From an uncultured Muribaculaceae bacterium (lineage in GTDB: Bacteria > Bacillota_I > Bacilli_A > RF39 > UBA660): DNA of 64,000 bases. This document shows positions 1 to 64,000 of this stretch, in pieces (the stretch's first letter is position 1; every line of letters starts with the position of its first letter). The translations under genes were made by a program, and so were the position numbers. The stretch spans positions 19,891 through 83,890 of the forward strand of contig CAYJKH010000003.1 of NCBI GenBank assembly GCA_964371025.1, read 5' to 3'. The notes under the pieces were generated by a model, which worked only from the letters and a program-made list of their open reading frames with translations, was not told where the DNA came from and did no database searches.

Positions 1-3000
1 TATATTTGACGATGGGATTTTTTTTCTAACATTCGGAATAACTGATGAATAATCACTTGCATCATTTAATTGAAGAGCTATATTTTGTTTAAAGTTTTGT
101 TTAATTCTATATCTTACTGTATTTGGAGCAGATGTTGTTAAAATAAAGACAATTCCATATTTTAAACAATCTCTAGTCATTTGTTCTAGTATTTCTGAAT
201 ATTCAGAATAGGCATCACTCATAGCTTCTATGTTATTTATAACAACTACAATAAGAGGTAGTTCTTTTCCACTATGATTTATATAGAAGTTATAGGAACC
301 ATTATATTCAACAAATAATTTTTTTCTATCTTCAATTGTTTGTGATAGCATTTTAAATAAATTTTTAATTTTTTCATCATCAATACTTAGTAGTACATCT
401 CCTACATGTGGAATATCCCTAAACATAGTTAATGTTTCGGCTCCAAAATCTACTAAATAAAAATTCACTTCTTCTGGCATATGATTTGTTATAGTTGAAT
501 AGATTAAACTAGATATCATTAATTCTTTTCCACTACCAGCTGATCCAAAAATTATAGTATTTCCTTCAAGTGATAAAGGTAACGTTAATAATCCTTGTTT
601 TTGGTTATTTGGATCATCATATTCACCGATTATTGGGTTAATAACATTTTTTTCTGCTATATAATTATATTTATTTTTAAGATCATCGATGTATATTACT
701 TCTGGTATTCGATCAAGCCATAACTGCTCCACGTTGATTTTTTCTTCATTAGAAATATTTACAATATATTTAACTATGTTCGTTACTTCTTCTCCTTGTG
801 ATTCAAGAATTTGATCATTCTTTTTATTTTCCAAAGATTTAACTGTATTACCAACATTATCAATAATATTAACTGATGTATCAACTTTTTTCTTACGTTT
901 TTCTGTAGGATAGTATTGTGCTCCTGCCCAAGATGATTGTCCCATAGCAAATAGTTCATTATATCCCACTTGCAAATAGAATCTTCCTGGATTTTTTAAA
1001 GTAGCAGCATCTGGAACTTTAATCATATCCATACTATCACTTCGATCTTGTACTTTTAAACATACTCTAAACTTTGAATTAGACCATATTTGATCATTAA
1101 CAACTCCACTTGGTTTTTGAGTTGCAAGAATTAAATGAACTCCTAAACTACGTCCAATTCGAGCAATAGAAATTAATTGTTCCATAAATTCTGGCTGTTG
1201 TGTTTTTAATTCGGCAAACTCATCACTTATTATAAATAAATGTGATATTGGTTCTTTTACTAACCCTTTACGATATAGTGATTGATATTTATAAATATCA
1301 ATTGTACTTTCATCTAGAGTATCTCTTGCTTTATTAAACATTTTTTGACGACGTCTTAACTCACTTTGAATTGATGATAACGATCTATTCATTTCAATAA
1401 TATCTAAGTTTGTTATTGTTCCTGCTAAATGAGGAAGTTTAAAACCAGTCTCTTTATTTTCAAAAATCCCTGCTAATCCTCCTCCTTTATAATCAATGAT
1501 TACAAAAGACACTTCATATGGATGATAATTTAGAGCCATTGATAAAATATAAGTAATTAAAAACTCAGACTTACCACTACCAGTCATTCCTGCTACTAAA
1601 CCATGAGGACCATAAAATTTTTCATGTAAATCAAGTTTAAATAATTCTTGGGATTGATCTACTCCTACTGGTGCAGCTAGGGAATTAATCGGATCGTTAT
1701 TCTTCCATCTATTTAAAATATTTAATTGTTCTATCATTCCAACATTATACATTTCTAAGAAACTTACACTATTAGGAAGTTTTCTATTTTCTTTTACCAT
1801 ATCTATTGGAATATTAGCTAATCTTTTACACGAATTATAAATATCAATATTTTCTAAATAATCTGCTGTAAATTCTTTTTGCTTATTAGATACTAGCTCA
1901 TTTTCAAAAATTCCTGATTTTTTATCTCCAATGCTTATAAATGTTTTTGTTTCATTTGGTAGATTTATTAATCTTGGACTAATTACTATTAAGCTAAATC
2001 CTAAATTTATTTTTGATGATGCTATGTCTTTTATTATTTCCACATCTCTTAAATTCTTATAATTATCAGTAACCACTATATAATATGGTTTATGACTTCT
2101 ATAATCTTTGGTAATTACATCTTTACCTTCTTCTTTACCTGCTGTTTTTCGGTGTTGAAACTCTTTTTCAATAGACAATGACAATTCTTTAACTTCATCT
2201 AATGTAGTTGCAAAATATCTTATTGTTTTGTCATCACTCCAACAATGAGGTAGTACTTTTAAAAATTCCCAATTTGATTTGTTTTTTTCATTAGTTAAAA
2301 ATACTATTTTTAAGTCCTCATAACTGTGATATGTCATCATCTGCAATAACAAACCTTTTATAAAATCTATTTTTTTATCTCCATTTCCAATAATAGCAGA
2401 AACATTATTTTTAATAAAAGACGTTGATATTGGAACATTTTCTAAAATTCTAGATTCTGCTCCTAGTTTATACACTTCTTCTAAAAGGTTATCTTCTTCA
2501 ATACTAAAATGTTTTTCTGGGAATTTGATATTTCCACTTAATAGAGTTGATCCTATTCCAATTCTTAAATCTAAAAAATCATCTTGAGCTATTTCACGTT
2601 CCCATAAATTTCTTTTTTTATTAACTATAATATTATTAGTTTCCTCTAATGGTAAATAATTATCTATTAATATTTGACGTTGTTTTTCCATTTCATTCTT
2701 TATTTCTTGTCGTTTAACTTCGATATATTCACTATATTTCTTTTGTCTTTCTTTTTCTCTTTTAACTTGCTGTCTTTTTTGGAATGTCTTGGATAATAAG
2801 GGCCATAATAACATAGTAGATAGCATTGCAAAGGTTATGATTAAAGTTGGGATAGCATCAGATATATCTTTTGTTCCATCTATTACTCCAGATAAAGATG
2901 TATATCCCATTGATACTGACATCATGGACATTGTTAACATTGGACCAATAGTATATATAGCAGGCATTTTTTCTTTGTTTTCTTTCGCAGGAGGTGAATC

Positions 3001-3738
3001 AATTATAATATTTACGTCCTCTATTTTTGTTTTAAATCTTGGAGATCTATAAAAATAGTCTTGTTCGTTAAAAAACTCCACTACTTCTTCTTCTGAATTA
3101 TCAAATTCTATTTGTTTTTGAACTACTTCTTCTTTAATATGAAAATTAGACATATTAATTTTTATTAAATTCCCTATTTCATTAACTACTAAATAATCTT
3201 TCAAGACAATAATTTTAAGACCCATAATAAAAATTATATCCCCATATTTTAAGTTTTTTGATACGACAACCTCATTATTTACATATGTTCCATATTTACT
3301 ATTTAGATCTTGAATTACCCATGTATTATTTTTATAAAATAATCTTGCGTGTTTATTAGATATAACTGGATAATTATAACTTATATGTGAATCAGCACTA
3401 TTACCAATAATAATTTCCATTTCCTTTGATACTTGTAATTTTTTTATATTGTTTTCATATGAAGGAGAACAATATAGAATAACATATTCATTATCATTAA
3501 TTTTCAAGAAAAACAAAGCATAATCGCTTAAAATAGCAGATGATACTTCTTTATTTCCACTCATTATCTTTGTTTCAAAGTCACTTTTGATTTTCCATTG
3601 TCCATTATATTCTTCTACGTTTATAAGATTTCTATTATTTCCAAGCTCATCTTCATCACTTATCCAATAGTTTCCATTAATAATAGTAGGCAAAGTAAAA
3701 TTATATATACGCGATTTCTTAATTAATCTAACTATCAC
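1..3738 (-). CDS. essC: EssC/YukB-family type VII secretion FtsK/SpoIIIE ATPase. N-terminal FHA domains, a TM segment and at least two P-loop ATPase domains are present; the C-terminus lies beyond the window start.
   Basis: Manual translation of the minus strand from a GTG at 3738 (AGGTGG RBS at 3743-3748) gives an FHA-like N-terminus (KHARLFYKNNTWVIQDLNSKYGTYVNN). A TM stretch follows (IYTIGPMLTMSMMSVSM...IPTLIITFAMLSTMLLWPLL). Walker A motifs GMTGSGKSE and FGSAGSGKE are present. The block HLFIISDEFAELK...RIGRSLGVHLILATQKPSGVV...KFRVCLKVQDRSDS is near-identical to Staphylococcus EssC. The ORF track omits it because it runs off the window. Confidence 0.85.
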   Translation of the reverse strand, partial: MIVRLIKKSRIYNFTLPTIINGNYWISDEDELGNNRNLINVEEYNGQWKIKSDFETKIMSGNKEVSSAILSDYALFFLKINDNEYVILYCSPSYENNIKKLQVSKEMEIIIGNSADSHISYNYPVISNKHARLFYKNNTWVIQDLNSKYGTYVNNEVVVSKNLKYGDIIFIMGLKIIVLKDYLVVNEIGNLIKINMSNFHIKEEVVQKQIEFDNSEEEVVEFFNEQDYFYRSPRFKTKIEDVNIIIDSPPAKENKEKMPAIYTIGPMLTMSMMSVSMGYTSLSGVIDGTKDISDAIPTLIITFAMLSTMLLWPLLSKTFQKRQQVKREKERQKKYSEYIEVKRQEIKNEMEKQRQILIDNYLPLEETNNIIVNKKRNLWEREIAQDDFLDLRIGIGSTLLSGNIKFPEKHFSIEEDNLLEEVYKLGAESRILENVPISTSFIKNNVSAIIGNGDKKIDFIKGLLLQMMTYHSYEDLKIVFLTNEKNKSNWEFLKVLPHCWSDDKTIRYFATTLDEVKELSLSIEKEFQHRKTAGKEEGKDVITKDYRSHKPYYIVVTDNYKNLRDVEIIKDIASSKINLGFSLIVISPRLINLPNETKTFISIGDKKSGIFENELVSNKQKEFTADYLENIDIYNSCKRLANIPIDMVKENRKLPNSVSFLEMYNVGMIEQLNILNRWKNNDPINSLAAPVGVDQSQELFKLDLHEKFYGPHGLVAGMTGSGKSEFLITYILSMALNYHPYEVSFVIIDYKGGGLAGIFENKETGFKLPHLAGTITNLDIIEMNRSLSSIQSELRRRQKMFNKARDTLDESTIDIYKYQSLYRKGLVKEPISHLFIISDEFAELKTQQPEFMEQLISIARIGRSLGVHLILATQKPSGVVNDQIWSNSKFRVCLKVQDRSDSMDMIKVPDAATLKNPGRFYLQVGYNELFAMGQSSWAGAQYYPTEKRKKKVDTSVNIIDNVGNTVKSLENKKNDQILESQGEEVTNIVKYIVNISNEEKINVEQLWLDRIPEVIYIDDLKNKYNYIAEKNVINPIIGEYDDPNNQKQGLLTLPLSLEGNTIIFGSAGSGKELMISSLIYSTITNHMPEEVNFYLVDFGAETLTMFRDIPHVGDVLLSIDDEKIKNLFKMLSQTIEDRKKLFVEYNGSYNFYINHSGKELPLIVVVINNIEAMSDAYSEYSEILEQMTRDCLKYGIVFILTTSAPNTVRYRIKQNFKQNIALQLNDASDYSSVIPNVRKKIPSSNI

Positions 3739-3773
3739 TTTACCACCTCAACCTATTATTCTATTCTTATATC

Positions 3774-3802
3774 ATTATAACTTTTTTTTCTATTTATTAC
3801 AA
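3774..3802 (-). promoter_or_regulatory. Sigma-A-type promoter for essC (-35 TTGTAA, 17-nt spacer, -10 TATAAT)
   Basis: Minus-strand reading: TTGTAAtaaatagaaaaaaaagtTATAAT, located about 35 nt upstream of the essC start. Confidence 0.5.
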
Positions 3803-3832
3803 TAAAAAAATTCGTAAACATAAGTTTGCGAA
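3803..3832 (-). terminator. Rho-independent terminator downstream of rpsI (hairpin ttcgcaaac/gtttacgaa followed by a U-run)
   Basis: Inverted repeat at 3811-3832 followed on the minus strand by eight U residues (plus-strand A-run 3803-3810). Confidence 0.55.
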
Positions 3833-3851
3833 CTTTTTATACAGTTTATAA

Positions 3852-4277
3852 TTATCTTTTTGAGAACTGTGGTGCACGACGTGCTTTTTTAAGACCTGGT
3901 TTTTTACGTTCTTTTTTACGAGAATCTCTTGTAACAAATCCTGCTACTTTTAATGTTTTTCTATAACTATTTTCTGAAGTTGCTGGAGTATTAATATCAT
4001 ATTGTAATAATGCTCTAGTAATTCCTAAACGAATTGCTCCAGTTTGTCCTGAAAAACCTCCACCACTAACTTTACAATCAACATCAAAAATTTCTGTTGT
4101 GTTAGTAATATCTAATGGTTGTGATAAATCTTTCACTAATACATCGTATGGTAAATATTCTTTAACATCTTGCCCATTAACAGTTATTTTTCCAGTACCA
4201 GGTGTTAAAGTAACTTTTGCAATACTTGTTTTTCTACGTCCTGTTCCGTAATAAGTTTTCTTATCTGTTTTTGCCAT
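3852..4277 (-). CDS. rpsI: 30S ribosomal protein S9
   Basis: 141 aa; the basic C-terminus ...[12 protein letters not shown] is typical of S9. Confidence 0.95.
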
Positions 4278-4290
4278 AACTTAAACCCTC

Positions 4291-4722
4291 CTACTTAACT
4301 TCTAGCACACTTGGTTTTTGTGCTTCGTGTTTATGATTTGCATCTGCATAAACAAATAATTTTTTATACATTTGTCTTCCTAGTCTATTATGAGGTAACA
4401 TACCTTTAACAGCTTTTTCCATCATTTCAACTGGATATTTTTCAATCATAACTTTTAATTTTCTTTCTCTTAATCCACCTGGATATTGAGAATGAGAATA
4501 ATAAACCTTATTTTCTAATTTGTTTCCTGTAACTTTAATTTTATCACAGTTAATAATTATTACATTATCACCACAATCAATATGAGGTGTATAAGTAGGT
4601 TTATTTTTACCACGTAAGTAAGTAGCTGCTAAAGTTGCCACTCTACCCATTGATATTCCTTCTGCATCAATAACATACCAGTTACGTTCTACAGTTTCCT
4701 TTTTTTGCATAAAACTTTTCAT
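4291..4722 (-). CDS. rplM: 50S ribosomal protein L13
   Basis: 143 aa. Conserved L13 N-terminus (...WYVIDAEG...GR.AT..A..L.GK.KP.YTPH.D.GD). Confidence 0.95.
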   Translation of the reverse strand: MKSFMQKKETVERNWYVIDAEGISMGRVATLAATYLRGKNKPTYTPHIDCGDNVIIINCDKIKVTGNKLENKVYYSHSQYPGGLRERKLKVMIEKYPVEMMEKAVKGMLPHNRLGRQMYKKLFVYADANHKHEAQKPSVLEVK

Positions 4723-4821
4723 TTCTTTTCTCCTTATATGTAAACTTGACTTCCCACGGTCTAGTTCACCGGGATTTCATGTACCGATTTAAATTATACT
4801 AAAATATGTATAAATAGTCAA
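4723..4821 (-). promoter_or_regulatory. rplM promoter (-35 TTGACT, 17-nt spacer, -10 TATAAT) plus an approximately 50-nt structured 5' leader. This is a candidate L13 ribosomal-protein leader.
   Basis: Minus strand reads TTGACTatttatacatattttagTATAAT. The leader is UUAAAUCGGUACAUGAAAUCCCGGUGAACUAGACCGUGGGAAGUCAAGUUUACAUAUAAGGAGAA, a GC-rich stem-forming island in otherwise AT-rich DNA. Confidence 0.4.
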
Positions 4822-4889
4822 TTCTTTTTTTTATATCTTATCTTTTTAAGTTAATTATATGTTATAATTGTCATAGCGAGGTGATTAAT

Positions 4890-5291
4890 TTGAAAAAAAT
4901 ACTTACTTACGGGACTTTTGATTTATTTCATCAAGGCCATGTCAGACTATTAAAAAGAGCTAAATCTTTAGGAGATCATTTAACTGTTTGCTTATCTACA
5001 GATGAATTTAATTTGCTTAAAGGGAAAACTTCATACCATAATTATGAAATTAGAAAAGAAATTTTAGAGGCTATTAAATATGTAGATTTAGTTATACCAG
5101 AAAAAAACTGGGAACAGAAAAAACACGATATAATTTCAAATAATATTGACGTTGTTGTTATGGGAAGTGATTGGAAAGATAGTGATAAGTTTAATTATTT
5201 AAAAGAATACTGTGAAGTAATCTTTTTAGATAGAACAGAGGGGATTTCAACATCTGATATAAAGAGTGATTTAAAAAAAATAAATACTTAG
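4890..5291 (+). CDS. tagD: Glycerol-3-phosphate cytidylyltransferase (TagD/TarD family), probably using a TTG start
   Basis: MKKILTYGTFDLFHQGHVRLLKRAKSLGD aligns colinearly with B. subtilis TagD (MKKVITYGTFDLLHWGHIKLLERAKQLGD). The GAGGTGA RBS at 4877-4883 is spaced for TTG at 4890. The ORF-track GTG at 4881 lies inside that RBS. Confidence 0.85.
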   Translation: MKKILTYGTFDLFHQGHVRLLKRAKSLGDHLTVCLSTDEFNLLKGKTSYHNYEIRKEILEAIKYVDLVIPEKNWEQKKHDIISNNIDVVVMGSDWKDSDKFNYLKEYCEVIFLDRTEGISTSDIKSDLKKINT

Positions 5292-5313
5292 TGATTACAC
5301 TAAGTATTTTTTT
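5272..5313. terminator. Bidirectional rho-independent terminator serving tagD (+) and the M23 gene (-)
   Basis: Perfect 11-bp stem (aatacttagtg / cactaagtatt) with loop atta, flanked by an A-run upstream and a T-run downstream. Confidence 0.7.
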
Positions 5314-6481
5314 ATCTATTATTAAATGAAGATGGAATATTTATATAATTTACGGGATTAAATGTACTACTTTGATATTGCCCCCAAGTACATCCACCTC
5401 CAGTATTCCAATCACATGATGTTATTTCTAAATGTAAATGTGCTCCAAAAGAATATCCAGTATTTCCCATATCCCCAATAGTAGTCATATGAGTTACATA
5501 TTGTCCTTCTTTTATATTGGCAAATTTAGATAAATGAGCATACGTTGAATATAAGTATCTACCATTATAGTTATGTCTAATCTTAACTACTAATGCTCCG
5601 TACATGTCATAATATATTTTAAATATTTGTCCATTCGCAATTGGATATAACGCAATAGTTTTATCACTAGAACCTAAATCAATTCCCATATGAGCTAATC
5701 CTTTATATGGTTGTGTAACATAACCATGTTCCATAGGTCTATAGAAACCATTAGTTGACGGAATAGATGCTGAACTTCCTGAGTTTTGACTTATACGATA
5801 TTGACAAGCTTGAATATCTTCATTAGCTCCACAGCCTAGGCTTTTATAATATTTAACGTTAGCTTCCGCTGATTTAATTTGTTGTTCTAGTGCTGGAATA
5901 CCTTCTTTTAATGATGCAGTATCTTCTCCAATTCTTTCTTTTTCACTTTCAAGATTTTCCTCTAGCTCGATAAGTTCATTTTTACTTGCAGCTAGAGTTT
6001 CTTGTTTTTTGTTATTACTTTCAATTAAATCACGTAATTCTTTCATTATTTTTTCATTATACGCTGTTAATTGTTCTACAATTGACATTCTATAAACCAT
6101 GTCTGTAATACTACTAGAATCAAATACATATTCCATATATATATTTGTTCCTTCTGATATTTGACGATATCTAACAATTTCTTCACTTTCTTTAGTTTTT
6201 CTTTCAATTTCTAAATTACTTTCATTAATTTCTATTTGTAATGTTTCTATTTCATTTTCAGTATCAATTATTTCTTGTTCTATTACTGCTATTTCTGCTT
6301 TTATTTGTGCTACTTCAGCATCATTTTTAGCAATTCTGCTTAATTTATATTCTAAGTCTGCTGTAAATTCATCTACTTCTTTTTCAAACTCAGAAATGGT
6401 CTTTGCTTTAACATTCATTGGTAATACTGCAAATAGAGAAACAAATAGTGTAATTACTAAGGTTATTTTTACTTTTTTCAT
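5312..6481 (-). CDS. Secreted coiled-coil M23 (LytM-type) peptidoglycan metalloendopeptidase. Its architecture (coiled coil plus M23) is EnvC-like and it is probably partnered with FtsEX.
   Basis: Signal peptide, about 200 aa of E/K/I-rich heptad-like sequence, and a C-terminal M23 domain with H-MGID and GAHLHLE motifs. It lies immediately downstream of ftsE-ftsX. Confidence 0.8.
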   Translation of the reverse strand: MKKVKITLVITLFVSLFAVLPMNVKAKTISEFEKEVDEFTADLEYKLSRIAKNDAEVAQIKAEIAVIEQEIIDTENEIETLQIEINESNLEIERKTKESEEIVRYRQISEGTNIYMEYVFDSSSITDMVYRMSIVEQLTAYNEKIMKELRDLIESNNKKQETLAASKNELIELEENLESEKERIGEDTASLKEGIPALEQQIKSAEANVKYYKSLGCGANEDIQACQYRISQNSGSSASIPSTNGFYRPMEHGYVTQPYKGLAHMGIDLGSSDKTIALYPIANGQIFKIYYDMYGALVVKIRHNYNGRYLYSTYAHLSKFANIKEGQYVTHMTTIGDMGNTGYSFGAHLHLEITSCDWNTGGGCTWGQYQSSTFNPVNYINIPSSFNNR

Positions 6482-6482
6482 A

Positions 6483-7382
6483 TTACACCTTTAAATATTT
6501 CTTAACTGCTGTAGCAGATCCAATCATCCCTACTACCATTCCAGTTATAGCTAATATTAAAGATATTTTATACATAAATGGTTCTGGTTCTATTAACTCT
6601 AAAATAGGTGTTAATAATACTCCACCAAAATGATTATAAAAACTTAAATATCCATATGTTGCAAGTATAATAGGAACAATTGCTCCTAATAATCCTAAAA
6701 TCATACCTTCAAATATAAAAGGCATTTTTATAGTCATATTACTTGCTCCTACTAGTCTCATAATACTAATTTCTCTTTGTCTAGAGAAAATAGTCAATTT
6801 GATTGTATTAACAATTAAGAATACTGTTACGATAACTAAAGCTCCTACTGCTATATATGTTGCCACTTTAATAGTATCAAAAGCTGATATTAAAGTAGTT
6901 GCATATTCCTCACCATATCTTACTAAAGAAATATTCTCTATATTCTCAATAGTAGCAGCATCTTCATTAATTCGTTCTACTTCTTTTAAAGTAATTTGAT
7001 AAGTATTCATAAGTGGTAACTCATCATCTTCCCATGTATCTAAAATTTCATTCATTACATCAGAATCTTTTTGAATATTTTCTTTTACTTCTAATTTTGA
7101 TTCATACTTTATTTCTTTAACATTACTTATTTGTTTTATTTCTTCTTCTATTAATTTTATATCTTGTTCACTAGCTGATTCTTCAACAAAGGCAATTATT
7201 ACTAGTGAATCCTCTAAAGATTTTGTAAATACTTGAACATTAAATGTTGCAATTAAGGCAATCGCTACAATTACTAATGTAATAGCAGAACATGTAATAG
7301 AAGATAACGATAAAGAAAAATTTCTAAATACACTTTTAAAGGCATCTCTTAAACTTCTACCTAACATTCTAAACAACTTCAT
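6483..7382 (-). CDS. ftsX: Cell-division ABC-transporter-like permease FtsX
   Basis: N-terminus MKLFRMLGRSLRDAFKSVFRN resembles B. subtilis FtsX. Topology is one TM, an extracellular domain, then three C-terminal TMs. The start was chosen at the internal Met with RBS GAAAGGAA. Confidence 0.8.
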   Translation of the reverse strand: MKLFRMLGRSLRDAFKSVFRNFSLSLSSITCSAITLVIVAIALIATFNVQVFTKSLEDSLVIIAFVEESASEQDIKLIEEEIKQISNVKEIKYESKLEVKENIQKDSDVMNEILDTWEDDELPLMNTYQITLKEVERINEDAATIENIENISLVRYGEEYATTLISAFDTIKVATYIAVGALVIVTVFLIVNTIKLTIFSRQREISIMRLVGASNMTIKMPFIFEGMILGLLGAIVPIILATYGYLSFYNHFGGVLLTPILELIEPEPFMYKISLILAITGMVVGMIGSATAVKKYLKV

Positions 7383-8067
7383 TATTATACGTTCCTTTCT
7401 TAACAAAGCTTACTACTCTTCCTTCTTTTAAAGTAATAACTTGTTTTTTCATAGTATTAACTATATCTTTATCATGTGTTGCCATAATAATTGTAGTTCC
7501 ACGATCTTTATTAATTTTATCCAATACTTTCATTATTTCCATACTCATATCAGGATCTAAATTCCCGGTAGGCTCATCACAAATTAATAATTTTGGGTTA
7601 TTAACAATAGCTCGGGCTATTGCAACTCTTTGTTGCTCTCCACCTGATAGTTGAGTTGGATAATTATGTATTTTATTTTTTAGTCCAACATCTTCTAATG
7701 CTTTTAATACTTTTTCTCTTATTTCTATTTTAGGTGCTCCAATAACCTCTAAAGCAAATGCTACATTTTCAAAAACTGTTAGCTTTGGCAATAAACGATA
7801 ATCTTGAAAAACAATTCCTAGTTTTCTTCTTAATTTATATACTTTATGGTTTCTTAATTTTGCTACATTTAATCCCCCTAGAATTATTTGTCCATAAGTT
7901 GGTTTTTCCTCACGATAAAGCATTTTGATAAATGTTGATTTACCACTTCCAGAACTTCCTATAACAAAGGTAAATGAACCTTTTTCTATAGCTATATCTA
8001 AATTATGAATAGCAGTTACACCATTCTTATATTTTTTTATTACATCTTTTATTTTAATTAAATCCAT
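7369..8067 (-). CDS. ftsE: Cell-division ATP-binding protein FtsE
   Basis: Walker A GSSGSGKST, ABC signature LSGGEQQR, Walker B LLICDEPT. The start is placed at Met12 (MDLIKIKDV...), which has the better RBS. Confidence 0.85.
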   Translation of the reverse strand: MDLIKIKDVIKKYKNGVTAIHNLDIAIEKGSFTFVIGSSGSGKSTFIKMLYREEKPTYGQIILGGLNVAKLRNHKVYKLRRKLGIVFQDYRLLPKLTVFENVAFALEVIGAPKIEIREKVLKALEDVGLKNKIHNYPTQLSGGEQQRVAIARAIVNNPKLLICDEPTGNLDPDMSMEIMKVLDKINKDRGTTIIMATHDKDIVNTMKKQVITLKEGRVVSFVKKGTYNNEVV

Positions 8068-8125
8068 ATGATCACATCCTACTATCTTATATAATAACAT
8101 ATATCAATCTTTTAGTAAATGTTTA

Positions 8126-8992
8126 TTATTTCCCACCTTCCACTTGATAGGCGTCCGTAACTAAGAAAAATGCATTCTCATCTATTAATTTTATTCCCTC
8201 TGTTACTTTAAAGTATTCTCTACTTGGAATAACAGTTAACAAAACTTTACGTTTTTTCTCTAAAAATGCTCCTTTTACATCAAAAATTGTAACACTATGT
8301 TTCATTTCATTTATAATATACTCTTTTATTTTTACTTCTTCACTTGTAATAATATAGAAAGCTTTATTAGTAGATATTCCTAGTAATACTTTATCTATAA
8401 TAATACTATCAATATATATTATTATAATTGCATACATTGCTTTATCCCATCCTAAGAAGAATCCTCCGATTAAGATAATAACAGCATTCATAACTAGATT
8501 TGTTTTACTAATTGGTACTCTATAATATTTATATACTATTTGGCTTATTAATGGTAATCCTCCTGCTGATAAACCACTTTTATAAATTAATCCATTAGCT
8601 AGTCCTAATAATGCTCCAATAAAAATAACAAAAATAAATAAGTCGTCACTTGCTATTGATATAAGACTACTAAAATCACTAGTTAATTCTACAAACAATG
8701 GATATAATACTGTTCCAATTGCTGCTCCTAGTATTTTGTCTTTTTCTAAGAAGATTATCCCTAGTATTAGCGCTACAAAAGATATACAAAATAATACAAT
8801 AGCAGGTGATACTCCAAATAAATTATCTGTTATAATAGCAACCCCTGCTGTTCCACCAATTGTTAGGTGAGTTGGTATTAGTAAAATATTAAACACCAAT
8901 GCACTTAAAAATAAGGCGAATGTCATTATCAATATTCTTCTAATTATTTTTTGTTTATTTATTATATTTATAATTTCATTTACTTTTTCCAT
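8126..8992 (-). CDS. YitT-family (DUF161 / DUF2179) integral membrane protein, paralog A
   Basis: 288 aa with multiple TM segments. The C-terminal soluble DUF2179-like domain reads ...NAFFLVTDAYQVEGG. It is clearly paralogous to the adjacent gene. Confidence 0.7.
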   Translation of the reverse strand: MEKVNEIINIINKQKIIRRILIMTFALFLSALVFNILLIPTHLTIGGTAGVAIITDNLFGVSPAIVLFCISFVALILGIIFLEKDKILGAAIGTVLYPLFVELTSDFSSLISIASDDLFIFVIFIGALLGLANGLIYKSGLSAGGLPLISQIVYKYYRVPISKTNLVMNAVIILIGGFFLGWDKAMYAIIIIYIDSIIIDKVLLGISTNKAFYIITSEEVKIKEYIINEMKHSVTIFDVKGAFLEKKRKVLLTVIPSREYFKVTEGIKLIDENAFFLVTDAYQVEGGK

Positions 8993-9831
8993 TATTCTCC
9001 TCCAAATACTTCATAAGCATCCGTTACTACAAAAAATGCTGATGTATCTATCTTATGAATCCCTTCTTTTAAATGATAATAATTTTTGGTAGGTATAACG
9101 CACATTATTACATTTTTATGATTTTCATTAAAACCACCTTTACCTTTAAAAATAGTAGCTCCATGTCCTAGTGACTTTAGTATATATTCTCTAATTTCTT
9201 CTTCCTTATTTGTTACTATATAAAAGGCTTTATTATCTGATATTCCCATAATAACCTTATCTGACATAATACTTACTATATATAAAATAATTGCAGAATA
9301 TAAAAGCATGTTAATACCAAATACGAATACTGATGAAAGTACAATGAAACCATCGCTACATAACATACTTTTACCAATACTTATCTTAAAGTACTTAGAA
9401 ATTATTTGATTTAAGATATCAGTTCCTCCTGTTGTGAATCCTGCTTTAAATATTATCCCTGCCCCAAATCCATATAGTGCTGCCCCAAATATTGCTGCTA
9501 ATAATAAATTATCGATATATATATTTAATAACTCTGGTAAATTTGCTGTTAAATCAACACATAAAGGAAATAGTAATGTTCCTAAAATGGACGCTCTTGT
9601 TTTTTTTATTCCAAGTAAGAAAAAACTTAAAATTAATAATATAATTCCTGCTATAAGAATAACTATAGATGGAGATAATCCAAGAAAATTTTCAAGGATG
9701 ATAGCTATACCACTTACTCCCCCTGGGACTAATGTATTAGGAGATAAAAAGACATTAAATGCTATTGCTACTAGAAATAATCCAAATATAAATGATATAT
9801 ATCTATTTATAATATGCATGTATTTTTTCAA
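8992..9831 (-). CDS. YitT-family (DUF161 / DUF2179) integral membrane protein, paralog B
   Basis: 279 aa, collinear with the downstream paralog (GGVSGIAIILENFLGLSP... / ...SAFFVVTDAYEVFGG). Confidence 0.7.
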   Translation of the reverse strand: MKKYMHIINRYISFIFGLFLVAIAFNVFLSPNTLVPGGVSGIAIILENFLGLSPSIVILIAGIILLILSFFLLGIKKTRASILGTLLFPLCVDLTANLPELLNIYIDNLLLAAIFGAALYGFGAGIIFKAGFTTGGTDILNQIISKYFKISIGKSMLCSDGFIVLSSVFVFGINMLLYSAIILYIVSIMSDKVIMGISDNKAFYIVTNKEEEIREYILKSLGHGATIFKGKGGFNENHKNVIMCVIPTKNYYHLKEGIHKIDTSAFFVVTDAYEVFGGE

Positions 9832-9835
9832 ATTA

Positions 9836-10931
9836 TTAACCTCCTTTTAACAAAGCCTCCATAAATGGTGTTAAATCTCCATCTAATACTTTATTAACAT
9901 TACTTGTTTCATGTTTTGTTCGATGATCTTTTACCATCATATAAGGGTGCATTACATAACTTCTAATTTGTGATCCGAATTCAATATTTTTTTGTTCACT
10001 CTTTAATTCACCTTTTTTAGCTAATTCTTCTTGTTTTAGTTTAAATAAAACTTTATTTTTCAATACTTTTAAAGCTTGTTCTTTATTTTGGATTTGGCTT
10101 CTCTCGTTTTGAGAAGTTACTACTATTTTAGTAGGTAGATGAGTAATTCTAACAGCTGAGTCTGTTGTATTTACTCCTTGCCCCCCTGCTCCTGATGATC
10201 TATACACATCTATTCTTAAATCTTTGCTATCTAAAACTATATCTTCTATTTCTTCAGTTTCTGGGATTACTTCAACTGATGCAAAAGAAGTATGTCTTTT
10301 ATTAGAAGAATCAAAAGGGGATAAGCGAACTAATCTGTGAACTCCTACTTCACATTTTAAATATCCATAGGCATTTACCCCAATAACTTCAATAGAAACA
10401 CTTTTAACTCCAGTTGTATCACCATCTTGATAATCTATTATATTAATTTTATATCCTTCTTTTTCGCACCATCTTGTATACATTCTATAAAGCATATTAG
10501 CCCAGTCACAAGCTTCTGTACCACCTGCTCCACTATGAATATCAATCACACAATTTTGGTGATCAAATTCACCATTTAATAATATTTCTATTTCTAATTT
10601 TTCAAGTTGTTTATTAATTTCAAGAAATGTCTCTTCGACTAAATTAAACATTTCTGGATCATTATTATCTCTTAATTCTTCAATTAATGAAATACCGTCT
10701 TTTATTTGAATAGCTAAATTATTTATTGAACTAACAGTTTCTTTTAAATTATTCATTTCTTTTAAACTACTAGATGCTTTATCTTTATTATCCCAAAATA
10801 AAGGGTTAGCTATCTCTTCTTTTAACTCTTCTAGTCTTTTATTCTTAGCATCAACGTCAAAGTAACCCCCAAAATTCTTTTAGTGTATTATCTAATTTTT
10901 TATACTCGCTATACAATTCATTAATATCCAT
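9836..10931 (-). CDS. prfB: Peptide chain release factor 2. A canonical programmed +1 frameshift site (CUU UGA C) is present. Two additional single-base frame discontinuities appear in the assembled sequence.
   Basis: The body ORF 9836-10756 carries SPF and GGQ motifs. Upstream, the leader NELYSEYKKLDNTLKEFWGLL-UGA ends at CTT TGA C (10855-10861), preceded by a GGGGG SD-like element. The +1 frame continues DVDAKNKRLEELKEEIANP, matching E. coli DYDAKKERLEEV. The ATG at 10931 (RBS AAGGAG) is one base out of frame with the leader. Confidence 0.75.
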
Positions 10932-10960
10932 CTGCTCTCCTTATTATGTCTACATTATAA

Positions 10961-11019
10961 TATATTTACTATATAATTTCAAGAATAAAAGAATTACCTA
11001 AACGATAATTCTTACTTCT
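10961..11019 (-). terminator. secA terminator hairpin (aagaatta...taattctt plus U-run). It overlaps the prfB promoter (-35 TTGAAA, 17-nt spacer, -10 TATAAT).
   Basis: Inverted repeat aagaattacctaaacgataattctt. Minus-strand promoter TTGAAAttatatagtaaatatatTATAAT upstream of the prfB RBS. Confidence 0.5.
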
Positions 11020-13509
11020 TTATTTACCACAACATTTTTTATATTTTAAACCTGATCCACAAGGACAATCATCATTTCTTCCTACTTTATCAGATTTTAA
11101 TTGTTTTTTTACAGTTTCTTTCCCACCATCATTTCTAACAATGTTTTTTTCAGCTTCTGTACGTTCAACATTCTGAACTACTTCGGCTTTTAATAAGAAT
11201 ATCGTAATATCTTGATCCATTTTTATCATCATATGATCAAATAAATCGTACCCTTCTGTTGCATATGCTCTTAGTGGATCTGTTTGAGCATATCCCCTAA
11301 GATGAATACCTTCACGTAAATGAGACATAGTATTAATATGCTCCATCCAATATTTATCTAATACTTTTAAATAAATTGCTTTTTCAAATTCAGAGGATAT
11401 TTCTTTTGGAATTGTTTTTAATTTAATTTCATATTCCTCAATAATCTTATTATTTATTAATTCTACTACTTCTTCGATAGATATATCTTTTATGTCGATT
11501 TCAGTAAGTGGTTTTTTTAGTAAGTTACTATTACTAAACTCAATTATTTCATGATTATCAATTTCTGTTAAATATCCTTCTGGTTCAACATGTGATTTAA
11601 CTAAGTCTTCAACGTGATTTCTAATAGTTTTTAAAACTGTATCATGAATAGATTCTTTTTCTAATATTTCATTTCTTATCCCGTAAATAATTTCTCTTTG
11701 GTTATTCATAACATCATCATATTGTAATAATTGTTTTCTTCTATCAAAGTTATTTCCCTCTACCCTCTTTTGGGCATTAGAAACTGATTTAGTAAATGTT
11801 TTACTTCTGATAGCATTATCTCCAAATCCCATAGAACTCATCATATTACCAATTCTATCTGATCCAAACATTACCATTAATTCATCTTTCATTGAAACGA
11901 AAAACTGTGTATAACCAGGATCCCCTTGTCGTCCAGCACGCCCTCTTAATTGATTATCAATTCGTCGTGATTCATGTCTTTCTGTCCCTACTACACATAA
12001 TCCTCCAAGTTTTTTAATTTCATCACTTAGTTTAATATCTGTACCACGACCTGCCATATTAGTTGCAATTGTAACTGATTTTTTTTGTCCAATATTAGAA
12101 ATAATTTCTGCTTCACGAGCATGATTTTTAGCATTTAGGATTTCATGAGAAATTTTTTCTGCTTTTAATAATTTAGAAATTAATTCACTACTTTCAATTG
12201 ATATAGTCCCTATTAAGACTGGTTGCCCTTTTTGATATCTTTCTTTAATGAATGCTATCATTGCTCTATATTTAGCTTCACGAGATGCATAGACTAAATC
12301 AGGTTCATCAATTCTTTGTAATGGTCTATTTGTTGGTATTTCAATAACATACATATTATATATGTTTCTAAATTCCTCTTCTTCTGTTTTAGCAGTTCCT
12401 GTCATTCCAGATAGTTTTTCATACATTCTAAATAGATTTTGATATGTAATTGTTGCCAAAGTTTTTGTTTCTTGATTTATCTTTAAGTTTTCTTTAGCTT
12501 CTATCGCTTGATGCAGTCCTTCTGAATATGCTCTTCCTTTCATCAATCTTCCTGTAAAAGGATCAACTATTACTATTTTATCTTCTTGTACTACATAATC
12601 AACATCTTTTTTCATTGAGTAATTAGCTCGTAAAGCTTGGTTAATAAAATGAACAATAGTAGAATTGTTTATTTCATATAAATTGTTTATAGAAAACATT
12701 TTTTCTGCTTTATGAACTCCATTTTCAGTCAAATTAACACTTTTTGTTTTATCATCGAATATAAAATCTTCTTCTATTTTTAAATTCTTAGAAAATTTAT
12801 CAGCATCCATATACTGAGAACTTTGTTTTAATTGTCCTCCTGAAATTATTAATGGTGTTCTTGCTTCATCAATTAACACTGAATCTATTTCATCTATAAT
12901 CGCATAATTTAATGGTCTTTGAACTTTATTCTCTAATTTAACTACCATATTATCTCTTAAATAATCAAATCCAATTTCATTGTTTGTAGAATATAATATA
13001 TCACAGTTATAGGCTTCTTGCTTTTCTTTAGGACTCATATCTCTTGTATTAACACTTACCGTTAATCCTAAAAATCTATGAATTCCACCCATCCATTCAG
13101 CATCACGAGATGCTAAATATTCATTAACCGTAATAATATGCACTCCTTTTGCAGTTAATGCATTTAAATACGCTGGCATAACACTAGTTAAGGTTTTTCC
13201 TTCTCCTGTTTTCATTTCTGATATATTCCCAAAATGAATAGATAATGCTCCTAAAAGTTGAACATAAAAAGGTTTTTCTCCAATAACTCTATATGATGCT
13301 TCTCTAGCTGTTGCAAAAGCTTCTACAACAATATCGTCTACTGTTTCACCTTTTTCTAAACGTTTTTTAAACTCTTCTGTTTTTGCACATAGCTTTTCAT
13401 CAGATAATTTTGTATATTCTTCATCTAACGCAATAATTTGATCAGCTATTTTTTCGAATTTTTTTAATTCTTTATATTCATGGTCTAATAACTTTCTTAA
13501 TATTTTCAT
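11020..13509 (-). CDS. secA: Preprotein translocase ATPase SecA
   Basis: About 829 aa. C-terminal zinc-binding tail CPCGSGLKYKKCCG. The start is taken at MKILRK..., preceded by a perfect AGGAGG RBS. The 10 upstream codons in the ORF track are probably UTR. Confidence 0.95.
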   Translation of the reverse strand: MKILRKLLDHEYKELKKFEKIADQIIALDEEYTKLSDEKLCAKTEEFKKRLEKGETVDDIVVEAFATAREASYRVIGEKPFYVQLLGALSIHFGNISEMKTGEGKTLTSVMPAYLNALTAKGVHIITVNEYLASRDAEWMGGIHRFLGLTVSVNTRDMSPKEKQEAYNCDILYSTNNEIGFDYLRDNMVVKLENKVQRPLNYAIIDEIDSVLIDEARTPLIISGGQLKQSSQYMDADKFSKNLKIEEDFIFDDKTKSVNLTENGVHKAEKMFSINNLYEINNSTIVHFINQALRANYSMKKDVDYVVQEDKIVIVDPFTGRLMKGRAYSEGLHQAIEAKENLKINQETKTLATITYQNLFRMYEKLSGMTGTAKTEEEEFRNIYNMYVIEIPTNRPLQRIDEPDLVYASREAKYRAMIAFIKERYQKGQPVLIGTISIESSELISKLLKAEKISHEILNAKNHAREAEIISNIGQKKSVTIATNMAGRGTDIKLSDEIKKLGGLCVVGTERHESRRIDNQLRGRAGRQGDPGYTQFFVSMKDELMVMFGSDRIGNMMSSMGFGDNAIRSKTFTKSVSNAQKRVEGNNFDRRKQLLQYDDVMNNQREIIYGIRNEILEKESIHDTVLKTIRNHVEDLVKSHVEPEGYLTEIDNHEIIEFSNSNLLKKPLTEIDIKDISIEEVVELINNKIIEEYEIKLKTIPKEISSEFEKAIYLKVLDKYWMEHINTMSHLREGIHLRGYAQTDPLRAYATEGYDLFDHMMIKMDQDITIFLLKAEVVQNVERTEAEKNIVRNDGGKETVKKQLKSDKVGRNDDCPCGSGLKYKKCCGK

Positions 13510-13581
13510 ATAAACCTCCTTAATTATATATTTTATCAAAAAAAAACTAAGAATTAAAGTATTTCTTAGTTTTTGTATTAA

Positions 13582-14109
13582 TTATTCGCTTTCAATTGTT
13601 CCGTAATTACCATCTTTTCTTTTATAAATAACATTAGATTTTCCAGTTTCAGCATCTTTATACATAAAGAAGTTATGCTCTAACAATTCCATTTGCAATA
13701 TAGCTTCTTCTTCATCCATTGGTTTTACTTCTATTACTTTGCGTTTAACGATTTTATTTGTTTGCTCTTTTTCTTCTTCTTCAAAATCCATAACAGCAAA
13801 GTCAATATTTGTCTTTTCATTTTTATTTATTCTAGTTTTATTCTTTTTGATTTGCTTTTCTATTTTATCTAAAGTAACATCTATAGCAGCATAAAAGTCT
13901 GCTTGTGTCCCTTCTGCTCTTAATATAAAATTGTTTAATGGTAATGTTATTTCTACAGTTTGTTCATGTTTTTTTGCTTTTGCTATAATAGTAGCTCGAA
14001 TACTGTCATTTGTTTTTAGATATTTATTTAATCTCTCCATTTTTGCTTCAGCATATTCTTTCATAGCATCAGTGATTTTAATTTTGTCTCCTCTAATTAG
14101 TATTTCCAT
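13582..14109 (-). CDS. hpf: Ribosome hibernation promoting factor (long HPF)
   Basis: 175 aa; MEILIRG..ITDAMKEYAE..ERLNKY pattern. Confidence 0.85.
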   Translation of the reverse strand: MEILIRGDKIKITDAMKEYAEAKMERLNKYLKTNDSIRATIIAKAKKHEQTVEITLPLNNFILRAEGTQADFYAAIDVTLDKIEKQIKKNKTRINKNEKTNIDFAVMDFEEEEKEQTNKIVKRKVIEVKPMDEEEAILQMELLEHNFFMYKDAETGKSNVIYKRKDGNYGTIESE

Positions 14110-14317
14110 AATACCACCTCCATAATTATAGTTTATATTAATTATAAAAAAAAATCTACTTTTTTATATTTATTCTTTTAAAATTTTCAATTTAGTATTA
14201 AAATAAAGATATTAAATATAAGGATTGATATTTAATAATATTATAAGGAGGTATATAAATAAAAAATAGATCCAAAAAAAATATAGAGAGGATCTAGACA
14301 CAAAAAAAAATAAAACA

Positions 14318-15400
14318 TTATGAATTATGTTTTATTTTTTTTATTACTTCTTTTGTTATTTTTTGAGGTTTATCAGATATTATGCTAGTTTTAATAACAA
14401 ATAAAATAACAATAATTAATAATATAACATATATTATTTGAGCATATAGAGGATCTCCTAGTACATAAAAGACTGTCGCTACTGCAAAAAGAATGTTAAT
14501 AAAATATATTATAAATACTGTTTTACGTTGTGAGAAATTCATACCTAATAACTGATGATGGAGATGTTCTTTGTCCGCTTTAAATGGTGGTTGTTTTTTT
14601 AATAATCTTCTTATAATTGCAAATAGAGTATCTAACACAGGTATTGCTAGTATTAATACTGGTACAAAAAATGATGTTAATGCTGCTGCTTTAAATTCTA
14701 ATAATGTAATTACTGCTATTATAAATCCAATAAATGTACAGCAATCCCCTGCGAATATTTTAGCTGGATATGAGTTATGAATTAAAAATCCTAATGTAGA
14801 TCCTATCATTATTAATGTAAGAATCATAACAAGTGATTCTCCTCTGCCTTGGAAAAATCCAATATAAGCAACAGTAGCAAAGAATATAACAGCTATACCC
14901 CCACTCAATCCATCTAGTCCGTCTATTAAATTTACTATATTAGCACATGCTACAATAAATATTATTGTTAATGGATATGACCATAACCCAAAGTCAAAAG
15001 CATAGCCAAAGGCTGTTATATTATTTAGGAGTATTTCTCCATAAAATGTTATAATAGCTGCTGCTAGGATATGACCTATTAACTTATAACTTGATTTTAA
15101 TGGCTTTATATCATCAATTATTCCAGTTAGTATTATAATAAAGCTCCCTATTAAAATTGAATTCATTCTTATACTTTCTTCACCAAAAAGCATATAACCA
15201 AGTAAAAACGAGATAAATATTCCAAGAGCCCCTAATTTTGGGATTTCTTTTTTATGAATATGTCTATTGCCTTCAGCAGTACTAGGTTTATCAATTGCTC
15301 CTATATGATGAGCAATTTTTTTCATTACCGGCATTAATATTACCGCGAATATAAAAGTAACTAATATTATTTTAATTGCATAAAGTATATCTATTTCCAT
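14318..15400 (-). CDS. Glycosyltransferase family 4 polyprenyl-phosphate HexNAc-1-phosphate transferase (TagO/WecA-like, MraY superfamily)
   Basis: Motifs IDKPS...HxxxIPKLGALG and NxVNLIDGLDGL in a multi-TM protein. These are closer to WecA/TagO than to MraY. Confidence 0.65.
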   Translation of the reverse strand: MEIDILYAIKIILVTFIFAVILMPVMKKIAHHIGAIDKPSTAEGNRHIHKKEIPKLGALGIFISFLLGYMLFGEESIRMNSILIGSFIIILTGIIDDIKPLKSSYKLIGHILAAAIITFYGEILLNNITAFGYAFDFGLWSYPLTIIFIVACANIVNLIDGLDGLSGGIAVIFFATVAYIGFFQGRGESLVMILTLIMIGSTLGFLIHNSYPAKIFAGDCCTFIGFIIAVITLLEFKAAALTSFFVPVLILAIPVLDTLFAIIRRLLKKQPPFKADKEHLHHQLLGMNFSQRKTVFIIYFINILFAVATVFYVLGDPLYAQIIYVILLIIVILFVIKTSIISDKPQKITKEVIKKIKHNS

Positions 15401-15410
15401 ATTAACCTCA

Positions 15411-15608
15411 CTATACTATCTTCACTAATTCATATAAATCATATAAAAAGTTTGTAATTATATAAATTAACCCTATTCCTAAGAAGAAATAGAATAAAGT
15501 TGCCTGTCTAATTTTATTCTTTTTGAAAATTGAATTTATATTAACTGAATCCATCGCATAAATAACTAATATTGATACAATGATATATAATATTAACTTA
15601 AATTCCAT
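15411..15608 (-). CDS. Small (65 aa) hydrophobic two-TM protein of unknown function
   Basis: ORF with two predicted TM helices that overlaps the rpiB stop. It could be spurious in AT-rich DNA. Confidence 0.3.
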   Translation of the reverse strand: MEFKLILYIIVSILVIYAMDSVNINSIFKKNKIRQATLFYFFLGIGLIYIITNFLYDLYELVKIV

Positions 15609-16038
15609 TATTTATCTCATATTCAGAAATTTTTTTGATTCTTCTCATATGTCTTTCATCTAATTTAAATTCAGTATTAAGAAAAGTCTCAATTATTTCT
15701 AAAGCTTCTTCTATAGTTAAGTTTGCTGATAGTGCTATAATATTAGAATTATTATCAATTTTTGTAATTTTTGCTTCCTTAGCTGATACTACTCTAGCAC
15801 ATCTTACTCCCCTTACTTTATTACAAGCAATTGAAATTCCAATACCTGAACCACATATTGCAATTCCTAAATCAACTTTTTTGTCTCGTACTGCTTCTCC
15901 AAGCATAAAGGCATAATCGGGGTAATCAACACTTTCTATTGAATTAGTTCCAAAGTCAATTATATCAATCTCTAACTTTTCTTTTATTTTTTCTTTTAAA
16001 TCATATCCTCTATGATCGTTTGCTATTCCTATTTTCAT
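15598..16038 (-). CDS. rpiB: Ribose-5-phosphate isomerase B
   Basis: MKIGIANDHRGY...CGSGIGISIACNKVRGVRCA. The start was moved to the internal Met, which has a GGTGA RBS. Confidence 0.85.
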   Translation of the reverse strand: MKIGIANDHRGYDLKEKIKEKLEIDIIDFGTNSIESVDYPDYAFMLGEAVRDKKVDLGIAICGSGIGISIACNKVRGVRCARVVSAKEAKITKIDNNSNIIALSANLTIEEALEIIETFLNTEFKLDERHMRRIKKISEYEINNGI

Positions 16039-16071
16039 AAATTCACCTACTAAAATAATTATAGCACTTAA

Positions 16072-16097
16072 ACAAAAAAACTGCAATTATGCAGTTT
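16072..16097 (-). terminator. Rho-independent terminator after rpmE
   Basis: aaactgcaattatgcagttt hairpin followed by a U-run on the minus strand. Confidence 0.6.
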
Positions 16098-16299
16098 CTT
16101 TATTTAATCCATATTTTTTGTTGAATTTATCTACGTTACCAGCACGTGATGTTTTATTTTGTTTTCCTGTATAAAAAGGATGACATTTAGAACAAACCTC
16201 TACATTAATTTCATTTTTGATTGCTTCACAAGTAAAAGTTTCTCCACAAGCACATTTTACTGTACATTCCATATTTTCTGGATGAATATCTTTTTTCAT
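16087..16299 (-). CDS. rpmE: 50S ribosomal protein L31 (zinc-ribbon type)
   Basis: 70 aa; MKKDIHP...C.C...CSKCHPFYTG. Confidence 0.9.
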   Translation of the reverse strand: MKKDIHPENMECTVKCACGETFTCEAIKNEINVEVCSKCHPFYTGKQNKTSRAGNVDKFNKKYGLNKETA

Positions 16300-16391
16300 A
16301 GTTTTCTCCTTCCGCCATAATTAATAATAATTATAGTAATTAAAATTGCTCTCTTAATATATCACATATTATATTATTTTTCAAGTCTTAT

Positions 16392-17645
16392 TTAAATTTC
16401 TTTAATTTCTACTTTTGCACCGATTTCTGTTAGTTTTTCTACTATATTTTCATATCCTCTTAATATATGATCAACATCTTGAATAACTGTTTTGCCTTCT
16501 GCAATTAATCCAGCAGCAATCATAGCAGCTCCTGCTCTTAAATCGGTTGCTACTACTTCTGCTCCAACTAGCTTAGTTGGTCCTTCAATAAGTGCTTCTT
16601 GTCCTTTTACCTCAATCTTTGTTCCCATTTTATTTAAGTATGGAATATGCATAAATCTATTTTCCCAAATAGTTTCAATTACTTTTGATTTTCCATTGCA
16701 TTGAGTTAAAAGTATTGTAAATGGTTGTTGTAAATCTGTTGCAAAACCTGGGAATACTTGAGTTTTTAAAGTTGTTGTTTTTAAATTTTCACTTTTAGAT
16801 ACTATTACATAGTCACTACCAGTCTTAATTGATACCCCTATTTCTTTGAGTTTCGAAATTAAAGAATCAACATGCTCAATTATAATGTTATCCACTTTTA
16901 ATTTATTCCCTATTAAAGCACCCATTATTATATATGTTCCTGCTTCAATTCTATCAGGGATAACTTCATGAAAACACCCGTGTAGTTTTTCAACTCCCTC
17001 AATTGTAATAGTAGATGTTCCTGCCCCAGAAATTTTTGCCCCCATATTATTCAGCAGTATTGCTACACTTACAACTTCAGGTTCTTTTGCAGCATTTTCG
17101 ATAATCGTTTTACCAGTTGCTTTAACAGCTGCAAGCATGATGTTAACAGTAGCACCGTGTGATGCAAAATCTAAATATATATGGGCACCTTTTAATTCAG
17201 ATGCTTCTACCGTATATTTAGTTTCTTCTCTAGTAACAGTTGCTCCTAAAGCTTCAAATCCTTTTAAATGGAGATTTATTGGTCTTTCACCAATAGAACA
17301 CCCTCCTGGAAAATGCATAGATACTTTTTTATATTTACCAAGTAGCGCTCCCATAAAGTAGTATGATGCTCTTAATTTTTTCGAATGCTTTTCAGTAATA
17401 ACTTTATTTTCTAAATTAGTAGGATCAATAACTAAACTTTCACTTGCTCTTTTAACATCAACATTTAAAGTATTTAACATTTCGCATAATGCATCAGTAT
17501 CTTTAATTTCTGGTACATTACATATTGTAACTTCTTCGTCTGCCAAAATAGCAGCCGGTATTAAAGCAACAGTAGCATTTTTAGCACCACTTATTCTTAC
17601 TGTTCCAGTTAATTCATTTTCCCCAATTATTTCCATTACTTTCAT
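16392..17645 (-). CDS. murA: UDP-N-acetylglucosamine 1-carboxyvinyltransferase
   Basis: 417 aa EPSP-synthase fold, with ...GAKNA... near the N-terminus and an active-site Cys region. Confidence 0.9.
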   Translation of the reverse strand: MKVMEIIGENELTGTVRISGAKNATVALIPAAILADEEVTICNVPEIKDTDALCEMLNTLNVDVKRASESLVIDPTNLENKVITEKHSKKLRASYYFMGALLGKYKKVSMHFPGGCSIGERPINLHLKGFEALGATVTREETKYTVEASELKGAHIYLDFASHGATVNIMLAAVKATGKTIIENAAKEPEVVSVAILLNNMGAKISGAGTSTITIEGVEKLHGCFHEVIPDRIEAGTYIIMGALIGNKLKVDNIIIEHVDSLISKLKEIGVSIKTGSDYVIVSKSENLKTTTLKTQVFPGFATDLQQPFTILLTQCNGKSKVIETIWENRFMHIPYLNKMGTKIEVKGQEALIEGPTKLVGAEVVATDLRAGAAMIAAGLIAEGKTVIQDVDHILRGYENIVEKLTEIGAKVEIKEI

Positions 17646-17694
17646 AATACTACCTCCTGTAGTTTTTACTAGTGTTTTTAATATATGTAATTAT

Positions 17695-18534
17695 TTAGTT
17701 TTTGTCAAGATAACTAATATTATTAAATATGAATACCATTCTATCTTTTCCTGATAAATCTTTTTTCACTTCTATTACTGAGTTTGGTAAGTATTCTTTA
17801 ATTAGCTTTTTTATAGACTCTTTTTGTGTCATACCAATTTCAAAGCAAATTAAACTATGATAATTCATATGCTTAACAACATTTTTCAATATTTTTTTAT
17901 AACAATCTAACCCATCACTTCCAGCATATAAAGCTAGGTGAGGTTCATTATCTTTTACAACATCTTCAATTTCTTCATCATTTTTTATATAAGGTGGATT
18001 ACTTATAATAATATCATATTTACCATTCACATTATCCAGCATATCACTTTGATAAATAGTAACATCTGCATTTAGTCTTTTGGCATTTTCTTTTGCAACA
18101 CTTATTGCGTCTTCACTAATATCTATTAAATCTACTCTAGCTTTTGCTAAATGTTTTTTTATAGTTAATCCTATACAACCACTTCCACACCCTAAATCTA
18201 TGATTGCTACATCTTCATTAAAATATTGATATATATATTTTAATGTATTTTCAATTAACTCTTCTGTTTCAAATCTAGGTATTAATACATTATTATTTAT
18301 AAAAAATTTTTCTCCATAAAAATTAACATTTCCCAAAGCATATTGAATAGGTGTTCCTTCTTTAACAGCTTGAACAACCTCAAAGTATTTATCCACATCT
18401 TCTTGGGATAACTCTTTATCTAGATAATTCAAAATTTCTAAAGGATTATACCCTAACATTTCCGCTAATAATAATTTAGCATGTGATGATGAAATATTTT
18501 GCTTCCCCTTAGATATTGCCTCAGATATTGTCAT
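17695..18534 (-). CDS. prmC: Release factor glutamine N5-methyltransferase
   Basis: NPPY motif and SAM-binding DLGCGSG. It is adjacent to prfA. Confidence 0.85.
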   Translation of the reverse strand: MTISEAISKGKQNISSSHAKLLLAEMLGYNPLEILNYLDKELSQEDVDKYFEVVQAVKEGTPIQYALGNVNFYGEKFFINNNVLIPRFETEELIENTLKYIYQYFNEDVAIIDLGCGSGCIGLTIKKHLAKARVDLIDISEDAISVAKENAKRLNADVTIYQSDMLDNVNGKYDIIISNPPYIKNDEEIEDVVKDNEPHLALYAGSDGLDCYKKILKNVVKHMNYHSLICFEIGMTQKESIKKLIKEYLPNSVIEVKKDLSGKDRMVFIFNNISYLDKN

Positions 18535-18536
18535 AA

Positions 18537-19598
18537 TTACTCATTTCCTTCTAACTTAAGTCTTAAATTTTCCTGTATTAAAGCATTAATTACTGGTTCT
18601 AAATCTCCATTAACTACTCTGTCTAATTGCTTAATAGTAAATCCAATTCTATGATCAGTTACTCTATTTTGCGGATAATTATATGTTCTAATTTTTTCAG
18701 AACGATCTCCACTACCTATTTTATTCTTTTTCAAACTACCTACTTCTTCATCTTGTAATTGTTTTTTATGATCATATAATCTACTTTTTAATACTTTCAT
18801 AGCTTGTTCTTTATTTTGAATTTGACTTCTTTCATTTTGACAAGTTACTACTATATTAGTTTCAAGATGGGTAATTCTAACTGCTGAATCGGTTGTATTT
18901 ACTCCTTGACCACCACATCCACCAGAACGATATACATCCACTCTGATATCATTTGGATTTATTACTATATCAATATCGTCATCAACTTCTGGCATAACAA
19001 GTACTGTAGCTGTTGATGTTTGTAGTCTTCCATTAGATTCTGTAACAGGTACTCTTTGTACTCTATGAGACCCACTTTCATATTTTAATAAAGAATACAC
19101 ATTTTTACCTTTTACTAAAAATTCAATTTGACTAAATCCTCCAGCTGTCCCTTCTACTGCATTATATAATTGGCATGTAAATCCTTTTTGCTCTGCATAT
19201 CTCGTATACATTCTGTATAAATCGCCTGCAAATATATTAGCTTCATCTCCACCTGCTGCTCCTCTTATTTCAATAACTACATTCTTAGCATCATCTGGAT
19301 CTTTTGGTATTAATAAAATTTCCAAGTCACTTTCTAACTTTTCTTTTTCTTCTTCTAAGCCTTTTAATTCTTCTTTAGCGATTTCAATAAAATCAGGATC
19401 TTTTAACATTTCTTTTGTATCTTCTATTTCAGTTAAAAGTTTTTTATACTTTTTATAACATTCTGCTGTTTCTTCTAAACTTGCAAATTCTTTAGAATAT
19501 TCTTTAGTTTTGTTTATATCATTAATAACTTCTGATTTAGATAGTTCTCCACTCAAAAAATTATATCTATTTAATATTTCTTCCAATCTAGCAATCAT
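18537..19598 (-). CDS. prfA: Peptide chain release factor 1
   Basis: PVT and GGQ motifs (RSGGCGGQGVNTTDSAVRITH). Confidence 0.95.
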   Translation of the reverse strand: MIARLEEILNRYNFLSGELSKSEVINDINKTKEYSKEFASLEETAECYKKYKKLLTEIEDTKEMLKDPDFIEIAKEELKGLEEEKEKLESDLEILLIPKDPDDAKNVVIEIRGAAGGDEANIFAGDLYRMYTRYAEQKGFTCQLYNAVEGTAGGFSQIEFLVKGKNVYSLLKYESGSHRVQRVPVTESNGRLQTSTATVLVMPEVDDDIDIVINPNDIRVDVYRSGGCGGQGVNTTDSAVRITHLETNIVVTCQNERSQIQNKEQAMKVLKSRLYDHKKQLQDEEVGSLKKNKIGSGDRSEKIRTYNYPQNRVTDHRIGFTIKQLDRVVNGDLEPVINALIQENLRLKLEGNE

Positions 19599-19661
19599 AT
19601 TTATCTCCTTTTAATTACAATGTATTATATCATAATAACATGAAAAAAACTAGCATTTAAT

Positions 19662-20099
19662 CTAGTCTAAATCTTCTGGTTCTATTATAACTAACCCTTT
19701 TAAGTCCTCTGTTGTATCATATCTTTCTACAGATGCCTCTTCATAAAGATGATCATCTTCATCATCTTCTTCTAATTCAGTTTTTAATAGTTCTTCATCA
19801 TCTTCTTCATCACTTATTACTTTAATTATTTTATCTGAAGTGTAGTTTGTTTTTAAATCCCATGTTCCATCTTCTAGTAAAATAAATCTTTTATCTGTTG
19901 TTAAAGATGTATAAAATTCTCCTATTTTATTTGAAAATACACTTTCTGGTAATTCTAACACTTTTATTACTTCTTTAAATAATTCTGCAGTTGGCATAGA
20001 CTTATTATTTCTTTCTAAAATAAGTTCACTAATATCCTTATTTGATAATAATTCTAATTCTTCCTTTTTCATTTTTTCTAATTTCATTTTTACCTCCAA
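19662..20099 (-). CDS. rpoE: RNA polymerase delta subunit (RpoE-like: N-terminal HARE-HTH, acidic C-terminal tail)
   Basis: The C-terminus is D/E-rich (DEEDDEELLKTELEEDDEDDHLYEE). Its size and position fit Firmicute RpoE. The exact start is uncertain. Confidence 0.6.
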   Translation of the reverse strand: MEVKMKLEKMKKEELELLSNKDISELILERNNKSMPTAELFKEVIKVLELPESVFSNKIGEFYTSLTTDKRFILLEDGTWDLKTNYTSDKIIKVISDEEDDEELLKTELEEDDEDDHLYEEASVERYDTTEDLKGLVIIEPEDLD

Positions 20100-20163
20100 A
20101 ATTATTTATATTAAAATTTCAATATATTTTATATCATAACCATATATATAAAATCAAGTGTTT

Positions 20164-21915
20164 CTACATTTTTTCTGGAATTTTTATTCCTAGTATTGAC
20201 AATAAAAATAAATTAGTATTGTAAACTACTTTAGTTAACACTAACCATGATTCTTGTTGTTTTATATCTTCTTCGATAAGAATTTTATTTTCTGAGTAAA
20301 ATTTATTATATATAGCTGTTATTTTATATATTATTTCTGCTATTTCATGTAAACTTTTTACATCTTTTGCTCTTGTTAAAATTATTGGAACTTGTAATAA
20401 AGTTAGCGCAATTTGTTTTTCATCAATAGTCTTTAGGTTATTAATTTTATTGAAATTAATTGTTGATGCCTTACTTAATAATGATTTCATTCTAATTGTT
20501 GAGTATAGTAAGTAAGGCCCCGTTTTACCTTCTAAATCAGTAAATTTATTAATATCAAAAATATAGTCTGTTGATATAAAAGGTATAAAATCTGCATATT
20601 TTAAAGCTGCAATAGCTGTGGTTTCTGATATTTTTTCTTTTTCTTCACTACTTAATGTTTGGTCATCTTCTAATCTTTTATATGTCTCTTCTTTAACATC
20701 ACTAATTAGTTGTCTTAATGATACTACTCCACCATCTCTTGTTTTAAGAGGCTTTCCATCTTTTCCATTTATGGTTCCGTTTCCAACAAATATTAATTTT
20801 TGACTATCATTTAAAATCCCAATTTTTTTTGTTGCTCTAAATACTTGCTCAAAATGTAGTCCTTGTCTTTTATCAACAACATACCAGATTTCATCTGGAT
20901 TATTTTCTTTTTCTCTTTGTAATATAGTAGCTAAATCAGTAGTTGCATAAGTTATCGTTTCTTGTGATGTTAAGTACATTAGAGGTGGCATTGGAGAATT
21001 ATCATTTTCTGTTATTACATTTATAATTTTAGCACCATTACTTTCTTCCAAAACATTTGCTTTAGCTACTAAACTATTTAATTCATCTAAATATTCAACT
21101 GCATCACTTTCTCCATACCATAAATCGAAATTAACATTAAGTTTATCATATATTTCTTTTATATCTTTTTTTGATATTTCTAATATTTTCTTCCATGCAT
21201 CATAATATCCTGGTGTTTTAGACTGAATTAAATATGTTATTTTTTTTGCTTCTTCTAAATATTCCGCATCTTCCTTGCTTCTTGCTGATGCAAAAGGGTA
21301 TATTTCTTCTAAATCATCATTTGTAATAGGTAATTCTAACTTACTATAATCTCCTTTATAATTTTCATTAAAATACTCACTATCTGGAAAACGTTTTCTT
21401 ATTTCTAAAATCACTAACCCTAATGGACGACCATAATCTCCTAAATGTGTATCCCCTAGCGTCTTATGCCCTAAGGCTTTTGCTAAATTATTTAAAGCTT
21501 GTCCTAAATTAGCAGTTCTTAAATGTCCTACGTGTAGTGCTTTAGCAACATTTGCTCCTCCATAGTCAATAACTATTTTTTGTTCTTTTTCCTTATCAAC
21601 ATTTATTGATGAATCCACTATTATGGTATTTAAAAAATCAATTAGTAAATTATCACTAAGCGCTATATTAATAAATCCTGGTCCCGCTATATTTACATTA
21701 GTAAATTTAGCGTTTTTTTCTATTTTATCAACTATTTTTTGAGCAATTGCACGTGGGTTTTCGCCATATTTTTTCGCTAAAGTCATTGCATCATTAATTT
21801 GAAAGTCTCCCAATTCTGGTCTACCACTTGGCTGTAAAATAAAGCTATCTATTTCATATCCAGCTGATTTTATTATTTCCTTTATTTCCTTTGTTATTTC
21901 CTTAATTACACTCAT
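20164..21915 (-). CDS. argS: Arginine--tRNA ligase
   Basis: 583 aa; class I HIGH-type motif (ALHVGHLR) and a DALR-type C-terminus. Confidence 0.9.
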   Translation of the reverse strand: MSVIKEITKEIKEIIKSAGYEIDSFILQPSGRPELGDFQINDAMTLAKKYGENPRAIAQKIVDKIEKNAKFTNVNIAGPGFINIALSDNLLIDFLNTIIVDSSINVDKEKEQKIVIDYGGANVAKALHVGHLRTANLGQALNNLAKALGHKTLGDTHLGDYGRPLGLVILEIRKRFPDSEYFNENYKGDYSKLELPITNDDLEEIYPFASARSKEDAEYLEEAKKITYLIQSKTPGYYDAWKKILEISKKDIKEIYDKLNVNFDLWYGESDAVEYLDELNSLVAKANVLEESNGAKIINVITENDNSPMPPLMYLTSQETITYATTDLATILQREKENNPDEIWYVVDKRQGLHFEQVFRATKKIGILNDSQKLIFVGNGTINGKDGKPLKTRDGGVVSLRQLISDVKEETYKRLEDDQTLSSEEKEKISETTAIAALKYADFIPFISTDYIFDINKFTDLEGKTGPYLLYSTIRMKSLLSKASTINFNKINNLKTIDEKQIALTLLQVPIILTRAKDVKSLHEIAEIIYKITAIYNKFYSENKILIEEDIKQQESWLVLTKVVYNTNLFLLSILGIKIPEKM

Positions 21916-21916
21916 T

Positions 21917-22255
21917 TTATATCTCCTTTATTTGATATTTAAAAAGATTATTTTCTATCATATATTCTATTAACAAGTTATCAGAACTTACTTTACAATT
22001 ACTTAAGCTAAAATTTAATGTTGTATTAGTTTTTTTTTCTACACAAGTAGCTGTGGATTTCTTAAAATCTAACATTAACTTAATACTCTCATTTTCTCTT
22101 GTTAAAATATTATCTATATAATTATAAGACGCTTTCGTCTTTAAGTCATCTACCTCTTTATATATATAAAATTTATCATTTTTTATAGCAACTATTTCAT
22201 TTTCAATTTTACTATCTTCGTTTATAATACTAACACTAATTTTAAGTTTTCCCAT
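21917..22255 (-). CDS. DUF1934-family small protein (YwiB-like), which typically precedes argS in Firmicutes
   Basis: 112 aa. Its position immediately upstream of and overlapping argS matches the Bacillus ywiB-argS arrangement. Confidence 0.5.
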   Translation of the reverse strand: MGKLKISVSIINEDSKIENEIVAIKNDKFYIYKEVDDLKTKASYNYIDNILTRENESIKLMLDFKKSTATCVEKKTNTTLNFSLSNCKVSSDNLLIEYMIENNLFKYQIKEI

Positions 22256-22383
22256 AAAATCACTCCAAAATAAATTATAGCATAGATTATAACATAAAAG
22301 TTAGTGTAAAGAAACTTTTTTTGGTAGAAACTACTTTGTATATATATTTAAGTTTGCTATAATATTTAAATAGAGGTGATTAA

Positions 22384-22914
22384 ATGATTGAGATTATTTT
22401 AGCTATAGTAGTAGCAATAGCAGGATTATTACTGGTAGTTCTTTTATATAAGCAAAAATTCAATTTTTTATTTTCTAAAATTGAAGAAGCAGAATTAAAT
22501 ATTATTGAATTATTACAGCAACAATTTAAAATATTTAATAAAATTATACCAATAATAAAAGAAGAAATTACTTTGGATAATTTTTTAGTAGAATTAGATG
22601 AATTTACAAATTTAAATGACAATTATAAAAAGAGTGATTTAATTGATGAAAGTTACCATACTTTATTTGAAGTTATTGAGGATAATGAAAAATTACTAAT
22701 GAGCAAAAAGCTAACAAAACTACTTAATCAACTAGAAATATCTAAAGAAGAGTTATTAGCATCAATAAAATTTTATAATGATAATATTAATATTTATAAT
22801 AAAACTTTAAAAACTTTCCCTACTAATATTATTAAACTTATTTTTAGATATAGAGAGTTAAAAGTTTTTAAAATTACAAAAAGAGAAAAATTCAATATAT
22901 TAAAAAATGACTAG
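22384..22914 (+). CDS. lemA: LemA-family membrane protein
   Basis: N-terminal TM. The C-terminal YNDNINIYNKTLKTFPTNIIKLIFRY matches the LemA YN..V..YN..I..FP signature. Confidence 0.65.
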   Translation: MIEIILAIVVAIAGLLLVVLLYKQKFNFLFSKIEEAELNIIELLQQQFKIFNKIIPIIKEEITLDNFLVELDEFTNLNDNYKKSDLIDESYHTLFEVIEDNEKLLMSKKLTKLLNQLEISKEELLASIKFYNDNINIYNKTLKTFPTNIIKLIFRYRELKVFKITKREKFNILKND

Positions 22915-22922
22915 GAGATAAT

Positions 22923-23912
22923 ATGAAATTTATAGACATAATGAAAGAAAAAGCAAAAAAGAAAAAAGTAACCATTGTATTACCAGAATATATGGATGAT
23001 AGAGTTGTTGAAGCAGCTAAAGTAATAAGTAGTGAAAATATTGCAAATATTATAATATTAGGAAGTAGTGACTTTATTAATAAAAATAAATTAGAACTAT
23101 CTGGAATAACTCTTATTAATCCAGAAAATGCTGATAATTTCAATTTATTTATTGAACAATTAATGGAAATTAGAAAAAATAAGAATCTTACATTTAAAGA
23201 AGCAAAAGAATTACTATGTACTGATTATATGTATTATGCTTGTATGTTAATTATAAACAACTTAGCTGACGGTATAGTTTCTGGAGCGTGTCATTCTACT
23301 GCTAATACATTAAGACCAGCTTTACAAATTATAAAAACTAAACCTAATTCTAAATTAGTATCATCCTTCTTTATAATGGATGTTCCTAATTGTAATATAG
23401 GAGAAAATGGGATTGTTATGTTTGGAGATGCTGCATTAGAGCAAAATCCAACTCCTGATAAATTAGCTTCAATTGCACTTGATAGTGCGCAAAGTTTTAA
23501 AGATTTAATTGAAAAAGAGCCAAAAGTTGCATTATTATCTCATTCTACTAAAGGTAGTGCATCACATCCTGATGTAGATAAAGTAAAAGAAGCTACTAAT
23601 ATTATAAATTCTTTTAATCATAATTTTATGATAGATGGAGAACTACAATTAGATGCTGCTATATCTCCAGAGGTTGCTAATTTAAAAGCGCCAGATTCTC
23701 CGTTAAAAGGAGATGCAAATGTTTTAATCTTCCCAGATTTAGACTCTGCTAATATAGGTTATAAACTAGTACAGCGTTTTGCTAAAGCTGATGCTTTTGG
23801 ACCTATTTGCCAAGGGATAGCCGCTCCTGTTAATGATTTATCTAGAGGTTGTAGTATTAATGATGTTATAGGCACAATTGCAATTACTGCTGTTCTTGCA
23901 CAAAAAAAATAG
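22923..23912 (+). CDS. pta: Phosphate acetyltransferase
   Basis: 329 aa PTA_PTB fold (...GACHSTANTLRPALQII...). Confidence 0.9.
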   Translation: MKFIDIMKEKAKKKKVTIVLPEYMDDRVVEAAKVISSENIANIIILGSSDFINKNKLELSGITLINPENADNFNLFIEQLMEIRKNKNLTFKEAKELLCTDYMYYACMLIINNLADGIVSGACHSTANTLRPALQIIKTKPNSKLVSSFFIMDVPNCNIGENGIVMFGDAALEQNPTPDKLASIALDSAQSFKDLIEKEPKVALLSHSTKGSASHPDVDKVKEATNIINSFNHNFMIDGELQLDAAISPEVANLKAPDSPLKGDANVLIFPDLDSANIGYKLVQRFAKADAFGPICQGIAAPVNDLSRGCSINDVIGTIAITAVLAQKK

Positions 23913-23920
23913 AGTTAACT

Positions 23921-24610
23921 CTATTTTAGACTCCAATTGATTGGAGTTATTTTTTTTGCAATTAAATACTTATTTGTTTTTGAAAAAGGTTTACTACCCC
24001 AAAAACCATTATATGCTGATAAAGGTGATGGATGAACATTTTTTATAATCAAATGTTTTGATTCATCTATTAAAGTAGATTTTTTTTGAGCAAAATTTCC
24101 CCATAATATAAATACAATATTTTTTTTATCATCACTAATTTTTTTGATGATTAAATCTGTAAACGTTTCCCACTTTAAATGTTTATGGCTTGCCGGCTTA
24201 CTTTCTTCTACTGTTAATACTGAGTTTAATAAAAAAACTCCTTCTTCTGCCCATTTACATAGTGAATTAGTAGTAGGATAGTTAATATTTAAATCAGTAG
24301 CTAATTCTTTAAAAATATTTTTTAATGATGGAGGTGTCTTAACATTATCTCTTACAGAAAAAGCTAATCCTTCTGCTTGATTAACTTGGTGATATGGATC
24401 TTGGCCTAGTATAACTACTTTTATATCATCAAAATTCGTTTTATTAAAAGCATTAAAAATATTTTCTTTTTCTGGATAAATGGTTTTACTAGCATATTCT
24501 TTATCAAGTTCTTTAATTATATGCTTAAAATAATCTTTATTAATTTCTTCTTCAAGTAATAAATGCCATTTCTCTTCTATATAATAGTCTTTACTTATGA
24601 TATTTTTCAT
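23921..24610 (-). CDS. ung: Uracil-DNA glycosylase
   Basis: VVILGQDPYH and HPSPLSA motifs. Confidence 0.9.
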   Translation of the reverse strand: MKNIISKDYYIEEKWHLLLEEEINKDYFKHIIKELDKEYASKTIYPEKENIFNAFNKTNFDDIKVVILGQDPYHQVNQAEGLAFSVRDNVKTPPSLKNIFKELATDLNINYPTTNSLCKWAEEGVFLLNSVLTVEESKPASHKHLKWETFTDLIIKKISDDKKNIVFILWGNFAQKKSTLIDESKHLIIKNVHPSPLSAYNGFWGSKPFSKTNKYLIAKKITPINWSLK

Positions 24611-25046
24611 TATTATTAATCTTATATCCCCTATAGATTTGTTCTAGCAGCATTATTCTAAACATTTGATGAGGAAAAGTCATTTTAGAAAAAGATAGTT
24701 TGAAATTTGCTTGTTTCTTTAGCTCTTCAAATATACCATAGCTACCCCCAATTATAAAAGTAAGATTGCTATTGGTTATTAATGTCTTATTAATCTTGTC
24801 TGCAAAATCAACAGATGTTAAATTAGTACCATTTATATCCATTATAAAAATATAGTCTTTATTAGATAAACATTTACTAATTTTTTCACCTTCTAGTTTT
24901 AGTGCTTTAGACTCTTCAACAAGGCCTTCTTCTTTAATTTCTATTATTTTAACTTCTACATATTTAGATAATCTTTTTAAATACTCTGCTTCTGCTTTTT
25001 TTAAATAATCTTCTTTTAGATTACCTACTGCAATAATTTTAATCAC
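24591..25046 (-). CDS. rlmH: 23S rRNA (pseudouridine1915-N3)-methyltransferase RlmH
   Basis: 151 aa SPOUT-class protein. Position is conserved after the walJ-like gene. Confidence 0.8.
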   Translation of the reverse strand: MIKIIAVGNLKEDYLKKAEAEYLKRLSKYVEVKIIEIKEEGLVEESKALKLEGEKISKCLSNKDYIFIMDINGTNLTSVDFADKINKTLITNSNLTFIIGGSYGIFEELKKQANFKLSFSKMTFPHQMFRIMLLEQIYRGYKINNNEKYHK

Positions 25047-25796
25047 TTATATCTCCACCTTATCAATCACTTCATTTTGTTTTGCAATATATACATTTAT
25101 ATCATTTGATAATACTTTTTTTGTTTCTGTATATGCTAACTCTTCTGTATTATTTTTCTCACTTAAATGAGCTAATATTACACATTTAGTATTTTCACCT
25201 ACTAATTTATTTAAATACTTAGCAGTACTTTTATTAGATAAATGCCCACTATCACTTATAACTCTTTCTTTTAAACATCTTGGATACGGCCCATCAAGTA
25301 GCATTTCCTCATCATAATTACTTTCTATAATGTATACTGTCTTATTTCTTATATAGGGAAAGAGATTTCTATTTATATACCCAGTATCAGTAATATATAC
25401 AATACTATTTTCTTCTTCTGTTATTATATATCCATATGTATTAGGAGTATCATGCGATAAAGATAATAATTTCACCTCTAAACTTTCTATTTTAAAAGTT
25501 TTTTCTATAATAATGAAATTATCTTTTTTTATATCGATTAACTCACTATTTATTTCATTAGTTACATATATTTTAGTATCTGTTTTTTTAGCAAATGTTT
25601 TTAATCCACTTATATGGTCTTTATGAGTATGAGTTATCAACAAAATATCTATTTCATCAATAGAAAAGGAATTATCATCCAGTTTCTTTTGTAAACTTAA
25701 AAATGAAATTCCTATATCAATTAAAATCGTTTTATTTTTAGTTTTTATAATTGTACAATTCCCTTTTGAGCCACTTGCTATTACTTGAATTTTCAT
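25047..25796 (-). CDS. MBL-fold metallo-hydrolase (WalJ/YycJ-like)
   Basis: HTHKDH metal-binding motif. It is located between rlmH and dnaB, as yycJ is in Bacillus. Confidence 0.75.
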   Translation of the reverse strand: MKIQVIASGSKGNCTIIKTKNKTILIDIGISFLSLQKKLDDNSFSIDEIDILLITHTHKDHISGLKTFAKKTDTKIYVTNEINSELIDIKKDNFIIIEKTFKIESLEVKLLSLSHDTPNTYGYIITEEENSIVYITDTGYINRNLFPYIRNKTVYIIESNYDEEMLLDGPYPRCLKERVISDSGHLSNKSTAKYLNKLVGENTKCVILAHLSEKNNTEELAYTETKKVLSNDINVYIAKQNEVIDKVEI

Positions 25797-27277
25797 TAGT
25801 AAACACTCATTGGATTAAACGGTACTCCACCACGATATGGATAACCACTCCAAATACCATAATGTAAATGGGTTCCTGTTGCAAGTCCGGTACTACCCAT
25901 TCCTCCAATAACTTGTCCTTTCGAAACTTTATCTCCGACTTTTACATATCTACACCCTGAACAAAGATGAGCGTATATAGTGTAATAGTTGCTAGAGTGC
26001 TGAATCATAACATACTCCCCATTAGGCCATTTAGAACCTGACTCTACAACTGTTCCAGATTGTCCTGCATAAATAGGTGACCCTGTTCCGCATGAACTAA
26101 TATCTACTGCATCATGTAATATTCCTGATCTATATCCAAAAGGACTAGAGATATTTGAACAAGATGCAGGCCATGCCCAATCACCTTTAGTTGGAACTAC
26201 TGTCATAGGACCACTATAATATGAATTGGACTCTTTTGTTCCTTCTATTACTAATTCTGGTACCGAAGGTTTTATTTCCTCTGTACTAATTGTAATAGTA
26301 TCAAAAACACTTCCATTTACCTTTTTTACTTTTTGAGTAACTATCTCTTCTCCCGCTACTCCTTTTTGGGTAACTTCTTTTTGTCCTTCATATTTACTAT
26401 CATCTAACTCTGTAATTGTTTTAAAAGGCTTATCTTGAAGTTTTACAACATGTTCTTCTTCAACAATATTAAACTGAGGAAATAATTGTCCCAATGTAAC
26501 AGTTTGTCCTGGAAATAATAAACTATTTTCATCCTTAAACTCAGGATTAGCTACTAAAAATTCCTCTGTAGACATTTTGTTATTGAATGCAATATCTTCT
26601 ATTGTATCTCCTTCTTTTACTTTATAAGTCTTTTGTTCTTTTGTAGTTCCAAACAATAAGTATTTACTTAATTCCTCTTCTTCTTCATATATTTTTTCAT
26701 CAACTGGAATATTACCTTTTTGGATAGTTATTTGATTTTCAATATATATATTTTCTATTATTTTCCCAACATCATCTATTTCAGTTTGAGTTTTATTAAC
26801 ATAAGTATCTATGTCCTCTGCTGATACGAAAGCTGACAATACATTATCTACTGCTTCTTCAAATATTTTCTTATCCAAAGTATAAATATCTTGATCTTTT
26901 CCTTCTGTTTTAGAAACGTTTGTAACTATATCTACACCTTTAATAGTAATTATATATCCATCAATTGTAAATGCTGATAAATCTGCTATTTCATTATAAA
27001 TTTCTTTTGATGTTTTATAGTCATCTTTAAATGTTGTTTCTTGAATAATATCCAAATCTTTCGGCGGATATACTTTATCAACATTATATTTTTCTTTGAT
27101 TTTTTCTTGTTGATTATCAATATATTTTTCTAATGATTCCTTAGATTCTATTAATCCCAAAGATTCTCCTTCTAAATATACTCTATATACTGTTTTAGGT
27201 TTAAACTCTTTCATAGTAAAACCTGTAGTTAAAAATATCGAAAACGATAAAACGATTAATATTATATATTTATTCAT
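25796..27277 (-). CDS. Secreted or membrane-anchored M23 metallopeptidase with G5-like and LysM-like segments
   Basis: N-terminal hydrophobic anchor. A LysM-like segment (KEGDTIEDIAFNNKMSTEEFLVANP) and a G5-like segment (VTQKGVAGEEIVTQKVKKVNG) are present. The C-terminal M23 domain carries HDAVDI and GTHLHYG motifs. Confidence 0.75.
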   Translation of the reverse strand: MNKYIILIVLSFSIFLTTGFTMKEFKPKTVYRVYLEGESLGLIESKESLEKYIDNQQEKIKEKYNVDKVYPPKDLDIIQETTFKDDYKTSKEIYNEIADLSAFTIDGYIITIKGVDIVTNVSKTEGKDQDIYTLDKKIFEEAVDNVLSAFVSAEDIDTYVNKTQTEIDDVGKIIENIYIENQITIQKGNIPVDEKIYEEEEELSKYLLFGTTKEQKTYKVKEGDTIEDIAFNNKMSTEEFLVANPEFKDENSLLFPGQTVTLGQLFPQFNIVEEEHVVKLQDKPFKTITELDDSKYEGQKEVTQKGVAGEEIVTQKVKKVNGSVFDTITISTEEIKPSVPELVIEGTKESNSYYSGPMTVVPTKGDWAWPASCSNISSPFGYRSGILHDAVDISSCGTGSPIYAGQSGTVVESGSKWPNGEYVMIQHSSNYYTIYAHLCSGCRYVKVGDKVSKGQVIGGMGSTGLATGTHLHYGIWSGYPYRGGVPFNPMSVY

Positions 27278-27279
27278 TA

Positions 27280-28632
27280 CTATTCATCTCCTTCTTTTTG
27301 ACCTTTATTAATATTAAGAAATGTTGATGTATTTTTCTTAAATAGTAACTCTACTGTTGCAGTTGGACCATTACGATGTTTACCTATTATAAATTCACTT
27401 ATACTAGTATTATCTTCATTTCTAGCTTCTTTATTATAATAATCATCTCTATATAAAAATGCTACTATATCAGCATCTTGTTCAATAGATCCTGATTCTC
27501 TTAAATCACTCATTATTGGTCTTTTTTCTTCTCTTGTTTCAACACTACGTGATAACTGAGATAATGCAATTATTGGAATTTTTAGTTCCTTAGCTAATGT
27601 TTTAAGACTTCTTGATATTTCAGATACTTCTTGTTGTCTGTTTGAACCGTAATTTTTACCCCCAGATATTAGCTGTAAATAATCTATTACTACAACTGCT
27701 AAGCCTTTTTCTGATGCTGCTAATCTACGACATTTAGCTCTTATCTCACCAATTGTTGTTCCTGATGATTCATCTATTACAATATTTGTTTCTGATAATT
27801 GTGAAATAGCCTCATTTATTCTTTTCCAGTCATTATTTAATAAGTTCCCCGTCTTAATCTTAAATCCATCTACTTGTCCAACTGAAGAAATAATTCTTTT
27901 CGCTAATTCTTCAGCACTCATTTCTAAATTGAATAATGCAACTGCTTTTTCTTGAGTTCTAGCAATATGTGTTGCTAAGTTTAGAGCAAAAGCTGTCTTC
28001 CCCATCGCTGGTCTTGCTGCTACAATAATTAACTCATTTGAATGTAATCCGGTAGTAATTTTATCTAAATCATACCAACCAGTAGAAAGTCCTGTTATTT
28101 CTCCTTTTGTTTCTGATAATCTTTCCAAATCGCTTTGCATTTTTGCTAATACTTCTTTAATTCCTCTAAACTCTGTTGATTTACGATTTTTAACTATATC
28201 TAAAATTTGCTTTTCAGAATAATCTAAAATATCACTCACATTTTCATCTGATTCATAGGCTCTTGTAGCTATTTCCTCACTTGTAATGATTACTCTTCTT
28301 AATAGTGCTGATTCTTCTACTTTTTTTATATAAAATTCAACATTGCTAGCTGTTGGTACAAAATTTATTACTTCTGTTAAGTATTCAACACCACCTGCTA
28401 AATTTAACTTTCCTTTTTCATTAAGCTTAGTAGTAATAAGTGTTATGTCTAATGGTTCACCATTTTCTAGCAATTCTTTCATTCCAGCAAAAATCAAAGC
28501 ATTTTTTTCATCGTAAAAAGAATCTACCATTAATTTTTCAGTAGCATTTTGTAATGCAAATTTTGATAGAAAGCAAGATCCTAAAACTGATTTTTCTGCA
28601 TCTATATTATTTGGTAATGTTTTAATTGCCAT
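27280..28632 (-). CDS. dnaB: Replicative DNA helicase (DnaB family; DnaC in Bacillus nomenclature)
   Basis: Walker A GARPAMGKTAF and the conserved DnaB C-terminal domain. Confidence 0.95.
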   Translation of the reverse strand: MAIKTLPNNIDAEKSVLGSCFLSKFALQNATEKLMVDSFYDEKNALIFAGMKELLENGEPLDITLITTKLNEKGKLNLAGGVEYLTEVINFVPTASNVEFYIKKVEESALLRRVIITSEEIATRAYESDENVSDILDYSEKQILDIVKNRKSTEFRGIKEVLAKMQSDLERLSETKGEITGLSTGWYDLDKITTGLHSNELIIVAARPAMGKTAFALNLATHIARTQEKAVALFNLEMSAEELAKRIISSVGQVDGFKIKTGNLLNNDWKRINEAISQLSETNIVIDESSGTTIGEIRAKCRRLAASEKGLAVVVIDYLQLISGGKNYGSNRQQEVSEISRSLKTLAKELKIPIIALSQLSRSVETREEKRPIMSDLRESGSIEQDADIVAFLYRDDYYNKEARNEDNTSISEFIIGKHRNGPTATVELLFKKNTSTFLNINKGQKEGDE

Positions 28633-28642
28633 TATTTCACCT

Positions 28643-29089
28643 CTACTTAATTATATGAATTTTTACACGAGCTGTTACTTGTGGATATAAATTAATATTT
28701 ACATAATGAAATCCTAAAGTAGCTAAACTAGTATTTTCTAATTTCCCTTTTTCTATTTTATAACCTTTTTCGTCAAAAGCTTTAAGTAATTGCTTAGTAC
28801 TAATACTACCGTATACTTTGTCAAATTCACCTGTCTTAACTTTAAATTCAAATATTTCTTTTTCTATTTTATCTTTTAATTCTAAACTAATTTTTTTTTC
28901 TAATTCTTTTTGCTGACTTATTTTTTTGTTTTCATGCTCCAATTTCTTTATTCCTTCATTGGTTTTTAAAATAGCATAACCTTTTTTTATTAAAAAATTA
29001 GTTGCATATCCATCTGCTACATTTTTAACTTGGCCCTTCTTACCTTGGTTTTTTAAGTCTTTTATAAAAATTACTTCCACTTTACTCAC
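28643..29089 (-). CDS. rplI: 50S ribosomal protein L9
   Basis: 148 aa; [26 protein letters not shown]-like N-terminus. Confidence 0.9.
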
Positions 29090-30071
29090 CCATTTCTTTT
29101 AATATTTCTTCTTTTACTAACTTTTCTACTTCACTAATAGGCATATCATCAAATTGAGCAGCCCCGTTATAAATAGTTCCACCGCCTCCTATACCTTTTA
29201 AAATATTATTAATATTGTATGTTCCAAGACTTCTAGCACTTACTCCAACGGTGTCTTTATCCAATTTCGCAATAACAAATGATGCCTCTATATTATTGAA
29301 AAATAATAGTGTATCCGCTGTCTTTGCTAAATCTTCTCTACTATAAGTACTAAACTGTGTTCCTTTTGTTAATGCAATACTTTTTTTAACTACTTTAATG
29401 TCTGTTAATAATTTTTGTCTTTCTGAATATTCTTCAAGATCCTGTTTTAATAAATATTGAACCTTCTTTGGACTTGCTCCAATACTAGTTAAATAATAAG
29501 CTGCATAATAAGTATTTTCTGTAGTCTTTAATGTATAATTATTTGTATCAAGGACAATTCCAGATAAAACTAGTGTTGCAAAATATGGATCAATTTTAGA
29601 ATTACACACTTCTATATACATTGATACCAGTTCACAAGTACTAGATAAAGATGTATCAATAATACTATATTTACTTTTAATAGTTGTTTTTCCTGTTTCG
29701 TGATGATCTATAATTAATTTATCCTCTATTTTATTAAGGATATCACTATTTTGGACTAACTCTTTTTTATTTGTATCAAGTATTACTAGCAAATTTTTAT
29801 TTTTCTTAGAACTAAGATAGTTATCAATATTACTGCTATGAATAATATTTACTACACCTTCTAATTCTTGGAGTACTTTTGCTACCCCTGTTTCGTGAAT
29901 TTTATCATCTATTATAATATAACAACTTTTTCTTTGATTTTTTAAAATTTCATAAAAACCCACACAACTACCTAATGCATCTAAATCTAAATGTTTATGC
30001 GCCATAAGAAAAACATTTGTCTTTTTCTTAAATATTCGTTTTGTATTTTTTACTTCCTTAATTATATCCAT
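29082..30071 (-). CDS. DHH/DHHA1-family phosphoesterase. It occupies the GdpP/YybT position but lacks TM, PAS and GGDEF domains, so it is NrnA-like.
   Basis: 329 aa. DHH motif (IIDHHE) and a GGGH-like DHHA1 region. It sits between rpsR and rplI. Confidence 0.65.
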
Positions 30072-30160
30072 CTAATCTCCTTAAGTATATAAATCTCTTT
30101 TATATTATACATTATTTTCATACTTTTTTCAAACAATAAAAAAAATAGACAATGTCTATT

Positions 30161-30376
30161 TTATCTTGTGTAAGGCATTAAAGCTATTGCACGTGATCTC
30201 TTAACTTGTTGTGCAATATGTCTTTGATGAGCAGCACAGTTTCCTGTAACTCTTCTTGGTAAAATTTTACCTTTTTCATTAATATATTTTCTTAATGTTT
30301 CAGGATCTTTATAATCAACTGTTTTACCAGTACACATCATACATACTTTTTTTCTTTTTTTATAAAATTCTGCCAT
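30161..30376 (-). CDS. rpsR: 30S ribosomal protein S18
   Basis: 71 aa; canonical S18. Confidence 0.9.
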
Positions 30377-30388
30377 AGTATCCTCCTT

Positions 30389-30868
30389 TTAGAATGGTAA
30401 TTCGTCATCACTAATTTCAATACTAGAACCAAAATCCGCGAAAGGATTATTAGAAACATCTGTCCCTTTTGGTTTTTCGTTATCACCGAAATCATATGGA
30501 GTTTTATTACTAGATGTTTGCGACTGCGAAGGTTGTCCTCCAGTATTACTACCTTTAGTACCTAAAAAATGAACATTATCAGCTACTACTTCTGTAATAT
30601 ATACTTTTTTACCATCTTCACCGTCGTAGTTTCTAGTTTGAATACGTCCGTCGATTGCAACTTGACTACCTTGGTTTAAATAATTTTTTACATTTTCTGC
30701 TTGTTTTCTCCAAACTACTACATTAATAAAATCAGCTTCTCTTTCTCCGTTTTGGTTAGTAAATGTTCTATTAACCGCTAATGAAAAAGATGCTACCGGT
30801 GTATTACTACTTGTATATCTTAGTTCAGGATCTCTTGTTAATCTTCCAATTAATGTTACTTTATTCAT
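30389..30868 (-). CDS. ssb: Single-stranded DNA-binding protein
   Basis: OB-fold N-terminus; the acidic C-terminal tip DDELPF. Confidence 0.95.
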   Translation of the reverse strand: MNKVTLIGRLTRDPELRYTSSNTPVASFSLAVNRTFTNQNGEREADFINVVVWRKQAENVKNYLNQGSQVAIDGRIQTRNYDGEDGKKVYITEVVADNVHFLGTKGSNTGGQPSQSQTSSNKTPYDFGDNEKPKGTDVSNNPFADFGSSIEISDDELPF

Positions 30869-30883
30869 ATTTACCTCTTTTAA

Positions 30884-31171
30884 TTAGTTTTCTATTTTTA
30901 TTACTAAATGACGAATAACGCTTTCATTAATGATAGCTATACGTTCAAATTCATTGATTGCTTCATTTCCAGCTTCAACATTAAGTTGGAAATAGTAACC
31001 ATTTTTAAACTTATTAATTTCATATGCTAATTCTTTTTGACCGATTGCTTTTTCAGAAGTTATTTTTGCATTATTTTTAGTTAAAGCGCTTTTTAACTCT
31101 TCAATAGCTTTTTTTATTCCATCTTCTTGAATATCTGGTCTTACAATGAACATAATTTCATAATTTCTCAT
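30884..31171 (-). CDS. rpsF: 30S ribosomal protein S6
   Basis: 95 aa; MRNYEIMFIVRPD N-terminus. Confidence 0.95.
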   Translation of the reverse strand: MRNYEIMFIVRPDIQEDGIKKAIEELKSALTKNNAKITSEKAIGQKELAYEINKFKNGYYFQLNVEAGNEAINEFERIAIINESVIRHLVIKIEN

Positions 31172-31255
31172 TTGTACACCTCCTCTTGGACTAATGACTC
31201 ATTTCTGAGTAAGGAGCATTTTAAATACTCCGTTATAGTATAACAAAGACTTATT
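31172..31255 (-). promoter_or_regulatory. rpsF promoter (-35 TTTACA, 17-nt spacer, -10 TATACT) and a structured 5' leader with two hairpins. This is a candidate S6:S18-binding autoregulatory leader.
   Basis: The minus-strand leader is GGAGUAUUUAAAAUGCUCC (7-bp stem), followed by ACUCAGAAAUGAGU (5-bp stem, GAAA tetraloop), and then the AGGAGG RBS. Confidence 0.45.
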
Positions 31256-31266
31256 CATATGTAAAG

Positions 31267-31977
31267 TTATTTAGCCATAAATGCAAGAATATATATTATT
31301 ATACCTATAATTATCAAAATAGCAGGATATATTAAATAACTAGCAAATGCTGCTTCTTTTAACATAAATATTTTTTCATAAATAATTTTATTGTTTTTTG
31401 CATTTTCTTTTATAACTTCATTAGGGTCAAATATAATATCATTAGGATTAGAAATATTTTCTTGCTGTTTTTGATTTGTTTTTACTTTTACATATGCAAG
31501 CCCTGTTCCATAACTAGAATCTGTTTTACTTAATTCTAACTTCTTCTTTGCTATAACATAATCAGAATAATAAACTCTTCTATCTTTTAATATAATGGAT
31601 CTATAATAATGTTCCATTTCTTCTGGTAAATAGCTGGTAATTTCATCAAAATGACTTTTTAGGAATTGTTCTTTTAAATTATTTAAACACTTTGTATATA
31701 TTCCTATTTGAAATATAGCAATATTTTTTATATCTTCTCTTTTTAATTTTTCATCAAAATATGAATCTTTTGGCATTTCCAATAAAGTTCGATATTTAAT
31801 TAATTTATGATCATTATTTAATATTTCAATATCTTTTAGATTAAGCTTATTTAAACAGTAACCTTTTTCATGTAAATATTTCATAGTTAAGTCCATATAG
31901 AAAAAGACCTCTTTTAAATCTTTTTGTGAAGGATTACTATTATACCAAGTTTCAATCGTTGTTTTATCATGATCCAT
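31267..31977 (-). CDS. Hypothetical tail-anchored protein: a cytoplasmic domain of about 205 aa plus a single C-terminal TM helix
   Basis: 236 aa. The only hydrophobic segment is at the extreme C-terminus (ASYLIYPAILIIIGIIIYILAFMAK). It lies 66 nt downstream of the sigma-factor gene, after a hairpin terminator. Confidence 0.5.
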   Translation of the reverse strand: MDHDKTTIETWYNSNPSQKDLKEVFFYMDLTMKYLHEKGYCLNKLNLKDIEILNNDHKLIKYRTLLEMPKDSYFDEKLKREDIKNIAIFQIGIYTKCLNNLKEQFLKSHFDEITSYLPEEMEHYYRSIILKDRRVYYSDYVIAKKKLELSKTDSSYGTGLAYVKVKTNQKQQENISNPNDIIFDPNEVIKENAKNNKIIYEKIFMLKEAAFASYLIYPAILIIIGIIIYILAFMAK

Positions 31978-32042
31978 AGACTATCCTCCTATTATTATTC
32001 TATAATTATTTTATCTTATTTAATAAAAAAAAACAAAACATT

Positions 32043-32627
32043 TTATGTTTTATTTTCACATTCTAATAATATTTTCCTAACTTTACATAATCTACTATCA
32101 ACTGTTCCTACTGATATATCTAATAACTTTGATATTTCTAAATATGAAAAACCATTATATCTCATTTCAAATACTGTTGAATTTTTTAAGTTAAGAATAT
32201 TTTTATATTTAAAAAATATAAATTCTGTATATATATCATCTAATAACATATCTTTATTTTTGATTAAGTCCTTGTTATAGTCGGTATACTCATTTAATTC
32301 TACTGAATTATTAATATATTCATTTTTCAAAGCACTTAGCTTCTTACAAAAATTTTGGATACTTCTTTCCACACATAATATAGCAAATGTATAAAACGTG
32401 TTTTTCATTGAAACATCAAAGGTTGCTATCGCGGAAGAAAAACCGATATATCCCTCTTGAACTAAATCATCATAATCTGCACCTTTAGTTATAATAAAAC
32501 CGCTATATTTATATGCAATTTTTTTTATTATAGGTTTGTACTTTTTATATAGATAATCATTATAATAATCATCCTTTTCCTTTATTAAATATAATATTTC
32601 ATTATCGTTAATATCTTTATACTCCAT
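32043..32627 (-). CDS. sigH: Sigma-70-family RNA polymerase sigma factor, SigH-like by size and position
   Basis: 194 aa. Region 2 reads DDLVQEGYIGFSSAIATFD. The region 4 HTH reads YLEISKLLDISVGTVDSRLCKVRKIL. It lies immediately after rlmB/mrnC/cysS, as sigH does in Bacillus and Staphylococcus. Confidence 0.7.
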   Translation of the reverse strand: MEYKDINDNEILYLIKEKDDYYNDYLYKKYKPIIKKIAYKYSGFIITKGADYDDLVQEGYIGFSSAIATFDVSMKNTFYTFAILCVERSIQNFCKKLSALKNEYINNSVELNEYTDYNKDLIKNKDMLLDDIYTEFIFFKYKNILNLKNSTVFEMRYNGFSYLEISKLLDISVGTVDSRLCKVRKILLECENKT

Positions 32628-32633
32628 AATAGC

Positions 32634-33329
32634 CTACTTTCTATTACGGATTACCTCATATATCAAAATTCCACTTGCTACTGATGCATTTAAACTATTT
32701 GTATTTCCATACATTGGAATTTTGGCAATAAAATCACAATTTTTGGCAACTAGGTTAGAAATTCCAGTCCCTTCATTACCAATAATTAGTGAAATTTTAC
32801 CTGAATAATCTATTTCTTTATAATCTACACTATTATCTAAAGCTGATCCTACAATCCAGAAACCTTTTTTCTTTAGTTTATCAATTGAATTAACTAAATT
32901 AGTAACCATTACTATTTTAACATTATCAAGGGCTCCTGCACTAGTTTTCATAACAGTTGAATTTACTGGAACTTGTCTATTTTTAGGAATTACTACAGCA
33001 TCTACTCCAGCTGCTTCACAAGTTCTTAAAATTGCTCCAAAATTATGAGGATCTTCTATATGATCTAACATAACTATAAATTTATCATTATCACTAATGT
33101 CATCAATATTATGATATTTGTAATCCGGAATAAAAAGTATTATACCTTGGTGTACTCCAGTAATCAAACGATCAATATCTCTTTTTTTTGCTATTTCTAC
33201 CTCTATTTTATTTTTTTCAATTAAAGAAAGAAGTGTTTTATCCGTAAAACCTTCTTGAATAATTATTTTTTCTATTTCTTTCTTTTTTTCTAATAATTCT
33301 TTTGCTACATTTCTTCCATATACTATCAT
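32634..33329 (-). CDS. rlmB: TrmH/SpoU-family rRNA 2'-O-methyltransferase (YacO/RlmB-like)
   Basis: SPOUT motifs (...HNFGAILRTCEAAG..., ...GNEGTGIS...). Confidence 0.75.
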   Translation of the reverse strand: MIVYGRNVAKELLEKKKEIEKIIIQEGFTDKTLLSLIEKNKIEVEIAKKRDIDRLITGVHQGIILFIPDYKYHNIDDISDNDKFIVMLDHIEDPHNFGAILRTCEAAGVDAVVIPKNRQVPVNSTVMKTSAGALDNVKIVMVTNLVNSIDKLKKKGFWIVGSALDNSVDYKEIDYSGKISLIIGNEGTGISNLVAKNCDFIAKIPMYGNTNSLNASVASGILIYEVIRNRK

Positions 33330-33718
33330 ATATCGTACCTAATAATAAAATTAATAATTTCATCTATTCTTTCTTTTTTATTTTCTAATTCCAAGTATCC
33401 AATTAAGGCTTCTAAAGCAGTTGCATTTTTATATTCTATAATAGTACAACTTTTTGGTTTTGATACACCTTTATGGTTTCTAGCTCTTTTAGAGATACTT
33501 AATTCTGCTTCTGTAAAAAAATTCTCTTGTACCATATCTAAATAAAACTTAGATTGTGAGCTTGCTTTAACAAACTTAACTGCTGTTTTTTGTAATATAT
33601 CTACATTATTAATATTTTTAGAAATTAAATATTTACGAATATATTCCTCATAAATTACATCTCCTAAATACGCTAATACCAAAACATTAATTTCTCTTAA
33701 ATCCATGTAATCCTCCAC
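33326..33718 (-). CDS. mrnC: Mini-ribonuclease 3 (YazC/MrnC)
   Basis: 130 aa; LAYLGDVIYE... RNase III-like signature. Its position between cysS and rlmB is conserved. Confidence 0.8.
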   Translation of the reverse strand: MEDYMDLREINVLVLAYLGDVIYEEYIRKYLISKNINNVDILQKTAVKFVKASSQSKFYLDMVQENFFTEAELSISKRARNHKGVSKPKSCTIIEYKNATALEALIGYLELENKKERIDEIINFIIRYDI

Positions 33719-33729
33719 AAAGAAACATC

Positions 33730-35127
33730 TTATAAAACTTCATAAGTTGTTCCTTCTCTTGTATCAATAAGCGTAATACCTTCTTGTAATAATTCTTCTC
33801 TTATTTTATCTGCTTTTATAAAATCCTTATTTTCTTTTGCTTTTTTTCTTTCCTCTATTTTTGATTTTATTATTTTATCTTTGCTTTCAGTCATTTCATT
33901 ACCAGTTTCTTTTGTTAAATCAAGAGATAATACCTTATCAAAATCTAAAATTGTATTATACTTAGTTGTTTCGTTAATCTTATCATCTTTTAATAAATCA
34001 TAAATAACTGTAATCATAGATGCTGTATTCATATCATTTTCTAAAGCATGTTTATAGGTTTCTATATAATTACTTACTAATTCTTTTTGATATTCTTGAT
34101 TTTTTGATAAACTCATTACTTTTCTCTTTAGTTTTAAATATGATTGTGATGCCGTATCAAGTGATTCATAACTAAACACTAAGTTATTACGATAGTGGCT
34201 AGTTAAGCAAAAATATCTATATGCTAAAGGATTATACCCTTTATTAATCAATACATCTAACTGTAAAAATTCTGAATTGGATTTACTCATTTTCCCTTGA
34301 TTATCATTTAAGTGAGCTGAATGCATCCAGTAGTTACACCATTTATGCCCTAAAAACGATTCACTTTGAGCTATTTCATTTGTATGATGAGGAAATATAT
34401 TATCTACTCCACCACAATGAATATCTATTTGTGCTCCTAAGTATTTATAAGAAATTCCACTACATTCAATATGCCACCCCGGATATCCAATTCCCCATGG
34501 TGAAGACCATTTCATAATTTGATTTTCAAATTTTGAACTAGTAAACCATAAAACAAAATCCGCCGGATTCTTTTTGGAAATATCTATTTCTACATCATCT
34601 CTTACTGCTACTAATAATTCTTCTGGATCCTTCCCAGATAATTTATAATAATCTTTATAAGTACTTATATCAAAATAAACATTTCCATTCGAAATATAAG
34701 CATGTCCTGTTAAGATAAGTTTTTCTATTATTTCTATATAAATATCAATATTATCACTTGCTTTAGTGATTTTATCAGGTTTTCTAATATTTAAATTTTT
34801 AGCATCTTCAAAAAATTTATTCGTATAATAATCTGCTATTTCATAAACTGTTTTACCTTCTCTTAAGGCACCTTTAAGCATCTTATCTTCACCATCATCA
34901 CTGTCATTAGTTAAATGTCCTACATCCGTGATATTCATACATCTATCTACTTTATATCCTAAATAATTTAATCCTTTTTCTAATATATCTTCAAATATAT
35001 AAGTTCTCAAATTACCAATATGAGCATAATGGTATACGGTTGGACCACATGTGTATAATTTTACTTTATTTTTTTCTATCGGAATTAATTTTTCTACTTT
35101 TTTAGTTAAAGTATTATAAATTTTCAT
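33730..35127 (-). CDS. cysS: Cysteine--tRNA ligase
   Basis: HIGN (YHYAHIGNLRT) and KMSKS motifs. Confidence 0.95.
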   Translation of the reverse strand: MKIYNTLTKKVEKLIPIEKNKVKLYTCGPTVYHYAHIGNLRTYIFEDILEKGLNYLGYKVDRCMNITDVGHLTNDSDDGEDKMLKGALREGKTVYEIADYYTNKFFEDAKNLNIRKPDKITKASDNIDIYIEIIEKLILTGHAYISNGNVYFDISTYKDYYKLSGKDPEELLVAVRDDVEIDISKKNPADFVLWFTSSKFENQIMKWSSPWGIGYPGWHIECSGISYKYLGAQIDIHCGGVDNIFPHHTNEIAQSESFLGHKWCNYWMHSAHLNDNQGKMSKSNSEFLQLDVLINKGYNPLAYRYFCLTSHYRNNLVFSYESLDTASQSYLKLKRKVMSLSKNQEYQKELVSNYIETYKHALENDMNTASMITVIYDLLKDDKINETTKYNTILDFDKVLSLDLTKETGNEMTESKDKIIKSKIEERKKAKENKDFIKADKIREELLQEGITLIDTREGTTYEVL

Positions 35128-35197
35128 ATAACCACCTACCTCTAATGATTATAACATATTTAGGCAAATAAAAAAAGAAATCAATGATTTCTCTTTT

Positions 35198-36745
35198 TTA
35201 GATTGTTAAGAATATAATAGCTGCAATTGCAATAACTGCTACTAATAATTCAACAAATAATAATCCAATAGTTTTAACCCATTTACTGTATGGTATATTA
35301 TAAACTGCTAATACAACCATTAAAACGATACTTGTTGGCGCTATTAACATAACAATACCATATATAGCTTGGAATAAGAATCCAATAACAATATGGAAGT
35401 CTGGATTAGCAACTTCAGTAGTCATTAATGTTAATGCACTTGCGAATACATAATTAGCATCTACATTAGAAACACTAGCAAATAATGAAACTAATGAAGC
35501 AGTCATTAAATTAAAACCACTAGCTAAGTCTAAAATCCATGTATATATAGTTGTCATAACTGGATGATATGAAACTATTACTAATACTACATAAATTAAA
35601 ATAGATATAACTACACCTGGTAATGCTTTTTTTGCTCCTTCAATGAAACCATCAATTAAATCATTAAATTTAAGTTTGTAAACAAGCCCTAATAGTGCAA
35701 TTGTTAATATAACTAAAATTGTTAAATGCGATAAATTCCATGTTCCGAACGAACTAACAAAACCTAATATGCTTGCTATAATTGTAAATCCAAATATTTC
35801 AATTTCATTCATTTGAGTTAATAATGTATCAAAGAATGTAATATTGAAAGTATCAAACCAAGATATAAATGCTGTCATCATAACTAAGAATAATAATGAG
35901 AATATTACTACTAAAGGTACACAATTTCCTTTTTCATTTACTACTATTACATCAGAAGCTTTTGCTGCAGATTTAATTGTTGGCTTTTTACCTTTCGTAG
36001 TTTTGGCTTTTACTGAACTCGTTGTTTTTGGTTTTGTCGTTGATTTTGGTTTTGTTGAAGTTTTTGGTTTTTCAACTTTTTTAACTTCTTCTTTCACTTC
36101 ATCTGCAACTATTACCGATGATGTTTTATCAGCCGTTTCTTTTTTTATTAGCATTAATACATTGAATACTACTAATCCTATACCCACTACTAAAATAGCT
36201 AAGTTTAGAACTGCTAATCCAAAAATTTCAAGGCTTAAAGCTGACGTTATTGGTAACATATTAGCACCTGCTAACGTTGAACCTGCTAATCCAACAAACA
36301 TTGATCCTAATACAGCAATAACTGCTGTTATTTTTGATAATCCCATTTTTATAATAACTGATATTAAAAATGGTACAAATAGTAAAAATGCATATTGTAA
36401 TCCAGCGATAGAGTTAAGAATAGAAACTAATACTATAATCATTACAATTGATAATGTTTTTCTTTTAGCAAAAGAATTACCCATTTGTGTAATCATTTTA
36501 TTATAAGCTCCAATTTTTCCTAATACACCATAGAATCCTCCTACAACTGCTATAAATAATGGTAAGAAACCAAAATATGCAATTGCTACTGATGGATAAT
36601 TTAGTACATCAAAAAGTCCTACTCTAATTCGTTCTATTGTAGTATCTCCAGTTTCGCCAATAATTGTCGCTGGTATTAACCATGTCAATATTGTGAAAAC
36701 ACCAATTACTATTAGAACAGTTTTTAAAATATTATGTTTTTTCAT
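35198..36745 (-). CDS. Polytopic membrane protein, possibly a YfcC/DcuC-superfamily transporter, with an inserted Lys/Thr/Ser/Pro-rich low-complexity loop
   Basis: 515 aa with about 10-12 TMs. Its central segment is KPKTSTKPKSTTKPKTTSSVKAKTTKGKKPTIKSAAKA. The family assignment is tentative. Confidence 0.45.
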   Translation of the reverse strand: MKKHNILKTVLIVIGVFTILTWLIPATIIGETGDTTIERIRVGLFDVLNYPSVAIAYFGFLPLFIAVVGGFYGVLGKIGAYNKMITQMGNSFAKRKTLSIVMIIVLVSILNSIAGLQYAFLLFVPFLISVIIKMGLSKITAVIAVLGSMFVGLAGSTLAGANMLPITSALSLEIFGLAVLNLAILVVGIGLVVFNVLMLIKKETADKTSSVIVADEVKEEVKKVEKPKTSTKPKSTTKPKTTSSVKAKTTKGKKPTIKSAAKASDVIVVNEKGNCVPLVVIFSLLFLVMMTAFISWFDTFNITFFDTLLTQMNEIEIFGFTIIASILGFVSSFGTWNLSHLTILVILTIALLGLVYKLKFNDLIDGFIEGAKKALPGVVISILIYVVLVIVSYHPVMTTIYTWILDLASGFNLMTASLVSLFASVSNVDANYVFASALTLMTTEVANPDFHIVIGFLFQAIYGIVMLIAPTSIVLMVVLAVYNIPYSKWVKTIGLLFVELLVAVIAIAAIIFLTI

Positions 36746-36851
36746 AACTACCTCCCATTATCATTATACTAACTTTAATTATCATTTACAAGCATTTATT
36801 TACCAAATTCATTAATATAAAATAAAAGAAAGATAATAATATATCTTTCTT

Positions 36852-38330
36852 TTATTTATTTTTCATTGTTGGAAATAATATAACATCTCTAATTGTTTCT
36901 GCTCCTGTTAAAAGCATTACTAATCTATCAATTCCCATTCCCATTCCACCTGTTGGAGGCAATCCATATTCTAAAGATTCAACGAAATCTAAATCCATTT
37001 CATTCGCTTCTTCATTCCCTAATTCTTTTTCTTTTACTTGTGATAAAAATCTTTCATATTGATCAATTGGATCATTTAATTCCGTGAAAGCATTTGCATA
37101 TTCATTCCCTAATATAAATAATTCAAATCTATCAGTAAATCTTTCATCTTCTTTATTTCTTTTAGCAAGCGGGCTGATTTCCACTGGATGACCATATACA
37201 AATGTTGGATTTTGAATACTTTCTTCTCCAAATTTTTCAAAAAAAGCATTAACGATGTGCCCATATTCAAAATGATCTTCAATTAAAATATCATTATCTT
37301 TAGCTAATTTTTTAGCATCTTCAAGACTCATTTTTTCAAAGAAATTTATTCCGGTTTTTTCTTTTATTAAATCAACCATATGAATTCTTTTAAATTTAGG
37401 TTTTAAAGATATATCTACTCCCTTATATGTTACTTCATATTGACCTAATACTGCTTGAGCACACTCTCCAATGATATTTTCAGTTAAATCCATCATCCCT
37501 TCCATATCACTTAAAGCCTTATATACTTCAATCGTTGTAAATTCTGGATTATGACTTCTATCCATACCTTCATTTCTAAATAATCTCCCTATTTCATAAA
37601 CAGCATCCATCCCTCCAACAATTAGTCTTTTTAGTGGTAACTCTGTTGCAATTCTAAGATACATATCAATATCTAATGTATTATGGTGAGTTATAAAAGG
37701 TTTTGCTGCAGCTCCCCCTAATATTGTTCCTAATACAGGTGTTTCTACTTCCGTATATCCATTACTATCTAAATAATTTTGAATAGTTCTGATTATTTTA
37801 GGTCTAGTAAATGCAATTTTACGGGCATCTTCATTCATTATTAAATCAACATATCTTCTTCTATATCTTTCTTCCGTATCTGTTAGTCCATGATATTTTT
37901 CTGGTAGTGGTTTTAATGATTTAACTAAGTGAATATACTCTGTAGCTTTTACACTTAATTCTCCCATATCAGTTCTAAAAACAAATCCTTTGATTCCCAC
38001 GATATCCCCAATATCTGCTTTTTTAAATACTTCATACATCGTTTCTTCAACCATATCTTGTCTAATATAAACTTGAAGTTGTCCGTATTTATCTTGAATA
38101 TGGAAAAATCCTACTTTTCCTTTTCTACGATTTGTCATTATACGTCCTGAAACTATAACTTCTATATTTTTTTCATGTAAGTCTTCTTTTGACTCATTTT
38201 TATATTTTTCATTTAGACTTTTTGAAGTATCTGTAATATCAATTTTTTCTCCAAAAGGTTCTATCCCTAAACTTCTTAGCTCTTCAGCTTTTTCTCTTCT
38301 TATTTGTTCTTGTTCATTAAATGTTCTCAT
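36852..38330 (-). CDS. lysS: Lysine--tRNA ligase (class II)
   Basis: 492 aa; FRNEG motif; N-terminal OB-fold anticodon-binding domain. Confidence 0.9.
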
Positions 38331-38937
38331 TTTTTTCTCCTTTAATACTAATTACTCTTGTTTTTGTTAAAATGTCATGAATTCCTTTTCTATCTTTTCG
38401 AATAGAAATCATAAATACTATTATTAAAATTATTATATACTGAATTAAAGATACTGCTAAATAACTAATAAATATATCTTTATTATTAAATAATCCTATA
38501 AGTAAACCATAAAAATACATAAAAATAAAATTAATAATTACAGATCTTAATAGTATTTTATTTAAAGTCAATTCTTCTTTTTCAGAAATCAACTTGATTT
38601 TAAAGACTTTTTTACCTAGTGTTTGTCCTTTATTATAAAATTGATAAACTACAAAGTACAATAATAATAAAGCTAAAGTAATTAAATTAATAATAATTTC
38701 TTCTTTATAAATATCAAAATAAATATATGATGATTGAATTATATATTCACTAGTAGATATCACTTCATATTCATATTGTTCAACTACTGAGCTAATTTCT
38801 TTATTTAGTTCAGATATTCTCTCTACATCAATAAATGGTGTTGCTAATATAGTAGATATTAAAGTAACAATAGCCATATCTATTATAAACGCGCCAATTC
38901 TTTGGAAAAGGGAAGCGCTTTTATTTATATTTGTCAT
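38317..38937 (-). CDS. RDD-family membrane protein
   Basis: N-terminal [14 protein letters not shown]... is typical of the RDD family; three TMs. Confidence 0.6.
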
Positions 38938-39910
38938 TTAAAACCTCCTTAAATTCGTTTAGTACTTTTATTATATCACATGTCGAATTGTGTTTATAGA
39001 TTTTATTTTTTAATTCAGTTGATCCTTTTATCCCTTTAAAATACCATCCTATATGACTTCTAATCTCTAAAGACGCTAATTTTTCTCCTTTAATTTCCTT
39101 TAATAACTTTATATGTCTTAAACAAGTGTTAATTCTATCATCAATTGTTATTTCAGATTTGTACTCCCCTTTTTCTAAATAATCTACTGTTTGCTTAAAT
39201 AGCCAAGGTTTCCCTAATGCTCCTCTCCCTATCATCACAGCATCACACTTAGTATTAATTATCATATTTTTAGCATCGGCTGGTGATTTAATGTCCCCAT
39301 TTCCAATAACAGGAATTTTTACATTTTCTTTTACTTTTTTTATAATCTCCCAATCTGCTGATCCCGTATATCCTTGAGCTCTAGTTCGTGGATGAACACA
39401 AATAGCACTTGCTCCTGCTTTTTCTATTAATTTTGCTACTTCTACAGCATTTATTGTTTTATTATCCCATCCACTTCTTATCTTCACTGTTACAGGAATA
39501 GGAATAGCTTTTACCACAGCATCTACAATCTCAAAAATTTTTTTAGGATTTTTCATTAATGCTGCCCCTGCCTGTGCTCTTAATGCTACTTTCGGAACAG
39601 GACATCCCATGTTAATGTCTATAATGTCTGGTTTCATATTTTCATATATATATATTGCTGCATTGACAAAAGAATCTTTATCACTTCCAAATATTTGCTG
39701 AGTGATTGGTCTTTCTGATTCCTTCATATATAACATGTCGATAGTTTTCTGATTTTTATATGTTATGGCCTTATCACTAACCATTTCAGCATAAATTAAA
39801 CCTACTTTATTTTCTTTACAAAGAATTCTAAAGGCTGAATTACAAACTCCAGCCATAGGAGCTAATACTACTTGATTTTTTATCTTAACATTTCCTATAT
39901 TCCACTCCAT
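38921..39910 (-). CDS. dusB: tRNA-dihydrouridine synthase B
   Basis: N-terminus ...VVLAPMAGVCNSAFR... and TIM-barrel Dus family. It is adjacent to lysS, as in Bacillus (yacF). Confidence 0.85.
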   Translation of the reverse strand: MEWNIGNVKIKNQVVLAPMAGVCNSAFRILCKENKVGLIYAEMVSDKAITYKNQKTIDMLYMKESERPITQQIFGSDKDSFVNAAIYIYENMKPDIIDINMGCPVPKVALRAQAGAALMKNPKKIFEIVDAVVKAIPIPVTVKIRSGWDNKTINAVEVAKLIEKAGASAICVHPRTRAQGYTGSADWEIIKKVKENVKIPVIGNGDIKSPADAKNMIINTKCDAVMIGRGALGKPWLFKQTVDYLEKGEYKSEITIDDRINTCLRHIKLLKEIKGEKLASLEIRSHIGWYFKGIKGSTELKNKIYKHNSTCDIIKVLNEFKEVLNDKYK

Positions 39911-39984
39911 ATGGCACCTCTTTCATATGCGTATTATAAACTATTTATCTTTTTTTTGCAATAAAAAAACTCTTTCGAGTTTTA

Positions 39985-41964
39985 TTACTTATCTAATTCT
40001 TTAATTAATTCAGTTTTAGTTTTTTTGCTATAATCTTTAATATTTTTTTCTTTTGCTAGTTCTTTTAATTTTGATATTGGCATAGCTTCATAGTTTTCTG
40101 TTTCTTCTGGCATATGTCCATTTTCTACTAAGTAATCTATTTGTTCTTTTGTTAGTGTTTCATATTCTAATAAAGTATCTGCTATTAATTCTAGCAATTT
40201 TTTCTCTGTTTTTAAAACATTTAATGCTTTTTCATGACATTCATTTACTATTTTTCTAATTTCCATATCAATTTCATTAGCTACTTCATTTGAAAAATGC
40301 TGTGACTTATTATAATCTCTACCTAAGAATACACTACCGTCTGTATGATCATATTGTAATGGTCCTAAATCGCTCATTCCATACTCTGTAACCATTGCAC
40401 GTGCTATTTTTGTTACTTTCTGGAAATCATTATGAGCTCCTGTAGTTATTTCTTTAAAGATTAATTCTTCTGCTGCACGTCCACCTAGTAAACCTACTAT
40501 TTCTTCTAATAGATCTGTTTTAGTTGAACATAGTTTATCTTCATTAGGTGTCATCATATTATAACCACCTGCTGTTCCACGAGGAATAATCGTTACTTTT
40601 TGAACATCACTAGCATTTTTTAGTTTAATACCAATTACAGCATGTCCTGCTTCATGGTATGCTACTAATTTGCGATCATTTTCACTATATCTTCTACTAA
40701 CTTTAGCAGGTCCCATTAGAACTCTATCTGTTGCTTCATCTATTTCATTCATTGTTACTTTTGTTTTGTTTCGTCTTACTGCAAGTAAAGCAGCTTCATT
40801 TAATAGATTTTCTAAATCAGCTCCACTAAATCCAGATGTTCTTCTTGCAAGATTTCCTAAAACTACACTTGGTGCCAAAGTTTTATTTTTAGCATGAACT
40901 CCTAAAATTGCTTCTCTTTCTTTTACATCCGGTAAATTAACAGTAACTTGTCTATCAAAACGCCCTGGTCTAAGTAATGCTGGATCTAAGACATCTGGTC
41001 TATTAGTAGCTGCAATGATTATAATTCCTTCATTTACACCAAAACCATCCATTTCTGTAAGTAATTGGTTTAATGTTTGTTCTCTTTCATCGTGTCCTCC
41101 ACCAACACCTGTTCCTCTTTGTCTCCCTACTGCATCAATTTCATCAATAAATATTAAACATGGAGCATTTCTTTTAGCTTCTTTAAACATGTCTCTAACA
41201 CGGCTTGCTCCGACTCCAACAAATAGTTCCACAAAGTCAGAACCACTTATAAAATAAAATGGTGCATTTGCTTCTCCTGCAACTGCTTTTGCTAGTAATG
41301 TTTTACCAGTTCCTGGAGGACCAAATAATAAAACTCCTTTTGGAATTCTTGCTCCCAACTTTTCGAATTTTTTGGGATTTTTTAAGAAATCAATAATCTC
41401 ACTTACTTCTTCTTTTTCTTCTAGTAATCCAGCTACATTTTTAAATGTTACTTTATCTTTATCGTTAGTTAATTTAGCTCTACTTTTACCAAAATCCATT
41501 GAATTTTTACTTCCAGCTAACTGTCTATTCATAAAATAGAAAATAATAACTACAATGATTAATATAGGCAATACATTAACAAGTAAGGCAACTAAAATTG
41601 ATGCTCCCGGATCACTTAATGTTTCCATTTTGAAATCTTGTTCTTTATTTGCTGCTGTAATATCTGTGATTATTTCATCACTTAAAGGTAATCTAACAAA
41701 GAATGATTCATTTTCTTCATATCCTTTTAGAGTTCCTGTTGCCTCATAAATAGCAGCAGAACTTCTTGCTGTTAACTCTAATTCTTTTATGTTTCCTTCT
41801 TCTAATTCTGTTATAAATTCATTATATGTAAGATCATTTACTTTATTATTAAGCATTTCAAATACATAAAAAAATGTAATCATTATTAATAAAATAAATA
41901 CATAAGGTAGTATTCCTTTATTAACTGTGTTTTTATTGGGTAGTTTTACTTCTTTCTTTTTCAT
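39985..41964 (-). CDS. ftsH: ATP-dependent zinc metalloprotease FtsH
   Basis: Walker [12 protein letters not shown] region and HEAGH zinc motif. Confidence 0.95.
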
Positions 41965-41976
41965 TTTTCCTCCGTA

Positions 41977-43293
41977 CTATTCATATTTTAATATTATATC
42001 ATATTTTTCTGTTTGATTTTTATCATATTTAGATTTTTTTAGATTTGGAATCCATATAATTATTCCTTTAGAATCCATAACAACTGGCCATGAATCACGT
42101 AAATTAACATTTACTTTTAAATCAATAAAAATATCTTTTACTTTTTTTCCACCTTTTGTTCCTTTTAGTGAAATTTTATCTCCAATTTTTCTTGTTCTAA
42201 CAATTAATGGTAGAGTAACTTCACTACTATCAATTCTAATAATATCATTCCCTACTAAAGTCGATTTTGCTATTTTTTTTATATAATGATTATTAGCTAA
42301 AGATATATATTCATTTAATTCTATTTCATAATTACTTATTTCATCTATATTTTTCTTAATTTCCAAGAAATTATACTCTTTAGACGCTATAACATCATTA
42401 GGTAGATTTATAATAGAATTTGCTTTTTTACTATAAACTAATTTAATTAATAAGTCAACATGATTACTGTTTATCAATATTAAATCATCTTGATAAAATT
42501 CACTAAGTAGATAGTTAAATATTTCTCTTTGAAGATATGAGTCGATTTTCTTAAACTCCTCTAAATTAATTTTATTAGCATCTTCTACTTTTTTTAATGC
42601 TTTATTTCTTTCTTTTTCTATATATTTATATGTATCAATTAATAATTCACTATACTTAATAAATTTAGTGTGTACATTTTTGTCTTCTTTTTTTAAAAAA
42701 GGTAACATGTTTTTTCGAAATCTATTTCTTGTATAATTGTCACTATCATTAGTTTTATCTATATAATACTCAATTTTATTTTTTTCTAAATACTCTATGA
42801 TTTCATCTTTTGTGTAATAAATCAGAGGTCTTAACACTTTATATCCTCCTACTTCTATTTCTTTTTTAAATCCAGCATATCCTAAAAGATTTGTCCCTCT
42901 TACTATTTTCATCATAATAGTTTCGATTAAGTCATCAGCATGATGGGCAGTCATTAAGTAATCACCTGCATATTTTTTCATAAGTTTATTATAAAAATTA
43001 TATCTAATATTACGAGCTTCATTTTCAAAATTATCATCACCATATTCTTCTACTATCATACTCTCAAATATAAGTGACTTTTTTTCACAGAATGTTTTTA
43101 CATATAGCATTTCTTCTAATGATTCTTCGCGAACATTATGATTTATATGAGATACAATTAAAGTTAATTTCTTTTTACTAGATAATTCTAGCATACTATA
43201 CAATAAAGCCATTGAATCAGGTCCGCCTGAACAACCAATAATGATAGTAGAATTATTTTTTATATCAAAGTTTTTTTCAATATTAAAGTTCAT
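41977..43293 (-). CDS. tilS: tRNA(Ile)-lysidine synthetase
   Basis: PP-loop SGGPDS near the N-terminus. Confidence 0.85.
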   Translation of the reverse strand: MNFNIEKNFDIKNNSTIIIGCSGGPDSMALLYSMLELSSKKKLTLIVSHINHNVREESLEEMLYVKTFCEKKSLIFESMIVEEYGDDNFENEARNIRYNFYNKLMKKYAGDYLMTAHHADDLIETIMMKIVRGTNLLGYAGFKKEIEVGGYKVLRPLIYYTKDEIIEYLEKNKIEYYIDKTNDSDNYTRNRFRKNMLPFLKKEDKNVHTKFIKYSELLIDTYKYIEKERNKALKKVEDANKINLEEFKKIDSYLQREIFNYLLSEFYQDDLILINSNHVDLLIKLVYSKKANSIINLPNDVIASKEYNFLEIKKNIDEISNYEIELNEYISLANNHYIKKIAKSTLVGNDIIRIDSSEVTLPLIVRTRKIGDKISLKGTKGGKKVKDIFIDLKVNVNLRDSWPVVMDSKGIIIWIPNLKKSKYDKNQTEKYDIILKYE

Positions 43294-43344
43294 AAATCCT
43301 CCTACATATATATTATATCATGAAATAAAAAAAGAATTAATATA

Positions 43345-43641
43345 TTAATTCTCTGGCATTTTCAAAACAAATTCTCCATCTTTTGTAAATAAGTATTTTT
43401 CTCTTGCATACCTTGCTACATATTCAGGATCTTGTAGTTTTTCACTATCTACTGTTAATTTTTCTTCTTCCTCTTTTAAGGCAATCAACTCTTCTTCGAG
43501 TTTTCCTTTTTCTTGATATTTATTATATATTTCTACCCACATACTACCGATTGTAGTTGTAAGCCCAATTACCATAAATAGGCAAATACATGAAAGTAAA
43601 AATGTTTTTTTTATTTTTTTTGATTTCTTTTGCTTTTTCAT
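43345..43641 (-). CDS. divIC: Septum-formation initiator (FtsB/DivIC family)
   Basis: 98 aa, a single TM plus a coiled coil. The C-terminal DPEYVARYAREKYLF matches the FtsB/DivIC signature. Confidence 0.7.
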   Translation of the reverse strand: MKKQKKSKKIKKTFLLSCICLFMVIGLTTTIGSMWVEIYNKYQEKGKLEEELIALKEEEEKLTVDSEKLQDPEYVARYAREKYLFTKDGEFVLKMPEN

Positions 43642-43748
43642 ATATAAACCTACCTTTCTATCATAATTATATAAATATTTATTATAAGTAACAATGTATT
43701 TATGAGTATTATTATAAAATATACACTTTTTTACAAAAAAAAAGGATA

Positions 43749-44030
43749 TTATCCTTCTTTTTCTTCTTCTGGCTCTTCAGCTTTATTATAAGCCTCAATT
43801 ATTGACACTTGAAACATATTTCTAACTTCTGGGTTTATAGGGTGAGCAATATCTCTGTAAACACCTGTTGCTGTTTTACGACTAGGCATTGCAATAAATA
43901 GTCCAGAATCTCCTTCGATGATTCTTATATCATGAACTGCAAAGCAATCATCTAATAAAATAGAAGCAATTCCTTTCATGCGAGATCCTTCTTTTTCAAT
44001 TTTACGTACATTAACTGATGTAATTTTCAT
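43749..44030 (-). CDS. spoVG: SpoVG-family regulator
   Basis: 93 aa; [11 protein letters not shown]... highly conserved SpoVG N-terminus. Confidence 0.9.
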
Positions 44031-44115
44031 ACTATGTCCTCCTTATAAAGTAGTTAACTTTATATTTTAATAATATAACATGTATAAAAAAATTGCAACA
44101 TATTATTTATTGCAA

Positions 44116-44919
44116 TTATTTAAAAGTTATTTCATTACTTAAATCTACAAATACACTTAATGGAATTTCTTCTGCTCTACTTAATAAAGATAAATTATTT
44201 TCCTTTAGAATCTTTGAAATTAAGTCAATGGATTGGCCTTTAAAGTTATTATTTAAATTTTTTCTTTTGAACTGAAAAGCCACTTTTAGCATATGTTCAA
44301 AATTATTGATATCATTTAATTCTAACTTAGTTTCTTTTTCTGTAAATGAAATTATACAACTATCAACTTTTGGCATGGGAATAAACTCTTCTCTTCCAAC
44401 AAAAAACTCATTTTTTATATCATAAAAATAACTTAAGTAAACAGATAATGACCCATATGTCTTTTTATTAGGAGGGGATGTTAATCGATCTCCTACTTCT
44501 TTTTGTACCATTAATACAATTTTGTTGAAATAAAGCTTAGAATTTACAAGTTTCATTATTATAGGTGTAGTAATATAATATGGTAGATTACTAACAAAAA
44601 ATACTTTTTTATATTTATATTTACTAATATCTTTTTCAAAATCAACATTCAAAAAGTCTTCGTATATTATTTCAATATTATCAAAGTTTTTTAATTTACT
44701 ATTTAACCCTATTTCCAGTTCTTTATCTATTTCATACGCAATAACTTTACCTGCTCTTTTTGCAAGTTCTTTTGTCATTATTGCTCCCCCTGGCCCAACT
44801 TCAATAACTAAAGAATCTTTATCAATGTCTGCAATATCTACAATTTTTTCTACTACATTATTATCTTTTAAAAAGTTTTGTCCATATTTTTTTTTGAATT
44901 TATTATTATATTTTTCCAT
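44116..44919 (-). CDS. rsmA: 16S rRNA (adenine1518/1519-N6)-dimethyltransferase RsmA/KsgA
   Basis: N-terminal KKKYGQNFL and the SAM-binding EVGPGGAIMT. Confidence 0.9.
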   Translation of the reverse strand: MEKYNNKFKKKYGQNFLKDNNVVEKIVDIADIDKDSLVIEVGPGGAIMTKELAKRAGKVIAYEIDKELEIGLNSKLKNFDNIEIIYEDFLNVDFEKDISKYKYKKVFFVSNLPYYITTPIIMKLVNSKLYFNKIVLMVQKEVGDRLTSPPNKKTYGSLSVYLSYFYDIKNEFFVGREEFIPMPKVDSCIISFTEKETKLELNDINNFEHMLKVAFQFKRKNLNNNFKGQSIDLISKILKENNLSLLSRAEEIPLSVFVDLSNEITFK

Positions 44920-44959
44920 ATTTTCTCCAACTGATGAAATTATAACACAAAAAAAGAAA

Positions 44960-45472
44960 TTATAAAACTTCTTCTTCTATTGTACTTTGATTTGTTTTTG
45001 TCATTTCATTAGTTTTTTCTGGCAGTTCCATACTTGTTTCTTTTTTATTATCATGTTTTTTTATATTTATCATAAAAATAATATTAGCTATAATTAATCC
45101 ATATATCATAATTATTAATGTAGGAATAAAGTCACTGAAAAAAACAAAATTAATATCAAATCCTAGTTCTTGGTTTAATATCATTCCTTTATCAAATATT
45201 GTTCTTAACCCCACTATTATAATTGCACTAAAAACAAATACTGATGTTATGTTATAAAATATATTATTAGTAACTTGTTTTTGTTTAAATATAATATTAA
45301 TTATATATACTAGTAAAAGTATTCCTAAAGGAATAAAGATATCAATATATTCAGTTAAACTCTTCTCAATACGAGTATTCATTCCCATTATTATATACAT
45401 AACTATTGCAAATACTCCAATAAACATTAGATATTTTAGAATAGAAAATAATTTATTTAATATATTAATCAT
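44960..45472 (-). CDS. Four-TM small membrane protein (170 aa). It is the last gene of the SipW/TasA-like operon and a candidate assembly or anchoring factor.
   Basis: Four hydrophobic helices plus an acidic C-terminal tail. The strong GAGGGGG RBS overlaps the upstream stop. Confidence 0.55.
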   Translation of the reverse strand: MINILNKLFSILKYLMFIGVFAIVMYIIMGMNTRIEKSLTEYIDIFIPLGILLLVYIINIIFKQKQVTNNIFYNITSVFVFSAIIIVGLRTIFDKGMILNQELGFDINFVFFSDFIPTLIIMIYGLIIANIIFMINIKKHDNKKETSMELPEKTNEMTKTNQSTIEEEVL

Positions 45473-45473
45473 A

Positions 45474-46154
45474 TTATACCCCCTCTAATGTTTTATACCA
45501 TTCAGATACAACTAATACTAGATTTATAGAACTTCTATAATTGCCAATTATATAATAATAACTATCCTTTGTTTGATTTAAAATATTAATCATAGCATAG
45601 TCACTGTTAAAATGATAACTAGAATTATTTTTTAAAGTAGACTGTAAATATTCTGTTCCTTCAATATTTTCTTCTACTAGTGTTTGGATAAATTTTTGAT
45701 TATCTCCTAAAATATCACTCATTTCCTCTTTGATACTCATATCATACATTTGTCTTACTAAACACTCATTAATAACGTTTTGTTGATACCTTTGGTTTAA
45801 GTTATATACATCTAATAAATCTACTTCTTTTTTATTAAGTAAATCATTTGATTCTTTATTATTAAATGAATTAGTACATATTGATATCTTACTTTTAATT
45901 TCACTCATTTCATACTGATCAAAAGAACCATTATATGTATTTAAATTAAACCATTCTATATTCTTATTTATCTGGTTAATATTAGTTGTTAATTCATCAG
46001 TAAATGTTAAATCTTTCTCTGTTTTTATAAATGTCTTATTTACCTCTTGATAGTGATATGCATTAAGTAATACTATAAAGAAAGCTAATCCAAAAATAAG
46101 TCCTGTAACTGTATAACCAATTATATTTTTATATTCATTTATTATTTTTATCAT
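45474..46154 (-). CDS. Bitopic membrane protein (226 aa): an N-terminal TM anchor plus an extracytoplasmic domain. It is in the operon with sipW and a candidate TapA-like accessory factor.
   Basis: N-terminal TM (IIGYTVTGLIFGLAFFIVLL) then an N/Q/S-rich domain. Its RBS TAGGAGT embeds the sipW stop codon. Confidence 0.55.
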   Translation of the reverse strand: MIKIINEYKNIIGYTVTGLIFGLAFFIVLLNAYHYQEVNKTFIKTEKDLTFTDELTTNINQINKNIEWFNLNTYNGSFDQYEMSEIKSKISICTNSFNNKESNDLLNKKEVDLLDVYNLNQRYQQNVINECLVRQMYDMSIKEEMSDILGDNQKFIQTLVEENIEGTEYLQSTLKNNSSYHFNSDYAMINILNQTKDSYYYIIGNYRSSINLVLVVSEWYKTLEGV

Positions 46155-46162
46155 ATTTACTC

Positions 46163-46828
46163 CTATAATATTTCTATATCTTCTTCTTTTGTTTCTTTAT
46201 CTATTCTATTTCTTGTTTCTTTTTTTGTTATTTTTCTAAAAATAAATTTAATCAATTTAATAATATCATATATAACTATCGCAATTGAAGGGATTAATAT
46301 TAGCAATATCCAACCATATGATGTTGATATAAATGACTGAATATATCCGATTTTTGGAACTCTTAATACTACTTCTCCATATATATCATCATGTGTAACT
46401 AAAGCTGTATCTGCTGTATTATTTGCATCTCCTTTAGTTTTATAAGCTACTTCTCCATCACTATTTTTTTGAACTCCTATTATTCTATGTGTAATAGTAA
46501 TACCGTCATATCTTTTATCAGATGACGAAAAAGTTATAATATCCCCTTTTTCTAATTGTTCATCTACTCTCTTAACAACAATAGCATCATATACATTTAT
46601 ACTTGGAACCATGCTTGGACTTATTATTATATAAGCGTTAAAAAGTGGTTGTTTCCCTTCTTCACCATTAATATTGATAAGACTATTAACAAAATAAAAT
46701 CCTACAAAGCCAAATATTATTAAAATAACAAAAATTACAGCATATAAAATAGTACGAATTGTTATATCTACTATTCTTTTTAATTTTTGCCAAGTTGTAT
46801 ATGAAGAATATTTTTTTTCTTTCTCCAT
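46163..46828 (-). CDS. sipW: SipW-type (ER/archaeal-like, S26B) signal peptidase I with a C-terminal TM anchor
   Basis: 221 aa. N-terminal TM and a catalytic Ser box (IISPSMVPSINVYDAIVV). The conserved GDAN is present, and a second TM lies near the C-terminus (GWILLILIPSIAIVIYDII), as in B. subtilis SipW. Confidence 0.75.
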   Translation of the reverse strand: MEKEKKYSSYTTWQKLKRIVDITIRTILYAVIFVILIIFGFVGFYFVNSLININGEEGKQPLFNAYIIISPSMVPSINVYDAIVVKRVDEQLEKGDIITFSSSDKRYDGITITHRIIGVQKNSDGEVAYKTKGDANNTADTALVTHDDIYGEVVLRVPKIGYIQSFISTSYGWILLILIPSIAIVIYDIIKLIKFIFRKITKKETRNRIDKETKEEDIEIL

Positions 46829-46907
46829 AATAATCCCTCTATTCTACTATAGAATAACATATTATAATTTAAATTAAAAGAGTTGAGCTGATTTTATTTT
46901 TTTCTTT

Positions 46908-46936
46908 ACAAAAAAAAAAAAAATGCAGAGCATTTT
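46908..46936 (-). terminator. Strong rho-independent terminator immediately after paralog 1 (hairpin AAAAUGC-UCU-GCAUUUU plus 13 U residues)
   Basis: Perfect 7-bp stem with a 3-nt loop, followed by a T13 run on the minus strand. The stop codon is part of the 5' arm. Confidence 0.75.
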
Positions 46937-47567
46937 AATTTGAAGTATTTGCATAAACATTTACTTTTATTTTATAACTTCTTGATATACTATCAATTGC
47001 AGTTTCTTCACTAACCCACATTCTCAATCTAAAATCATTAGCATGAACTACTTCTTCTGCTGTTGTATTAGATATAGTGTCTTTATATAATAACATTGAT
47101 TCAGCAGGTGATCCTAGTGCTGAAACACTACCTTGAGGAGTGAATGCTTTTGGAGTTGCAGTAATAGTTGTCGGAACATATGAACTACCACTTTCTTCTT
47201 CTAAGTATAATCTTACATCATTGTCTCCTAAAAAGTTCCCTTCTGCTTCATTTGCTTTTTCTGCTACTATTTCATAGTTAATATCTGTAACCCCAGAAAC
47301 TGTTGCCGATACTGTAAAGTCAAAAGCATTTCCTGTTCCTGTAAGAACTTTTCCTTCATTGTCTGATAAAGGTAATGCATTTGTTATTGAAATTCCTGCT
47401 GTTTCTTCACTATATGTCATTGCAATAGTACCCGTTGTTAAAGAGTTATTTTCAGTTCCTTCTAAAGCTACTGAAAATAGTGCATATGATATTCCTACTA
47501 CAGATACAACTAATACAGCGATTGCTAAAACTGATAAAATTATTTGTTTTGATACATTATTATTCAT
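46935..47567 (-). CDS. TasA/camelysin-like secreted protein with a SipW-cognate signal peptide, paralog 1 of 4 (210 aa)
   Basis: N-terminal signal anchor ending ...VGISYALFSVALEG, then TTGTIAMTYSEE. Compare TasA ...GGGTWAAFND...ASGTLDLS. The C-terminus carries the FRLRMWV motif shared by all four paralogs. Confidence 0.6.
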   Translation of the reverse strand: MNNNVSKQIILSVLAIAVLVVSVVGISYALFSVALEGTENNSLTTGTIAMTYSEETAGISITNALPLSDNEGKVLTGTGNAFDFTVSATVSGVTDINYEIVAEKANEAEGNFLGDNDVRLYLEEESGSSYVPTTITATPKAFTPQGSVSALGSPAESMLLYKDTISNTTAEEVVHANDFRLRMWVSEETAIDSISRSYKIKVNVYANTSN

Positions 47568-47579
47568 ATTTCTCTCCTA

Positions 47580-48227
47580 TTAATTTGTTTCTACTTTAGC
47601 ATGAACTTTAACACTAAAATTACTTGGTGTTGCATTTACTTCATAAGTATCAGCTAACCATAATCTTACTCTAACTTTTTCACTAAAAGTTGAAGTAAAT
47701 GAATTTTCATATATTTCTTTTACACTTTGTCCACCATCTAATGTAGCATTTGTATAACTATTATATAACGCTAAAGGTGCTAATTCAGTTTCACTAACTT
47801 CGCCATCTGTGATGTATAATTTAATATCTTCTTCTGGGACAGCTGGTGATGTTGATGTATTTTCTAAGTATACACTATAATTACCATTACAAACTGAATC
47901 TGAACATGTACATGAAACTGTTACATCTGTATATGCAGTTGAATATCCAGCAATTGGATCCGGATCATTTACTAATGCTTTTCCTACTTCATCACTAATA
48001 GGATGTGCCGAATTAATTGATATTGGATTTCCTTCATTTATTACACAACTCATTGTTCCTGTTGAAATTGTATTTGTAGATCTACTAGCACCAGATGCTG
48101 ACCATGTAAATGCCGCATATGTTATTGCTACTACAGATCCAACTAGTACTAGTATTAATAATAACGTTAATACCAATCTTCCTGCTAAACCTTTTTTTTC
48201 ATTTTTGCTTTCTTCTTTGTTTTCCAT
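47580..48227 (-). CDS. TasA/camelysin-like secreted protein with a SipW-cognate signal peptide, paralog 2 of 4 (215 aa). It is uniquely Cys-rich.
   Basis: ...VAITYAAFTWSASG...STGTMSCVINEG. Five Cys residues (C..VTVSCTCSDSVCNG). C-terminal VRVRLWLADTY. Confidence 0.6.
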   Translation of the reverse strand: MENKEESKNEKKGLAGRLVLTLLLILVLVGSVVAITYAAFTWSASGASRSTNTISTGTMSCVINEGNPISINSAHPISDEVGKALVNDPDPIAGYSTAYTDVTVSCTCSDSVCNGNYSVYLENTSTSPAVPEEDIKLYITDGEVSETELAPLALYNSYTNATLDGGQSVKEIYENSFTSTFSEKVRVRLWLADTYEVNATPSNFSVKVHAKVETN

Positions 48228-48241
48228 AAAAATTCCTCTCT

Positions 48242-48853
48242 TTATTTACTCTTTGCATAAATATTTATTTTAACAGCATATTTTTTTACTGAAAAATCCA
48301 TTATTGCACTTTCATCTAACCACATTCTTAACCTATAAGTGTCAATTTTACTTTGTGAGTGTGACTCTGTAAGCAATACCATTGCACCTTTTGGACTTCC
48401 AAACATACTAGATGTTGTTATTGGAATAAATTTAGTAGGAGCCATTACTTCCTTATAAGTATCTCCTTCTTTTTGTTCTAAGTATAATTTTATTTCACTA
48501 TCTTTTATAGTTGATGTAGCCTCTTTTATTGCTGCTACTTCATATGTAATAGCACTATTACCTACTAGTTCCGATTTTACAGTAAAATCAAAATACTCAT
48601 CACTCCCATTTAATTTTTTACCAGCCTCATCAGAAGTTGGAACCGCATTTTCTATACTTATTCCATTTGTATCTTCTGTGTAAGTCATCGATATAGTACC
48701 TGAACTTACTTCATTTTTATTCCTTCCAGAATTAGCATTCATAAAGTTAGAAAAAGATATCCCTACTACTGAAACTACTAAAAGTAAAAGAATAAGAATT
48801 ATTAAAATTACTTCTTTTGTTATTGTTTTTTGTTTTTCTTCTTTTTTTTCCAT
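48242..48853 (-). CDS. TasA/camelysin-like secreted protein with a SipW-cognate signal peptide, paralog 3 of 4 (203 aa)
   Basis: ...VGISFSNFMNANSG...SSGTISMTYTED. YFDFTV and YRLRMWL motifs. Its RBS overlaps the paralog 4 stop. Confidence 0.6.
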   Translation of the reverse strand: MEKKEEKQKTITKEVILIILILLLLVVSVVGISFSNFMNANSGRNKNEVSSGTISMTYTEDTNGISIENAVPTSDEAGKKLNGSDEYFDFTVKSELVGNSAITYEVAAIKEATSTIKDSEIKLYLEQKEGDTYKEVMAPTKFIPITTSSMFGSPKGAMVLLTESHSQSKIDTYRLRMWLDESAIMDFSVKKYAVKINIYAKSK

Positions 48854-48862
48854 ATTAACACC

Positions 48863-49483
48863 TTACTCAAATGCCTTTACATTAATTTTGATTGAAAACT
48901 CCTTTGGATCATTCGAAATGGTATATGTATCTGCTAACCACATTCTTAATCTAAAATTTTTAGAACTAGTTGTAGAAAATGTATCAGTATATAGTCTTCT
49001 GCCAGCTGGGTCTGACTCTGCCACTCTTAACTCTGAATAAGTCGGAACACTTGCTCCATCATAACCAGGATACGGATTTTCAGTTATACCATCTGTTAAA
49101 TATATTTTTACATAATCCTCAGATATTTCGTTAGGAACTATAACTTTTTCTGAATATACTTCATAATTAATAATAGAATTACCTACTAAAGATGCTGATA
49201 CAGTAAAATCAAAATATCCTTGAATAACTCCATCAACTGAACTATTTTGTAAATTTTTTCCTACTTCATCTGATAATGGTAGACTATTTTCAATATTAAT
49301 TCCATCCGTTTTCTCAGAATACGCAAATGTAATAGCTCCAGTTGCTATTTTATTTTCTCGTTCACCTTCTGATGAAAAAGAGAAAATTGCGTAAGTAACT
49401 GTTACCGAAGCAACAATTAAAAGAATTGTCATTATAACAATTAAAATTACGTGGTTTCTATGAGATTTTTTTTGTTTATCCAC
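48863..49483 (-). CDS. TasA/camelysin-like secreted protein with a SipW-cognate signal peptide, paralog 4 of 4. It is the first gene of the operon and uses a GTG start (206 aa).
   Basis: ...VTVTYAIFSFSSEG...ATGAITFAYSEK. YFDFTV and FRLRMWLADTY motifs. TAGGAGGT RBS. Confidence 0.6.
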   Translation of the reverse strand: MDKQKKSHRNHVILIVIMTILLIVASVTVTYAIFSFSSEGERENKIATGAITFAYSEKTDGINIENSLPLSDEVGKNLQNSSVDGVIQGYFDFTVSASLVGNSIINYEVYSEKVIVPNEISEDYVKIYLTDGITENPYPGYDGASVPTYSELRVAESDPAGRRLYTDTFSTTSSKNFRLRMWLADTYTISNDPKEFSIKINVKAFE

Positions 49484-49507
49484 TCTTAAAATACCTCCTA
49501 TAATAAA

Positions 49508-49536
49508 AGTATATGATACTTTAGAGATTTTTACAA
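49508..49536 (-). promoter_or_regulatory. Sigma-A-type promoter for the four-paralog/sipW operon (-35 TTGTAA, 17-nt spacer, -10 TATACT)
   Basis: Minus strand reads TTGTAAaaatctctaaagtatcaTATACT, about 25 nt upstream of the RBS of paralog 4. Confidence 0.5.
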
Positions 49537-49552
49537 CTTTAAAAGTGTCTTT

Positions 49553-50305
49553 TTATATTTTAAACATTTTCTTTACATTATCAGATGTTATCGTTGCAAT
49601 ATAATTAAGTTCTTCATTTTTTATTTCTGCTACTTTTTTAGCAATTATAGGAATATTTTTAGAACTATTTTGTTTTCCTCTATATGGTTCTGGACTTAAA
49701 TATGGACTATCTGTTTCTAAAACTATTTTTTCTAAAGGAACATTTTTTACAACTTCTCCTAGTTTACTATTTTTAAAAGTAATAACTCCACTTATTCCCA
49801 GTAAATACCCTAACTTAATATACTCTTCAGCTGTTTCTTGACTACCAGAAAAACAATGAATTATCCCTTTTAAATCATATTTTTTTAATATATCTAAAGT
49901 ATCTTTAGTTGCTTCTCTACTGTGAATTACAACTGGCTTTTTTAATCTTTTAGCTATTTCTAATTGTTTCTTAAATATAATTATTTGTTTTTCTTTATTT
50001 TCTTTGCCATAATAATAATCTAATCCAATTTCTCCAACTGCAATAATTTTTTTATTATTTTTAATAAATTCTTCTAATTCTATTAAATCACTATCTACTA
50101 CATTACTAGCTTCATGAGGGTGGTATCCTAAACAAGTATAAACTCCATTAAATTCATTACTTAAACTAATACTTTCTTTAATTGAATTTTTATCACACCC
50201 AGAAATAACTATTGTATTTACTTTCGCTTCATTATTATCACTAATAATCTTTTTTATATCACTATAATCTTCTTTTGACAAATGACAATGTGAATCAATA
50301 TACAT
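49553..50305 (-). CDS. tatD: TatD-family metal-dependent DNase/hydrolase
   Basis: MYIDSHCHL... with the conserved His/Asp/Glu metal ligands. It is adjacent to metG, as in Bacillus (yabD). Confidence 0.85.
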   Translation of the reverse strand: MYIDSHCHLSKEDYSDIKKIISDNNEAKVNTIVISGCDKNSIKESISLSNEFNGVYTCLGYHPHEASNVVDSDLIELEEFIKNNKKIIAVGEIGLDYYYGKENKEKQIIIFKKQLEIAKRLKKPVVIHSREATKDTLDILKKYDLKGIIHCFSGSQETAEEYIKLGYLLGISGVITFKNSKLGEVVKNVPLEKIVLETDSPYLSPEPYRGKQNSSKNIPIIAKKVAEIKNEELNYIATITSDNVKKMFKI

Positions 50306-51808
50306 CTAGTCCTCTATTCTACTAAATAAGACTTCTGGTTTATTTAAATTATATAAATTTTTTTCATTATAAATTAAAGACTTATCATCTATATTTAGTT
50401 GCTCTATTATTTTTTTACTTGTTGATGGGATAAAACTTTCTAATAAAAGTGCTGAAACTCGAATAGCTTCTAATAAATTATAAATAACTTCTTCTAGTTC
50501 TTCTTTTTTAGTTTCATCCTTTGCTAAAATCCACGGTGTAGTTTCATCAATGTATTTATTGCTATTACGTAATAAAACAATAATTTTTTCTAATGCTTCT
50601 GCTACGTATAATGTATCCATTTTCTCTATAAATTCTTTATTTAAATTATTAATTTTTATTATGAATTCATTATTATTTTTCTTATTAATTTTAATTTTAC
50701 CACTAAAGTACTTTATCCCCATTGATATAGTTCTTTGGACTAAGTTTCCTAAAGTATTAGCCAATTCAGAATTATATTTTTCTTTTATAAGATCATAAGT
50801 GATATTACCATCATTAGAATAAGAAATTTCTTTTGCTAAGTAATAACGAACTCCATCCACTCCAAATTTTTCTACTAATTCATCTGCATAAATCACATTA
50901 TTTTTTGACTTACTCATTTTATCATTATTCATCAATAACCAAGGATGAGCAAATATTTTCTTTGGTAATTCTAAAGATAAAGACCATAAGAAACAAGGCC
51001 AATAAATAGCGTGAAACCTTATTATATCTTTACCTATAACATGTAAGTCTGCTGGCCATGTATCGTTAAACTCATCAGTTGGATTAGTTGTATCATATCC
51101 AATACTAGTTATATAATTTGCTAAGGCATCTAACCATACATATACAACATGCTTAGGATTTTGATTAATTTTTATACCCCAGTCAACAGAAATTCTTGAA
51201 ATACATAAATCTTGTAAACCTGGCTTTAAAAAGTTATTATAAATTTCATTTTTTCTAGACATAGGTGCTATAAAATCATCATGTTCTTCTATGTACTTAA
51301 TTAGTCTATCTTGATAATTAGTTAGTTTAAAAAAATAGGCTTCTTCTGTAAATTTTTCTACTTTTCTTCCGCAGTCAGGACATTTCCCATCTACTAATTG
51401 CGTTTCAGTCCAAAATGCTTCACAAGGCTTACAATATAACCCTGTATATTCACCCAAGTAAATGTCTCCTTTTTCATACATTTTATCAAAAATGTCATTT
51501 ACTAATTTTTTATGTTCTGGATTACTTGTTCGAATAAACTTATCATATGTTGTATCCATTAAATCCCATATATTTTTAATCTCTCCGGCAATTTTATCTA
51601 CATAATCTTGTGGATTAACTTTTGCCTCATGTGCTTTGTCTTGGATTTTTTGCCCATGTTCATCTGTCCCAGTTTGAAAATATACATTAAATCCTTGTGA
51701 TCTTTTATATCTCGCTAATATATCTGCTAATACAATGTCATACGTATTCCCTATATGAGGTTTACCTGATGTATAAGCGATTGCTGTACTTATATAATAT
51801 TTTTTCAT
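50306..51808 (-). CDS. metG: Methionine--tRNA ligase (short form, no C-terminal EMAP domain)
   Basis: HIGN (KPHIGNTYD) and KMSKS motifs; zinc knuckle CPDCG. Confidence 0.9.
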   Translation of the reverse strand: MKKYYISTAIAYTSGKPHIGNTYDIVLADILARYKRSQGFNVYFQTGTDEHGQKIQDKAHEAKVNPQDYVDKIAGEIKNIWDLMDTTYDKFIRTSNPEHKKLVNDIFDKMYEKGDIYLGEYTGLYCKPCEAFWTETQLVDGKCPDCGRKVEKFTEEAYFFKLTNYQDRLIKYIEEHDDFIAPMSRKNEIYNNFLKPGLQDLCISRISVDWGIKINQNPKHVVYVWLDALANYITSIGYDTTNPTDEFNDTWPADLHVIGKDIIRFHAIYWPCFLWSLSLELPKKIFAHPWLLMNNDKMSKSKNNVIYADELVEKFGVDGVRYYLAKEISYSNDGNITYDLIKEKYNSELANTLGNLVQRTISMGIKYFSGKIKINKKNNNEFIIKINNLNKEFIEKMDTLYVAEALEKIIVLLRNSNKYIDETTPWILAKDETKKEELEEVIYNLLEAIRVSALLLESFIPSTSKKIIEQLNIDDKSLIYNEKNLYNLNKPEVLFSRIED

Positions 51809-51875
51809 ATTTTCTTCATTTTCTATATATTTTAATATATTTTCCTTTCTTCAGCTTTTTTGTATTATACCATAA

Positions 51876-52529
51876 TTATTTTAATAAGTATGAATTGTTT
51901 TTAGTAAAAATAAATCTTTCTCCTATTTCCTTAATTCCATTTATTAATGTTGTATCTTTTACAATTAATTTTATTTCAACACTTTCAAGAATTTGTTTTT
52001 GATAATTGTTATTAATAAATTTAGATACTTCTTTAATTATTTTTGCTTCTTTTGCTTTGTCATCTGCTGTTATCAAAGTTTCAAGTTTAATAATAATGCA
52101 CTCTTCTGTTGACTTTTTTAATATTTCTTTTACATCTTTTTTGATTATTTTATTAATTTCTATAAAATCTTTCTTTAATAATTTAAATATTCCCTCTTCT
52201 TTTTCATATGTTTGTTTTTCAATACTTTCAAGAAGCTTTTTCTCACGTATAATAATTGATTTTTTAAATTTTTTCATTATTTCTTTTCTATATATCTCCA
52301 TTATATTATTATATTTTTCATCATCTAATATTATTTTATTTCTTTTTGACACTTCAATTAACTTACCTCTAATATTATCCATAGAATCCAATGGAGGTTT
52401 TTTTATTAGTGATAGTATATCTTCATCAATTAATATTTGAGTATTTTTTTTCACTAATTCCTGAATAGCTTTTAAATAATTATTATTATGTTGTTCCTTT
52501 ATGTTTTCTAGCATTTCCTGATTATTCAT
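51876..52529 (-). CDS. Hypothetical K/E/I-rich protein (217 aa) between mfd and metG
   Basis: Long ORF with no TM. It is highly charged and probably alpha-helical, and no family was recognised. The metG promoter (TGgTATAAT) lies downstream of it, so this is not a T-box leader. Confidence 0.4.
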   Translation of the reverse strand: MNNQEMLENIKEQHNNNYLKAIQELVKKNTQILIDEDILSLIKKPPLDSMDNIRGKLIEVSKRNKIILDDEKYNNIMEIYRKEIMKKFKKSIIIREKKLLESIEKQTYEKEEGIFKLLKKDFIEINKIIKKDVKEILKKSTEECIIIKLETLITADDKAKEAKIIKEVSKFINNNYQKQILESVEIKLIVKDTTLINGIKEIGERFIFTKNNSYLLK

Positions 52530-55500
52530 TATATTCCCTTTTCCTCTTCTATTATTTCTAAAAATTCTGTTAAATAGTAAACTGGATGTTTTTCTAATTT
52601 TTTAAGATCTAGTATTAGAATAACTTTGTTTCCTAATTTCTTAAAACTAAAATTTTGAGTTATTTTTTGACTATTAACAAATATTATATCCATACCTACT
52701 TTTTGTAGCAGTTCTGTTGGAAGAATCATCTCTATATTATTTTTTGATTCTTTTACTTGAAGAATATTTAATGTTTTTGCTTTTTTTTCAAAATATTCTT
52801 CTAATAGGTATACATTTAAGTCTTCATCAATTCTACCAAATCTATCCATCAATTCATTTTTAATTTCAGTTAATTTTTCTTTTGTATCTATACTATTAAT
52901 TAATTTATGAATTTCTATTTTAAGTTCATCATCCTTAACATAATCATCTTTTATATGTGTAGAAATATTTAACAACGATTTTTTTTCAAATTTATCATCG
53001 TCAACATCTTCGCCTTGTTTATTATTTATTTCATCATCTAACATTTTTAAATACATATCGATTCCTACAGAATCAATAAATCCAGCTTGTTCTTTTCCTA
53101 AAATATCTCCAGCACCTCTTATTGATAAGTCCCTTGCAGCTATTGAAAAACCACTTCCTAAAGCTGTAAATTCTTTAATAACGTCTAGTCTTTTTTTAGC
53201 AACCTCTGTTAAAAGTTTACTTTTTTTATACATTAAATAAGCATATGCAAACTTATCACTTCTACCTACTCTTCCTCTGATTTGATATAACTGACTTAAT
53301 CCAAAGTTATCCGCATTTTTAATAATTAAGGTATTAACATTAGGAATATCTATCCCGGTTTCTATTATTGTAGTACATACTAATATATCATATTTTTTTT
53401 CAATAAAATCAAGAATTCGGTTTTCTAAAACATTTTTTTGCATTTGACCGTGTGCAAAAGTAACTTTTGCTTCTGGAACTAACTCTTTTATTTTAGCTAC
53501 TTCTCTTTCGATTGAGGCTACTTGATTATGTAGAATAAACACTTGCCCTTTTCTAGATAATTCTTTATATATAACATCTTTTAAAATCATATCATTTTCT
53601 TCTAAGACATAAGTTTGAATTGGAAATCTATCTTTTGGAGGAGTTTCAATTAAAGATAAACTTCTAATACCTACCATTGACATTTGTAAAGTTCTAGGAA
53701 TTGGTGTAGCCGTTAATGTTAATACATCAACATTAACTTTATATCTTTTTAATTTTTCTTTATGAGTAACTCCAAATCTTTGTTCCTCATCTACTATTAA
53801 TAATCCTAAATCTTTTAAGTCTATATCCTCACTTAATAGTCTATGGGTTCCAATAATCATGTCTATTGTATTATTTTTTAATCCCTCTAAAATTAGTTTT
53901 ACTTCTTTACTAGGAGTAAATCTATTTAACAGTTTTATATTTACTGGGAAGTCTTTAAACCTGTTAAGAGCGCTTTTATAATGTTGATTAGATAATATAG
54001 TAGTTGGACATAAAAATAAAACTTGTTTTGAGTCTTTAATAGCTTTAAATGCTGCTACAAATGCAACCTCCGTTTTGCCAAAACCAACATCTCCACACAA
54101 TAATCTATCCATCGGAATTGATAATTCCATATCTTTCTTTATTTGATTTATTGCTAATTTTTGATCTTTTGTTAATTTATAATCAAAACTATTTTCAAAT
54201 TCAAGCATCATTTCATCATCTAATGAAAAATCAAACCCTTTTTTTTGTTCTCTTTCAGCATATAATTTTAATAGTTTATTTGCCATGTCTGTTACTTTAG
54301 CTTTTACTCTAGATTTGGTTTTTTTCCAGTCGCTTCCTCCTAAAGTGTTAATTTTAGGTGATGATCCTTCTTTTCCACTATATTTAGATAAATATTCAAT
54401 TTTATCTACTGATACATATAATTTGTCAGCACCTTTATAGATTATTTCTAAGTAATCCTTTATAATATCTCCATTTGCCAAAGTTTTTAAACCTTTATAT
54501 TGTCCTATACCATATAGTTCATGAACTACGTAATCTCCCACAGAAAGTCTATTTATACTTTTTAATCCTTTTCCATATTGGAAATGGCTATTGTACTTAA
54601 TTTTGCTTTTAGTTGAATTAAATATTTCTTTACTTGTTAAAAATATATAATTGCCTACTATAAAACCTTCATTCATAGCACCTTCTATTACATTAATGGT
54701 ATTTTCTAAAATATTTCCATTATTATTATATAATAGTTTTCCTTTTAATATCTTTTCCAGTTTATTTAATTGGTAACTTTTTAATACAATATTAACAGTC
54801 ATATTAGATTTTATTTGTTTTTCTAAGTAAAATAAAATTTCTTCTTCAGAACTAAATTTAATATTTATTTTTTCTACATTAAAATTTTTTTCATTAATTT
54901 TCTTAATATTATTGATATCATTAAAGTATATACAATTATCTTTTTCAACATCAGATAAGCTAAACATATACTCTCCAGTATAATTTTTATCCTTTTCAGC
55001 CTTGTATTCCATTTTTTCTTCTAAAAAATTAGAAAAGCCAGTTTCAATTTGATAATAATCCTTAAAAATAATTGTAGGGTTTTCTAGATAATCTGATATA
55101 TTAACCACATTTGTAAATTTATTCAAATATTTTTGTAGCCCTCTTTCAGACTCATCCGCTTTACTTCCACCTATAAATTCCCAATAGGGCATTATTGATA
55201 TTTCATTAACTTCTTCTAGTGATTTTTGAGTGTCTTCATCAAAAAAACGCAAAGACACTATTTCATCCCCAAAAAATTCAATTCTAACTGGACGATCAAA
55301 ACCTAAAACAAATACATCAATTATAAAGTTACGAATACCAAAATCACCAGTTTTTGTTACGATTGTTTCTTTTTGATACCCAATATCATATAGATGTTCC
55401 GCTATTTTTTGTGGTGAAATTTCCATTCCCACTTTTAAATTTATAATGCTGTTCCTATAACTATCTTTCGATGGTAAAAACCTTAAATAACCCATTAAAT

Positions 55501-55819
55501 TTGTTATATAAATTCCGCATTTTTTGTTAATAGTATTATTTAAAGTTTCTAACCTATTCACTTTTAGTTCAGGACTACTTATAATAGCTTCACTGGTTAA
55601 AAAATCGTCCATCGGAAAAATAAACGTATCATCAGTATAATTACGTACTGTATTATATATATTATTTGCTTCATATAATGAGTTAACAACTACTAAAATG
55701 TTTTTCTTTTTTTGATGCATTAAATTCGCTAAATATAAACCAAAAGATTCTCCGGTTAGACCAGAGATGTTTTTTTCATTAACTTTGTTTAAATCGAAAA
55801 AGTTTTTCTTAAATTCCAC
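52529..55819 (-). CDS. mfd: Transcription-repair coupling factor Mfd
   Basis: 1096 aa; superfamily 2 helicase motifs (GDVGFGKTEVA, DEEQRFG). Confidence 0.9.
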   Translation of the reverse strand: MEFKKNFFDLNKVNEKNISGLTGESFGLYLANLMHQKKKNILVVVNSLYEANNIYNTVRNYTDDTFIFPMDDFLTSEAIISSPELKVNRLETLNNTINKKCGIYITNLMGYLRFLPSKDSYRNSIINLKVGMEISPQKIAEHLYDIGYQKETIVTKTGDFGIRNFIIDVFVLGFDRPVRIEFFGDEIVSLRFFDEDTQKSLEEVNEISIMPYWEFIGGSKADESERGLQKYLNKFTNVVNISDYLENPTIIFKDYYQIETGFSNFLEEKMEYKAEKDKNYTGEYMFSLSDVEKDNCIYFNDINNIKKINEKNFNVEKINIKFSSEEEILFYLEKQIKSNMTVNIVLKSYQLNKLEKILKGKLLYNNNGNILENTINVIEGAMNEGFIVGNYIFLTSKEIFNSTKSKIKYNSHFQYGKGLKSINRLSVGDYVVHELYGIGQYKGLKTLANGDIIKDYLEIIYKGADKLYVSVDKIEYLSKYSGKEGSSPKINTLGGSDWKKTKSRVKAKVTDMANKLLKLYAEREQKKGFDFSLDDEMMLEFENSFDYKLTKDQKLAINQIKKDMELSIPMDRLLCGDVGFGKTEVAFVAAFKAIKDSKQVLFLCPTTILSNQHYKSALNRFKDFPVNIKLLNRFTPSKEVKLILEGLKNNTIDMIIGTHRLLSEDIDLKDLGLLIVDEEQRFGVTHKEKLKRYKVNVDVLTLTATPIPRTLQMSMVGIRSLSLIETPPKDRFPIQTYVLEENDMILKDVIYKELSRKGQVFILHNQVASIEREVAKIKELVPEAKVTFAHGQMQKNVLENRILDFIEKKYDILVCTTIIETGIDIPNVNTLIIKNADNFGLSQLYQIRGRVGRSDKFAYAYLMYKKSKLLTEVAKKRLDVIKEFTALGSGFSIAARDLSIRGAGDILGKEQAGFIDSVGIDMYLKMLDDEINNKQGEDVDDDKFEKKSLLNISTHIKDDYVKDDELKIEIHKLINSIDTKEKLTEIKNELMDRFGRIDEDLNVYLLEEYFEKKAKTLNILQVKESKNNIEMILPTELLQKVGMDIIFVNSQKITQNFSFKKLGNKVILILDLKKLEKHPVYYLTEFLEIIEEEKGI

Positions 55820-55823
55820 GCTA

Positions 55824-56390
55824 TCACCTATTCTTTTTATTATAATTACTCATTATTAGTTTAAAATCTTTAGTTAAAAAATCTAATACAACTTTCTTAT
55901 AAATTGATAAATTTTCATTAATTTTTTCAATATCTTCTTTAGTAAACTTACCTAGGACATAATCCTTTGTTTCTATATTTTTATTATTTGATATTCCTAC
56001 TTTCAACCTTTTATAATTACTACTTTTTAATAATAACTCTATATTTTTGAGTCCATTATGTCCTCCAGAACTACCTTTTTCTTTTAATTTAAAATTACCT
56101 ATATTTAGGTCTAAATCATCACAAATTATTAAAACGTCCTCTATTTCAATATTAAAATAATCCATATATTTTCTTATAACTGCTCCTGACAGATTAATAT
56201 ATGAATAAGGTTTTAAAAATATAGTTTTTTCGTTATTTATGACAACAGTAATATATTCACCTTTAAATTTAGACTTCCAATTGCTTAAATTATAGGACTC
56301 TACAATTTTATCTACAATATAAAAACCAATATTATGTCTTGTATTCTTATAATTTTCTCCTGGATTTCCTAATCCTACTATTAATTTCAT
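55824..56390 (-). CDS. pth: Peptidyl-tRNA hydrolase
   Basis: MKLIVGLGNPG...YKNTRHNIGF. Confidence 0.95.
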   Translation of the reverse strand: MKLIVGLGNPGENYKNTRHNIGFYIVDKIVESYNLSNWKSKFKGEYITVVINNEKTIFLKPYSYINLSGAVIRKYMDYFNIEIEDVLIICDDLDLNIGNFKLKEKGSSGGHNGLKNIELLLKSSNYKRLKVGISNNKNIETKDYVLGKFTKEDIEKINENLSIYKKVVLDFLTKDFKLIMSNYNKKNR

Positions 56391-56405
56391 AAATACATCT
56401 CCTTA

Positions 56406-57134
56406 TTAAATTACTTCACCTAATACCTTTTTATGTTTTAATGTTTTGCTATTATCGTCATTATACAAAATTATTGGTTCTAAAACACTAGTATTTTGTT
56501 TTCCTTCTTTTATAGCCTCGATAAGTACAAATGTAGCATTAGAATTAATTTTTTGGTATGCAAACTGTAATTTTGACAAAGTTAACCCAAAAAAATTAAG
56601 TAAGTTTAAATATTCATTTAATCTTTCAATTCTAAATACAGTAATAAATCTACCTTTTGGTTTTAATAAAAACGCCGCACTTTCTACTACTTCTTTCAAT
56701 GTTATTTTATATTCATGTCTAGCAATAACCTTTTCTAATGACTTATTTATTTTTTTTGTTTCATCATAAACAAAGTAAGGCGGATTAGAAAACACTAGTT
56801 CATACTTATTCTTTTCACTTTTTTTTAAATAGTTCTTAATATCTTCATTTTTAATAAATATTTGTTCTTCTAAATTATTCAATTTAATAGATTTATTAGC
56901 TAATTCTACCAATTTTTCTTGAATTTCTACTCCTATTATTTTTTTATTTGTATTTAATGATAATAATAAAGGAATAACAGCATTTCCTGTGCCTATTTCT
57001 AATATATTTTTGTCTTTTTCTTTTATTTCAATGAAATTAGCCAACAATAAAGAATCAAGGGAAAAATTAAAATAATCACTATCTTGGTATATTCTACGAT
57101 TAGTAAACCCAACTATATCATTAAGCTTCTCCAT
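56406..57134 (-). CDS. N6-adenine-specific methyltransferase (YabB/TrmN6-like tRNA m6A37 methyltransferase)
   Basis: NPPY motif (FSNPPYF) and SAM-binding EIGTGNAVIP. Its position between holB/yaaT and pth matches Bacillus yabB. Confidence 0.65.
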   Translation of the reverse strand: MEKLNDIVGFTNRRIYQDSDYFNFSLDSLLLANFIEIKEKDKNILEIGTGNAVIPLLLSLNTNKKIIGVEIQEKLVELANKSIKLNNLEEQIFIKNEDIKNYLKKSEKNKYELVFSNPPYFVYDETKKINKSLEKVIARHEYKITLKEVVESAAFLLKPKGRFITVFRIERLNEYLNLLNFFGLTLSKLQFAYQKINSNATFVLIEAIKEGKQNTSVLEPIILYNDDNSKTLKHKKVLGEVI

Positions 57135-57913
57135 TATACTTCAAACTCCTGCAGTTCCTTAGAATCTAAATATACTTTATAAGTTCCTTTAAAAATATTA
57201 ATACTTACTATTTTTCCTTTTCCTTGGGGCGTCTCAATAAACTCACCAACTTTAGGTAGTTCTTTTTTTAAATTAGTGTAAGTTTCATTTTCATATGCTA
57301 AACAACACATTAACCTACCACAAATACCATTAATTTTTGTAGGATTAAGTGCTAACGATTGATTTTTTGCCATATTTATAGATACAGTATTAAAATCTAG
57401 AAGAAATTTATTACAACATAAAGGTAATCCACAAGGACCTAAGCCACCTATTTTTTTAGATTTATCTCTTACCCCAATTTGTCTTAATTCTATTCTAGTT
57501 TTATATTTTTTTGCTAGTTTTTTTGCTAGTTCTCTGAAATCAACTCTATTATCTGAGGTAAACTGAAAAACTAATTGCTTTTTATCAAAACTAAATTCTG
57601 CATCAATTATTACCATATCTAATTTTAGTTTTTTTGTTTCATTTTTAGCATCTTCTAGAGCAATTTTTACTTCTTCTTGATTTTTTTCAATAATTTCTTT
57701 ATCCTCAGCAGTAAGCTTTCTAATTACTTTATCAAGAGGAAAACCTATATTTTCTTTTTTTTCTTGATATACATTTGTTTTAGCTTCACCATAGTATAGT
57801 ATATCATTAACCGAGATTAATACTTTATCTTGTTTTAATATTTTCTGACCAGCAGGATCAAAAAAAGAGTTTACTTTAGTATTACCAATAGATATCATTA
57901 TAACATTATGCAT
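57134..57913 (-). CDS. ricT: PSP1-domain protein (YaaT/RicT-like)
   Basis: 259 aa with a Cys cluster (LGPCGLPLCC...CGRLMCC), adjacent to holB. Confidence 0.75.
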   Translation of the reverse strand: MHNVIMISIGNTKVNSFFDPAGQKILKQDKVLISVNDILYYGEAKTNVYQEKKENIGFPLDKVIRKLTAEDKEIIEKNQEEVKIALEDAKNETKKLKLDMVIIDAEFSFDKKQLVFQFTSDNRVDFRELAKKLAKKYKTRIELRQIGVRDKSKKIGGLGPCGLPLCCNKFLLDFNTVSINMAKNQSLALNPTKINGICGRLMCCLAYENETYTNLKKELPKVGEFIETPQGKGKIVSINIFKGTYKVYLDSKELQEFEV

Positions 57914-58688
57914 TTAATACCTCCTCTATATCAGCGTATAAACCATCTAAAAAAACTTTTATATTCACATTGAACTCTAAATATTTAGTATTTTTTTTAA
58001 TAGTTTGTAGTAATTTTATATCACTATTACTTATTTCATTTCTTTCTATTTTATTAATAATAAATAAACTCAAGTTTTCTAAATTGGTAATTATAGACGC
58101 TTTATCAGCAAAGTATGATGTATTTAAAAAATTATATTCTAGAAATAACGTATTTTTTCCAATAAAAATATTATATAAATTCTTTATTTTTTCTTCATTT
58201 TTTATATCAATACTATTTTCTTTATTAGATATATCATATATTTGACATCTTGAAACAATAGTATCTACCACTTTATATCTATTATTAGTAAGTAAAAAAG
58301 CGATTATATTTGGCTCTGGTTCCTCTAAAAATTTTAAAATTGAATTAATACTGGAAATATTATAATTTTCTATTCCTTCTAAAATATATATTCTCTTGTC
58401 AGAAAGAACAGGAGTTTTACCGAACTCTTCCATTAATTTTTTTAAATCATTCTTTTTTACTAATTCCATAGCATTACTAATAATTTTTAAATCAGGATGA
58501 TTATTTTCTTCTATTAACTTTTCTTCTAACTGTTTATTTTTTGAGTTCTTAACTAAAATTTTTTTAACTAAATTACCAAAAAGAATTTCAACACTTTCAT
58601 AATTATCTATTTCAAATAAATAAGCATGTGAAATAGTGTTATCTTTTACCATTTTTTCAAACTGTTCGAACATTTGTTTTTGTTTCAT
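57906..58688 (-). CDS. holB: DNA polymerase III delta-prime subunit (divergent)
   Basis: 260 aa. The AAA+-like N-terminus has a degenerate Walker A. Its position between recR and yaaT is conserved. Confidence 0.6.
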   Translation of the reverse strand: MKQKQMFEQFEKMVKDNTISHAYLFEIDNYESVEILFGNLVKKILVKNSKNKQLEEKLIEENNHPDLKIISNAMELVKKNDLKKLMEEFGKTPVLSDKRIYILEGIENYNISSINSILKFLEEPEPNIIAFLLTNNRYKVVDTIVSRCQIYDISNKENSIDIKNEEKIKNLYNIFIGKNTLFLEYNFLNTSYFADKASIITNLENLSLFIINKIERNEISNSDIKLLQTIKKNTKYLEFNVNIKVFLDGLYADIEEVLNA

Positions 58689-58691
58689 ATT

Positions 58692-59285
58692 TTAGACCTC
58701 TTTTCTATCAGATAAAGCTCTTTCTAAAGTTAAACTATCAACATATTCCATTTCCATACCTATCGGTAACCCACTAGCTAATTTTGTTATTTTTACATTT
58801 ATACCTGTTAAAATTTTTTTTATATATAAAGATGTCATTTCACCCTCAATACTTGGTTTTAAAGCAAAAATTATTTCTTCTAAATTTTCTTCTTTAATCC
58901 GATTTATTAATTTTTCAATACCTATATCTTCTGGATTGATACCATCTAAAGGCGAAATCAATCCATCAAGAACATGATAAACACCTTTAAATATACCCAT
59001 TTTTTCAAATAGAAACACACTTTTCACATCGTCAACTATACATATTTCGTTGGTATTACGGTGCAAATTACTACAAACAAAACACACTTCATCTTCCGTA
59101 AGTATATTACATATATTACATTTTTTTATGTTACCATACACATCTAACAAACTTTTTGAAAACATCTCAATTTGTTCTTGTTCCATTCCCATAGTTGCAA
59201 AAGCTAATCTTTCCGCGGTTTTCTCCCCTATACCCGGAAGATTCTTAAAAGATTCAATTAATTTTTTTAAACTAGTCGGATACAT
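58692..59285 (-). CDS. recR: Recombination protein RecR
   Basis: HhH motif (LPGIGEKTAERLAF); zinc finger C-x2-C...C-x2-C; Toprim domain. Confidence 0.95.
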   Translation of the reverse strand: MYPTSLKKLIESFKNLPGIGEKTAERLAFATMGMEQEQIEMFSKSLLDVYGNIKKCNICNILTEDEVCFVCSNLHRNTNEICIVDDVKSVFLFEKMGIFKGVYHVLDGLISPLDGINPEDIGIEKLINRIKEENLEEIIFALKPSIEGEMTSLYIKKILTGINVKITKLASGLPIGMEMEYVDSLTLERALSDRKEV

Positions 59286-59581
59286 TAAAATAATCCTGGG
59301 ATATTCCCAAACTTACTCATTTTTCGTTCTGTTTCTGAATCTATTTGATTATTAAAATCATTTAGAGCTACCAATAACATATCCTCTAACATTTCTATAT
59401 CTTCTTTTTCTAAAACATTATCTTTTTCTATAGATATTTTAGTTATATTTTTATCTCCTTTTCCTTGAACTTCAACTAAGGCACTCTTCGCTATAAATTC
59501 TTTATTATTAATCTCATTTTTAACCTTTTCTATATCTTTTTGCAAACTTTGAGCTTGCTTCATCATCGCTTGTATATTCAT
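59285..59581 (-). CDS. ybaB: YbaB/EbfC-family nucleoid-associated protein
   Basis: 98 aa; MNIQAMMKQAQSLQKDIEK; position between dnaX and recR. Confidence 0.9.
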   Translation of the reverse strand: MNIQAMMKQAQSLQKDIEKVKNEINNKEFIAKSALVEVQGKGDKNITKISIEKDNVLEKEDIEMLEDMLLVALNDFNNQIDSETERKMSKFGNIPGLF

Positions 59582-59582
59582 T

Positions 59583-61265
59583 TTATTTCTCCTTTTCTAT
59601 TTCTACTACATTTCCGAATAAAATTTCTGCAGGATTACTTAGATTTTCATCAAGCTCATATTCCAATATCGGTTCATCTAACAATATGTAGTTTTTTCCA
59701 CTTTTTTTATTCAAAATATATTTTTCTTTTACCTTATCCCATTCATCATCTGTTATAATCGCAAATTTAACATTACTATCGGTTATTTCATTATAAATTT
59801 CTTCCATTTTTTGAATACATTTCATATATTCTTCAACTTTACTCTTATATTCATAACTTAAAACTATAATTTCTTCACTAGCAACCCTAAATACACTATC
59901 ACAAACACCACAAATATAATACCCTATTTCTGGATCAAACGCATATTTATTTAATAATCCTAAATTATCTTTATTTTTAGCTAACTCCATTTTATTTGCT
60001 TTTACCAAAGCATTATTTAATCTAACATCTATTATTTTATCCAAATTAATAGCAAAAGCATTAGTATTTTGCGAAATAGCTATTTCAACTTTTGTTTTAT
60101 TATTCCTATCAGAAATCACTTCATTATTTTTGATTTCTTTTTTTTCTTCCGGTTCAGTTTTAGACGTATTTTCATTTAAAACTACACAATCTGCTTTTTC
60201 AACTTTCTTTTCTTTTTGTTTTTTTTCATTTCCGATTGTACCATATAATGTAAAACATTCTAAAAACATTAATTCGATAGCTATTTTTATATCATCACTT
60301 TTTCTAATATCAAGTGATTTTTCATTAATATAAAACAACATTTCTTCTCGATAAGTATTAATCTCTGTGTTTTTTAAGTGACTTTCTACAATTATATCTC
60401 TCATTTTGTGAATTATCTGTTTTAAAATTAAATATAAATTCTTTCCTTCACAATAATATTCATTAATTTTTCGTAATATTTCTGAAATATTTTGTAACTC
60501 TATATCTTTTAAAATTTTTACTACCTCTTCTTCTGTAATAGTTCCTATAACTTCACTAAAATCATCCATATATATTTTTTCTTTTTTATAAGAATTCAAC
60601 TTATCTAATAGATTAAGAGCATCTCTCATTCCTCCATTAACCGAACTCGATATCGCTTCAAGAACATCTTTTTCGATATCAATTCCCTCTTCCGAAGAAA
60701 TTTCTGTCATTCTTTTTACAATTACACCCTCAGAAATCCTATCAAAAGAAAATGTTTGACACCTAGATATAATAGTTTCTGGTATTTTATGAACGTCAGT
60801 AGTCGCCAATATAAAAATCACATGTTCTGGAGGTTCTTCTAAAGTTTTTAATAATGCATTAAAAGCTCCAATAGACAACATATGCACTTCATCTATTATA
60901 TAGACTTTATACTTTAAATTAGTTGGTGAAATTAACACTTTGCTTTTTATTTCTCTTATTTCTTCTACACCATTATTAGATGCCGCATCTATTTCAATAA
61001 TATCAACATTGTTTTGATTATGCATACTTAAACAACTATTACATTCATTACAAATATCACCATTTTTAGGGTTTTCACAATTTATAGCCTTCGCAAAGAT
61101 CTTAGATATAGTTGTTTTCCCAGTACCTCGGGGACCTCCAAATATGTACGCGTGTGAATGACATTTATATTTGATAGAGTTTTTTAATGTTTCAACTATA
61201 ACTTTTTGTCCTACTACTTCTGAAAAATTAGTAGGTCTATATTTTCTATATAGTGCGTAATACAT
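59583..61265 (-). CDS. dnaX: DNA polymerase III subunits gamma/tau
   Basis: Walker A GPRGTGKTT; zinc module C-x2-C...C-x2-C; SRC motif. Confidence 0.95.
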   Translation of the reverse strand: MYYALYRKYRPTNFSEVVGQKVIVETLKNSIKYKCHSHAYIFGGPRGTGKTTISKIFAKAINCENPKNGDICNECNSCLSMHNQNNVDIIEIDAASNNGVEEIREIKSKVLISPTNLKYKVYIIDEVHMLSIGAFNALLKTLEEPPEHVIFILATTDVHKIPETIISRCQTFSFDRISEGVIVKRMTEISSEEGIDIEKDVLEAISSSVNGGMRDALNLLDKLNSYKKEKIYMDDFSEVIGTITEEEVVKILKDIELQNISEILRKINEYYCEGKNLYLILKQIIHKMRDIIVESHLKNTEINTYREEMLFYINEKSLDIRKSDDIKIAIELMFLECFTLYGTIGNEKKQKEKKVEKADCVVLNENTSKTEPEEKKEIKNNEVISDRNNKTKVEIAISQNTNAFAINLDKIIDVRLNNALVKANKMELAKNKDNLGLLNKYAFDPEIGYYICGVCDSVFRVASEEIIVLSYEYKSKVEEYMKCIQKMEEIYNEITDSNVKFAIITDDEWDKVKEKYILNKKSGKNYILLDEPILEYELDENLSNPAEILFGNVVEIEKEK

Positions 61266-61358
61266 TTTTACCTCCTTACTAAATAATATTATAACATATT
61301 TAGAACATTAAAAAAAAACAATTACTTGTTTTTTCGTTATCTCTTGATTTTTTTGTCA

Positions 61359-61438
61359 AATCAATGTTCCACGTGGAACATTGATTATTTCCCGGGAAAT
61401 ATTTTTGTCGCTTTTTCTAATGTTCCACGTGGAACATT
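61359..61438. repeat. Two copies of a perfect 18-bp palindrome ATGTTCCACGTGGAACAT (the first extends to 28 bp), flanking a perfect 14-bp palindrome ATTTCCCGGGAAAT
   Basis: Direct reading gives palindrome 1 at 61359-61386, ATTTCCCGGGAAAT at 61387-61400, and palindrome 2 at 61419-61438. The stretch overlaps the last 18 codons and stop of tadA and lies about 100 nt upstream of dnaX. Confidence 0.9.
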
Positions 61439-61888
61439 TTCTTTTTTTATAACTTTCTTGAACTCTAAATTAAATTTATAATCATTATTTAGTCTTGTGA
61501 TTTTAGTTTTTTTATTTAAATGATCTTGTTCTAAAATTTTATTAATAATGTTTGATTCATATGTGTTATTTTTGCTATCTAAATAATAAATATGATTTAT
61601 TCTTGCTTGTTTTATGGCGCTAGCACACATTGGGCAAGGCTCTAAAGTTATATATATATCACAACCGACAAGTCTCCAATTTTTGAGTTTTTTTGAAGCT
61701 TTAGATATAACAATCATTTCTGCATGTTTTGTGCAATCATTATTTTTTTCTTTTAAGTTATGTCCTTTCGCAATAATTTTATTATTTTTTACAATTATTG
61801 CTCCGACTGGAACTTCATTTTTTTCATAAGCCTTTTTTGCTTCTTTTATTACTTCTTTTATAAATTTTTCTTTCATATATAACTCCAA
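61385..61888 (-). CDS. tadA: tRNA-specific adenosine deaminase TadA, probably with a TTG start
   Basis: (M)ELYMKEKFIKEVIKEAKKA aligns with B. subtilis TadA MTQDELYMKEAIKEAKKA. HAE and PCPMC zinc-ligand motifs are present. The C-terminal 18 codons run through the palindromes. Confidence 0.8.
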   Translation of the reverse strand: MELYMKEKFIKEVIKEAKKAYEKNEVPVGAIIVKNNKIIAKGHNLKEKNNDCTKHAEMIVISKASKKLKNWRLVGCDIYITLEPCPMCASAIKQARINHIYYLDSKNNTYESNIINKILEQDHLNKKTKITRLNNDYKFNLEFKKVIKKENVPRGTLEKATKIFPGK

Positions 61889-61971
61889 AAAAATACGGTG
61901 TACATAAAAGTTAATTATTAAGGCTGCTGTCTTCCAACTCTGACCTGGTTCTAATACTTTTATTACACCGT
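61887..61971 (-). ncRNA. ffs: Small (4.5S-type) signal recognition particle RNA
   Basis: Minus strand reads ACGGUGUAAUAAAAGUAUUAGAACCAGGUCAGAGUUGGAAGACAGCAGCCUUAAUAAUUAACUUUUAUGUACACCGU followed by a U7 run. It contains the conserved SRP domain IV motif (CCAGGUCAG...GGAAG.CAGCAGCC; compare E. coli ACCAGGUCAGGUCCGGAAGGAAGCAGCC). A long terminal helix is formed by ACGGUGUA.../...UACACCGU. A TTTACA-17-TATAAT promoter lies at 61976-62004. Confidence 0.75.
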
Positions 61972-62006
61972 TTATATTATATATTTATTTCTGCTAGTTG
62001 TAAATA

Positions 62007-64000
62007 TTATTCTGCTATTTCTTTTTTATTTTCTGTTTCTTGTTCAGATTCTGTTTCAATTTCTTTTTCTACTACGGCTATTGTTGATATTTTGTGCTCT
62101 GCTTTTAAATTTATCAATCTTACTCCTTGTGTAGCTCTTTTAAGTTTAGAAATTTGATTTAATGGTAATTTTATAATAGTTCCATTATTAGTAATAATGA
62201 TAACCTCAAGTTGGTTGTGGATATCTGTATCGATACATTTTAAAGCAACCATCATACCGTTTTTATCAGTTAAATTTAGTGCTTTTACACCTTTACTTCC
62301 TCTGTGAGTCAATCTATATTCTTCTAAATCTGTTCTTTTTCCATAACCTTTTTCAGTTACAATTAAGATTTGTTGATCCTTTTTTACTATTTCTGCTCCC
62401 ACTACAACGGCATTTTCTAAATTAACACCCTTAACTCCAGCTGTATTTCTTCCCATTACTCTAATTTCTTGCTCATTAAATCTAACCATGCGACCATTAC
62501 TAGTTCCTATAACAAATTCATCAGTACCTGTTGTTTTATTAACACTTATTAACTCATCATTTTCTTTTAGTAATATAGCAATTTTACCTGTTTTACGAAT
62601 ATTTTCAAAATTTGATAAACTTGTTCTTTTAACCAATCCATTTTTAGTTGCAAAAATCAGTAATTCATCTTCATTTTCTTTATCCTCAATATTTATTATC
62701 GAACTAATGTTCTCATTTTTCTCTAATGATAATAAATTTACTATAGGTAGTCCTTTTGATTGTCTACTCATTTCAGGTATTTCATAGCCTTTTACTCTGT
62801 AAACTTTTCCTTTATTTGAAAACATCAATAAATAGTCGTGTGTTTTCATAGGAATTAAGTGTTCTACATAATCTGTTTCATTAGTACTCATTCCTTTTAC
62901 TCCTACACCACCTCTATTTTGTGTTTTATATGTATTTGTTTTCAATCTTTTTATATAACCATTATTTGTTAAAGTAATTACAATATCTTCAACTGGTATC
63001 AGCGATTCGTCTTCAATATATTCAATGGCTGTCATATCTATATTAGTTCTTCTATCATCTGCATATTTATCTTTTATTTCAGTCATTTCCTCTTTAATTA
63101 TATTTAAAACTAACTCTTCACTATTTAGAATTTTCTTCAATTCTTCAATTAGTTTATTTAATTCTACTAATTCCTCTTCAATTTTTTCTCTTTCTAATCC
63201 AGTAAGTCTTCTTAATCTCATATCTAGAATTGCTTGAGCTTGAATTTCTGATAATTTATAAATTTCAATTAAAGATGTTAAAGCAGTAGACTCATTTTTA
63301 GATTCTTTTATTAATTTAATTATAGCATCTATATGATCTAGAGCTATTTTCAAACCTTCTAAAATATGTGCTCTGTCCTCAGCTTTTCCTAAGTCAAATC
63401 TTGTTCTTCTTATTATAACCTCTTTTTGATAATCCACATATTTAGAGATAATTTCTTTAAGACCTAATACTTTAGGTACTCCTTGATCTAACATTAATAA
63501 AATTATCCCAAAATTAGTTTGGAATGCTGTATGTTTATACAAGTTGTTTAAAACTACTTGAGCATTTGCATCTTTTTTCAAGGTAATTGTTATTTTTATT
63601 CCATTTTTCAAATCAGTATGATAATCTGATATACCATCAATTACCTTATTATTAACTAATTCTGCTACTTTATTCTTTAAATCATGAGTATTAATTCCAT
63701 AAGGTACTTCGTCAATTATTATGTAATTACGACCTTTTTCTTCTTCTATTCTAGCCTTACTTCTTATAGTTATTGAACCACGCCCAGTTTCATAAGCTTT
63801 TTTAATACCGCTATTTCCTAAGATATTCGCTCCTGTTGGAAAATCTGGTCCTTTAATGTATTCCATCAACTCTTCTGTTGTTATATTATTGTTTTCAATA
63901 TATGCAATAGTTCCATCTATTACTTCTCCTAAATTGTGTGGAGGAATATTAGTTGCCATACCTACTGCTATTCCCATAGTCCCGTTTGTTAAGATATTAG
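62007..64000 (-). CDS. gyrA: DNA gyrase subunit A (C-terminal approximately 660 aa; the N-terminus lies beyond the window end)
   Basis: The ORF track begins at an internal Met (GIAVGMATNIPPHNL...). GyrA-box-like repeats lie in the C-terminal beta-pinwheel and the tail is acidic. Confidence 0.9.
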   Translation of the reverse strand, partial: NILTNGTMGIAVGMATNIPPHNLGEVIDGTIAYIENNNITTEELMEYIKGPDFPTGANILGNSGIKKAYETGRGSITIRSKARIEEEKGRNYIIIDEVPYGINTHDLKNKVAELVNNKVIDGISDYHTDLKNGIKITITLKKDANAQVVLNNLYKHTAFQTNFGIILLMLDQGVPKVLGLKEIISKYVDYQKEVIIRRTRFDLGKAEDRAHILEGLKIALDHIDAIIKLIKESKNESTALTSLIEIYKLSEIQAQAILDMRLRRLTGLEREKIEEELVELNKLIEELKKILNSEELVLNIIKEEMTEIKDKYADDRRTNIDMTAIEYIEDESLIPVEDIVITLTNNGYIKRLKTNTYKTQNRGGVGVKGMSTNETDYVEHLIPMKTHDYLLMFSNKGKVYRVKGYEIPEMSRQSKGLPIVNLLSLEKNENISSIINIEDKENEDELLIFATKNGLVKRTSLSNFENIRKTGKIAILLKENDELISVNKTTGTDEFVIGTSNGRMVRFNEQEIRVMGRNTAGVKGVNLENAVVVGAEIVKKDQQILIVTEKGYGKRTDLEEYRLTHRGSKGVKALNLTDKNGMMVALKCIDTDIHNQLEVIIITNNGTIIKLPLNQISKLKRATQGVRLINLKAEHKISTIAVVEKEIETESEQETENKKEIAE

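Follow-up and report, generated by a model that had tools for sequence, protein, structure and literature searches.

Results

The locus and its conservation

In the window, by which we mean the whole 64,000-nucleotide stretch of DNA that was analyzed, seven open reading frames lie in a row on the minus strand within 44960-49536. The genes and the putative transcription signals around them are as follows, in the direction of transcription.

49508-49536, minus strand: candidate sigma-70-like promoter TTGTAA-17-TATACT, upstream of P1, 9/12 matches
48863-49483, minus strand: P1, 206 aa, GTG start; paralog, type-1 subunit
48242-48853, minus strand: P2, 203 aa; paralog, type-2 subunit
47580-48227, minus strand: P3, 215 aa; paralog, divergent sister of type 1
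46935-47567, minus strand: P4, 210 aa; paralog, type-3 subunit, closing the subunit block
46829-46934, minus strand: 106-nt spacer from P4 to the peptidase gene, with hairpin, T-run, candidate promoter and RBS
46163-46828, minus strand: SipW-like signal peptidase I (archaeal/ER-type, S26B), 221 aa
45474-46154, minus strand: bitopic membrane protein, 226 aa
44960-45472, minus strand: four-TM membrane protein, 170 aa

All seven genes are found where the original prediction had placed them, and their positions bear out the order that it gave, namely four paralogs of 203-215 aa, the peptidase, the 226-aa and the 170-aa proteins. It had also described overlapping stop codons and RBSs; the genes themselves do not overlap, the intergenic gaps measuring 9, 14, 12, 106, 8 and 1 nt. 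The gene set recurs, with tatD on one side and ksgA on the other, in nine related genomes from gut metagenomes. Across these nine genomes at least three paralog types are observed in a fixed order, the types being positional orthologs, and P3 is an extra copy in the window genome. As anticipated, Pfam and NCBIfam profile searches returned no sortase, prepilin-peptidase or ATPase in the locus; neither PilB, PilC nor PilD was found there or in some 30 kb of flanking sequence.

The transcription of all seven genes from a single promoter, which had been proposed as well, is not supported by our analysis. The sequence TTGTAA-17-TATACT is indeed present, but such promoter-like sites are no commoner in this AT-rich region than in shuffled sequences (40 found versus 38.3 expected), and in three relatives no more than about 35-50 nt separate tatD from the first paralog. 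Within the 106-nt spacer, a weak hairpin (AATGC-TCT-GCATT) with a T-run at about 46910-46934 is followed by a candidate internal promoter at about 46846-46873 (TGTTATTCT / TATAGT) and then by the RBS of the peptidase gene. Six relatives show a hairpin and a T-run ahead of the peptidase gene, together with a conserved TGnTATTAT-like element at the same spot; both features are weaker in the window, where a terminator scan reported none in the spacer by its own criteria. In view of these elements ahead of the peptidase gene, it is doubtful that all seven genes form one operon, and the cluster probably consists of two transcription units.

The paralogs belong to a large unnamed family

P1 to P4 are true paralogs, as had been predicted, with pairwise identities of 32-37% and 27 invariant columns in their alignment. 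Each of them displays one N-terminal hydrophobic segment, 19-20 residues long. P2 is the nearest to the family consensus (264 bits on the family HMM). The two blocks YFDFTV and [FY]RLRMW, thought at first to be common to all four proteins, are both missing from P3, which reads AYTDVTV and VRVRLW instead, and the first of them is AFDFTV in P4. P3 also contains four cysteines, at positions 61, 106, 108 and 113.

The Pfam and NCBIfam searches gave zero matches for these four paralogs. They are part of a large family, about 5,800 clusters at 50% identity, that is unnamed and without any Pfam or NCBIfam entry. The family occurs in uncultured small-genome gut Bacilli, whose assemblies are labelled Erysipelotrichaceae, Bacilli or "Tenericutes". 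Its long members, up to 1,743 aa, combine the same N-terminal domain with adhesin-type repeats (Big_2, Flg_new or PARCEL) and retain the signal motif. We examined 65 long members and saw no second TM helix in any of them. Sortase-dependent pilins were considered and rejected, because an LPXTG-like motif with a hydrophobic tail behind it occurs in 0 of the same 65 proteins, the short paralogs end in polar residues and the locus lacks a sortase. Finally, a short paralog without the cleavage motif is encoded 3' of the peptidase gene in 7/10 loci and is absent from the window; the paralogs of this kind form a distinct sub-clade.

The mature domain and its possible relation to TasA and BsaA

The paralogs had been regarded as TasA/camelysin-like. 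We obtained no profile match to Peptidase_M73 or TIGR04088 for the window proteins, and only few sub-threshold ones among 102 family members. More precisely, the four window proteins had no match to PF12389 or NF046066 at E up to 1 and none to TIGR04088 in the NCBIfam search, while, among the 102 members, 0 matched PF12389 at E up to 10, three matched NF046066, the NCBIfam TasA model (best E 8.2e-5, sub-threshold), and four matched TIGR04088 (best E 0.12, sub-threshold). Conversely, a TasA HMM retrieved 170 family sequences, 22 non-family ORFs all remaining at E of at least 2. Using hhalign against TasA with the signal peptides kept, a probability of 12.9% and a P of 0.0022 were obtained for a match spanning only the signal peptide and about 40 mature residues; with the signal peptides removed, the comparison with TasA homologs was not significant (P 0.37). 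A PDB sequence search with the family profile did not find TasA. Altogether, on these sequence comparisons, the link to TasA is only in part borne out, the detected similarity being limited to the signal peptide and cleavage region.

The AlphaFold2 model predicts a beta-sandwich fold for the mature domain, with a pLDDT above 90 in the core, of 56-68 for residues 31-60 and below 50 for residues 38-41. A poorly predicted N-terminus joined to a confident core is the pattern expected of an exchangeable N-terminal extension. Foldseek gave no match at E <1e-3; the fold matches are weak and generic, the pilin domains of FimG, FimI, FimF and PapG being among them.

The most conserved stretch of the family is formed by the first 45 or so mature residues, in which three residues drew our attention. 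Asn44, Glu57 and Lys76 (P1 numbering) occur in each of the four window paralogs and, across 267 family sequences, in 253, 253 and 229 cases, respectively, Lys76 being substituted in about 14% of the members. In BsaA from C. perfringens, N35, E56 and K74 constitute a demonstrated intermolecular isopeptide lock, with the Asn in the N-terminal donor segment and the Glu and Lys in the acceptor sandwich, the donor strand itself corresponding to the first 11 or so mature residues (PMC11580942). The mature positions of the trio are 12, 25 and 44 in our family versus 8, 29 and 47 in BsaA (PMC11580942). By its order and spacing, the trio resembles the BsaA lock triad. Together with the conserved signal-peptidase site described below, it speaks for the TasA link indirectly, but more strongly than the profile comparisons do.

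One could also assume that the SipW-like enzyme processes the paralogs and that they are secreted, yet without polymerising by strand exchange, and that they act as monomeric or loosely associated envelope, matrix or binding proteins, the N-terminal domain of the long members being a conserved stalk or wall-association module. The weak and generic fold matches, together with the non-significant similarity of the mature domain to TasA, leave room for this explanation, and the fusion of the domain to many surface repeats would also fit a general envelope-association module. Against it stand a conservation that culminates in the first 45 or so mature residues, including the BsaA-like trio, and an N-terminal segment modelled with low confidence beside a confident core. 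The occurrence of at least three paralog types in a fixed order across genomes is, moreover, typical of a multi-subunit assembly. We hold this explanation to be rather unlikely, and favor an assembly of the subunits into a fibre.

Signal peptide and signal peptidase

In P1, the signal peptide would comprise residues 1-32 with a predicted cleavage at VTYA↓IF; the corresponding sites are ISFS↓NF in P2, ITYA↓AF in P3 and ISYA↓LF in P4. The motifs listed in the original prediction, TYAIFS, SFSNFM, TYAAFT and SYALFS and then TGAITF, SGTISM, TGTMSC and TGTIAM, are all present. The likeness to the SipW-cognate signal region of TasA that it had put forward also stands, since VTYA↓IF and TGAITF align in register with GTWA↓AF and SGTLDL in the above hhalign comparison. 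In the 267 family sequences, the pattern is conserved at 87-93% (G28 in 240, S/T30 in 247, A32 in 232 plus 11 with Ser, F34 in 238), which amounts to a helix-breaking Gly at -5 in 240/267, Ser or Thr at -3 in 247/267 and Ala or Ser at -1 in 243/267.

The peptidase is an archaeal-type signal peptidase I according to TIGR02228 (96.5 bits for a cut-off of 51.85), and it scores 99.6 bits on NF046067, the Bacillus SipW equivalog, under the cut-off of 190. From these scores, we consider it as SipW-like and not as a SipW ortholog by the NCBI criterion. It possesses two TM helices, N- and C-terminal. Among solved structures, SEC11A/C come out as its best relatives, and the SxSM, HR and GDxN motifs line up with theirs: SPSM, THR and KGDAN correspond to SGSM, VHR and KGDNN of human SEC11A. 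The catalytic Ser, His (in place of Lys) and Asp motifs are intact and conserved in 8 loci, and the original attribution to the SipW type is supported. The gene adjoins the paralogs in the window and in the nine related loci, a position which suggests that the enzyme could be dedicated to the locus; if it were the only signal peptidase I of the genome, this position would say less about dedication.

A different view would be that the hydrophobic segment remains uncleaved as a membrane anchor, next to a general peptidase encoded here by chance. The length of the segment (19-20 residues) and the single unbroken helix that AlphaFold draws from residue 3 to residue 37 are compatible with it, and an uncleaved helix would explain how long members devoid of any other anchor are retained at the surface. 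However, a plain anchor is not expected to conserve the -5/-3/-1 pattern in 240, 247 and 243 of 267 sequences, nor to hold it in register with the proven cleavage site of TasA. One sub-clade lacks exactly the cleavage motif, which suggests that this motif matters elsewhere, and the peptidase gene is retained in the window and in all nine related loci. Such an anchor seems quite unlikely to us. Highly improbable, lastly, is that the paralogs are type IV pilins or pseudopilins that keep their N-terminal helix, with a prepilin peptidase encoded elsewhere: the short basic N-terminus, hydrophobic helix and beta-rich domain, as well as sub-threshold matches of 7/102 members to Pfam Pilin_N (best E 0.007), recall such proteins, but the class III motif G/A↓hydrophobic-xxx-E is missing (the pre-helix consensus being K-K/Q), the locus contains no PilB, PilC or PilD, and its peptidase is a serine S26 enzyme and not an aspartic prepilin peptidase.

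The two membrane proteins

The 226-aa protein contains one TM helix (about residues 11-29) followed by an all-helical bundle (model pLDDT 81) and two invariant cysteines, C93 and C131. Only 26 clusters were found, and its structure matches generic helical bundles only; it could be a lineage-specific accessory. The 170-aa protein has four TM helices and a charged C-terminal tail, without any matching Pfam or NCBIfam family, and its gene always comes after that of the 226-aa protein. Both proteins appear undescribed, in keeping with the initial view that they are foreign to the described arrangement.

Discussion

The main sortase-independent protein filaments known in Gram-positives are the TasA/BsaA fibres, which depend on SipW and whose study has, to our knowledge, been almost confined to Bacillus and C. 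perfringens. We estimate the chances to be about even that the locus encodes a sortase-independent, SipW-dependent surface-fibre system of the BsaA/TasA type, built from a divergent and unnamed subunit family.

The multi-paralog composition of the locus had been considered as undescribed. This is true only in part, since sipW-bsaA-bsaB and other multi-paralog BsaA/TasA operons have been published (PMC7395162, PMC11580942). A close parallel can be drawn with sipW-bsaA-bsaB-bsaC(-RSD) of C. perfringens, which likewise associates a SipW-type peptidase with more than one remote TasA-like subunit, and in which the export and polymerisation of BsaA require SipW (PMC7395162; PMC11580942). In that system also, the Asn, Glu and Lys fall within the first 50 or so mature residues, with a similar order and spacing in our family (PMC11580942), and a terminator behind the major subunit gene recalls the putative one of the window locus. 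In contrast, the order is reversed here, the peptidase gene coming behind those of the subunits; three or four subunit types are conserved instead of one major subunit and BsaB; neither a vWA protein (BsaC) nor a two-component system is present, and two unrelated membrane proteins come next. Furthermore, no NCBIfam or Pfam model of the BsaA/TasA families reaches its curated cut-off on our family.

In B. subtilis, tapA-sipW-tasA also has a dedicated SipW, and both systems are sortase-independent (PMC9674648, PMC10151520). The signal peptide and cleavage region of TasA are alike and in register with those of the paralogs, whereas PF12389 is unmatched, likeness of the mature domains is undetectable in sequence, and the subunits are shorter (about 170 mature residues versus 234). 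The locus shows four paralogs, two membrane proteins and no TapA-like gene, and TasA itself is devoid of the Asn-Glu-Lys triad (PMC11580942). The sipW-tasA-(capP)-calY locus of B. cereus likewise combines a SipW with two fibre subunits that are paralogs of each other, and with an accessory factor (PMC4292775; 10.1101/2024.02.27.582368), but its subunits are bona fide PF12389 proteins and the accessory protein CapP/BC1280 bears no relation to those of 226 and 170 aa in the window. As for the archaeal bundling pili AbpA/AbpB (PDB 7ueg; PMC9245690), AbpA has no dedicated signal peptidase and the accessory genes differ. A functional analogy, which does not imply homology, can be proposed with the chaperone-usher pili (Fim, Pap), paralogous beta-sandwich heteropolymers held by N-terminal donor strands, with tip adhesins carrying a pilin domain and with a subunit that acts as terminator or anchor; these are nevertheless Gram-negative and depend on a chaperone in the periplasm and an usher in the outer membrane.

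On this basis, the fibre could be assembled as follows. After export by Sec, the subunits would remain tethered to the membrane by their signal peptide until the peptidase cuts after Ala32 (P1 numbering). The freed and most conserved N-terminal stretch, about residues 33-57, would then enter a neighbour's sandwich as a donor strand, giving a heteropolymeric fibre that a covalent Asn-Lys isopeptide bond between Asn44 and Lys76, with Glu57, might lock as in BsaA. The long members with their Big_2, Flg_new or PARCEL repeats, which are encoded elsewhere in these genomes and have no other anchor, would join the fibre as adhesin-bearing subunits, while the short paralog without cleavage motif would remain membrane-bound and serve as anchor or terminator. 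The 226-aa and 170-aa proteins might provide a lineage-specific assembly or anchoring platform, which is the least supported step. Taken as a whole, this would be the core locus of an undescribed class of Gram-positive pilus, growing from its base as a SipW-type peptidase frees the donor strand of each tethered subunit, locked by an intermolecular bond through Asn44 and Lys76 and capped by interchangeable adhesins. An uncleavable paralog would end it, and the two membrane proteins would be its dedicated platform. We put this proposal forward tentatively and regard it as unlikely in this complete form.

If the fibre reading is true, the SipW-fibre principle would extend to a large unannotated family and to uncultured small-genome gut Bacilli, with a heteropolymer in which at least three subunit types are conserved, a display route for large adhesins without a cell-wall anchor and two conserved membrane proteins that have no equivalent in the systems known so far. 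In gut commensals, surface structures of this kind are candidates for mediating adhesion and the formation of biofilms. A direct prediction is that the N44-K76 isopeptide lock should depend on cleavage at Ala32.

Gene organization of the locus

Seven consecutive minus-strand ORFs were found in the window, whose G+C content is about 27%, exactly where the original prediction had placed them.

Genes of the locus, in the order of transcription
48863-49483, minus strand: P1, paralogous, putatively secreted protein, 206 aa
48242-48853, minus strand: P2, paralogous, putatively secreted protein, 203 aa
47580-48227, minus strand: P3, paralogous, putatively secreted protein, 215 aa
46935-47567, minus strand: P4, paralogous, putatively secreted protein, 210 aa
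46163-46828, minus strand: SipW-like peptidase, 221 aa
45474-46154, minus strand: bitopic membrane protein, 226 aa
44960-45472, minus strand: four-TM membrane protein, 170 aa

P1-P4 are indeed paralogs, with 32-37% identity and 27 invariant columns, and every N-terminal motif previously cited is present in them. The YFDFTV and RLRMW blocks had been said to be common to all four; P3 deviates from both, and P4 has AFDFTV. Stop codons overlapping RBSs had also been described; the genes themselves are closely packed without overlap, with intergenic gaps of 9, 14, 12, 106, 8 and 1 nt. Hydropathy analysis gave one hydrophobic segment per paralog, two in the 221-aa, one in the 226-aa and four in the 170-aa protein. 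Among the four paralogs, cysteines are confined to P3 (C61, C106, C108 and C113, …VSCTCSDSVCNG…; window 47580-48227, minus strand), an additional copy without positional ortholog in the closest loci.

The promoter proposed upstream of P1 exists as a site but cannot be distinguished from chance in such AT-rich DNA, where our promoter/terminator scan was uninformative, and the folding of the spacer RNA was unexceptional (z -1.8). The interval from tatD to the first paralog is only about 35-50 nt long in three relatives. Ahead of the peptidase gene, after the last paralog, six relatives display a hairpin with a T-run and then a conserved TGnTATTAT-like element; the window carries a weaker version of this. 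This arrangement suggests two transcription units, the subunit genes being apart from the peptidase and membrane-protein genes. The break recalls the terminator that follows bsaA, the fibre subunit gene of Clostridium perfringens (PMC7395162).

The signal peptidase and the two membrane proteins

When all seven proteins were scanned against Pfam and NCBIfam, the peptidase alone received a family name. On TIGR02228, the model for archaeal-type signal peptidase I with a cut-off of 51.85, it reaches 96.5 bits; the SipW equivalog model of Bacillus gives it 99.6 bits, under the cut-off of 190. Its nearest solved structures are the eukaryotic catalytic subunits SEC11A and SEC11C, with which its SxSM, HR and GDxN motifs align; these motifs are kept in eight loci. 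Since the first model is passed, the SipW cut-off is missed and the SEC11A/C motifs align, the protein is a SipW-like peptidase of the ER/archaeal type rather than a strict SipW ortholog.

Only 26 relatives could be detected for the 226-aa protein. It combines a TM helix with an all-helical bundle in which two cysteines are invariant, and fold comparison found no informative match for it. In these 26 homologs C93, C131 and an N-x-Y-H motif located right after the TM helix are invariant (window 45474-46154, minus strand), which hints at an extracytoplasmic disulfide or functional site.

Relation of the paralogs to TasA

P1-P4 gave no match to any Pfam or NCBIfam family. A profile of 102 members of their family retrieved only transmembrane-helix noise and no solved structure from the PDB sequences. 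Scanned one by one, these 102 members gave no hit to PF12389; three hit the NCBIfam TasA model (best E 8.2e-5) and four hit TIGR04088 (best E 0.12), in each case below threshold.

We compared the family by hhalign with a TasA family alignment rebuilt from a TasA sequence, verified against PDB 8aur and 5of1, in which the mature chain begins at A28. The match (P 0.0022) covers no more than the signal peptide plus ~40 residues of the mature start and places the cleavage sites in register (VTYA|IF with GTWA|AF, TGAITF with SGTLDL and NSLP with NLKP, for the family and TasA, respectively). Once the signal peptides were trimmed, the register of the mature domains was unchanged but the match was not significant (P 0.37). 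A TasA HMM retrieves 170 family sequences and 22 of about 485 non-family ORFs, the latter each with an E value of at least 2. The AlphaFold2 model of P1 (pLDDT 84) places a beta-sandwich after a TM helix, with confidence above 90 in the core, 56-68 for residues 31-60 and below 50 for residues 38-41; Foldseek found no PDB match to it under E 1e-3.

As neither the profile scans nor the mature-domain comparison gave a significant match, the membership in the TasA/camelysin family that had been proposed, together with profile searches as its check, cannot be upheld by the family models. A remote TasA-like kinship is plausible but unproven. The observation behind the original prediction was nevertheless real and its core interpretation reasonable.

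Cleavage site, N-E-K triad and proposed mechanism

In 267 family sequences, Gly at -5, Ser/Thr at -3, Ala at -1 and Phe at +2 are each present in 87-93%. Judged from sequence, this pattern is a putative signal-peptidase I cleavage signature, in agreement with the proven site of TasA. Conservation of the family peaks in the first ~45 mature residues; in TasA, the corresponding mature start (residues 28-38) is the donor strand (PMC9674648).

A second comparison can be made with BsaA from C. perfringens, which a preprint (PMC11580942) describes as a remote TasA homolog encoded alongside sipW. It reports polymerisation by donor-strand exchange, with E56 catalysing an intermolecular N35-K74 isopeptide bond that locks the subunits. 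The same study reports this triad in more than 100 further proteins, some from Coprobacillaceae, and single operons holding several BsaA-type paralogs. In our family, N44 and E57 (P1 numbering) are each found in 253 of the 267 sequences and K76 in 229, and the triad is complete in P1-P4. Compared by position number only, it lies at mature positions 12, 25 and 44, against 8, 29 and 47 in BsaA.

Given the conserved cleavage site, the conserved mature start and these BsaA-like residues, our preferred reading is a fibre that depends on SipW, is built by strand exchange and may be locked covalently; the whole polymerisation model is one that we infer. The SipW-like peptidase would release subunits that join by strand exchange, and the N-E-K residues could provide the covalent lock between them. 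That proteins of the P1-P4 type are secreted as envelope proteins but do not polymerise is unlikely in view of the conserved mature start and the triad. More doubtful still, given the conserved cleavage pattern, is that the N-terminal segments are uncleaved anchors and the peptidase a general enzyme encoded here by chance. Type IV pilin-like subunits are highly improbable; motif and gene content led us to reject this reading, as they did that of sortase pilins.

The locus fits best among the SipW-dependent BsaA/TasA fibre systems, as a divergent variant whose new elements are an unannotated subunit family, a conserved multi-type subunit set, adhesin fusions and two membrane proteins.

A large and modular family

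Word-indexed searching yielded 306 relatives, among them a protein from Candidatus Onthousia (Bacilli incertae sedis), and an exhaustive HMMER search 5,792 representatives at E <= 1e-3, 2,894 of them at <= 1e-10. A tblastn search of plasmids with P2 gave no match. Many representatives reach 400-1,743 aa; in these the family domain occupies residues ~2-200 and the C-terminal parts carry Big_2, Flg_new/InlB-B-repeat or PARCEL/DUF285 surface repeats (L011:7998-13232, L013:8001-11981, L010:2676-4157 in related metagenome loci; P0276, P0337, P0342 and others among single proteins). All 65 long members inspected open with the N-terminal hydrophobic segment of the family, nearly all with the G-x-[ST]-[YF]-A-x-F motif; LPXTG signals and further hydrophobic segments are lacking in every one of them. 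Their genes sit apart from the core locus and from any sipW-like gene. These proteins could be adhesin-bearing subunits of the fibre. A test for a preferential lack of the acceptor Lys among them, which is absent from 12 of 58 long adhesin-type members versus 21 of 195, showed only a weak trend (Fisher p 0.07).

A C-terminal motif, ~GVRPV[VI]YLKS…G[GD][GS]G[TS]xxxPY, recurs in many long members (P0248, P0263, P0264, P0320, P0324, P0344, P0361 and others) and probably marks an unrecognised domain common to these putative adhesins. The neighbours on the two sides of the 1,743-aa member of L011 are a glutaredoxin-like ORF with a membrane anchor (151 aa, L011:13293-13748) and an FxLYD-domain ORF (144 aa, L011:7512-7946); two short, very divergent family-like ORFs come next (L011:13878-14441 and 14496-15080).

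Conservation of the module

Nine related gut-metagenome loci, from assemblies labelled uncultured Erysipelotrichaceae, Bacilli or "Tenericutes", carry the module between tatD and ksgA, with 3-5 paralogs, the peptidase and homologs of the 226-aa and 170-aa proteins. It lies among housekeeping genes close to the origin (gyrA, dnaX, recR, pth, mfd, metG and tatD; ksgA, spoVG, divIC, tilS and ftsH) and is therefore no island but a core feature passed on vertically.

In a neighbour-joining tree the positional orthologs fall into type 1, represented by P1 and its additional Cys-rich sister P3, type 2 (P2) and type 3 (P4). A fourth, short and divergent "minor" type of 171-210 aa lies between the peptidase and 226-aa genes in seven of ten loci (L003:10644-11165, L004:10658-11179, L001:9374-9922, L005:5998-6540, L008:3037-3669, also L014 and L015); the window, L006 and L009 have no such gene. 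The A-x-F cleavage motif was not found in this type, which may be an anchor or terminator subunit that stays uncleaved; as an uncleavable paralog, it would hold the fibre to the membrane.

Some differences concern the neighbouring genes. Between ksgA and divIC, relatives (L001:11133-14424, L014, L015) carry yabG, veg and yabP, with yabQ too in L001, and spoVT lies near metG; in the window (43345-44919) spoVG is the sole gene of this interval and spoVT is absent. Sporulation genes kept by the relatives seem to have been lost from the genome of the window. Between mfd and metG, the window encodes a Lys/Glu-rich 217-aa ORF without Pfam match (51876-52529, minus strand); in L014 and L015 this place behind mfd is taken by unannotated ORFs of 210-212 aa, its counterparts by position. 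Finally, a 236-aa ORF without Pfam match (31267-31977, minus strand) comes right after the gene of a small sigma-70 family (r2 + r4_2) factor (32043-32627, minus strand) and may encode its anti-sigma partner.
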